Of a stretch of 36,035 nt of DNA, positions 1 through 36,035 are shown piece after piece. The DNA is from a virus. The stretch is taken from IMG/VR virus record IMGVR_UViG_3300020129_000291. The stretch is one strand, 5' to 3'. The first letter of the stretch is position 1; the number at the start of each line of letters is the position of its first letter. The position numbers were made by a program, and so were the translations under genes. Below the pieces are notes generated by a model. That model had not been told where the DNA came from. It saw only the letters and a program-made list of their open reading frames with translations, and did not search any database.

Positions 1-127
1 CAATTATACAAAGACGCAAAGCACTGGGCAAAGATGCCACGCTCCACCATCCTTCGTCGCATGGCGGCCGACCAGCCGCTGATTAACCGGGTCTATTACG
101 CCTGCGTGCTGTGGAGCGTTTGCGGCC
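1..127. repeat. Terminal overlap, copy 1. Bases 1-127 are identical to 35909-36035, which closes the contig into a circle.
   Basis: Read directly: caattatacaaagacgcaaagcactgggcaaagatgcc...gtttgcggcc occurs at both ends. The repeat cuts through the start of ORF 34..1185, so it behaves like an assembly overlap or circular permutation rather than a bounded element. Confidence 0.95.
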
Positions 128-1185
128 CCGTAAGCTCTGATCGGGTCGTAAAAAAAGACCGGTCCGGCTTCATCGAGCGAAGCGGCGGGGAACCAATACT
201 GGCAACTCAAAAAGACATACGGGAACTCCTCGAACTGCCCGAGTCATCAAAGGGGAATATTTCCCGAACGATACGCCTTCTGAACCAGCAGGGGTTTCTG
301 ACATTTGACGGCGAAGCCTATTATCTTGAGGCAGATCCGATGGCGTACGATGACCGCACCGAAGGGGAAGACGGTTGCAATACTGCAACTTGGAATATAG
401 CTGGAGTGGTTGTCAGTACTGACAACTTGCCCGCTGATCCGGATGCCCGTATCGCGGCCGAAAATGCGCTCCAAGAACTCAATACCGGCTACAACAAATG
501 GCTAAAACAGGGTCGTACTGACTACCGCCAGATGTTGGTACAGGTCTGCAAAGACCACGGCATCATTATTGGGTTTAAGAAGACTGAGAAGAGAGAAGAA
601 ACTGCTACTGCTGGCGTTGCCGTGAACGGGTCCGAACCGCAACCAGCAGCAGCAGCAGTTCTCTCCCTTCCGGACCCCACCCCCGAACCGCCAGCCCTCG
701 CCCCACCCGTGGAGCCCACTACCGATGAAGTCGCCGCGGTCCGGACCGCGCTCGCCCCATTCGGACCTGCGGATTTCGAGACCGCCGAACGCCTGATTGT
801 CCGTTGCCGCCAAAAGTGCCCCGATGCCACCGCGCCCGAAGTGGCGCAAATGATTTCTGAAAAGTCGCCCAGCATCACGCGCAACACGCAAAACCCCGTT
901 GCTCTGTTGATGAAGATCGTTCCCCCGGCCTTTGAGGGCTATCGCGAAACTATGGACTGGGAACAAGCTGCAAAACGCAAGGTTGCGGACCTGGAAAAAC
1001 GCCTGCTCGATCCGGACTGCCTAACCGTGGTCGAAGCCGAAGCGGAGTACGGCATACCTGAAACCGTCCTGTTCGAATTGATCGAATCCGCGGCTTTGCC
1101 TTTCATTGACGTCGGCCCGCGCCCCGGCGGCAAATACCGGATCATGCGTCGCGACCTGGAAGCGTTCAAAAAGCCACGAGGCTGA
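34..1185 (+). CDS. DNA-binding protein, candidate replication initiator or early regulator (winged-helix-like N-terminus plus excisionase-type HTH C-terminus).
   Basis: 383-aa ORF. Contains ATQKDIRELLELPESSKGNISRTIRLLNQQGFL (wHTH-like), a Pro/Ala-rich linker, and a C-terminal LTVVEAEAEYGIPETVLFELIESAALPFIDVGPRPGGKYRIMRRDLEAF that is paralogous to the C-terminus of 34644..35138. It is the first gene after the long non-coding region. Confidence 0.6.
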   Translation: MPRSTILRRMAADQPLINRVYYACVLWSVCGPVSSDRVVKKDRSGFIERSGGEPILATQKDIRELLELPESSKGNISRTIRLLNQQGFLTFDGEAYYLEADPMAYDDRTEGEDGCNTATWNIAGVVVSTDNLPADPDARIAAENALQELNTGYNKWLKQGRTDYRQMLVQVCKDHGIIIGFKKTEKREETATAGVAVNGSEPQPAAAAVLSLPDPTPEPPALAPPVEPTTDEVAAVRTALAPFGPADFETAERLIVRCRQKCPDATAPEVAQMISEKSPSITRNTQNPVALLMKIVPPAFEGYRETMDWEQAAKRKVADLEKRLLDPDCLTVVEAEAEYGIPETVLFELIESAALPFIDVGPRPGGKYRIMRRDLEAFKKPRG

Positions 1186-1189
1186 ACAG

Positions 1190-1408
1190 ATGTGCCCTGC
1201 TTGTGAAAATAAGCGCCTTCACGCGCCCGGTGACTGGGCCCACCACCCAGACGCCCGCCACGGCTATCAGCGCGGACAGGGATGGTCCCGGCAGGATCTA
1301 GATCCCGCAATGCACGCTGAAGCGGACCGCGGCGGCGCCCCAATCTCGCAAATCTCGGGGGAGGTAAGCGGGGAAGCGCCGCCCGCGGGAGGGAGTGCTC
1401 AGGAATGA
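1190..1408 (+). CDS. Hypothetical small protein.
   Basis: The ATG lies 5 nt after the upstream stop. Its stop overlaps the next ATG (ATGA at 1405-1408), indicating translational coupling. The sequence is low complexity, so the call is uncertain. Confidence 0.4.
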   Translation: MCPACENKRLHAPGDWAHHPDARHGYQRGQGWSRQDLDPAMHAEADRGGAPISQISGEVSGEAPPAGGSAQE

Positions 1409-1722
1409 CCGCGAAAGGTGCGGGTGCTGCTTATGTCGTTCTCACTCGCCGCGGCTTTGTTTTGCATAGACCACGCCCAATCCCTACCCTGGAAGCCCGA
1501 TTAGCCAAACTTGCGCTTCAAAAAGAGGAGTTGGTAAGCAGGGTTATCGCTGCCCGAGAGACGTTTTCCAAACTGAAAAATTTTCTGGGAATGATGCCCG
1601 AGATACTGCCCGCCGATGTTGATCGGGTCTTCAAAAAACGAGAGGCAGAGGTCAGGGCGCAGATGAAAGCGACAAGGGCGAAAGAGATGGAAGCATCCTC
1701 TACGAAGGAGACAGATGCCTGA
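1405..1722 (+). CDS. Hypothetical coiled-coil protein.
   Basis: 105-aa ORF, Lys/Glu-rich and helical in its C-terminal half. Coupled to its neighbours (ATGA upstream, TGATG downstream). Confidence 0.55.
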   Translation: MTAKGAGAAYVVLTRRGFVLHRPRPIPTLEARLAKLALQKEELVSRVIAARETFSKLKNFLGMMPEILPADVDRVFKKREAEVRAQMKATRAKEMEASSTKETDA

Positions 1723-1958
1723 TGTACCGGGAAGACGGCGATACCATCACCCTCGAAATGAACCGCGCCGATTACGACGTTTTGTTGGTCATGTTCGGAG
1801 CGGCCACCGGCAGAGCTTCGCAGAACCGGGATAAAACCACGTTCTGGCACTGGCTCGATTTCACTAATCGCCTGCTCGCTGGCAGTCCGCGGTTTCGGCC
1901 CTACCAGATCCCTGAAGAGTTTCAAACCAAAACCGATGCCGATCGCCCCGCACTTTAA
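1722..1958 (+). CDS. Hypothetical protein.
   Basis: 78-aa ORF in the coupled early operon with non-repetitive composition. Confidence 0.5.
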   Translation: MYREDGDTITLEMNRADYDVLLVMFGAATGRASQNRDKTTFWHWLDFTNRLLAGSPRFRPYQIPEEFQTKTDADRPAL

Positions 1959-2226
1959 ACGCTTTTACGGCCACCGCTGGCGTACGGTCGTCAGACCGCG
2001 AATCCTGCAGCGTGCCGGTGGCGTGTGTGAGCGCTGCGGCCGCTGCCCCGAGCGGCTGGAGGTCGCGCACCTGGACCAGAACCCGCCGAACGATGCCGAT
2101 GAGAATCTGGCTGCGCTGTGCGCTCGATGCCATCGGCGGACCGATTACGTCGTCTGGGCCCGCAAGGCCCGCGAAACCCGGGCCCGCCGGAAGGACCGCG
2201 GGCGGCCGCTATTGGAGACGTTGTGA
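1936..2226 (+). CDS. HNH endonuclease.
   Basis: CERCGRCPERLEVAHLDQNPPNDADENLAALCARCHRRTD gives the Cys pair, His-Asn and Cys/His pair arrangement of the HNH (beta-beta-alpha-Me) motif. Confidence 0.8.
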   Translation: MPIAPHFKRFYGHRWRTVVRPRILQRAGGVCERCGRCPERLEVAHLDQNPPNDADENLAALCARCHRRTDYVVWARKARETRARRKDRGRPLLETL

Positions 2227-2651
2227 ACAATCGCTGTGAAACGTGCGCCTTCGGCCGCGAAGGCGCCGCCAACGAACCGGACAATGCACTCATGTCGCGC
2301 CTCTGCGGACTTGGCGCGATTCCGTTCTACTGCCATCATGGGCGGCTCGATAACGCCGAATATGACTGGCAATCTGACCCACTCGGACCCCTGAGTCTGC
2401 ATCCATCGAATCGGAAACTTTGCGCGGGATGGCAAGCGGAGGTTAAGAGCCTGAAAGCCGCGGGCTGTTTTCCGAACCCGGCCTACATCGCCATTCGTCG
2501 CGCGGTTGCGCGGCGTGGCATGGCGTTGCTGCGCCGAATGTACATCCCCGATATCGGCCGCGGAAAACAGAAGATCGCGCAGCAGGACCTGAAGCGCTGC
2601 ATAAAATTTCTCACCAAACGCGACATAGGAAAGGAACCGATCCCGCTATGA
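2223..2651 (+). CDS. Cys/His-rich hypothetical protein.
   Basis: The GTG start overlaps the HNH stop (GTGA). Contains CETC...FYCHH...C. The track ORF 2118..2651 extends upstream only as an out-of-frame overlap with the HNH gene. Confidence 0.55.
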   Translation: MNNRCETCAFGREGAANEPDNALMSRLCGLGAIPFYCHHGRLDNAEYDWQSDPLGPLSLHPSNRKLCAGWQAEVKSLKAAGCFPNPAYIAIRRAVARRGMALLRRMYIPDIGRGKQKIAQQDLKRCIKFLTKRDIGKEPIPL

Positions 2652-3037
2652 AGTCCGGTGACCTTCGCCAGCGGCTCGGCATCACTCAACGAATGATTCA
2701 GTGGTGGGTCGATCATCGCGTGATCCGGCCCCATTCCCGCTCCGGTCAGTACGTCTTCGATGAAGATCAAGCGATGATCGCCGCGATCGTGGCCGAACTC
2801 CGCTTGAAGAAACGCTTCTCTCTCACAAAAATCCGAAGGCTCAAAATTAAACCGACCGCGGCCGAGGCTCTGGCCGATTTCCTGGTAACGGATTCCCGCA
2901 ACGCGATCTATTGCAGTGAGGCCGAACTGCTGCCCACCCTGGCGGCCGCCCGCCGCGGTTGCTCTGTGGTAAGTCTGAGGGAACTGCGCGCCAGGTTGAA
3001 CGGACAACCGGCGAAGAAACGGAGGGCGGCTGCATGA
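2648..3037 (+). CDS. MerR-type HTH DNA-binding protein.
   Basis: LRQRLGITQRMIQWWVDHRVIRPHSRSGQYVFDEDQAMIAAIVAEL matches the MerR N-terminal HTH-wing layout. ATGA coupling on both sides. Confidence 0.6.
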   Translation: MKSGDLRQRLGITQRMIQWWVDHRVIRPHSRSGQYVFDEDQAMIAAIVAELRLKKRFSLTKIRRLKIKPTAAEALADFLVTDSRNAIYCSEAELLPTLAAARRGCSVVSLRELRARLNGQPAKKRRAAA

Positions 3038-3615
3038 CTGCGGAAGAATTTGAACGCAAATACGCCGAGGACAGCGGTATCACGGTGGAGCGGTTGCGCG
3101 AACTCGGGCGGATCGTCGCGCCCTGCGATTGCGGGGAGGACTACTGCGAGGGTTGGCAGTCGACAACCGCCGAGCGTCTGGCTGAGGAAGAGGCAATGCG
3201 AAAGATGGAACTCCGCGCCGCCGAGGAATGCGGGGTTACGGTGGAACAGCTTCGCAGAAAGGTGAGTGAGATTGTGGAACCTGGGTCGCCAGCATGGAAA
3301 GCGCGTCGCGCGCAGATCCTTACCGACGAACTGCGCCAGCCGCTGCGCTGGTTCTGGCTCAGTTTTGCCGATGACGAACAGTTTTTAGGCGGTGCGCTCA
3401 TCGAAGCCCACGGCCCCATGCACGCAATGGAACAGAGCCACAAACTGGGCATCTCTCCCGGTGGTGAATGTGTTATCGCGGTGGGGGACTTACCGCCGAG
3501 TGCCGTGCTACCGGACAGCGCAAAAAATCGGCTTTTGAGCGAAGCGGAAATTGAAGGTTATTTTGGGCGCCCGCGAAGGATGTTCGCGCGAGCGCAAAAG
3601 GAAACGATGCAGTGA
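3034..3615 (+). CDS. Hypothetical protein.
   Basis: The ATG at 3034 overlaps the upstream stop. Has an internal short repeat (SGITVERLRELGR / CGVTVEQLRRKVS). No recognised domain. Confidence 0.6.
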   Translation: MTAEEFERKYAEDSGITVERLRELGRIVAPCDCGEDYCEGWQSTTAERLAEEEAMRKMELRAAEECGVTVEQLRRKVSEIVEPGSPAWKARRAQILTDELRQPLRWFWLSFADDEQFLGGALIEAHGPMHAMEQSHKLGISPGGECVIAVGDLPPSAVLPDSAKNRLLSEAEIEGYFGRPRRMFARAQKETMQ

Positions 3616-4091
3616 GACGCCCTGCGGCCCGCCAAACCGAAAGTGCGGTCCGGCCGCCCGCCCGCCGCGGCCCGCCCGCAAAGGCCGAACTCGCCGTGAT
3701 TGTCGATCGCGAGCAGCGGCGCATGGCCGACGAATACGGAGAACTGGATCGGCGCATGCAGCTATTCGCGCCAGACGTCGCCCGGTTTGAGACGCTGAAG
3801 CGGGCGATAAAATCCTGGTTCGACCGCATGCCGGCGGATGCCGATGGAACCATCGAGGGGAATCTCTACCGGCTGCACCTGTCGGCCCGGGAACGCGAGC
3901 GGCGGGTGCGTAGCATGCGCGGCCTGGTCGACGCGATCGGCATCGAGAAATTTCTCGAACTGGCCAGCGTGCCGATCGGCGCGTTAGAGGATCTGCTCGG
4001 CAAGTCGCGGGCGGCCGCCTTGATTATCGACGCGCGCACCGGGTCGCGGCGCATCAAGGCGGTAGCAAAACAATCGGCGGGGAAAACATGA
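3612..4091 (+). CDS. Hypothetical protein.
   Basis: The GTG start overlaps the upstream stop (GTGA). 159 aa. An alternative start is the internal MADEYGELD. Confidence 0.55.
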   Translation: MRRPAARQTESAVRPPARRGPPAKAELAVIVDREQRRMADEYGELDRRMQLFAPDVARFETLKRAIKSWFDRMPADADGTIEGNLYRLHLSARERERRVRSMRGLVDAIGIEKFLELASVPIGALEDLLGKSRAAALIIDARTGSRRIKAVAKQSAGKT

Positions 4092-4414
4092 GCCATGACA
4101 AAATCCCTGATGACATCCTGTGGCATCAGAGCGGTGTGAACCGGGAGGGAGCGCCCTTCGTTCAGTTAATTCGTGGAATGGCCGTCATTGCGCAAATGAG
4201 TGTTGCTGAGGCCCGCGACCACGCCCGGGCGATGATTGAGGCGGCCGAAGCAGCCGAGACGGACGCCTTCATTTACAAGTGGGTAATGGAACACGTAGGC
4301 GCGGGCGAGCAGCAGGCCGCGGGATTGCTGCAGGACTTCAGGCGATACCGCGCGGGACTTACCGGCAAACGCGAAGGCCCGCAACGCCCCGATGACTGGG
4401 TCATGCCGAAATGA
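4088..4414 (+). CDS. Hypothetical protein.
   Basis: 108-aa ORF with ATGA coupling on both sides. Confidence 0.55.
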   Translation: MSHDKIPDDILWHQSGVNREGAPFVQLIRGMAVIAQMSVAEARDHARAMIEAAEAAETDAFIYKWVMEHVGAGEQQAAGLLQDFRRYRAGLTGKREGPQRPDDWVMPK

Positions 4415-4746
4415 GCTACGATCGCGATTTGAGGATTACCGCCCACCTGATCTTCGGCCTGTTGGGGTTCGATCTGGGCGCGGTGATCGTCATCGGCGTG
4501 AAAATGACCTACGATCGCGATCTGCGCATTGCCGCCCGCGTGATGGTTGGCTTGCTGGCCCTCAATCTCGCCGCGGCGATCGCGTTAGCCTTTTTCCGCC
4601 AGTGGTGGTCATGCGCGATCGCTCTGCTATGGGCTGTCAACTCGAAGGGTTCGTACACGATGAATCGGAACATGCAGTATCAGCGCGATCGAAACCGCTT
4701 GATCGAAGCGGCCGTTATTGCAGACTGGGAGAGGCGCCGTCCTTAG
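4411..4746 (+). CDS. Small membrane protein with an internal tandem duplication.
   Basis: MSYDRDLRITAHLIFGLLGFDLGAVIVIGVK (4411-4503) is followed directly by MTYDRDLRIAARVMVGLLALNLAAAIALAFF (4504-4596). Each unit has a hydrophobic helix. Confidence 0.6.
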   Translation: MSYDRDLRITAHLIFGLLGFDLGAVIVIGVKMTYDRDLRIAARVMVGLLALNLAAAIALAFFRQWWSCAIALLWAVNSKGSYTMNRNMQYQRDRNRLIEAAVIADWERRRP

Positions 4747-5101
4747 CAACCCACGCAGGAAGGTCCGGCAAATCGTTGCTGAGGATTCCCACCACGTACC
4801 ACTTCCGGCCCTTCTCGAACTCGGCCATCAGCAGTTTCATGCGGCCCGCCTCGCGCGAGACGCTGAAGCGGTAAAAATCCGGATGTCTGCGCCAGGATTG
4901 CAGCCAGTCGACGCCATCGAGATCGGCCGCGGTTTCGATGCGTTCCAGTTTTGGCTCGAATCCGTCGAAGAACGGCGGGATATGCTGCTTCAGTTCGGTC
5001 ATCGCCAGCAGTTTATCAGGGCGGCGGCGAGCGCCAGGTTCAACAATGTCGACAAAAGCAAAAGACGCCGGTACCGCATGACTTCGCGGTACGGCGTCCA
5101 T
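4715..5101 (-). CDS. Hypothetical protein.
   Basis: 128-aa ORF. The conserved-looking part starts at MTELKQHIPPFFDGF (alternative start 5002). Its 3' end overlaps the convergent gene 4411..4746 by 32 nt. Confidence 0.5.
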   Translation of the reverse strand: MDAVPRSHAVPASFAFVDIVEPGARRRPDKLLAMTELKQHIPPFFDGFEPKLERIETAADLDGVDWLQSWRRHPDFYRFSVSREAGRMKLLMAEFEKGRKWYVVGILSNDLPDLPAWVAKDGASPSLQ

Positions 5102-5134
5102 CCTTCGCCCTTCATGTCTCCATTCTGCGGCACC

Positions 5135-5764
5135 TCAGGCCGCATTGCGCCCCCCGTTTGCCGCCTTGCTCACGTTGATGAACGCTGAGAGAAACAGACT
5201 GCGGACGTCTTCGCCGCGGACGTTCTCATGACGCGCCGCATGTTTAAGAACCGCCGCGTAGGCGTCGACCAGTGCGCAACTCTGGTTAACCAGATGAGAC
5301 GCCCATTCGGCCGCGGGCGCCTGCTGCGCTTGCTTCCGGCGTTCGACTAGTGCGATGGAGTCGGCCAGCTTGTTTTCAAGCTCGCTCGGCGGCTCTGCGG
5401 GGAGTTCGTTGGGTGAGTAATACAGCCGTTCCGGAAGGTTGCTCTTGACCGGCCGCGGCTGAACCGCGACGGGCGCGGGCGGCTGCGGCTGCGATTCCTG
5501 GACGGTGCGCGTCACGGTGTAATCGGTAATGCGGCCGTTCTTGCGCTTGCAGATCCAAAAGCATTCGCCCTGCGCCAGATGCAACGCCTTGATGCGCGCC
5601 GATGTCAGCGGCGTGACGTACATCACGCGCCCGTCTGTGGTCGAGAACATGTGACGCTCTTCGGCGCCTGGGAAACGGTCGGACGGGGGAAACACCCGCG
5701 GTTCGGGGAAGCGCAGCGCGACTTCCACTGGCTGATCGAATTCGAACTTGATGACGTCGGACAT
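5135..5764 (-). CDS. Hypothetical protein.
   Basis: 209-aa ORF with a globular N-terminal half, a Pro/Gln linker and a helical C-terminal half. Its start overlaps the upstream stop by 1 nt. Confidence 0.6.
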   Translation of the reverse strand: MSDVIKFEFDQPVEVALRFPEPRVFPPSDRFPGAEERHMFSTTDGRVMYVTPLTSARIKALHLAQGECFWICKRKNGRITDYTVTRTVQESQPQPPAPVAVQPRPVKSNLPERLYYSPNELPAEPPSELENKLADSIALVERRKQAQQAPAAEWASHLVNQSCALVDAYAAVLKHAARHENVRGEDVRSLFLSAFINVSKAANGGRNAA

Positions 5765-6033
5765 TATGCAACCTCCGGGAGAGTGATGACGGCTGCGGCA
5801 CGAGCGGCGGCGATCGCCTTACGATCCGCAAGGCAAGCCGCTTCGATGGCGTCAGCGGCGATGATTTCGAGCGCTTCCTCCATGCAGTCGTCGCAGCCCA
5901 TGTAGTTGAACTCCGGAACCAGCGTCAAGCGGTCCGCAGTGCGGCCGCAGTTCGCGCACTCGTGAACCGCGGCGGAAGACGAAGCATCCGGAAACTCGCG
6001 TTCGTCCCAATCGATGTAATCCATGTTGTCCAT
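5764..6033 (-). CDS. Small zinc-ribbon protein.
   Basis: CANCG...x15...CDDC in an 89-aa ORF. It is the first gene of the leftward operon leaving the 6034-6189 control region. Confidence 0.55.
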   Translation of the reverse strand: MDNMDYIDWDEREFPDASSSAAVHECANCGRTADRLTLVPEFNYMGCDDCMEEALEIIAADAIEAACLADRKAIAAARAAAVITLPEVA

Positions 6034-6078
6034 TTTTGTTGTCCCTTCGTTTTAAAGCCCGTCGGCTATGAATTAAGA

Positions 6079-6187
6079 ATAGCTCAGCGCTAAGCTGAAT
6101 GCAACTAAGCGCTGAGCTATTTTTAGAGCGATGGGGTGAAATGTTGGGCGGTTGACTGTGGATGATACTGAGCGCTAAGCTAAATGC
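6079..6187. promoter_or_regulatory. Operator-like repeat cluster in the divergent control region.
   Basis: A 13-bp perfect inverted repeat ATAGCTCAGCGCT (6079-6091) / AGCGCTGAGCTAT (6108-6120) is followed by TTTTT. A 17-nt direct repeat AGCGCTAAGCT(G/A)AATGC occurs at 6086-6102 and 6171-6187. A TTGACT hexamer lies at 6152-6157. Confidence 0.5.
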
Positions 6188-6189
6188 TT

Positions 6190-6339
6190 ATGGCTAAACG
6201 CAAGAATCCGGCGGCGGTGGCGCTCGGTAAACGGGGTGCAAAAGCTCGAATGACAAAACTTACGCCCGAGGAACGCAGTGAGATTGCGCGTAAAGGTGGC
6301 CTCGCGGGCGGCAGGGGTAGGAAGGTAAAGGCGAAATGA
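6190..6339 (+). CDS. Small basic protein (49 aa, not in the ORF track).
   Basis: MAKRKNPAAVALGKRGAKARMTKLTPEERSEIARKGGLAGGRGRKVKAK. Its stop overlaps the next ATG (ATGA at 6336-6339). An in-frame ATG also lies at 6184. The GxRGxxAR...LTPEERSEIARKG pattern resembles a widespread small basic motif (from memory). Confidence 0.5.
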   Translation: MAKRKNPAAVALGKRGAKARMTKLTPEERSEIARKGGLAGGRGRKVKAK

Positions 6340-6566
6340 TGGACGCGAATATCGTTACGACTATTGCGACTGGTATCGGCGTCCTGGTAGGGATCTATGG
6401 GATCGTGAACCGCACCGAAGACCGCATGAATCGGCGGATGGATGAGCGTTTTACGTCCATCAATACCCGGTTTGACGATATGCGCGATCTTTGGCGCGCT
6501 GAACTCTACCGGGTCGAAGGCGTCATCGATGCGCGGTTGAAGCATTTAGAGGAACGAGTTAAATGA
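6336..6566 (+). CDS. Membrane-anchored coiled-coil protein (holin/spanin-like candidate).
   Basis: N-terminal hydrophobic helix IVTTIATGIGVLVGIYGIV, then a charged helical tail. Coupled to its flanking genes. Confidence 0.5.
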   Translation: MMDANIVTTIATGIGVLVGIYGIVNRTEDRMNRRMDERFTSINTRFDDMRDLWRAELYRVEGVIDARLKHLEERVK

Positions 6567-6817
6567 AAATCAAACTAGATGCGAACCACTGCGCGTTGCT
6601 CCTGGGTGTCGCGATCATGTGCGGACTCAAGACAGAATGGACCGTCGCGGTCCTGCTTGGCGTGCCAATGGTCCGAATGATTGTAGACTTCTGCAAGTAC
6701 CGCCCGCCGGTTCAACACCACGTTACAAACGCGAACGCGGCGCAGCCGGTCGCGCGCAGAGGTTGGGCGAATGATCCCGCGGCGGCATACGTCGGCCCGA
6801 AACTCATTGATCGATGA
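6563..6817 (+). CDS. Small membrane protein.
   Basis: Two hydrophobic segments (CALLLGVAIMCGL, WTVAVLLGVPMV). ATGA overlap with the upstream gene. Confidence 0.5.
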   Translation: MKIKLDANHCALLLGVAIMCGLKTEWTVAVLLGVPMVRMIVDFCKYRPPVQHHVTNANAAQPVARRGWANDPAAAYVGPKLIDR

Positions 6818-6921
6818 CCCAACAAACAACGGAACAACTGATAAGCAATACACAATCCCGCCTCTTGTGTGGCTGTGTCTTGTTGATGATTCTGGCCAAT
6901 AGAGGTATGTGTAAATGACAA

Positions 6922-6950
6922 TTGACGACTTGGAAGGCGGCAAATAAAAC
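6922..6950 (+). promoter_or_regulatory. Candidate sigma70-type promoter.
   Basis: TTGACG (6922-6927), a 17-nt spacer, then TAAAAC (6945-6950). AGGAGG follows at 6954-6959 and the ATG at 6973. Confidence 0.3.
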
Positions 6951-6972
6951 AACAGGAGGGAAACACCGAACG

Positions 6973-7449
6973 ATGCCAATTGCAAAAGATCAGCTATCGA
7001 AATACGAGGAGATGGGGAGAGCCGCGTTACTACCGGGCATGCGCCATTTACTCGAAATCATGCAAACGGAAGTCGACAAGATGACTCGCGAACTGGGCGT
7101 GCTGCAGGGCTTGAACGTGTTAAAGCACAACGTGCCACGTAAGCGCGGAAGGCCATCGAATGCCGAACTCGCCGAGCGCGCCCCAGTGACGCCCGCCGCG
7201 GCCCGTATGGGTTGGTCGGATGATCCCGAGGAGCGAAAAGCCGAGATGGCGCGACGGCAGGCAAAGGCCCGCAAAAACGGCTCGCTCCACCCGCGCGACC
7301 CGAAACACCCTAAGCATGATGAGTGGCTAGCCAAGATGCGAAAGACCCAGAAAAAGTATTGGGCAAATATGACCGTTGCGCAACGCAAAGCGCGGAGTGC
7401 GAATATGAACGCCGGTCGTAAAGCGGCGGCCCTGGCGGTGGCGTCATGA
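6973..7449 (+). CDS. Basic hypothetical protein.
   Basis: The ATG at 6973 is preceded by AGGAGG. Lys/Arg-rich. The track ORF starts at 6922, upstream of the SD. Confidence 0.55.
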   Translation: MPIAKDQLSKYEEMGRAALLPGMRHLLEIMQTEVDKMTRELGVLQGLNVLKHNVPRKRGRPSNAELAERAPVTPAAARMGWSDDPEERKAEMARRQAKARKNGSLHPRDPKHPKHDEWLAKMRKTQKKYWANMTVAQRKARSANMNAGRKAAALAVAS

Positions 7450-7763
7450 TTACCCGCCTGAGCAGCCTTCAGTTTCCGATGCTCGAAACCTTCGCATCCG
7501 GTGTCTACCTGAGCATCGGTCAAGCGCAATCCTACGACCAGCGGCCGTTTCGGTCGATGCTGATTCGCGGCTGGATCGCGTACAAACCCGGCCGCGGCTT
7601 CCACATCACGCCCGAGGGTCGCGACGCGCGCGAATCGTTCCACCATACCGGCATCCAGCGCAAAAACCCCACGATGCCACTCACGAAGTACTTCGATCCG
7701 ACTGCGTACGGGTTGAGCGTGCCGAGCAAAAACAAGGTGCGCGTAATCCGCGGCGCGGCGTAG
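7446..7763 (+). CDS. Hypothetical protein (possible winged-helix).
   Basis: 105-aa ORF with ATGA coupling to the upstream gene. Confidence 0.5.
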   Translation: MITRLSSLQFPMLETFASGVYLSIGQAQSYDQRPFRSMLIRGWIAYKPGRGFHITPEGRDARESFHHTGIQRKNPTMPLTKYFDPTAYGLSVPSKNKVRVIRGAA

Positions 7764-7775
7764 AATCAGACCAAT

Positions 7776-8237
7776 ATGCCCGAGAAGACGGCGAAACCGT
7801 CACGCATTCGCGTGTTCCTCAACGCCTACGCGACGTCCGGCAACGTCAAAGCCGCGGCCGCGGCCGCTGGCATCGATCGCACGATGCACTACCGCAAGCT
7901 GGACTCGGACCCCGAATACCGCAAGCGGTTCGAGGCTCTGCAGGATCGCGTAGGCCAGGAACTGGAGGACGTTCTCATTGATCGCGCCGTGAACGGCGTC
8001 AAGCGTCAATTGTATTGGCGCGGGAAGCCGATGAAGACGAAAAGCGGACACCTCATCTACGAGACGGAGTACGACAATAATCTGGCCGTGGTGTTGCTGA
8101 AGCGCTTCCGGCCGAAGCTGTACCGCGAGCATACGGCCGTCGAACACAGCGGGAGTATCAACCTGGTTGAGCGGCTGGAAGCGGCGCGCGCGCGCCTGGT
8201 CGCGATGAAAAAAGCAGAGGACGACAAGGCGGGATGA
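7776..8237 (+). CDS. HTH protein resembling a terminase small-subunit DNA-binding domain.
   Basis: IRVFLNAYATSGNVKAAAAAAGIDRTMHYRKLDSDPEYRKRFEALQDRV is the HTH pattern common in small terminase or terminase-associated regulators (from memory). However, it is far from TerL and on the other strand. Confidence 0.4.
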   Translation: MPEKTAKPSRIRVFLNAYATSGNVKAAAAAAGIDRTMHYRKLDSDPEYRKRFEALQDRVGQELEDVLIDRAVNGVKRQLYWRGKPMKTKSGHLIYETEYDNNLAVVLLKRFRPKLYREHTAVEHSGSINLVERLEAARARLVAMKKAEDDKAG

Positions 8238-8268
8238 AGGCCGGGTGAGGCAGCGGGAGACGTGGGAT

Positions 8269-9222
8269 TCAGTTAACCGTGTAGCTTGCCATCACGGTTC
8301 CCGCTTCTTCGTCTCCCGCTTGATGCTCTGGAATCCAGAACACTTGCCGAAGTTTCGGGTTGCCGAACAGGCCCTTACCCTTGGTGTAGTCCGCATAGTG
8401 GCCGCGTACCCAGTGGAAACGAATTGGGCATTCGTTATCCGCCGCCCGGGAAGACGTAGCGCGGCGAATCTTCGGCGCGTCGCTTACCTTGATCTCATGC
8501 CAGACGCTCGATGGTGGCCGGTTATGATGGCTGCGGTGACCGTTCCGGCCCTCAGGAATCTCTACAAGTCTGGCATTGGCGCAGTTCAATCGGGCGAATG
8601 TGTGGAGTATCCATCCCTGGCGCATACGCATTTGGGCGTAGCAGAGATTTTTGGCTTTCTCGTCCTCTTCGGCGAGTGCGAGTGATGCCATTCTAAAAGA
8701 CCACAAGAACCGCCCGTCTTCATTCAACCAATAGATGCAATTGCCGGTTGGAGTAGCCGAACCGTTGTAGTCGTGGATCAACAGCGCATTTACAAATGTC
8801 GTTGGGCGATCAATCTCAATCTGCCTCATGGCATCTTCCGGCATCGTCCGCCCGTTGGCAAAACTGCGGAGGATATTTTCGGTTCCCTCGATCCGCAAAA
8901 TCAGCGCGCCAATTCGTTGCGCATTGAATCCATCTTGCGACGGTATCAGCGCTTCCAGCCAGACTCGTTCAAACGGCGGTTTTGGTCGTGGAATCTCCTC
9001 AAAATTTAGCAACCGCTTCCAGGTATCCTCGTCCCGCTTTTCGGGTGGGGGCATTACGGTATCGTTCCAGACCGACTGCGCGTTAATTAACTTCGTTTGA
9101 GGATCGCGAAGGCCCGCGCTCGTATAGATAGCGAACGCCTCAAAGAGTTCCTGCTCGTAATATTCGGGAACGTAAAACCGGCCCTTTTGAATGATGGATC
9201 GCAGACTGCTCATTTGAGGCAA
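8269..9222 (-). CDS. Hypothetical 317-aa accessory protein.
   Basis: Long ORF with normal composition and visibly lower GC than the structural genes. The C-terminal FHWVRGHYADYTKGKGLFGNPKLRQVFWIPEHQAGD looks conserved. No domain recognised. Confidence 0.65.
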   Translation of the reverse strand: MPQMSSLRSIIQKGRFYVPEYYEQELFEAFAIYTSAGLRDPQTKLINAQSVWNDTVMPPPEKRDEDTWKRLLNFEEIPRPKPPFERVWLEALIPSQDGFNAQRIGALILRIEGTENILRSFANGRTMPEDAMRQIEIDRPTTFVNALLIHDYNGSATPTGNCIYWLNEDGRFLWSFRMASLALAEEDEKAKNLCYAQMRMRQGWILHTFARLNCANARLVEIPEGRNGHRSHHNRPPSSVWHEIKVSDAPKIRRATSSRAADNECPIRFHWVRGHYADYTKGKGLFGNPKLRQVFWIPEHQAGDEEAGTVMASYTVN

Positions 9223-9279
9223 TTCTACCTATCCGCTAAAATGCGCAGCAACCGCTAGTGCGCCGAACCCCTGGTATCA

Positions 9280-9295
9280 TTGCGTCCGGACGCAA
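9280..9295. repeat. Perfect 16-bp palindrome TTGCGTCCGGACGCAA.
   Basis: Read directly in the 185-bp non-coding gap between 8269..9222 and the recombinase gene. A GTGCGC-AAC-GCGCAC imperfect palindrome lies at 9343-9357. Confidence 0.6.
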
Positions 9296-9407
9296 AACAG
9301 GTGTTCTCTGGCCCGTTTCGTGTTGCATCTGTTGCACGGGAGGTGCGCAACGCGCACAATTTCGGCAATGCCGAGACTCTGCACAGTCTGGACATTAACA
9401 GAGTTGG

Positions 9408-10064
9408 CTATCTCCAATTCCTTAATCGTGCTGCGCGCTCCTCGTTCGCTTGCTCGGTGAGCTTCGCATAAACCATCGTGCTGCGAATGTCCGCATGGCC
9501 GAGGTGCGCCTGAACGTGCGCAACCGATTCTTTCAACACTGAAAGCATGATCGTTCCGCAGGTGTGTTTGAGCGTGTGAAAGTGGGCCTTTTCGCGTGGA
9601 ATGCCGACGCGCAGACAATACCGCTTCATCAGGCGGTCAAGCTGTCTCTGGCCGATCGGCGTTCCCTCGCGCGTGATGAACAGCGGCCCCGGCGTATATC
9701 CACGTTTCTTCACCCAGTGCCGAATGGCGACGGCCGCGGCTGGAACTAAGCGCGTATCGCCGCCAATCGAGCCCTTCAGACGTTCGATAACCAATCGGTC
9801 CTGATCCGCGGCCTTTGATTTGCCAGGTCTATAGTCGGTCATCTGGATTTTGCCAATCTCGCTTGCTCGCAACCCGTGTTGATAGGCCAATCGGAATATC
9901 GCGCGATCACGCATACTGGTTATGCAGGCGAGTAGCGCCTCTATCTCCTCTGTTATCAGATACTTATAGCGCTGTTGGGGCTTAGGCTCGGGAGTCTGAT
10001 AATACGGATTACCAGCCTCTCGCGTCTGTGAAGTCTTCAATTTCCCAATGTTTTTACGCATCAT
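9408..10064 (-). CDS. Short tyrosine recombinase (catalytic domain only, FimB/FimE-sized).
   Basis: Contains HGLRASE (Arg I), HFHTLKHTCG (box II with Lys where HxLRH is canonical) and LGHADIRSTMVYAKL (His and the Tyr nucleophile). Only 218 aa, with no N-terminal core-binding domain. Confidence 0.85.
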   Translation of the reverse strand: MMRKNIGKLKTSQTREAGNPYYQTPEPKPQQRYKYLITEEIEALLACITSMRDRAIFRLAYQHGLRASEIGKIQMTDYRPGKSKAADQDRLVIERLKGSIGGDTRLVPAAAVAIRHWVKKRGYTPGPLFITREGTPIGQRQLDRLMKRYCLRVGIPREKAHFHTLKHTCGTIMLSVLKESVAHVQAHLGHADIRSTMVYAKLTEQANEERAARLRNWR

Positions 10065-10114
10065 GGGGTTAAGTCTCCGGAATTTTCAGTCTCTCAATCG
10101 CTATCATACTTGCT

Positions 10115-10972
10115 ATGCAAGAGCGTTTGCTCGATCAACAAATTGAGAGGATGCACCACTTTACGCCGGATGAAATCGCCCTGCTGTTAAAGGCGATTGC
10201 GAACGCGCGGGACAAGGCTATTGTGCATCTGGCGTTGGATCACGGTTTGCGGTCGAGCGAAATCGGACTGCTCGATATTGGCGATTATTTCCCAGGTAAG
10301 ACGCACCTGTGTCCGGACCGGATTGTGCTGAAGCGGGTGAAAGGATCAATCGGCGGCGAAGCAATGCTCGGCCCAGAGGCGACGATAGCGTTACGAAAAT
10401 GGCTTCGGGTTCGCGGGCGCAACGCTGGACCGCTCTTCATCACGCAACGAAGAACGGCTATTTCTCGCAACACCCTCGATGATCTGATGAAAAAATATTG
10501 CGAGAATGCCGGAATCTCGCCGGAAAAGGCCCACTTCCACGCACTGAAGCATACGTGCGCGCTTCAGACGCTGCGGTTGACGCGATCACTCGTCAGCGTC
10601 CAATTGAAACTTGGCTATGCCAGTCTGCAAAGCGCCTTACCGTATGCCAGAGTTCTTCAGTCGGAATTCGAAGGCGTGGCGGCTCGCAGTGTCACGCCAT
10701 CACTTCCAACGGAGTCCGGATATGTGTACTTTGTCGAAACCGAAGACGGCCAGCACGTGAAGATCGGTTTCTCTACACGCCCGCGCCAGCGCTTCACCGG
10801 GTTGGGCACATTGCGGCCAAGTTCGTTCGCCATTCGCCTTATCGGATCGTTTCCGGCCTCGCGCGAAACAGAGTCATGGCTCCATCAAAAATTTGAGAGC
10901 GCCCGCGACAATGGCGAATGGTTCCGGAAGACTCCGGAGCTTGCACGCCTGATTCGAGCGTTGGTCGGATAA
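10115..10972 (+). CDS. Tyrosine recombinase catalytic domain fused to a C-terminal T5orf172/MUG113 (GIY-YIG-like) domain.
   Basis: Residues 1-185 are a paralog of 9408..10064 (HGLRSSE, HFHALKHTC, LGYASLQSALPYARV). Residues ~200-285 read SGYVYFVETEDGQHVKIGFSTRPRQRFTGL...ESWLHQKFESARDNGEWF, the T5orf172 signature. Confidence 0.8.
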   Translation: MQERLLDQQIERMHHFTPDEIALLLKAIANARDKAIVHLALDHGLRSSEIGLLDIGDYFPGKTHLCPDRIVLKRVKGSIGGEAMLGPEATIALRKWLRVRGRNAGPLFITQRRTAISRNTLDDLMKKYCENAGISPEKAHFHALKHTCALQTLRLTRSLVSVQLKLGYASLQSALPYARVLQSEFEGVAARSVTPSLPTESGYVYFVETEDGQHVKIGFSTRPRQRFTGLGTLRPSSFAIRLIGSFPASRETESWLHQKFESARDNGEWFRKTPELARLIRALVG

Positions 10973-10985
10973 AGACGCAAGACGC

Positions 10986-11022
10986 AAAAAAACCGGGACG
11001 CCTGCGAGGTGCAGCGTCCCGG
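10986..11022 (-). terminator. Intrinsic terminator of the leftward late operon.
   Basis: Minus strand reads CCGGGACGC-tgcacctcgcag-GCGTCCCGG-TTTTTTT: a 9-bp GC stem, a 12-nt loop and a T7 run, 86 nt after the stop of 11109..14126. Confidence 0.7.
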
Positions 11023-11108
11023 GTACAAAGGAAATCCACCGATTTTCGCGGAGGTATGTGTCTGTGCGGAAGTATGCGGCCGACGTAGACCGGCGTCAAG
11101 GGCAGGAA

Positions 11109-14100
11109 CTAGCGAACGGGTTTTGATCGCCGCTTGCGTGGCGCCGCGGCCGCGGGCGGTTCCGGCATCAACTCGCGCAGGTTTGCCGGTGGCGGTGTAC
11201 TCCCGCCGAATGCGTCGGTGAATGCTTCGCCTGGTGTGGACTTGCCGAACATGGTCGGCTCAGCGTTGGTGACGTATCGCCGAAACGCCTTCGATACCTC
11301 ATTCGGTTTACTGTCGCGTAGGAACTGCGCCAGGTCGACGGCCGCCTGAGAGAATTTAGGCGCATCGCTGAATATGCTTTCCTGCGCGATTGCGTCCGGC
11401 AAATGTCCAATACCGTGCGCGCGAGCGTATTCGAGTAGGTTTATCGATTCGCGCAACGTGGGCAGTAGATCGAATCCGGCTTTCTGGCCTGATTGCAGGA
11501 CGGGCGAAATAACCCGTTCCAGTTTGGCGCGCAACTCCGGAGGGGTGCGGGTCAATTGGTCCGCGGTTTCGAATACCTGCCCGAGTAGCATTTTCGAAAT
11601 CCGCTCTTTGCCGGCGGCCGTGACCGAACCCGTGCGCGCGTCGACCAGATTCGGTTTTTCCTGCATCGTGAAAACGCCATCGTCAACCAGCTTGTTCACG
11701 ATCGCGGCGCCGTTCTTTCCGCTGAGGACATCGTTTAGCGTGGCGTCGGCGCCTTCGGTGTCGATCGCCTTGGCGAGATAGTCCGCGGCCGCTGGCGTGA
11801 TCGTGCGCGCGTCCGCGGTGGCGCGCTCGGCCGCGGTGAGTGCGGCGGTTCCGGTCTTGTTCAAATTGGTGATTGCCCGCTGTGGGTCGCCTTCAGCCGC
11901 TGCGAGTTCGCGAACCAGTATCGGCCGCTTCATGCCGGCGAGTTGCGCGGGATCGATGCCAAACGCGGGCGCCCTGCGGGCAAGCTCGGCGCGGTATGCG
12001 ACCGCCCCGGTGGGGTTGTTCTTGTAGACCCGTTCAAGGATCATCGCGCGATTGTTGCCGCCGAGTACGTTCCCGTTGGGATCGATGACGGGCGGCCCGT
12101 GCGTAGCGTCGGGAGAGTCGGCCAGAGGATAGGCGGGGTCAAACGTGTCGGCTTTGCTGTTGACTACAACCCGTTCTTTGTTGGTGGGGTTTGAGTAATC
12201 GCGATCGTTCTTGAAATAGTAGTCGGGGTTTTGCTGGAAGGTCTGCGGGTTGTGACTCGGGTAAACGTCGTCTAGCTCTCTGACTGCGTACTGTCCTTGG
12301 TAGGTTGTGGTTTCGCCTGGGACTCTGATGGTGACGTCTGCGCCGCGTTGGACTGGCGCCACTGGTTCACGCGGTCCATAAACCGGCGCCCCCGTGCTTC
12401 CGGTTGGTTTTCGGGAAGTCTGTCCGATGGCAGGTGTACTTTTAGCATTTGGCTCTATTGTAGCGGCTCCGGTTGCTTTCGCCTGCTCGAATGCCGCTTT
12501 ACCTTGCGCGGCCGTCGCCGGTCCCGGCTGCTCGGCTTGCCAAAGTGCATCGAGTTTTTGCAGCGTCATCGCCCGGGTAACTTCGCTCGGCGGCCCGTGC
12601 TTAAAGTTCTTCGCTAGATCCACCCATTGCTGTTCTTTGAATCCATGCGTGGGGTCTTGAACGTCGGCGGATGTCAAATTGTGGTCGAAGAACTGTTGCG
12701 CGTAGATGGTGGCCTTCGCGTCCTGAGCGCCCGCCTTAAAATCCCGTGGGGCTGCTGTTTCGGTCGCCGCCTTGACCGGTTGTATCTGGTCGCGTAGTGT
12801 GGTCGCGGCCGCTTCCGCTGGCGCATTGGTCCGCAAATTTTGCGGGATGATGTCGGGGAGTTGCGCGGGGACGCTCTGAACGAAGCTGGTATCGGTCGAG
12901 GCGGGCGGCGCCGCTTCCGGCGGTTGGCTGACACGTCGCGCGATCTCAACCACGTTCGCCTGGTCGACCGCATTCAGTTTCTTGTAGGGCTTGCCGGTCT
13001 GGTCCCTGGCAATCTGATCGAGCATTGCCGGAGTGACTTCGATTCCACTCGGCGGCGCTTCCGGCCCCGGCATCTCGATTACACGCGCGGGTCCTGGTGG
13101 CAGCGCTCGCGCTGGATTCGGCCCGGTGGGATACATCCCCGGAACGCTGCGTACAAAACTTTCGGCCGCTGGTGCCGGTGTGATGATCCCCCCCGGCGGT
13201 AGTTGCCGCGGCGGGTTAACCATCGCTTCCTGCGCGTCGGTTACCTTCGCCCCTCTGGCCAGTGCAGCGTCGGCGGCTTCGCGTGCGGCCTGTTGGGCGG
13301 CGAGGTCGGCGGCCGCGGCTGCGGCGCGATCGGCGAGCGCTCCACGCGCGCCAGTAATCGCGCCTTGCGCCAGTTCCTTGCCGGCGGCGATCTTTGCCGC
13401 GGCAATCATGCCTTCGACCCCGCCTAAAGCGCCGTAGACCGATCGCTCGGCGGCGGCCGTCGCGGCAGTTGGTATGGCCTTCACTAATCCGGTAGCGGCG
13501 CCACGCGCTACGGTGCCGGTGGTGGCGGTCGCGCGTCCGGTGGCTTCCGCCAGTGGCCCCGCAACCATCGGCACAACCAGAGCGGCCGTATGCCCTACCG
13601 CGGCCGCGGGGTCGCCGCGATCGACGTCCATCCCCACCTGCTGCGCTGGCGCGCCGAGAAACGGAACCGCGCCCGCTAGGTGAAAGGCTGTGCCGCTCAA
13701 ATCGCCCTTGAGCATCGATTCGCCTGTGCGCGAGAGTTCACCCCACATCCGGCCCGGTTCGGCGGCAATTCCGCTGACGATCGCTTTGGCCGTGTCGAAT
13801 GCTTTTTTATTTGCTTTCGGGTCGCGCCAGTCGCCGCCGAGCATATCGGTGAGCGCCTGCCCGCCGATTCCCTCCCAAAACGCTTTGGCAGTTTTGGCGA
13901 TCGGCGAGGGTTCCGGCGGCTTCTGCGCCGATTGGTAGGGGAGTTCCCACGGGTCCACGCCTGGAGCGGCTGCAGGAGCGGCTGCAGGAGCGGCCGCCCG
14001 CTGAATGGGCCCGAGTTGAATTTTCGGCTCGCTGCCCTGCAGACCTTTGACGGTGTATCCCGTCGATGCCTGCGGCGGCGGCGCCGCGGGCGCATAGTTG

Positions 14101-14126
14101 AGTTCCCACGGGTCCTGGTCGAGCAT
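11109..14126 (-). CDS. Large internal/ejection (polyvalent-type) virion protein with a ParB-like module.
   Basis: 1005 aa and the last gene of the late operon. Features: N-terminal DPWELNY/DPWELPY repeats, Gly/Ala hydrophobic segments, an Ala-rich coil and Pro-rich linkers. Residues ~610-745 read YAVRELDDVYPSHNP...NDRDYSNP...GPPVIDPNGNVLGGNNRAMILERVY...KRPILVREL, which resembles ParB/sulfiredoxin-fold domains of polyvalent proteins. Confidence 0.6.
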   Translation of the reverse strand: MLDQDPWELNYAPAAPPPQASTGYTVKGLQGSEPKIQLGPIQRAAAPAAAPAAAPGVDPWELPYQSAQKPPEPSPIAKTAKAFWEGIGGQALTDMLGGDWRDPKANKKAFDTAKAIVSGIAAEPGRMWGELSRTGESMLKGDLSGTAFHLAGAVPFLGAPAQQVGMDVDRGDPAAAVGHTAALVVPMVAGPLAEATGRATATTGTVARGAATGLVKAIPTAATAAAERSVYGALGGVEGMIAAAKIAAGKELAQGAITGARGALADRAAAAAADLAAQQAAREAADAALARGAKVTDAQEAMVNPPRQLPPGGIITPAPAAESFVRSVPGMYPTGPNPARALPPGPARVIEMPGPEAPPSGIEVTPAMLDQIARDQTGKPYKKLNAVDQANVVEIARRVSQPPEAAPPASTDTSFVQSVPAQLPDIIPQNLRTNAPAEAAATTLRDQIQPVKAATETAAPRDFKAGAQDAKATIYAQQFFDHNLTSADVQDPTHGFKEQQWVDLAKNFKHGPPSEVTRAMTLQKLDALWQAEQPGPATAAQGKAAFEQAKATGAATIEPNAKSTPAIGQTSRKPTGSTGAPVYGPREPVAPVQRGADVTIRVPGETTTYQGQYAVRELDDVYPSHNPQTFQQNPDYYFKNDRDYSNPTNKERVVVNSKADTFDPAYPLADSPDATHGPPVIDPNGNVLGGNNRAMILERVYKNNPTGAVAYRAELARRAPAFGIDPAQLAGMKRPILVRELAAAEGDPQRAITNLNKTGTAALTAAERATADARTITPAAADYLAKAIDTEGADATLNDVLSGKNGAAIVNKLVDDGVFTMQEKPNLVDARTGSVTAAGKERISKMLLGQVFETADQLTRTPPELRAKLERVISPVLQSGQKAGFDLLPTLRESINLLEYARAHGIGHLPDAIAQESIFSDAPKFSQAAVDLAQFLRDSKPNEVSKAFRRYVTNAEPTMFGKSTPGEAFTDAFGGSTPPPANLRELMPEPPAAAAPRKRRSKPVR

Positions 14127-15697
14127 TAGCGTGTTACCGGCGTCCAGACTTTGTAATTATTCCGGTCGTTGGGGTCGCCACCGATGAACATATAGTTTTG
14201 ACCGGCCTTGCCGGGGATGATATCGCCGACTTTCGGCGGCGCCGCCGGTTGCGCTGGCTGCGCGGCCGCGGGAGGGAGTTGCCGCCCTGCGCCCGTCAGA
14301 CTCTGCCGGTAGGTGCCGAGATCGCGCGTCAGGAGTTCTTGCAGCTTGCTTAGTTTGCTCTGCGCCACTTCCGGCGTATCGATCATCGTTGGGAGAATAT
14401 TTTTATATTTCTCCTCGTCTTCCTTCCGCAGAACCCCGCCCTCTAATCCCTTGCCGATGATCTGGCGCGCCAGGTCGATGTCGGCCTGCAGTTTTTTCCG
14501 TTCGGTCGCATACGGCAACTGAGTGAGACGGCCGCTTACCGGTCCGATGAGGTCGGCGTTTTTCTCCAGCGTCGATTTGAGATTACCGGCGATGCCGAGA
14601 GCTTTCTGGATGTCCTGCAGCTTGGTTAGTTCGGTATCGGACGGCTTCGCGGCGAACTGCGTCCAACCCCGTTGCGCGAGGATCGGCGCAATTTCCCTCT
14701 GTTGTTCCCCCGGCAGATTCGCGTAGACAACCCCGCTTTTGTCATTCATCACGGCGTTAACCAGCGCTTCGTTTTTCTGGTTCGTGAATCCCTGTTTCGC
14801 CTGCTCGGTGGCAAGACCGATCGCGGCCTGTTGTGCGACCTTCTGTTCCTGAACGCCCGCCGGTAGCGGAATCGTCTCACCGGGTTTTGCCGCGGTGGAT
14901 GCCATGCCCACAATCCGCTGGACATCGGCCAGTGGCATATTCTCAAGGCCCCGGAAATACGTCTGCGCTTCCGCGGGTTGTCTTGAGAGCCACGCGGGAA
15001 AATTCTTCATATCGGTAAGCGTTTGGATGGTCTGGCCCGCATCCTGTAGTGCAGACTGTCGCGCTTTCGATTGGGCTTCAGAGAGTTGATACGGTGCGAG
15101 AGTCGCTTTGCGCGTTTCTTCCAAATCCGCCAGCGCGGCTGAGTGCTGCTGCTCTGCGGTCATCGCCTGCGCTTGGAACTGTTTGAACTCCGCCGGATCG
15201 AATCCCTTGGTGTTCAGATGATCGAGCAATTGGCGGCCGATCTGGGCATTTTGAGTGGGGTCCGCAGCAAAAGCGCGGCGGTTGATTCCTTCCCAAACTG
15301 CGCGGACCGCAGAATCTTTATCAGTCGCTGATCCGGCCAGCGAACCAAGCGTTGCGGCTCGTTCCTGCTCAGTCTTATAAAACTGCTGTAACTGCTCGCT
15401 TTGCGCTTTGATCAGAGGGATTGCGCGGGTTGGACCGATTGTCGAAATGATGTCAGCGTGGGTCGGGTTCGGGTTAGTCGAATAAAGTTGGCGCAGTTTA
15501 TCCTCTTCATCGATCTGCCTCTGTCGCTCCTGCAATTGCAGTTGCTGCGATTGCAATCCGAGTTGCCCCGATTGCCCCTGCGTCATCAGGTTTTGGAGCG
15601 TCAGCACTTTAGTGAAGCGATCCAGCGGACTCTGGATCTCGGGAACCGGAATTACCGGTGGCCGTACTTGCAGCGAAATAGATGGATCAATCGCCAT
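14126..15697 (-). CDS. Internal virion/ejection protein (coiled-coil rich).
   Basis: The ATG at 15697 (MAIDPSISLQ) is preceded by AGAGG. 523 aa, Gln/Ala-rich and helical. The track ORF extends to 15853, overlapping the upstream gene. Confidence 0.6.
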   Translation of the reverse strand: MAIDPSISLQVRPPVIPVPEIQSPLDRFTKVLTLQNLMTQGQSGQLGLQSQQLQLQERQRQIDEEDKLRQLYSTNPNPTHADIISTIGPTRAIPLIKAQSEQLQQFYKTEQERAATLGSLAGSATDKDSAVRAVWEGINRRAFAADPTQNAQIGRQLLDHLNTKGFDPAEFKQFQAQAMTAEQQHSAALADLEETRKATLAPYQLSEAQSKARQSALQDAGQTIQTLTDMKNFPAWLSRQPAEAQTYFRGLENMPLADVQRIVGMASTAAKPGETIPLPAGVQEQKVAQQAAIGLATEQAKQGFTNQKNEALVNAVMNDKSGVVYANLPGEQQREIAPILAQRGWTQFAAKPSDTELTKLQDIQKALGIAGNLKSTLEKNADLIGPVSGRLTQLPYATERKKLQADIDLARQIIGKGLEGGVLRKEDEEKYKNILPTMIDTPEVAQSKLSKLQELLTRDLGTYRQSLTGAGRQLPPAAAQPAQPAAPPKVGDIIPGKAGQNYMFIGGDPNDRNNYKVWTPVTR

Positions 15698-15705
15698 AAA
15701 AACCT

Positions 15706-16722
15706 CTACAACCGATAGCCGCGGCCGGTTGCCGGGTTGACTACATAGCCGAGCGCAGGATTCGCCATCAGGTCTTTCATGGTCTGCTGGCCCTGGTAGT
15801 AGTTGCCGACTTGCCCCGCTGCACCGGCCACCCCGCCCAGAGCGCTGCCCCACGCATTCGCCGAACCCACGATCCCGGCGCCCTGCGCCGCGGCGCCGCC
15901 GGTCATGAGATCCCCGATTTTGCCGTACGTGTTCAGCGCATTTGAAGCCTGTTGTTGGACGCCTTGTGTTGTGAACTGGCCCGCGCCCGTCGCGCCACGC
16001 AACCCGAGATCCGCGGCCGATGTAGTGCCCGTCAATCCAAGGTTTGCGAACTCGTTTGCGCCCGTCATTCCGAACGCGCCCGCCTGATTGGCCGACGTTG
16101 CGCCGAGGTTGACCAGCGAATTTAATCTGTTGAATCGGTCGGTCTGCTGCGCCCTGAATCTCTGTTCGGCGTTGCCGAATTCGCTCGATGCCAGATTCTG
16201 GCTCAACCCGGTAAGCGCCGCGGCCGTTCCGCCGCCGAGTGACCCGCCGCGCGCGGCCGCCGAGCCCTGCAGCGCTTTCGCGGCCTGTTCCATCCGGAAG
16301 GAGTAACCCGGGTCGTACTGCTGCATGTCGGCCGCGGTGAATGTCTTGCTCAAGTCGCCACCGGGTGCCATCAAACTCTGAAGCGTCGTAAGCGCCCCAG
16401 TGCCCGCCGTCATATACGGCTGTAGAAAGCCCTGCGCCTGCGCAGTGGCGTCGGTGATGCGGCCCTGGCCGGTCCCTACGGCCCCGAGGATATCCGCTCG
16501 GCCCGCGGTGGTGGCGTCGGTCACTCCCTGCGCCGCGGCGGTGCTGGCGGCGCCGATCTGCGGATTGTAAATATCCAACTGGCTCTTGAGATCGCCCGCA
16601 GCGGCTTTGGCGGCGGCCGCTTGGATCGCGGCGGCTTTGCTGGCTGCGCTGGAACCGAGGATACCTCCGAGGATCGAACTGCCCGCGGAGACGGCTGCGG
16701 GTATCGCTACTGCTGCTGGCAT
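15706..16722 (-). CDS. Gly/Ala-rich internal virion protein.
   Basis: 338 aa with a hydrophobic Gly/Ala N-terminus (AVAIPAAVSAGSSILGGILGSSAA) and a G/A/T/Q-rich body. Its position matches podovirus ejection proteins. Confidence 0.55.
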   Translation of the reverse strand: MPAAVAIPAAVSAGSSILGGILGSSAASKAAAIQAAAAKAAAGDLKSQLDIYNPQIGAASTAAAQGVTDATTAGRADILGAVGTGQGRITDATAQAQGFLQPYMTAGTGALTTLQSLMAPGGDLSKTFTAADMQQYDPGYSFRMEQAAKALQGSAAARGGSLGGGTAAALTGLSQNLASSEFGNAEQRFRAQQTDRFNRLNSLVNLGATSANQAGAFGMTGANEFANLGLTGTTSAADLGLRGATGAGQFTTQGVQQQASNALNTYGKIGDLMTGGAAAQGAGIVGSANAWGSALGGVAGAAGQVGNYYQGQQTMKDLMANPALGYVVNPATGRGYRL

Positions 16723-16727
16723 GGCTT

Positions 16728-17297
16728 CTAACCCTCCCTTTCGGGTTTCTGCGTGGTCACCAGGGCGAAGTCTCTCTCGTGCGCCTGGTACCCGGTTTCC
16801 GCTTCATTAGCGGCCGATTTGTCGGGTTTGCTGATCCCGAGGCAAACGAGATCATAGAGAATCCCGTTTTTTAGATAGCTGTCCTGGTTGACCCCGTACA
16901 CTTTCATGCCTGCGCGGGTCGCAAAATGCAGGGCGAGGCGGTTCTGCGTCGGTACGTTCGTGATAATCCTCCGGCAGTGCGTGTTTTCCCAGATCCATTC
17001 CGGAAGCAGACGCGCGGCCCGCTGCCCGCGTTCGCCCCATGCGGGCGGCAACAGGCAAGTATGCACCTCCCAACAAATGCCATTTTGTGGAACGAACAGC
17101 CATAACCCGAGAATTTCTTCGGGCCCTGCATCGGGGAAGATATCGCGCACGATGATGTACCAGATCAGCGCGCTTTCCATCGGGTAGTAGTCTTCGACCG
17201 CTGGCGAATAGTCGTCAGAGATGTACGGCCAGATGCGCGGGTGCGTCATAATCCGGCGGATCAATTCGTAATCGAAGGAGCGTTCGAAATGAATCAT
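16728..17297 (-). CDS. GNAT-fold acetyltransferase-like protein.
   Basis: The C-terminal RIITNVPTQNRLALHFATRAGMKVYGVNQDSYLKNGILYDLVCLGISK matches the GNAT beta-alpha-beta core pattern. ATGA coupling to the tail fibre gene. Confidence 0.5.
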   Translation of the reverse strand: MIHFERSFDYELIRRIMTHPRIWPYISDDYSPAVEDYYPMESALIWYIIVRDIFPDAGPEEILGLWLFVPQNGICWEVHTCLLPPAWGERGQRAARLLPEWIWENTHCRRIITNVPTQNRLALHFATRAGMKVYGVNQDSYLKNGILYDLVCLGISKPDKSAANEAETGYQAHERDFALVTTQKPEREG

Positions 17298-18433
17298 GGT
17301 GCGATCCAGACCGCCGAGATTGACGTAAACGGGGAAATGGCTTGGCTGGTTCCGGTCCCCGCTGCGTCCTTATAACCCCGCAGAAAAACGACCTGGTTCG
17401 CGGCTACGGCCGTGTACATCCATTGCTGCGACGCCTGCAGGTATGTTGGGCTGGCGGGCGCGGTGGCCAGCACGGTACCGGCTTGGCCAACCCCATTTGC
17501 GACCATATCGCCGCGCATGCCCTGATTCAGATCGCCCGTACCGATCACTACAAACGTATAGTTGCCGGTGATCAGATACCGGCCCGCCCGGTTCAACGTG
17601 ATCGATGCGCCAGGTATCGCGGTGGGGGAACCCGTCAGCGTGATTGAACCGTTAGCGTACGCAATCTGCGCGTCTCCCTGCGTTTGCGTGGTTTCTACCC
17701 AAGCCGTGCCAGACCAGATGAATTGCCTCTGTACGTCGGTCGCGCGGAACGTGAACCCGGCATCATTCACGCCGAGGTCGGTCGGCCTCTGGTCCGGAAC
17801 GAGAGTGCCCAACATCGTGCCCGCCACAAAATGCCAGGTGCCGTTCTGGTTCTGGTAGAGCACTTCCGAGCGATCGGTTTCGACGTAAAGACATCGTGCA
17901 GGTGCAACCGATCCCGCGGGCCGCTGCGCGTGTGTGCCGTAGAGGACGGCCGTCGCTTCGACCCAGATTGATCCGGACCAGATGAACTCGCGTGCGCCTA
18001 ACAGCGGGTTGGTATCGGTGCTGCGGAAATCGAAGCCCGCGTCATTGGGCCCGAGTCCAGTCGGCCGCTGATCGGGCGAAAGCGTGCCGTACATCGTCCC
18101 GGCGAGGTAGTGCCATTCCCCGCCCTGGTTCTGGTAGATCACTCCGCTTCGGTCGCTTTCCACATAGATTGCGCCGTCCGGCATCGTGGACGCATCCGGC
18201 CGGTCTGAAGCTGTGCCAAAGGTCAACATGTTCAGACCGTTGTTTGCGAACTCGGCGAGCGTGCGCCAATAGAGCCACCAATCGCGCGTGGTCTCTATCG
18301 TGGTGGTGGTGCGGCGATCGGGCGGCCCGCCCGCTGCGAGATCGCCGTTCCCGTCCCCCAGAGCCGACAGCGGTACGCCGTTCGCCGTCAACAGCGACGT
18401 CCGAAACGGTGGCACGATCAACTGATTGCCCAT
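17294..18433 (-). CDS. Tail fibre / receptor-binding protein with an internal tandem domain duplication.
   Basis: The ATG at 18433 overlaps the upstream TAA. Two ~75-aa repeats (AIYVESDRSGVIYQNQGGEWHYLAGTMYGTLSPDQRPTGLGPNDAGFDFRSTD / CLYVETDRSEVLYQNQNGTWHFVAGTMLGTLVPDQRPTDLGVNDAGFTFRATD). Beta-rich C-terminus. Confidence 0.6.
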   Translation of the reverse strand: MGNQLIVPPFRTSLLTANGVPLSALGDGNGDLAAGGPPDRRTTTTIETTRDWWLYWRTLAEFANNGLNMLTFGTASDRPDASTMPDGAIYVESDRSGVIYQNQGGEWHYLAGTMYGTLSPDQRPTGLGPNDAGFDFRSTDTNPLLGAREFIWSGSIWVEATAVLYGTHAQRPAGSVAPARCLYVETDRSEVLYQNQNGTWHFVAGTMLGTLVPDQRPTDLGVNDAGFTFRATDVQRQFIWSGTAWVETTQTQGDAQIAYANGSITLTGSPTAIPGASITLNRAGRYLITGNYTFVVIGTGDLNQGMRGDMVANGVGQAGTVLATAPASPTYLQASQQWMYTAVAANQVVFLRGYKDAAGTGTSQAISPFTSISAVWIAP

Positions 18434-20142
18434 TACGAGGTTCCCGGCGTGACTTCTAGAAAGGCGTCCGTCAAGGCCACTTTGCTGCGTCCATTGACCC
18501 CAAGCCGATAGACCCGATCGCGGGACCGTCCGAGGCGGCGCCAGACGATGCGCTTCGTATATTCGCCTGGTGCGCCCGCAAGCTGGATCGTTCGAGCGTC
18601 CCCGAACGTGTGCCCGCGGTTGTCGCTCCAATCGAGTCCCACCTGCAAGGGGGGAGTCGGGTTCTGGACGGCCCCCGTCTCCATGTAAATCTCGATGCGG
18701 TGGTGAAACAGGTTCTTGTCTTCGTTCAGCAGGTGCGGGAAACAGCGGATATATTCAATCGCCGCGCCGTCATCGTCGTAGTAGTTCAGACTCTGTTCGT
18801 AGAGGTTGCCCGTCGTCGGGTCGCCGACGATGTGTTTTCCGCCAACCCCCCATTCGGGGATGAAGACATGGAACCAAGGCTGATAGCGCGTGAACTGGTT
18901 TGTAACCGGATTCCAGCCCGCACGCTCATGCCATTGGCCCTCCGTCATGTCGTAGACCCACGTCTGTTGTTGCGCCCAAAAATTGACTACCCAAAACAGG
19001 TGTCCCGCATCGAGGTAGCAGAACGAAACCGCATCCTTCACGTTGAACCCGGGCGCGTTCCAGTCTTCCTCCTGCGCATGCGTGCTGATGCGTTCCGGTT
19101 GGAAGGCGAGCGCGCGGTAAGCGACGGTCTGCCCGTCCGTTCCCCCGCCGAGCCAGCAGGTATAGGGACCGACTGAACAGGGCGCGAACGTCGCAGAGGA
19201 ACCGTCTTGAATGAAGGCGCCCGCCATGCGCTGAAACGGGAACGTCGCCACGCCCGCGGAATCGACGGTTGATCCAATATTTGTCCAAACCTCAGTGGTT
19301 ACCGTGCCAAATAACCAGAGTTCCTCGTGATCGCACAGCACCGATCGCAGTACGTCGGAATAGCCTTCCTTTACGCCGAAATCGAGCGGGTCCCAATACG
19401 CGCCCTCATTCAATTGGCTGATATTGAACGTGCGCCCCTGCGCCTGCAATGCGGGGTTGCTGCTCGGCATCCGGCCCACGATGAAATAGCCGTCTAGAAT
19501 GCCGCCCGTGATGGCGTCAAGCGGCGCCCCTCCCGCCACCTGCCAGACGCCTTCGGGGACCGCGGGCGGGTTCGGCGTAACCAGCATCGTTTGGCCCGCT
19601 GGCACGGTCACCGGTACACCGTCGATGTGGTAAAACTGGCCGTCGAACCGCAAGGTTTTGTTAGTCCATGCAGGATCGAACGGCGGCCCGGTGAGACGGG
19701 TTATCAGGTTAGTGCCCCCCGGTGCCGAGGCTGTGCCGGTGATCGAAAAGAGAATCGGGTCGGGACCCGCGCCGTTGTCGCAGTACGCTTGCCCGCCGGA
19801 AATTACCAGCAGCTGGTGGCCATTCGAAAATATCTGCGCGGGGTCCGGATTTCCGCTGCCTTCCAGCACGGTTTTTGGCGATGCCGTATGGGTAGCGTCT
19901 TGAAATACTTCGCTTTGCGTGCCGTTGTGGATGACAAAAAGCCGGCCTCCCCCGGTCCACATACAGCGGATTTTGCCCGGGACCAGATTCGCGAAAAACT
20001 TCAGACCCGGCCGCCCGAAAAATACCTGTCGCCGCGGCTCATCGGCCACGGCCAGAGTTTCCGGATACCAATTCATCGTTTGCTGCGCCGCAGCGACGAC
20101 GCTCTGCAGCGTATAACTGGGCCCAACGAGAGAGATTTTCAT
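18433..20142 (-). CDS. P22 gp10-like tail hub / packaged-DNA stabilisation protein.
   Basis: The N-terminal MKISLVGPSYTLQS...NWYPE...GRPGLKFF and C-terminal KRIVWRRLGRSRDRVYRLGV resemble the phage stabilisation protein family as I recall it. 569 aa and beta-rich. Confidence 0.55.
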   Translation of the reverse strand: MKISLVGPSYTLQSVVAAAQQTMNWYPETLAVADEPRRQVFFGRPGLKFFANLVPGKIRCMWTGGGRLFVIHNGTQSEVFQDATHTASPKTVLEGSGNPDPAQIFSNGHQLLVISGGQAYCDNGAGPDPILFSITGTASAPGGTNLITRLTGPPFDPAWTNKTLRFDGQFYHIDGVPVTVPAGQTMLVTPNPPAVPEGVWQVAGGAPLDAITGGILDGYFIVGRMPSSNPALQAQGRTFNISQLNEGAYWDPLDFGVKEGYSDVLRSVLCDHEELWLFGTVTTEVWTNIGSTVDSAGVATFPFQRMAGAFIQDGSSATFAPCSVGPYTCWLGGGTDGQTVAYRALAFQPERISTHAQEEDWNAPGFNVKDAVSFCYLDAGHLFWVVNFWAQQQTWVYDMTEGQWHERAGWNPVTNQFTRYQPWFHVFIPEWGVGGKHIVGDPTTGNLYEQSLNYYDDDGAAIEYIRCFPHLLNEDKNLFHHRIEIYMETGAVQNPTPPLQVGLDWSDNRGHTFGDARTIQLAGAPGEYTKRIVWRRLGRSRDRVYRLGVNGRSKVALTDAFLEVTPGTS

Positions 20143-20146
20143 GCCA

Positions 20147-20170
20147 AAATTGCCAAATTGCGAAATTGGG
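20147..20170. repeat. Three tandem 8-mers: AAATTGCC AAATTGCG AAATTGGG.
   Basis: Read directly. Lies 5 nt upstream (minus sense) of the ATG of 18433..20142, in the gap that also precedes the plus-strand methyltransferase gene. Confidence 0.6.
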
Positions 20171-20247
20171 AGATGGTTTGAATTCGCACGTAGTGGCGTG
20201 CGGCGGTAGCGTGTTTTTCAGCGCGTCAAGATAGAATCGGCGGGTCT

Positions 20248-21117
20248 ATGGTTGAAACCTGTCCGGTATGCGGCGCCAGTGTGTCCTTCATGGCGCATCA
20301 CCCCGAAGCAGACCTTTACCGGTGCCGAACCTGCTCGCATCCGTTCACCGATCTCGCTTCGGTTGCGAAGGAAAATTATCAAAACAGTTATTTCGACCAG
20401 GACCATCAGCGATGGTTCGAGCATCCGAATACGCCCCTGTTCGCGCGGCTGGCGCAGCTCATCCCGAAAGGCGCATCGGTGCTCGATGTGGGCTGCGGCC
20501 GCGGTGATTTTCTGCGCTACCTGCGCTCGGCCCGTCCGGATCTGGACCTTACCGGCGTCGACCTGTTCGACAATCCCGAGACGGCCGGTATCAGGTTCTA
20601 CGTTGGCGATTTTCTTGCGCTGGATTTCAGGCGCAAATTCGATTGCGTGGTGTCGCTTGCCGTCATCGAACACGTTGCCGATATCCGCGGCTTTGTAAAT
20701 CGCATGCGGGACCTGGCGGTTCCCGGCGGCACCGTCGCCGTGATGACGCTGGACGAATCGAGCCTGCTCTACGGACTGGCGAGGATCGGGCGGCGGGTGG
20801 GAGTGCCCGTGGCCTTCAATCGGCTGTACTCGGCCCATCACCTGCACCACTTCACCGGCCGCAGTCTGCGGCATCTGATCGAACGCGCGGGTTTCGACGT
20901 CCACGATCACTTCACCCACAACGCACCCTTAGAGGCGATCGATATTCCCGTAAAGCGGCGTTCGGTTGAGCGGGTCTTTCGCGCCGGTATGTGGCTGGTT
21001 GTGCGCGTTGGCGAGTGGACAGGAAAATCATATTTGCAAACGATCATTTGCCGGAAGCCCTCAGCGCTCCTCCCACTCGCCGCTATAGATGTTGAATCCT
21101 CCTCCGCATCCGCCTAG
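20248..21117 (+). CDS. Class I SAM-dependent methyltransferase with an N-terminal zinc ribbon.
   Basis: CPVCG...x17...CRTC, then VLDVGCGRGDFLRYL (SAM motif I), LTGVDL, FDCVVSLAVIEHV and PGGTVAV. Opposite strand to the late operon. Its last 57 nt overlap the 3' end of 21061..21888. Confidence 0.8.
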   Translation: MVETCPVCGASVSFMAHHPEADLYRCRTCSHPFTDLASVAKENYQNSYFDQDHQRWFEHPNTPLFARLAQLIPKGASVLDVGCGRGDFLRYLRSARPDLDLTGVDLFDNPETAGIRFYVGDFLALDFRRKFDCVVSLAVIEHVADIRGFVNRMRDLAVPGGTVAVMTLDESSLLYGLARIGRRVGVPVAFNRLYSAHHLHHFTGRSLRHLIERAGFDVHDHFTHNAPLEAIDIPVKRRSVERVFRAGMWLVVRVGEWTGKSYLQTIICRKPSALLPLAAIDVESSSASA

Positions 21118-21888
21118 ACCGAATAGAGGCGCGACGGGCTGCGGCGCGTTCAGCGATTCGAGACGCATCAGCGAAAGACGCGCATCCTCGCGCACGTCGG
21201 GCGGGATGATCCGCTGGAAGTGCGGCGCCAGACGCACCGCAAGATTCAGCACCAGTGCGTCTTCATATCCCGGCGGGAGTAACACCACGTCCGAAGTGCT
21301 CTGGAACGTCGGGACCAAATGCCATACGTAGAGTTCGAGTTGATAACCCGGGATCGGTTGCCCGTACAGGTAGAGCGTCGAAATCGGATAGGCCCGATCG
21401 TTGTACAGGACGTTGGGAATCGTGTTGATCAGTTCCTGCTGTTGGATCAGTGCCCATTGCCGGTCGGTGATGATCCCCACCGGGAAGCGCAGTATCCCGC
21501 CGCCGGAATCCATGACAATATTCGCGCGATCGATTCCCTGCGGCCGCGGCGCGTCGAAGTCGGCTATCGCGATCCCCGAGGGGTCCTGGCCGATGGTGTA
21601 GGTCATTTTGCCGGTCAACGGGAACAGGTAAATATCAACCGAGTAAATGAAGAACCGATCGCAGTTCAAGGAACCGATTAAGCGGTTCAACTCCTCGATG
21701 GCATCCTGATACTGCGCCGGGGAGGGCGTGCGCTGCGGCCCGAGCGTGACCGCGGCTTTGCGAAGCGCTGGATACAGCAGGCTGTTTCCCACCTGCGTAA
21801 TCAAACCTGGCGGACGGGTGCCGCCCCCGAATAGGCCTGCGTTCCATTGCGCGGCGTTCCATTGCGTCGGGACCGGAGCGGTGCCCAT
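21061..21888 (-). CDS. Virion structural protein, adaptor / tail-tubular-A-like (paralog of 23742..24392).
   Basis: Shares LPPGYEDALVLNLAVRLAPHFQRIIPPDV with LPDGYEAGLRFNLAVCLAPEYGRPIDPIV, plus the LYLYGQP...LELYVW vs VYIWPTP...LELWMY block. Confidence 0.45.
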   Translation of the reverse strand: MGTAPVPTQWNAAQWNAGLFGGGTRPPGLITQVGNSLLYPALRKAAVTLGPQRTPSPAQYQDAIEELNRLIGSLNCDRFFIYSVDIYLFPLTGKMTYTIGQDPSGIAIADFDAPRPQGIDRANIVMDSGGGILRFPVGIITDRQWALIQQQELINTIPNVLYNDRAYPISTLYLYGQPIPGYQLELYVWHLVPTFQSTSDVVLLPPGYEDALVLNLAVRLAPHFQRIIPPDVREDARLSLMRLESLNAPQPVAPLFGLGGCGGGFNIYSGEWEER

Positions 21889-22130
21889 CAGGCCTCCTTT
21901 TTGAGTTCAATCGGCCCTGGCCGATCGGTCGCCTTGGGAACGAATATCGGTTCCCCATCCTGGCCCTGCGCCATCTGATACCCGCCCTGCTCGGCGCGTA
22001 CCTGCAATGCGCGCGAGAGTGCTTCGAACTCGTATCGCGCCTTGTCGACGGTGAACTGTGCCAACAAAAGGTCGTGGCGTTTGCGCCAAAATTCAGCGCG
22101 TTCCTGGACGGTGATTTCTGGGGGGTTCAT
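21888..22130 (-). CDS. Hypothetical small protein.
   Basis: 80-aa helical ORF, ATGA-coupled on both sides. Confidence 0.5.
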   Translation of the reverse strand: MNPPEITVQERAEFWRKRHDLLLAQFTVDKARYEFEALSRALQVRAEQGGYQMAQGQDGEPIFVPKATDRPGPIELKKEA

Positions 22131-23731
22131 TGCGATACGTCGAGGTAGTTTGCTCCGTCGTAGATGGCCGTGAAGATGCCGCCCACGGCGTAGCCCGTTG
22201 CGATGTTGTTTGCGGGGTTGCGGCTGCTTTTGATCGGCGCCCCGTTCAGCGTGTTGACACCCACCTGAAGCGAATGCGCCAGCTTGATCGAGACCCGCAG
22301 TCCGGCCGCCAGAGCTACCGGAACCGTCGCGACAATGGCATTATTCGCGCCCGTCTCGGTCCCGATGTAGTTCTGGGGTCCGCTGTTGAGTCCGCCGCTA
22401 TTGGTGACTTCAAATTTCAGGGCGCCCGCGATAAAACAGGCGATGAAATCGCCGCTGTAGGTCCCGCCGCCGAGACCGAAACTCATCGATAGTCCGTTGC
22501 CGGTCCATGTGGTGGTCGTATGGACCATCGAGAGCATGTTTCCCGAGGTCTTTGCGGAGGACTGTAACGTGAGCGGCGTCTCCGCGGCGCCGCCGGTATT
22601 GATCGTCAGCGGCGAGAGGATATTTCCGGTGGGCCCCAGCGTGAACCCCGGCAAAAAGAGCGCATAGCCGCCGAAGGTGCACGCGGATAAATCGATCCCG
22701 TTCTGACAGGCGCCCGCCGCTCGAAACACGGTGCCGTTAGATGCCACTCCCCCGGCGTAGAAGTGGATGCCATCCTGGAATCCCGGCGAGCCGCCCTGGC
22801 CGATGAGCCCGTATCCGAAATCGGCACCCGCCTGGGTGGTAGGCTGCGTCGACTGGTCAACCACCATGATGCCCACGTGGCCACTGGTGCCTACCACATG
22901 GTTCGCAATATCCACTTCGATGCCGCTCAACTGCTGCGCGGGCGAAGGCCCGTTGCACGTCGCGTAGGTATTGAGCGAAAGCGCGAACCCGCCCGGGCCC
23001 GTCGAATGATTCAGGGTTGCGGAGAATGTTCCTGCAATCGGACCGTTGGTAATCCCGCCACCTGCTGGAGCCTGCGCAGTCCAGGTGCCGTCCGCGGTGA
23101 CATCGACCCAGACGCCCGAGAGAGTGCCACCGCTGCCTGCGTGTTTATAGGCCTGCAACCCCCACGATTTGCCGATCGCCGCGACGGCTGCGTTTCCGGC
23201 ATCGTGATAGTAGTAGTGCGCCTCGCCCTGTCCGTCTCCCCCCCCCGGGTTCGATGCGGTGATGTAGGGCCCGCCCAGAACACCGTATTGTGTGAACAGA
23301 GCGAGCCCAAAATCCGGATCGTTGAAACTCCATTTGTACTTGTTGTTGGGAGTCTTATACTGTGGCCCGTGCGGCCATGCGCCGCCCGGGCCGCCCGTCA
23401 GCGACTGCTGAATTGCCTGTATCGCGGAAGATACTGCCGAGTGATACGCGGCGTCGACAAAATTAGAGACCTTCCGTCCGGCCGCATGGCTCGCGCTACC
23501 CGTGCCGTTGAAGTTGCGGGTCACCTGCAGCGTGTTCGCCCCCACCACCGCGGTAACCATTTCCTGCTCGTTGTCGATCGTGGCAATCATGTAGGGGGAC
23601 CAGCCCACCGTCGACGCCACAATAGCGACGGTATCGGAGGGGTTCTGGACTACGCTCAACGTGGTTTGAATGTTGTCGTTCGCTACGTAGAGCGTGGCGT
23701 TTGAGTCGTTAACTGCGGGAAAAGTGCTCAT
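22127..23731 (-). CDS. Tail fibre / tailspike protein.
   Basis: The N-terminal TVAIVASTVGWSPYMIATIDNEQEMVTAVVGANTLQVTRNFNGTGSASHAAGRKV is the common tail-fibre anchor motif. The body is Gly-rich and beta-rich. The C-terminal NAIVATVPVALAAGLRVSIKLAHSLQVGVNTLNGAPIKSS...IFTAIYDGANYLDV is a fibre-tip pattern. Confidence 0.7.
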   Translation of the reverse strand: MSTFPAVNDSNATLYVANDNIQTTLSVVQNPSDTVAIVASTVGWSPYMIATIDNEQEMVTAVVGANTLQVTRNFNGTGSASHAAGRKVSNFVDAAYHSAVSSAIQAIQQSLTGGPGGAWPHGPQYKTPNNKYKWSFNDPDFGLALFTQYGVLGGPYITASNPGGGDGQGEAHYYYHDAGNAAVAAIGKSWGLQAYKHAGSGGTLSGVWVDVTADGTWTAQAPAGGGITNGPIAGTFSATLNHSTGPGGFALSLNTYATCNGPSPAQQLSGIEVDIANHVVGTSGHVGIMVVDQSTQPTTQAGADFGYGLIGQGGSPGFQDGIHFYAGGVASNGTVFRAAGACQNGIDLSACTFGGYALFLPGFTLGPTGNILSPLTINTGGAAETPLTLQSSAKTSGNMLSMVHTTTTWTGNGLSMSFGLGGGTYSGDFIACFIAGALKFEVTNSGGLNSGPQNYIGTETGANNAIVATVPVALAAGLRVSIKLAHSLQVGVNTLNGAPIKSSRNPANNIATGYAVGGIFTAIYDGANYLDVSQ

Positions 23732-23741
23732 AACCTGCCTG

Positions 23742-24392
23742 TCACGCTGCGGCCGCGGGCGCTTGCGATTTCATCTGATTACCAGCGTTCAACTGAACCA
23801 GAGAGCCCTTGAAATTTTGCGCGCTAGAGAGCACGATCGGGTCGATCGGGCGCCCGTACTCTGGCGCAAGACAGACCGCCAGATTGAAGCGCAGACCCGC
23901 CTCGTATCCATCGGGAAGCACGATCGGCGATGTCAGAGATGCGAAGGGCGGCATGGGCGCGTACATCCAGAGTTCGAGGTTTCCCGCCATGCGCGGCGTC
24001 GGCCAGATATACACGGTCGAGTTCGGAAAGGCGTAATCGCAGTAGAGCCGCCGGATAAAGATTGACTGCATGGCCTTTTCGGGAACCGGGATCGCTTCCC
24101 AGCCGGCCGCATCGACAATCTCTAACGCCGAATCGACGCTGTTAATGGCGGTGCTGGCGGCATCGATCCGGATCGGCCTGACCGACAGCGGGTAGGAGTT
24201 CACGCCCGCAATCGGCACCACCTGACGCTGGCGCGCAACCAGCGATGCGCCTTCTGTGTTCCAAGAGGAAAGCATCTGGTTGAGCGAAACGAAGGCGTCG
24301 TTTAGTTCATCGGTTTCGAGCAATTCCCCCGCGGCGATTGCGCCAATCAGGCGCATCGAGGAATGGATGAGGTCGCTAACAGTAGTCGGCAT
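23742..24392 (-). CDS. Virion structural protein, head-tail adaptor / tail-tubular-A-like.
   Basis: The N-terminal LIHSSMRLIGAIAAGELLETDELNDAFVSLNQMLSSWNTEG and the C-terminal block are shared with 21061..21888. Lies after the head genes. Confidence 0.45.
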   Translation of the reverse strand: MPTTVSDLIHSSMRLIGAIAAGELLETDELNDAFVSLNQMLSSWNTEGASLVARQRQVVPIAGVNSYPLSVRPIRIDAASTAINSVDSALEIVDAAGWEAIPVPEKAMQSIFIRRLYCDYAFPNSTVYIWPTPRMAGNLELWMYAPMPPFASLTSPIVLPDGYEAGLRFNLAVCLAPEYGRPIDPIVLSSAQNFKGSLVQLNAGNQMKSQAPAAAA

Positions 24393-24464
24393 AAATCACT
24401 TATCCCCGCGTTTGCTGGTAGTGCGGCACGTCCGCACTTCGCCCGCACCTCCGCACTTCCAGCC

Positions 24465-24998
24465 CTATACGCCCGCTTCCTGATCAACGGTGAACGTCTT
24501 TCCGTTGATGTAGATGTTGGCGGAACGTGCGGCGCCCGCATTTGCGGACACCTGGTATTCAACGGTTCCGTCCGTGGTCTGCGGGACGGTTGGGCTAGCG
24601 ATCATCAGCCATGTTGCCGAGGCGTCCTTCGTCGGCATCCAGGTGGGGTCCTGCCCTGGCGTGGTGATGAAAACGGCAATCGTCTCACTGAAACTGCCGA
24701 TTGCCGGAATCGTCGCGCTGAGAGGTTCGAGGCGTACCGCGGTTGTCGGTGGCAGGAACGGCGTCAGATCGTAGTGCTTCCAATCGCTGCCGAGCGCGTC
24801 CCGTTCGCCGGGGTTGTGAACGATCACCGGCCAGACGTTCGGGTTGGCCCAGAGTTGCGGGTAATACTCGCCCGCCTTGGCCTGCGGCGGAACCGTCGTC
24901 CATTCGTTCGGATTCAGTAGCGCTTCATCCTGAGCGTTTTGAACAACCCGCGGTTCAAGGCGCTCGGTGAGGCTGAAAAACACTTTCGGATATGGCAT
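24465..24998 (-). CDS. Head-associated protein: YPKVFF-type N-domain plus an Ig-like (BACON/Big-type) C-domain. Decoration candidate.
   Basis: The N-terminus MPYPKVFFSLTERLEPRVVQNAQDEALLNPNEWTTVPPQ is paralogous to 25268..25585. The C-terminus reads ATWLMIASPTVPQTTDGTVEYQVSANAGAARSANIYINGKTFTVDQEAG. Confidence 0.5.
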   Translation of the reverse strand: MPYPKVFFSLTERLEPRVVQNAQDEALLNPNEWTTVPPQAKAGEYYPQLWANPNVWPVIVHNPGERDALGSDWKHYDLTPFLPPTTAVRLEPLSATIPAIGSFSETIAVFITTPGQDPTWMPTKDASATWLMIASPTVPQTTDGTVEYQVSANAGAARSANIYINGKTFTVDQEAGV

Positions 24999-25007
24999 CA
25001 GTTCGCC

Positions 25008-25271
25008 TCAATGTTTCTTCTTTGGTCTGCCTGGTCGCTTGGAGGGTTTGTGAACCGGCGGAAGGTGCGGCGGCGGCGGCGGCGGTTCAGAGCCTTCACT
25101 CTCTTCGTCGTCGTCTTCCTCTTCACCGTTGGGGTCTAGCTCTTCGATCGGCGGCCAGATCTTACGCGACCACTCCGCGCCGAGCGCTGCCTCCTCCTCC
25201 CGCGAATGCACCGTTACCGGGTCTTTAGCCCGGTGAAAGAGCATCCGCGGGTAGTCGTCGGAGGGCTTCAT
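25008..25271 (-). CDS. Small protein with a YPRMLF motif and an acidic/Pro-rich/basic tail.
   Basis: YPRMLFHRAKDPVTVHSREEEAALGAEWS, then EEEDDDEESE, PPPPPP and RPGRPKKKH. ATGA coupling upstream. Confidence 0.5.
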   Translation of the reverse strand: MKPSDDYPRMLFHRAKDPVTVHSREEEAALGAEWSRKIWPPIEELDPNGEEEDDDEESEGSEPPPPPPHLPPVHKPSKRPGRPKKKH

Positions 25272-25585
25272 ACAGCAGGTGGAACCGGTTCAAATACGCC
25301 GGTCAAATCCAGCCGTACGAAGCTGGTGCTGAGTTGCGCAAGTTCCGCGGCGTTGTTAATGATGACCGCGGGAACGTTGATGTTGTAGTAGACGGCGGGA
25401 AACTCCGGTTCAGTGGCGGCCCGCGTCTGCGGTGGAATCGTCGTCCACTCCAACAGATCGAGCCCCGCCTCTTCATCCGGATTGTTGATGATGCGTGGTG
25501 CCGTCCGATCGAGCAGACTAAAAAACACCTTCGGGTAGGTGCCGCTCTCTGCTGCTTCACTTGCGGGGTTCATCAGATCATTCAT
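25268..25585 (-). CDS. Small head-associated protein (YPKVFF family).
   Basis: The ATG at 25585 is preceded by GAGGGAAAACC. YPKVFFSLLDRTAPRIINNPDEEAGLDLLEWTTIPPQ is paralogous to 24465..24998. Confidence 0.55.
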   Translation of the reverse strand: MNDLMNPASEAAESGTYPKVFFSLLDRTAPRIINNPDEEAGLDLLEWTTIPPQTRAATEPEFPAVYYNINVPAVIINNAAELAQLSTSFVRLDLTGVFEPVPPAV

Positions 25586-25596
25586 GGTTTTCCCTC

Positions 25597-26826
25597 TTAC
25601 TGCACGATGCGGGTTGCCCATTCAGGACGCGGCGCAGCGTGCCCGTAAAGCACGTCGCATCGGGTAATGAAAAGGTCGTTGATAATGTCGTAATCGCTGA
25701 TGGTGCGGATCGAAACGCCGGTATCGGGGTCTACCGCATTGGCAGCGAAATTGACGCCCGCCGGAATCGCGAGCGGTGCCATACCGATCGTAAACGCGGC
25801 CTGATGGAATGCCAGATTTTGCGGAATCAGCGCGTTTGCGGCGCCGCTGGTGATCGTCAGTGGTGCCCCGGCCGCGGGCGAATTCGTGACGGTCTGGTAC
25901 GGGTTGCGCGGGACGCCTGCGACGATGATCGGCGGATAGATCGGAATCGAGGCGGCGCCGCTGGCGTCGCTCGATACGTCCGCGGTGACCACGAATTTCA
26001 GAAGATCGGATTGCGGATCTCCGGAAACAGCGTTCACTGCGAACACGGTTGGCAGCGTGAAACTATCGCCTTTCTTCAGGCGCAGGCCCGCGGCCGCGGT
26101 GAAGCCGCTTACCAGCAGGGTTGAGCCCGTCTGGCCTGCCGTGGTGACCTGCGGCGCGCCGCCGAGCGGTCCGACAGTGTGGGTCCTGACGTTCTGGTCC
26201 ATGACCCACTCGAACCCTCCCATAATCCCCATGCGGCCGCGTTCGTACTGCTGCTTGACCTGGTTGGAGGACTGGAACAGTCCCTGCGCGGCCTTCAGTG
26301 CGGCGGTCTGCAACTTGGGAGAAATACACATCGTTCGTTTGCCGTCCATCGGGGCGGAAAACAAATCGAGGGTTTCGCCCGCGGCCCAGAACGGGTCAAG
26401 CGTCGTGATCGGTGTCCCCGGTGTGCCTACCTGGTTGCCGGTCGATTGATACGCCATTGTGAGCCCGTCGACGTCGACCTGGTTTGCGAGAGAGACAGCC
26501 GCGGAGTCCAAATAACGATCGCGGAACGCATCGATTGATAGCGTGAGTTCCGCGGAGGTGAACTGGAACGGTACGACTGCCTGCTGGTTGAGGACTAGGA
26601 ATTTCTGGGTTTCAACCGTGTCCTGCGGTGTGATGACACGGCCTTTGGTTACGTTGTAGCGGACCGGATCACGAAGGCGCAGAGTGTCGCCAATTTTGGC
26701 GCCCGTTACTGCGAATTTGTCGTCCCACGTGTGATCGATCGCGCCGCTAAAGCCTAAATTGTTTTTGAAACGAAGCAGAAGTTCATTCGTGATCATCTGA
26801 ATCGTTAGGAGAGTATTGACGGCCAC
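25597..26826 (-). CDS. Major capsid protein (P22 coat-like, HK97 fold).
   Basis: 409 aa and follows the scaffold gene. IQMITNELLLRFKNNLGFSGAIDHTWDDKF...GDTLRLRDPVRY, LKKGDSFTLPTVFAVN and SIRTISDYDIINDLFITRCDVLYG match the P22-type coat family pattern. GTG start after GAAGGGG. Confidence 0.85.
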   Translation of the reverse strand: MAVNTLLTIQMITNELLLRFKNNLGFSGAIDHTWDDKFAVTGAKIGDTLRLRDPVRYNVTKGRVITPQDTVETQKFLVLNQQAVVPFQFTSAELTLSIDAFRDRYLDSAAVSLANQVDVDGLTMAYQSTGNQVGTPGTPITTLDPFWAAGETLDLFSAPMDGKRTMCISPKLQTAALKAAQGLFQSSNQVKQQYERGRMGIMGGFEWVMDQNVRTHTVGPLGGAPQVTTAGQTGSTLLVSGFTAAAGLRLKKGDSFTLPTVFAVNAVSGDPQSDLLKFVVTADVSSDASGAASIPIYPPIIVAGVPRNPYQTVTNSPAAGAPLTITSGAANALIPQNLAFHQAAFTIGMAPLAIPAGVNFAANAVDPDTGVSIRTISDYDIINDLFITRCDVLYGHAAPRPEWATRIVQ

Positions 26827-27771
26827 TTATCGCCCCTTCAATTGCGCCTCCCTCGCTTTCGCCCACCGTTTGAAATCCTTCTGTACATCGGGATCGTTGG
26901 GATCGTCGGAAACGATTTTTCCCGGTCTAGAACTCGGCGGCGGCGGCTTGGGTGCGCCCGATAATTTGGGTTTCCCGTTTTCAGTGGCAGGGGTTTCAAA
27001 CGCGGCCGAGAGTCGGCCCACGGCCATCACTGCGCTTGCCGGTGGCAGGGCAGCGATGCGCTCTAGTTCTTTCGGATTCTTGGCGAGGTGATACAAGAGT
27101 TCGGCGCCGTTGGGGTCTTCTAAGAGCGCCTGACGCGCGGCCAGTACTCCCGGTCCTGCGGGAATCTGTACCGTCTCCATCAAGTCGTCGTAGTCGCTGT
27201 GCGCCTTCCGCGCGGCCTTTTCTTTTCTGGCCCACTCGGTCTGCTCTGTGCGGAGTGCATTCTCGGTGTCCGTTCGCGCCTGCTGTTCCTTTTGCAGTCG
27301 GTCGCGTTCATCCAGTTTCCAGTCCGTCAGCGCTTCCTGATACGCCTCTAAAGTCTGAAAGTCTTCCAGCTTCGGCTTACCGGCAGCGGCTGGTTTCGCG
27401 GGTTCTGAGGGCTTATCCTGCGGCTTCACCGGTTGACCGGCAATCTGTCGCTTCAACTCCTCAACTTCGCGTGTCAGCCTATCGATGCGACGTTGTCGCG
27501 ATCCGCCCCGTTTGGCGGGCGCGCCTTCGTCGCCTTCCTGCGGTTCGTCTTTTTCGTCCCCTGTTTCCTGAGAGTCGTCCGTTTCCGAGTCCGGTTCAGT
27601 TTTGGCCGGTGGTTTTTCAGCCACGGCCGCGGTTGGTTTTTCTTCCTTCTGCTCGGGCAATTCACCCGTATTGCGCCACTTGGCATAGTCCCTGAAATCG
27701 GTTGGAGCATCAGCCGTTGCGACGCCTTCGGTCCCTTGTATGAGCGAAGGGGGTGCTACTTCTTCAGACAT
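26827..27771 (-). CDS. Scaffolding protein.
   Basis: 314 aa, highly charged and acidic, with a long predicted coiled coil. Lies immediately upstream of the coat gene. Confidence 0.6.
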   Translation of the reverse strand: MSEEVAPPSLIQGTEGVATADAPTDFRDYAKWRNTGELPEQKEEKPTAAVAEKPPAKTEPDSETDDSQETGDEKDEPQEGDEGAPAKRGGSRQRRIDRLTREVEELKRQIAGQPVKPQDKPSEPAKPAAAGKPKLEDFQTLEAYQEALTDWKLDERDRLQKEQQARTDTENALRTEQTEWARKEKAARKAHSDYDDLMETVQIPAGPGVLAARQALLEDPNGAELLYHLAKNPKELERIAALPPASAVMAVGRLSAAFETPATENGKPKLSGAPKPPPPSSRPGKIVSDDPNDPDVQKDFKRWAKAREAQLKGR

Positions 27772-29027
27772 AAATCAAAATCGAGAATTCGTAATCCGAG
27801 CCATTCCGCGATTTGCGGGACCACGGCATTGCCGAGGCGGCCGAGACGTTTGGTGCGGTTGGTCATCGCGCGGTCCATCCAATCGGGAACCCCATCAGCC
27901 ATTCCACGAATTGGGGATTCAAGCGCCGGCGCGAGGTCTGGCCACTCTGCGAGGATGGCGGGCCATCGGGGATCACTGGGACCTGGCGCGAAACGAGGGA
28001 TTCCGCCCGCGATTCGAGACACTGATCCGTCAGGCGTGCGGAAATGCGGCCGTTCCCCCTGTCGGTCGAATTGTTCGGTGCTGAGGGGTTCGCGTTCGGA
28101 GTCGGCCAAAGGTGCTCCACGAAGTTCTGAAGCTGTTCGCCCTTCGACCCCCCGCCCCGCTCCGTATAGGGCTTCGCGTTCGGCGTCCGGTAGTCGCGTG
28201 CTGCCGGTGTCGGGAACCAGGTCCGCGCCTCCTGGTCGAGACCCATCTCGTCCTTCCGGTCCCCTCCCCTGCTGCGGAAGGAGTCCGTTCCCGGGGTCTG
28301 CCAGTGTTCGGCCTGCTCCGCTATCGTGATCTGGTGGCCGTTGCCTATCGAGGTCTGGCGATTGCGCGGCCCGCCTGATGCCGGCGTATCGGGCGTGCGC
28401 CAGAGGTCCGCGGCTTCGTTCAGATTCGAGACTCCCGCGCCCGTCCGCTCCCCGCTGATCGTGCGCCTGCGGTGTCGGCCAGTTGCGACTGGCACCCGTC
28501 AGCGAGTCCGTTGCCCCCGGATGGTTCCCGCAACTCTCCGAGTCCTCCGCACGGGCCGTGGGCCAGTATTCCGCTACATCGCTCAGGTTCGCCTGACCCA
28601 GGAGTTTCCCTTCCTCCAGCCAGTGACTCGGACGGTAGAATGCTCCGTTGATCTCCGCTACCCCGCGCCCGCTCTGCGTGTCCGTTGTTCGCGGCGTAGG
28701 CCACGATGAAGACGCGCTTTCGGAGGTGACTGGCTCCGAACTCGCTAGCTCGTAAACTGCGCCAGCATCCCACATACCCGAGTCCGGCCAGTTCGCCGAT
28801 AACTCGTCGCATTGCGTCGTAAACAAGGAGCCCTGCGACGTTCTCAATGAGCACGTATCGAGGTCGAAGTTCCCGAACCAACCGGGCGTATTCAAACCAA
28901 AGACCGCTGCGAGTTCCCTCGATACCGGCCTGCTTTCCGGCCTGGGAGAGATCCTGGCAGGGGAATCCGCCGCAGATGAGATCGACGGAGCCGAGTTCGT
29001 CTCCTGTAACGCAGCGAATGTCGCCAT
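27756..29027 (-). pseudogene. C5 DNA methyltransferase, downstream portion in frame 2. Carries WPTP repeats and C-terminal motif X.
   Basis: Contains YWPTARAEDSES, NWPTPQAHDQRG and, at the very end, RLGRLGNAVVPQIAEWLG (motif X). Upstream of ~28700 this frame only shadows the catalytic frame. Confidence 0.5.
27863..28495 (-). pseudogene. C5 DNA methyltransferase, WxTP-repeat segment in frame 3.
   Basis: LWRTPDTP, HWQTPGTD, WFPTPAARD, LWPTPNAN, then RRLNPQFVEWLMGFPIGWT followed by a stop. This continues the repeat series begun in frame 2. Confidence 0.45.
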
Positions 29028-29169
29028 ATCGCTTTACACCGGGCCAGTGTTTTTCGAGGACCTTGACCGCGTAGGGGTCGTTCTCCACCTGCCACCGGCA
29101 CCGGAAGCCCGCACGGTCCAAACCGAGATCAATGCCGCCGATCCCGGTGAACAGGCTTCCATAGGTCAC
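28420..29169 (-). CDS. DNA (cytosine-5)-methyltransferase, N-terminal catalytic portion.
   Basis: LFTGIGG (motif I), GGFPCQDLS (IV), LIENV (VI), RKRVFIVAY (VIII). The GTG start overlaps the portal stop (GTGA). After motif VIII the frame becomes Arg/Gly-rich and stops without motifs IX-X. Confidence 0.8.
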   Translation of the reverse strand: MTYGSLFTGIGGIDLGLDRAGFRCRWQVENDPYAVKVLEKHWPGVKRYGDIRCVTGDELGSVDLICGGFPCQDLSQAGKQAGIEGTRSGLWFEYARLVRELRPRYVLIENVAGLLVYDAMRRVIGELAGLGYVGCWRSLRASEFGASHLRKRVFIVAYAANNGHAERARGSGDQRSILPSESLAGGRETPGSGEPERCSGILAHGPCGGLGELREPSGGNGLADGCQSQLADTAGARSAGSGRARESRI

Positions 29170-31358
29170 GCCATTCCCTGCGGCACCGGCCCTGCAGGTG
29201 CGCCCGCCAGCATCCCGGGCCCTTCAGAACCGGGCGGCGGCATCGGTGGCCCTACGGGCGGCGGAATCGAGGATTCCGCGGCCGCTCCGGTCGCCATGCG
29301 TGCCACCTGAATCTGCAAAGCGGCCATCTCGGCCTTCATCCACGCGATGTTTTCCTGCGCGGTGATGCTGCTATCCGCGGCCGCAATCTTCATCCGTTCG
29401 ATTTGAATTCTGGTGTCCGAATCGAGTGCGGCCTGCCGATCGCTCGATTCGATTTTCATGATCTCGATACGCTCGTTCGATTCCGCCTCGATGCGCTTGC
29501 CGCGGATATCGTCATTCGCCTTACTCAGTGCAGCGCTTAACTGGTCGATCATCTGCGACTGCTGCTGGTTCTGCTGCGCCAGCACTTCGGCCGGTTTCTT
29601 GTCGGCGCCGTCATCGGCCAGCCCGGGCGGCATCGAGCGGCGCAAGCGCTCGGCGATCTTGTCGGCGCCGTTGAAATTGAGATTGTCAAAAACGACGTCC
29701 CCGGCAATCTGCATCAGCGGCGGGTAAACGCGGGCGAGTTCGAGCAGTTGCGATTCCGTCTTTTCCTGCTGGTTCTTGAACGTCGGCCCGATCTTCAGCC
29801 GTACGTCGTACTGGCCGTTTTGGAGGTCGTAACAGCGCTCGATGTTCTGCTCATCCCTGTACCGCTGGTTTACCTTGACAATTTTTTCCGTCATGTCCGC
29901 GCCGAGAATCCGCACCTCGCGCGCGGTGTCGTAAATCTTCGGAATCAGGTCGACCAGGATCGCGCCGCATTGCAGGATCGCGCGGTTCAGGTTGTCCACA
30001 AAATGGAAGTTCGAAAGCTCCATTTGCCCCTGGCGCCGCTGGATCGCGATACCGGAGGTTTCGTTCGACGTGGACCCGAGCGACGCATCATAGACGTTGG
30101 TGGTGGCTTTGATATCGTCGGATGCCTGTGAGGCGCCGATCGAAAGCGCCTGAATCGGCGGCTCGGCCAGGTTGCGCTGCGGTGGCGGTACTGGATTCCC
30201 GGCGATATCGAGCGGTTCGTATTCGAGGTACGACCACGGGATGACATTGGCCGTTGCCCACCGCGGATCGCGGAAGGCGCCCTTGACGCCCACCCACGGC
30301 GCTTTGGTCCCGAGCATGACCGTTTCGGCTTCGGAACTGCGATAGAAGTTATACAGCCGCTGCGGGTCGCGCGCGAACCGGATCAGGCTGAACAGGTAGC
30401 GCGTGTTCTCGATGTACATCTCTTCGCCGAGCGTGGCGAGAATCGGTATCCACTGCCCCTTCCACTCGATTTCGTCCAGAATCTCAACGCCATTGATCCG
30501 GCACATTTTGACGTGCCGTATTTCGTCCTCACGTTCCCGCCGGTCGCCGTTTTCATCGGTCGCGAACGTGACCCCGGGCGGCATTTGTTCGGGGAGGTCT
30601 TCCAGGTACTGGCTGGTCTCGGCGCCGTCCGGCCACCTGATGCCAACCAGCGTTTTCACTTCGATATCGACGTACCAATAATTGGCGATGAGCACGCCCT
30701 CTTTGGTGATCCAGTTGGGCGCGGGGTTGGTCACCCCGTCGAAGAAATTCATCTTCGATACTTCGGTGTCCCCAAACTGGTCTTTGTACTCATCGCGTGG
30801 AATCCACTCAAGTTCAAAGGCCCACTTCATGTCGCTTTTGTCGGCCTTTTTGGCGTACGGGTCGATCAGAATCGCGAACTGGTTTACCACCCGCTCGATG
30901 CGCAATTCCTGGTTGAAGGTCTTGTTGCCGCAGTACCGCGTGGTGACTTTGAAATAGCCGAAACCGCCCTTGGTGCTCTGATCCAGGGAGGTTTCGTAAA
31001 CCTGGTCGGCCTTCGATGCGTACTCGATTTGGCGAATCATGCCCTCGATGACTTCGGCGGTATCGACATCGCCTGAAAGGTCGGCCGGTAGCACTTCCAG
31101 GTCCGGCTTATTCATGCGCGCCTGGTTCGCGACCTGGTTGATTGGCCCGGTCAGTTTGTTGAACGTGAGGCACGGCCGCCGGTTGCCCATGCCCATTGCG
31201 TTGCGCTGGTTGAGGTCGTTCGGGTCCCACTGCTGGCCCGCGGCGAATTCGAGATCAATAATCGCCTCTCGCCGAATGTGGCGCTCGGCCTCTTCGGCGA
31301 GTTCGTATCGCCCCTTTGCGGTTGCGATCAGATCTTTGTCGGCCTTACTAGTTGCCAC
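29166..31358 (-). CDS. Portal protein (P22-like).
   Basis: AIIDLEFAAGQQWDPNDLNQRNAMGMGNRRPCLTFNKLTGPINQVANQARMNKPDLEVLP is the P22-type portal N-terminal signature. Long C-terminal coiled-coil barrel. The GTG at 31358 (VATSKADKD) is the proposed start. The track ORF runs to 31544 through non-protein-like sequence. Confidence 0.8.
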   Translation of the reverse strand: MATSKADKDLIATAKGRYELAEEAERHIRREAIIDLEFAAGQQWDPNDLNQRNAMGMGNRRPCLTFNKLTGPINQVANQARMNKPDLEVLPADLSGDVDTAEVIEGMIRQIEYASKADQVYETSLDQSTKGGFGYFKVTTRYCGNKTFNQELRIERVVNQFAILIDPYAKKADKSDMKWAFELEWIPRDEYKDQFGDTEVSKMNFFDGVTNPAPNWITKEGVLIANYWYVDIEVKTLVGIRWPDGAETSQYLEDLPEQMPPGVTFATDENGDRREREDEIRHVKMCRINGVEILDEIEWKGQWIPILATLGEEMYIENTRYLFSLIRFARDPQRLYNFYRSSEAETVMLGTKAPWVGVKGAFRDPRWATANVIPWSYLEYEPLDIAGNPVPPPQRNLAEPPIQALSIGASQASDDIKATTNVYDASLGSTSNETSGIAIQRRQGQMELSNFHFVDNLNRAILQCGAILVDLIPKIYDTAREVRILGADMTEKIVKVNQRYRDEQNIERCYDLQNGQYDVRLKIGPTFKNQQEKTESQLLELARVYPPLMQIAGDVVFDNLNFNGADKIAERLRRSMPPGLADDGADKKPAEVLAQQNQQQSQMIDQLSAALSKANDDIRGKRIEAESNERIEIMKIESSDRQAALDSDTRIQIERMKIAAADSSITAQENIAWMKAEMAALQIQVARMATGAAAESSIPPPVGPPMPPPGSEGPGMLAGAPAGPVPQGMA

Positions 31359-31376
31359 GGGTTTTATAACTGAGGT

Positions 31377-31559
31377 GTGGCACTGCCAATCACGCAATAC
31401 CCCTTGGACTGGAGCGGCTTTCCTGAACCGTGTGCAGAGGTTCGTTGCATTACATGCGGGACTGCGTACGTGGTGAGTCCTGATTACGACGTTTACGAGC
31501 GGTGCCCGTTCTGCCGATCCCCTTGCATAAAGGCCGTGTTTCAACCGCTATCACGTTAA
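31377..31559 (+). CDS. Candidate zinc-ribbon mini-protein, antisense to the late operon.
   Basis: 60-aa ORF with RCITCG...x17...CPFCR (two zinc knuckles). It exactly fills the ~200-bp gap between the portal start and the upstream mini-gene. The GTG start has a poor SD. Confidence 0.35.
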   Translation: MALPITQYPLDWSGFPEPCAEVRCITCGTAYVVSPDYDVYERCPFCRSPCIKAVFQPLSR

Positions 31560-31731
31560 GACTGCCCATCGCCGTCCTTCATGATGTCGCGCAAGGTGCG
31601 TTTCTGCGGTCGCGCCTTGCCCGCCGTCCTAAGTGCGATCGCCACGGCCTGAGCGGGCGGGCGGCCCTCACTCCGCAGTTTGCGGATATTCGCACTCACT
31701 ACCGGTTGACTCTTGCCCCGTTTTAACGGCA
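31556..31731 (-). pseudogene. Conserved small phage protein interrupted by a 1-nt frameshift.
   Basis: ATG at 31731. MPLKRGKSQPVVSANIR is in one frame, and LRSEGRPPAQAVAIALRTAGKARPQKRTLRDIMKDGDGQS* is in the frame reached by a -1 shift at cgcAACTGcgg (~31678-31681). The joined sequence fits the MP.K.G.S....S.NI..L..EGRP..QAVAIAL mini-protein pattern. Confidence 0.45.
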
Positions 31732-31802
31732 TAGAAAACCCCCGGGCCCGGGACGTTCGCCAGAAAAACGCCCCGGGCCCCCAGTCCCAAATGCGGGTGG
31801 AA

Positions 31803-32216
31803 TTACTTCGGTGATGGCGTCGGCGCGATCGGCGGGCTTACCTGCGCCGAGTCGACGATCAGCCAGCGGCTACCCACGCCCACAACCCAGATGAGAATGG
31901 CGTACTTGCCAGTGGTGCTCGGCGGCAAGGGCGGCCAGACGGTTCCCGGCGGTAGCGCGATCGGATGCTCTGGTGACCCGGGAAGCACAATCGGGTGAGA
32001 CGGAATCCCCGCAACATCGGGCGGGATCACGATCGGGTGAGACGGTTCGCCGGGTTTCGGCCAGACGCCCGGGAGAGGCGGCAGCACGATTGGGTGAGAC
32101 GGTCTGTCCCCGCCCACACCGTAACCGGGATCGACGGGACCCCCGCCCCCGGGTAGTGAATTATCCGGTGATCCTGGTACGCCAGATCCGGCCGGATAGA
32201 TGTAGTACATCTGCAT
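31803..32216 (-). CDS. Proline-rich repeat protein (SHPIV[LI]P repeats).
   Basis: Strong SD (GGAGGAAATAACGA-ATG). RPSHPIVLPP, EPSHPIVIPP, IPSHPIVLPG and PEHPIALPP, then a hydrophobic beta-like segment KYAILIWVVGVGSRWLIV. Confidence 0.6.
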   Translation of the reverse strand: MQMYYIYPAGSGVPGSPDNSLPGGGGPVDPGYGVGGDRPSHPIVLPPLPGVWPKPGEPSHPIVIPPDVAGIPSHPIVLPGSPEHPIALPPGTVWPPLPPSTTGKYAILIWVVGVGSRWLIVDSAQVSPPIAPTPSPK

Positions 32217-32277
32217 TCGTTATTTCCTCCGCAGTTGGTTGGTTGAAAGTTGGGGTTGCCCCCGTTTGAAAAACTGT

Positions 32278-33840
32278 TTAGCCCATCCAAGAACCGCCAC
32301 CGAAGCCGCGGACCCGCTCCGCTTCCGGTTGCGGTGGCGGCGGTGCCACGAACGCCGCAAACGTCAAGGCGAGCGCGTCCCCGAAGTCCGGCGAGGCGAT
32401 ACCCCGCTTCACCATGTCCTGCTTGCTCTCGATCACTAACTGTTCTTTCTGGTTCAGGTGATAGCCCGGGCCCGTGAGATCCGTTTCCAGGATGTTGTCT
32501 GAGGGAATCGCGCCCTTGAGCAGCCACTCCTTCATGCGCGACCACATGTACGCGCGCATGTTCGCCTGGTGCCGGTCGTGTGAAGGTGCGCCAAAGTTCA
32601 CTTCCTGTACGTTGTCGAAACCCATCGCGCGCAGCCGTTCGACGTAGACCGCGCCGAAGGCCGAATCGACAAACATCATTGCGACCTTATGCGTCGGCCG
32701 CCGGTCGCTCAAAATCTCGGTCAGTTTCGCCAGCATCACGCTACGGTCGCGCGTATCCTCGCCCGAAATTCGGATTGCGGGGATAGTGCGCGCGTCGAGA
32801 CCGCGGCGGAAGGCAATCACGTTCCATGCTCCGGAGCCATGCGTCTCCCGCCGCGCCTCACCGGTTGGCGCGTCGCTTCGCGCACCCGGTAGATTGAACA
32901 TTCCGCCGCGGCCTGCGACGTCAAAACCCGCAATGAGCGGATCATCGGGAAAACTGGACGGCTCGCGCAACTGCGCCTGCCAGACTCTCTCCTGGTCGAT
33001 GTATTGCAATTCGCCTGCTCTGGGTGCGATGCCGCGGACGCGGACCCGTACAAAGTCGGAATCCTCGCCGTAGTCGCGTATCCACTCATCGAGAAGTGAC
33101 TTGTTCGTGAACCGGGCGGTGCGGCTGTCAATGATCTTTTGCCGCCACCGGTCCCGTTCATTGCCGAATACGATGCGGTGAAATTTGCCGGTGTTTCTGG
33201 TGGGGTTGCCCCACGCAAAAATCATCGGCTCGCCGTCCGTTAACCCGCCCTCCGCGGCGTTCCAAATCTCATCGGGGATGGCGCTCGCTTCATCGAACAG
33301 GTACCAACTGGTCGACCGCGCCGCATGCTGCCCGTGAAAGGCTTCGGAGTTCTCTCGCCGGCAGGTTTGCGCGGTGACAAACCAAGACTCCGGAGCCGCC
33401 TTGGCGAATATCTTTTCCTGTCCGGCCTGGAACCAGTGCGCGGTGATGCACATGCGCGTCCACTTGAGGATCGCGGGCCAGGTCTTTGTCGAGAGTTGCG
33501 CAAACGTGTTGCTGGTGACGGTGCCCTGTGAGTTGGGACGGGTCGAAAGAATCCAGTTGCAGAGCCACCCTGAGCATGTACTCTTTCCGATGCCGTGGCC
33601 TGAACTGATGGCCTGACGCAGCGGCAGTACGCCATTGAGCCCGTCGAAGCCGCGGCGCCGCACCTCCGCACCAATCTCGGCGAGTAGTTCCCGTTGCCAG
33701 TCGTCCGGCCCGTCATAGGCTTCCAGCGGCCCGCGTTCGCGCCAGGGGTAGGCGGCCAGGACGAAGCCGAGCGGATCATCTTTAAACTGCGCGATGAAAT
33801 CAACGAGTTCGCCTTCGATCGCGACTGCCGAAAGGCTCAT
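32278..33840 (-). CDS. terL: Terminase large subunit.
   Basis: Walker A SSGHGIGKST, Walker B WYLFDEAS, and a C-terminal nuclease-like half with FDVAGRG and MMFVDSAFG. 520 aa, upstream of the portal. Confidence 0.9.
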   Translation of the reverse strand: MSLSAVAIEGELVDFIAQFKDDPLGFVLAAYPWRERGPLEAYDGPDDWQRELLAEIGAEVRRRGFDGLNGVLPLRQAISSGHGIGKSTCSGWLCNWILSTRPNSQGTVTSNTFAQLSTKTWPAILKWTRMCITAHWFQAGQEKIFAKAAPESWFVTAQTCRRENSEAFHGQHAARSTSWYLFDEASAIPDEIWNAAEGGLTDGEPMIFAWGNPTRNTGKFHRIVFGNERDRWRQKIIDSRTARFTNKSLLDEWIRDYGEDSDFVRVRVRGIAPRAGELQYIDQERVWQAQLREPSSFPDDPLIAGFDVAGRGGMFNLPGARSDAPTGEARRETHGSGAWNVIAFRRGLDARTIPAIRISGEDTRDRSVMLAKLTEILSDRRPTHKVAMMFVDSAFGAVYVERLRAMGFDNVQEVNFGAPSHDRHQANMRAYMWSRMKEWLLKGAIPSDNILETDLTGPGYHLNQKEQLVIESKQDMVKRGIASPDFGDALALTFAAFVAPPPPQPEAERVRGFGGGSWMG

Positions 33841-34031
33841 TCATCAACGGGCGCGCATCTGATCCGCGCGTACCATTCCGCGGTGTCTGGGTCCATATCG
33901 CGGTTAACCGTCCGCATGGCGAAGAACTGTTCCACCGTGTCGCCGTCCGCATCTTCGATCGGCACATGAACGACTATCACGAGTTCATCGTCCAGGTGCG
34001 TGATTGCCTTTCGAAGATCGCCGATGGTCAT
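33837..34031 (-). CDS. Hypothetical small acidic protein.
   Basis: 64-aa ORF, ATGA-coupled to TerL and to the upstream gene. Confidence 0.5.
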   Translation of the reverse strand: MTIGDLRKAITHLDDELVIVVHVPIEDADGDTVEQFFAMRTVNRDMDPDTAEWYARIRCAPVDE

Positions 34032-34327
34032 AGGTGCGGCTCGCTCGCACGTTCGCCGCAGTGCCGCTTAAAGGCCCAGACCCGCGGCGGGTTGGTGTCG
34101 GTTTCGGCATGATGGATGTCTGATTGCGGATTGCCACGATGCGCAAAAAGCGCATAATCATCACCGTGGCTTTCAAGCAATATCCGCATCAGGCGCCCGT
34201 CGCTGCGACGCCTGATAAAGCGGACATTCGCGGCCGCGGCAAGCTGGCGCACACGTGCGGCGTCCGCATATTCGAGCAGCCCGTATTGGGTGAACACGGG
34301 CACTTTCACGGCTTGGGGAAGAGACAC
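34028..34327 (-). CDS. Hypothetical protein, first gene of the late operon (a small terminase role is not demonstrable).
   Basis: 99-aa ORF coupled to the next gene. No recognisable motif. Confidence 0.45.
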   Translation of the reverse strand: MSLPQAVKVPVFTQYGLLEYADAARVRQLAAAANVRFIRRRSDGRLMRILLESHGDDYALFAHRGNPQSDIHHAETDTNPPRVWAFKRHCGERASEPHL

Positions 34328-34434
34328 AGAAATTCTGATGTAGGGGAAGGGCGGACTATTGGAACAACGGGAAACCGGTCCGGCGGCTCGCTTTTGCGTT
34401 GCGCTAATCGTAGCAGAAGGGAAGGGAAGAGGGA

Positions 34435-34572
34435 ATGCTTTCGCTAAAAGTGGTGTTGATGATTCTGGCCCTGGTCGCGTTCGTGCTGGCCGCTGTCGGC
34501 ATATCCACGCCGCGCGTGAACCTGATTGCGTTGGGACTGAGTTTATGGGTACTGGCCTTGCTTGTGACGTGA
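34435..34572 (+). CDS. Small two-helix membrane protein (45 aa, not in the ORF track).
   Basis: MLSLKVVLMILALVAFVLAAVGISTPRVNLIALGLSLWVLALLVT, preceded by GAAGGGAAGAGGGA. Preferred over the overlapping Arg/Gly-rich track ORF 34359..34595. Confidence 0.5.
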   Translation: MLSLKVVLMILALVAFVLAAVGISTPRVNLIALGLSLWVLALLVT

Positions 34573-34643
34573 CGAAACGGCTACAAAAGAGGTGAGGCGG
34601 AAGTCACTCGAATGACTTCCGCCAATGGACAAAACACAGGACT

Positions 34644-35138
34644 ATGAAACCAGAATATCTCAGTAAACAGATTGCGGCGCAACGGCTCGGCCTGAGCGTG
34701 CGCCGCGTTCTTGAACTTTCGAGCGCTGGAAAGATCCGGCGTACCCGGGAGGTCGACCCAGCCACCGGACGCGAAAATACCGTCCTGCTGGCTGCGGACG
34801 TCGCCCGTCTCACCAGGAACGCAGTGAACGCCGTGAACGGTGTGTTTCCTGCGTCTGGAGGTGCGGCGGAAGTGCGGCTCGCCCGCCCAAACCTCGCACT
34901 TCCGCCGATCGAGCCCCCGGCGCCGCGGCTCTGGATGACCGCGGCCGAGGCGGCCGAGTATTCCGGCTTACCGGCAAGTTTCCTGGTCCACGCGATCGAT
35001 ACCGGCGCCCTGCTGGCCCTGGACGTCGGCGTACGTCCCGGTGGCCGGTACCGGATCAGACGGGCGGATATCGACGCGATGGAAGGTCAGAAACTGGCCG
35101 TCAAACCGGTCCCAGGAATTTTACGGAGGAAGAAATAG
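34644..35138 (+). CDS. Tandem excisionase-type HTH DNA-binding protein (candidate excisionase or regulator).
   Basis: Two HTH modules: KQIAAQRLGLSVRRVLELSSAGKIRRTRE and WMTAAEAAEYSGLPASFLVHAIDTGALLALDVGVRPGGRYRIRRADIDAM. Confidence 0.65.
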   Translation: MKPEYLSKQIAAQRLGLSVRRVLELSSAGKIRRTREVDPATGRENTVLLAADVARLTRNAVNAVNGVFPASGGAAEVRLARPNLALPPIEPPAPRLWMTAAEAAEYSGLPASFLVHAIDTGALLALDVGVRPGGRYRIRRADIDAMEGQKLAVKPVPGILRRKK

Positions 35139-35178
35139 TGAAACACGGGATATCGAATACAGTGTTAATTCGTTTCCC

Positions 35179-35190
35179 TAAGAATTCTTA
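35179..35190. promoter_or_regulatory. Perfect 12-bp palindrome TAAGAATTCTTA, followed by AGCGCC and a GC hairpin.
   Basis: Read directly, 41 nt after the stop of 34644..35138. CCGGGG...CCCCGG arms lie at 35195-35220. Confidence 0.3.
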
Positions 35191-35781
35191 AGCGCCGGGG
35201 TTGCGCGTGAACGCCCCCGGGAATATGGTTAGGAAGTCTTTACGGCGGGAGTGGTATTTCCGTCCGAGCGAGCGCTTCCGAGAGGAGGTGTTCCCGGGGA
35301 ATGCTGTGCCGCAAAGGCATAAATCTTGTTACAGCGGAAACGTGTTATGCTTTTTTTCGCTCGGCTCGCTACCGGGTAGTTTAAAGGAACGGAACGGCGG
35401 CTGTGCCCCTGTCCCACAGGGGTTCTTACCACGGTCGCCTTCCAACCCTCTTCGTAAGAGAGAGGGGAGAGACCACGAAAACCTATCGCCAATTCGGGAC
35501 CGGAACGACAAAGCACGCAGATACGCGACCTGCGCCTATCGCACAGCGGCCGGTGAGATGGAAGAAAACGCCCCGAACGCAGAAAACCGGACAGCTTTCG
35601 CTGCCCGGTCTCGATACTCCTAAAAATTTGGGCCTTCCTGAGATACCACCCTAATTTTCTATTTCAGTTGATGTGCCGCGCTAAACCCCTTCGCCGGAAA
35701 CCTAGCGCAGCCGATCGCGACGAAAACCAACAACAGAAAACCCGAGCGCACTTGGGGAGGCCTAAGCGCATCATGGCACAA

Positions 35782-35831
35782 ATAAGCGCTTATCCCAAAT
35801 CCCCAAACGTAATTTATAAAACATGTTTTAT
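35782..35831. promoter_or_regulatory. Two perfect palindromes upstream of the early operon: ATAAGCGCTTAT (35782-35793) and ATAAAACATGTTTTAT (35816-35831).
   Basis: Read directly. They lie ~110-160 nt upstream of the ATG of the first rightward gene, across the circular junction. Confidence 0.45.
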
Positions 35832-35908
35832 GGGGGATAGGGATGGCAACAGCGGCAATTGAACCGAGGAACAGACGCGAAACTGAGATTCCAATATCGA
35901 AGCCGCGG

Positions 35909-36035
35909 CAATTATACAAAGACGCAAAGCACTGGGCAAAGATGCCACGCTCCACCATCCTTCGTCGCATGGCGGCCGACCAGCCGCTGATTAACCGGGT
36001 CTATTACGCCTGCGTGCTGTGGAGCGTTTGCGGCC
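35909..36035. repeat. Terminal overlap, copy 2 (identical to 1-127).
   Basis: Same 127 nt as the window start. It contains a second copy of the ATG and first 31 codons of ORF 34..1185. Confidence 0.95.

What the first reader, a model, noticed from the sequence alone, without database searches (positions are those of the whole stretch)
27756..29169. C5 DNA methyltransferase inside the head operon with conserved motifs spread over three reading frames
Seen in sequence:
- Frame 1 (28420..29169, translationally coupled to the portal by GTGA) carries motifs I, IV, VI and VIII, then degenerates and stops.
- A series of W-x-T-P repeat units starts in frame 2 (WPTARAED, NWPTPQAHD). It continues in frame 3 (LWRTPDTP, HWQTPGTD, WFPTPAARD, LWPTPNAN, then RRLNPQFVEWLMGFPIGWT and a stop).
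- Motif X (LGNAVVPQIAEWLG) lies about a dozen codons later, back in frame 2.
- The LAD.. strings in the neighbouring frame are simply shadows of TGG-CCN-ACN-CC. The W-x-T-P frames are therefore the ones that look selected.

Inference: a canonical enzyme needs at least two, probably three, frame changes within 1.4 kb. One falls near the short C/G runs around 28430-28455. This could reflect a decaying moron, assembly indels, strain heterogeneity, or recoding that yields several products.

Separately, a methyltransferase between portal and scaffold is itself an unusual placement.
Basis: partly seen in the sequence, partly recalled or inferred. Interest (0 to 1): 0.65.

Follow-up and report, generated by a model that had tools for sequence, protein, structure and literature searches.

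The report
Broken two-in-one phage methylase gene
This is a phage cytosine-DNA methylase gene of the "gene within a gene" kind, in which a second subunit is read from another frame inside the first; in this copy a 35-base deletion has thrown both frames out of register, so its motifs appear scattered over three frames.

Summary
On the minus strand of 27756-29169, C5-methyltransferase motifs I-VIII, the W-x-T-P repeats with motif IX, and motif X lie in three different frames.

The three "frame changes" have two separate causes.

(1) One is a genuine lesion. A near-identical contig from another metagenome (X4) carries 35 extra bases at 28446-28452, between two copies of a 7-mer. Restoring them gives two complete ORFs.

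(2) The other two are the normal architecture of this gene family.
- A long ORF, alpha, holds motifs I-VIII, a low-complexity linker and motif X.
- A second ORF, beta, is nested in the +1 frame and holds the W-x-T-P modules and motif IX.
- In 81 related loci (GC 0.42-0.69) the +1 frame is open over at least 60% of alpha in 77. The +2 frame never is.
- Synonymous sites of alpha are constrained where beta overlaps it. The frame under purifying selection alternates along the gene: alpha, beta, alpha, beta, alpha.

This architecture was shown experimentally for M.EcoHK31I, where a beta chain carrying motif IX is encoded inside alpha in another frame and both chains are required. No recoding is needed.

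The window carries a probably inactive deletion allele of such a gene, sitting in a variable cargo slot between portal and scaffold. The nested beta ORF is very widespread, and it carried no annotation in the few public records inspected.

The parts
28420..29169 (-). Truncated alpha ORF of the window allele (249 aa). It holds the catalytic domain with motifs I, IV, VI and VIII down to about 28696, followed by out-of-register sequence created by the deletion. In the intact allele alpha runs on to 27756 (482 aa).
   Evidence: PF00145 positions 1-164 of 324, E 2.6e-50; motif coordinates; intact allele.
27756..29027 (-). Chimeric 423-aa ORF created by the deletion. Its first part is the N-terminal half of beta (ATG at 29027, the alpha-overlapping region, and W-x-T-P modules 1-3). 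At 28446-28452 this is fused to the C-terminal part of alpha (linker, FAPGPSDPRWP block, motif X).
   Evidence: Translations. After restoring the 35 nt, the two halves fall into different ORFs.
28446..28452 (.). Deletion scar. A single copy of the 7-mer CGCTCCC remains. The intact allele has CGCTCCC + GCGCGGCCGCTATCTGTTCCGGGGTCTT + CGCTCCC, which is 35 more bases. The deletion shifts both ORFs by +1.
   Evidence: The X4 contig (34,953 nt) is identical over 27700-29200 except for this insertion. The X2 and X7 contigs match the window. The restored codons (KTPEQIAAARER) align with relatives L035 and L036.
27863..28495 (-). Orphaned C-terminal half of beta (210-aa ORF). It holds W-x-T-P modules 4-7 (28379-28402, 28280-28303, 28193-28216, 28085-28108) and motif IX, RRLNPQFVEWLMGFPIGWT (27872-27928). 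In the intact allele it is continuous with the beta ORF that starts at 29027 (about 399 aa).
   Evidence: phrog_1008 'DNA methyltransferase', E 1e-17. Beta-frame third positions take 59% of substitutions in motif IX.
28746..28793 (-). Beta-frame NWPDSGMWDAGAVYEL, read from the same bases that encode alpha's motif VII/VIII region (..ELAGLGYVGCW..). This is the stretch of strongest synonymous-site constraint on alpha.
   Evidence: The ratio of observed to expected codon identity reaches 1.9-2.05 at alpha codons 111-130. Examples: Gly131 is GGG in 76 of 79, Ala128 is GCC in 63 of 65, Tyr132 is TAT in 52 of 68.
27921..27992 (-). Alpha-frame conserved block FAPGPSDPRWPAILAEWPDLAPAL, lying inside the beta overlap.
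   Evidence: Among 6 relatives, 116 of 182 pairwise differences fall at alpha third positions.
27795..27836 (-). Motif X (LGNAVVPQIAEWLG), in the alpha frame of the intact allele. It forms the start of the C-terminal helix of the catalytic domain.
   Evidence: The AlphaFold model of alpha homolog P0009 has pLDDT 77-86 for this helix. An X-like motif lies in the last 60 residues of alpha in 79 of 81 loci.
28458..28703 (-). W-x-T-P modules 1-3 of beta: WPTPRTTD (28680-28703), WPTARAED (28542-28565) and WPTPQAHD (28458-28481).
   Evidence: The module alignment with relatives shows whole-module gain and loss.

Best explanation
The locus is a cargo ('moron') gene for a two-polypeptide C5 DNA methyltransferase of the M.EcoHK31I type. 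The window carries an allele of it broken by a 35-bp deletion.

Intact allele (seen in metagenome run X4):
- One stretch of DNA encodes two complete proteins in two frames.
- Alpha (482 aa) is the catalytic large domain. It has motifs I-VIII, a long low-complexity linker, a conserved FAPGPSDPRWP..LAPAL element and the motif X helix.
- Beta (about 399 aa from ATG 29027) is nested entirely inside alpha in the +1 frame. It has an N-terminal region read over alpha's motifs VI-VIII, seven W-x-T-P modules lying where a target-recognition domain would be, and motif IX.
- Beta thus supplies what a canonical enzyme has between motifs VIII and X. The two chains would assemble into the active enzyme, which would methylate phage DNA.

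Status of each step:
- Shown here: both ORFs are conserved and under selection, and the deletion is real.
- Inferred from M.EcoHK31I: beta is translated separately and the two chains assemble.
- Inferred from position only: the W-x-T-P modules read the target sequence.

Window allele:
- Slippage between two CGCTCCC repeats removed 35 bp and shifted both ORFs at once.
- Alpha stops at 249 aa without motif X.
- The first half of beta is fused to alpha's tail.
- The second half of beta, with motif IX, has lost its start.
- The enzyme is therefore most likely inactive.
For: Deletion:
- The X4 contig is identical over 1.5 kb except for 35 extra nt at 28446-28452. X2 and X7 contigs match the window.
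- Restoring the 35 nt yields both complete ORFs.
- The restored residues align with relatives.

Nested architecture in relatives:
- L018, L032, L035, L036 and L037 each have a continuous alpha and a continuous nested beta.
- Among 81 loci at 50-88% identity, the +1 frame is open over at least 60% of alpha in 77, and the +2 frame in none. Motif X lies in the alpha frame in 79. The W-x-T-P-type motif IX is never in the alpha frame.
- The arrangement also holds in lower-GC replicons (gene GC 0.44-0.48) of Bacillus, Leptospira and Acinetobacter.

Selection on both frames:
- In synonymous shuffles of alpha codons 60-158, +1-frame stops are 15 observed against 134 expected. +2-frame stops are 248 against 262.
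- Synonymous-site codon identity, observed over expected, is about 1.0 in alpha codons 1-50 and 1.3-2.05 in codons 91-140. Extreme codon choices occur there, such as GGG in 76 of 79.
- The phase of substitutions alternates along the gene: alpha, beta, alpha, beta, alpha.

Identity of the motifs:
- Beta motif IX joined to alpha motif X matches PF00145 positions 230-322 (22.8 bits). The alpha C-terminus alone gives nothing.
- The AlphaFold model of alpha is confident in residues 1-160 and in the motif X helix. It is below pLDDT 50 across the linker.
- That model matches M.HaeIII and M.HhaI over about 163 aligned columns only.

Precedent:
[quoted passage not shown] Silent removal of the beta start codons abolishes methylation, and alpha and beta expressed from separate plasmids restore it (PMC2836561; PMC3404938).
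Against: - There is no direct evidence that beta is translated in this phage. No RNA run holds the stretch, and there is no proteomics.
- No clear Shine-Dalgarno sequence precedes any candidate beta start in the window.
- Beta alone is predicted poorly by AlphaFold. Mean pLDDT is 44, and only the motif IX helix is confident. It has no hit in PDB, Pfam or NCBIfam.
The literature places the TRD of that enzyme in alpha, not beta.
- C5 methyltransferase fragments can complement each other (PMC3404938). Residual activity of the deletion allele is therefore not excluded.
Confidence: 0.75

Rival explanations
1. Programmed recoding. Ribosomes start at the alpha GTG and read motifs I-VIII. They shift +1 at the motif VIII/W-x-T-P junction, read the repeats and motif IX, then shift -1 to read motif X. 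The product is one canonical chain.
For: The motif order I-VIII, repeats, IX, X is collinear, and the junctions are tight. WPTP overlaps the end of motif VIII, and motif X starts 12 codons after motif IX. The joined IX+X piece matches PF00145.
Against: - Beta stays open and under selection for 60 or more codons upstream of the supposed +1 site.
- Alpha stays open for up to about 390 codons downstream of that site. It also contains an alpha-selected block that the recoded product would skip.
- By eye, there are no homopolymer runs or obvious slippery sequences at either junction in the window.
- In M.EcoHK31I two separate polypeptides are made and both are needed (PMC2836561).
Confidence: 0.07
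2. The whole pattern is decay or sequencing error. On this view the gene is a once single-frame methylase that has accumulated three indels.
For: One indel is real. A few relatives also carry indel-shifted or rearranged versions: L044, L080 and L042.
Against: - The two other 'shifts' sit at the same positions in about 80 loci from very different phages and plasmids. Both frames are intact there.
- Independent assemblies give identical sequence.
- The neighbouring portal, scaffold and coat ORFs are intact.
Confidence: 0.03
3. Only alpha is a gene. On this view the beta-frame features are passive shadows of conserved alpha codons, or of GC-rich composition.
For: The first roughly 44 codons of the beta ORF evolve as alpha dictates: 50% of differences fall at the alpha third position. 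Beta alone does not fold confidently in AlphaFold.
Against: - In the repeat region and in motif IX, substitutions concentrate at beta third positions (42% and 59%).
- Alpha is low-complexity there and is predicted disordered.
- The +1 frame is also open in genes of GC 0.42-0.48, while the +2 frame is full of stops.
- Alpha alone lacks motif IX.
Confidence: 0.03
4. The deletion allele is still functional. Alpha' (motifs I-VIII), the beta'::alpha-tail chimera (which carries motif X) and the orphan motif IX fragment would assemble by fragment complementation.
For: - Split C5 methyltransferases complement each other (M.AquI, and fragments of M.BspRI, M.BsuRI, M.HhaI and M.SssI; PMC3404938).
- The allele sits on contigs from X2 and X7 at assembler depths of about 22 and 5, as well as in the window.
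- L042 naturally carries motif X on the beta frame.
Against: The motif IX fragment has lost its start. Only a GTG at 28495 is available, and no ribosome-binding site was examined there. Three-piece assembly has no precedent. Loss of a cargo gene is the simpler reading.
Confidence: 0.12

Closest known systems
M.EcoHK31I (E. coli HK31, recognises YGGCCR). Original report: Lee, Kam & Shaw 1995, Nucleic Acids Res 23:103. Described in PMC2836561 and PMC3404938.
   Same: - It is a C5 methyltransferase made of two polypeptides.
- Beta is encoded entirely inside the alpha gene in a different reading frame.
[quoted passage not shown]
- Internal Met codons can serve as beta starts, and the beta N-terminus is needed for association with alpha.
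- All the architectural features are met by the intact allele and its relatives.
   Different: - Beta here is much longer (about 399 aa) and carries seven W-x-T-P modules.
- The pattern of selection places the protein-like 'variable region' in beta, whereas the literature assigns the TRD of M.EcoHK31I to alpha.
- The gene here is an orphan cargo gene in a phage head operon, not part of a restriction-modification pair.
- Sequence homology to M.EcoHK31I was not tested.
- The window copy is broken.
M.AquI (Karreman & de Waard 1990, cited in PMC3404938)
   Same: It is a natural two-subunit C5 methyltransferase that is split in the variable region.
   Different: In M.AquI the small subunit carries motifs IX and X. 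My recollection, not checked here, is that its two ORFs overlap only at their ends. Here motif X returns to the alpha frame and beta is fully nested. One relative, L042, does have the AquI-like layout.
Multispecific Bacillus phage C5 methyltransferases (SPR, phi3T, rho11s). This comparison rests on my own knowledge, not on anything tested here.
   Same: They are phage-borne orphan C5 methyltransferases. The region between motifs VIII and IX is a tandem array of short modules whose number varies between relatives.
   Different: Those enzymes are single chains in one frame, with TRDs that have been defined experimentally. Whether the W-x-T-P modules each read a target is unknown.
Programmed-frameshift genes (prfB, dnaX, phage tail chaperone G/GT). 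This comparison rests on my own knowledge.
   Same: Conserved protein motifs of one function are spread over two frames of one locus.
   Different: Those genes have a conserved slippery site, and the zero frame closes soon after it. Here both frames stay open for hundreds of codons and no slippery site was seen.

Membership tests
C5 DNA methyltransferase (Pfam PF00145 / TIGR00675 dcm) | N-terminal catalytic half with motifs I (FxGxG), IV (PCQ), VI (ENV) and VIII | tested here: met
   PF00145 positions 1-164 of 324, E 2.6e-50. Homolog P0009 matches TIGR00675, E 5e-39. The AlphaFold model matches M.HaeIII and M.HhaI, E 1e-13.
C5 DNA methyltransferase (Pfam PF00145 / TIGR00675 dcm) | C-terminal motifs IX and X on the same polypeptide as motifs I-VIII | tested here: not met
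   Motif IX is in a different frame from motifs I-VIII and X, both in the window and in about 80 relatives. The IX+X piece matches PF00145 positions 230-322 only when the two frames are joined.
M.EcoHK31I-type nested two-polypeptide C5 methyltransferase | Alpha ORF carries motifs I-VIII and X in one frame | tested here: met
   Met in the intact allele (482-aa ORF) and in 79 of 81 relatives. Not met in the window allele itself, because of the 35-bp deletion.
M.EcoHK31I-type nested two-polypeptide C5 methyltransferase | Beta ORF lies entirely within alpha, same strand, different frame | tested here: met
   In the intact allele beta occupies alpha codons 48-446 in the +1 frame. The same holds in L018, L032, L035, L036 and L037. 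The +1 frame is open over at least 60% of alpha in 77 of 81 loci.
M.EcoHK31I-type nested two-polypeptide C5 methyltransferase | Beta carries motif IX | tested here: met
   RRLNPQFVEWLMGFPIGWT lies at the beta C-terminus. Selection there is beta-phase. Pfam matches the joined IX+X piece.
M.EcoHK31I-type nested two-polypeptide C5 methyltransferase | Both polypeptides are made, and both are required for methylation | not testable with these tools
   Support is indirect only: purifying selection acts on both frames. No RNA run holds the stretch.
M.EcoHK31I-type nested two-polypeptide C5 methyltransferase | Sequence homology to the M.EcoHK31I alpha and beta chains | not tested
The 1995 paper is not held. 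A blastn of a short family member against E. coli genomes found nothing.
M.AquI-type split methyltransferase | The small subunit carries both motifs IX and X | tested here: not met
   Motif X is in the alpha frame. Only relative L042 has IX and X together in the beta frame.
Programmed ribosomal frameshift gene | Conserved slippery site at the junction, with frames not otherwise maintained | tested here: not met
   By eye, no homopolymer or slippery run lies at either junction in the window. Conservation of a slippery site across relatives was not tested. Both frames are maintained far beyond the junctions.

The most novel reading that the evidence does not exclude
The nested beta ORF would not be a curiosity of one E. 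coli enzyme. It would be the universal second subunit of a very large clade of phage, prophage and plasmid C5 methyltransferases.
- About 22,000 representatives of 50%-identity clusters match the beta profile.
- Every beta-like protein whose DNA was inspected (7 distinct loci plus the window allele) lay inside an alpha ORF, and in some loci the two ORFs overlap for nearly their whole length of about 490 codons.

On this reading beta, not alpha, carries the target-recognising part. That part would be an array of 1-9 exchangeable W-x-T-P modules that sets, and may multiply, the enzyme's specificity. The annotated public records inspected name only alpha, so the specificity-determining half of these enzymes would be missing from them.
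Probability: 0.45. Interest if true: 0.7.

Novelty: new member of a known kind. Interest (0 to 1): 0.55.

Why it matters
For this window, the apparent three-frame puzzle reduces to one ordinary deletion plus a known, though little-known, gene architecture. No recoding needs to be invoked.

More generally, the survey done to solve it points to three things.
- The M.EcoHK31I arrangement is common in phage-borne cytosine methylases. A subunit of 200-500 residues is read from the +1 frame inside the catalytic subunit.
- The arrangement is conserved from Bacillus to Mycobacterium phages.
- In the annotated public records inspected (Che9d and three plasmids), and in the feature listings of about 20 further tblastn hits, only alpha is annotated. 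The one exception seen is Microcystis phage Mwe-JY08, which had no feature at all under the match.

This affects prediction of phage methylation specificity and of anti-restriction capacity. It also provides one of the longest and best-replicated same-strand dual-coding genes in prokaryotic viruses. That makes it a natural test case for methods that detect overlapping genes.

Tried and rejected
- AlphaFold on beta (P0062 with an 11-sequence alignment) gave mean pLDDT 44. I therefore made no fold search and draw no structural claim for the W-x-T-P modules.
- Beta against PDB sequences, NCBIfam and Pfam gave no hits. Only PHROG 1008, 'DNA methyltransferase', matched.
- A search for RNA runs found none.
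- I looked for M.EcoHK31I relatives in E. coli genomes by blastn with a short family member and found no match. The 1995 paper is not held, and no supplement is held for PMC2836561.
- My first stop-avoidance test for alpha in the middle region (test A) is circular, because the region was defined by the open alpha ORF. I use only its expected values: 211.8 stops summed over 78 loci, about 2.7 per locus. I set these against the independent count that alpha reaches motif X in 79 of 81 loci.
- Mycobacteriophage Llama gp74/gp75 looked like a conserved split. It is a split annotation of the short gene that is a single CDS in Che9d. The cause of the split was not examined.
- The conserved ATG at alpha codon 48 as a universal beta start is rejected. 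The Tyr codon there is TAT in 20 and TAC in 20, and start positions vary between loci.
- Literature searches for a description of this architecture in phages found none in the held library.
Full report
**Setting.**
- The window looks like a temperate P22-like phage. Its head-gene order matches known ~36-kb podoviruses such as EBPR podovirus 1 and Rhodoferax phage P26218.
- An integrase-like ORF lies at 10115-10972, and the large terminase at 32278-33840.
- On the minus strand the order is P22-type portal (29166-31544), the region in question (27756-29169), scaffold (26827-27771) and P22-type coat (25597-26826).

A three-frame translation of the minus strand and motif coordinates show the following.
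- Frame 'offset 1' starts at a GTG that overlaps the portal stop (GTGA, 29169-29166). It carries motifs I, IV, VI and VIII and matches PF00145 positions 1-164 of 324, E 2.6e-50. It then becomes Arg/Gly/Ala-rich and stops at 28420.
- Frame 'offset 2' is open from ATG 29027 to 27756. It carries three W-x-T-P units and, at its end, motif X.
- Frame 'offset 0' (28495-27863) carries four more W-x-T-P units and RRLNPQFVEWLMGFPIGWT.
- Joined to motif X, that last segment matches the C-terminal part of PF00145 (positions 230-322, 22.8 bits, E 7e-5). The single-frame C-terminus gives no match.

**One frame change is a deletion.**
- Several independent soil and rhizosphere metagenomes hold this sequence.
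- A 12.1-kb contig of run X2 is identical to the window over 27700-29200.
- A 34,953-nt contig of run X4 is identical too, except that at 28446-28452 it has 28 extra bases plus a second copy of the 7-mer CGCTCCC, 35 bases in all.
- A contig of X7 has the window form. In X8 the contigs break at 28431 and 28446. This is consistent with both forms being present but does not prove it.
- Putting the 35 bases back restores two complete ORFs at once: a 482-aa ORF from the GTG at 29169 to the stop at 27756, and a nested ORF from ATG 29027 to the stop at 27863.
- The restored residues (..HDQRGAKTPEQIAAARERTGAGVSNL..) align with relatives L035 and L036. The longer form is therefore ancestral, and the window carries a deletion between short direct repeats.

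**The other two frame changes are the family's normal architecture.**
- The closest protein relatives fall into two classes. The first class is long single-frame proteins: motifs I-VIII, a low-complexity middle, FAPGPSDPRWPxILRERPDLAPAL and motif X. The second class has no Pfam domain: W-x-T-P repeats ending in RRLNPRFVEWLMGFPxGWTE.
- In every locus whose DNA I read, both are encoded by the same bases. The second is nested in the +1 frame of the first (L018, L032, L035, L036, L037).
- Among 81 loci recovered with the catalytic domain (50-88% identity, GC 0.42-0.69), the +1 frame is open over at least 60% of the long ORF in 77, and the +2 frame in none.
- A motif X-like string lies at the end of the long ORF in 79 of the 81. 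A motif IX of this type was found in the +1 frame in 49 and never in the frame of motifs I-VIII.
- The same nesting is seen in genes of GC 0.44-0.48 on plasmids of Bacillus tropicus, Leptospira interrogans and Acinetobacter baumannii. Only the long ORF is annotated there.
- A profile of the nested protein finds 22,036 cluster representatives (E <= 0.001) among 1.84 billion proteins. Nine long ones that might have been fusions to a catalytic domain carry no such domain in their own frame. For the two whose DNA I read, the ORF proved to be nested in a full alpha ORF, with nearly complete overlap of about 490 codons.

**Both frames are under selection.**
- When synonymous codons of the long ORF are shuffled over codons 60-158, the +1 frame should contain 134 stops across 79 loci. 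It contains 15, and 71 loci have none. The +2 frame contains 248 against 262 expected.
- Synonymous-site codon identity in the long ORF equals expectation in codons 1-50. It rises to 1.3-2.05 times expectation in codons 91-140.
- Codon choices there make sense only for the +1 frame: Gly131 is GGG in 76 of 79, Ala128 is GCC in 63 of 65, Tyr132 is TAT in 52 of 68. Together they spell WPxSGMMRNG in beta.
- In six close relatives the phase of substitutions alternates along the gene. It is alpha-dominant over the catalytic domain and beta-dominant over the W-x-T-P modules (42% of differences at beta third positions). It is alpha-dominant in the FAPGPSDPRWP block (116 of 182 differences at alpha third positions). 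It is beta-dominant in motif IX (59%) and alpha-dominant in motif X.
- Shuffling beta's synonymous codons predicts about 2.7 alpha-frame stops per locus in the middle region. Yet alpha reaches motif X in 79 of 81 loci.

**What it is.**
- This architecture has an experimentally characterised precedent. [quoted passage not shown] - In that enzyme, removing the beta start codons by changes silent in alpha abolishes methylation in vivo. Alpha and beta expressed from separate plasmids restore it. N-terminal truncation of beta weakens its association with alpha (PMC2836561; PMC3404938).
- The division also matches the two structural domains of C5 methyltransferases. Alpha equals the large domain (I-VIII plus X), and beta equals what lies between VIII and X.
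- The AlphaFold model of an alpha homolog is confident in residues 1-160 and in the motif X helix. It is below pLDDT 50 across the linker. It resembles M.HaeIII and M.HhaI over about 163 aligned columns only.
- I therefore read the intact gene as a two-subunit enzyme that needs no recoding.
- A double programmed frameshift is disfavoured for three reasons. Beta is open and selected upstream of the supposed +1 site. Alpha is open and in part selected downstream of it. No slippery sequence is apparent at either junction in the window.

**The window allele.**
- The deletion shifts both ORFs by +1.
- Alpha ends after 249 residues without motif X.
- The first half of beta is fused to alpha's tail, giving the 423-aa ORF.
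- The second half of beta, with motif IX, is left as a 210-aa ORF without its start.
- Loss of activity is the simplest expectation. Fragment complementation keeps a small doubt open.

**Placement.**
- In 24 loci with a related portal, the portal-scaffold gap is about 0, 300 or 600 nt. In L018 it is about 970 nt and holds a methylase.
- A distant P22-like phage (L037, portal 27% identical) has the same kind of methylase at the same place.
- The site is thus a recurrent cargo slot.

**Limits.**
- Translation of beta is inferred, not observed.
- Beta alone does not give a confident structure.
- The role of the W-x-T-P modules in target recognition rests on their position only.
- Homology to M.EcoHK31I itself was not tested.
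- I found no paper in the held library that describes this architecture as widespread. That is not proof that none exists.

Noticed in passing
window 27756-29169, compared with L001-L024 and L037: The portal-scaffold junction is a variable cargo slot. Gaps are about 0, 300, 600, 970 (a methylase, in L018) and 1416 nt (the window). A distant P22-like phage, L037, holds the same kind of nested methylase there. The contents of the ~300 and ~600 nt inserts are unknown. They do not match the methylase.
   Followed up: partly
L055:3001-4160, L102:3001-4450, L075:3001-4180: A different C5 methylase subfamily has RRLTPxECERLQGFPD as its motif IX. It also keeps the +1 frame open for 180-315 codons over the catalytic domain. 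There it encodes a conserved CSLSDILE..VPxKYxLSxKAxxGILRRAxKRGRxLP string. In L075 motif IX is again in the +1 frame. This may be a second family of nested ORFs.
   Followed up: no
L121:324-1799 and L122:34-1494: Beta-like ORFs of 486-491 codons overlap almost the whole of an alpha ORF of about the same length. This is among the longest same-strand overlaps I have seen. Another long beta-like protein, P0229, has a LAGLIDADG-like segment (..AGLVDGEGC..) inserted in its N-terminal part. Its DNA was not examined.
   Followed up: partly
L118 (Bacillus tropicus plasmid NZ_CP085401, dcm), L119 (Leptospira interrogans p2), L120 (Acinetobacter baumannii pPM193665_2): The nested beta ORF is present in methylase genes of GC 0.44-0.48 on plasmids of cultured bacteria. 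Only alpha is annotated. The same is true under the annotated methylase CDS of Acidovorax phages Alfacinha1/3, Synechococcus phage S-H1 and Mycobacterium phage Che9d.
   Followed up: partly
L042:3001-4000, L044:3001-4000, L080:3001-4600: Three loci are exceptions to the architecture. In L042 the beta frame carries the repeats, motif IX and motif X, while alpha stops after motif VIII (M.AquI-like). L044 is shifted by an indel, like the window. L080 alpha runs on into unrelated sequence with no motif X-like string.
   Followed up: no
L116 (Mycobacterium phage Llama genes 74/75) compared with L117 (Che9d gene 80): Llama and its relatives annotate the short methylase as two CDS. Che9d has one CDS of 252 aa. 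The cause of the split was not examined.
   Followed up: partly
window 10115-10972: An integrase-like ORF (phrog_216 and phrog_1) suggests that the phage is temperate. No attachment site or tRNA was looked for.
   Followed up: no
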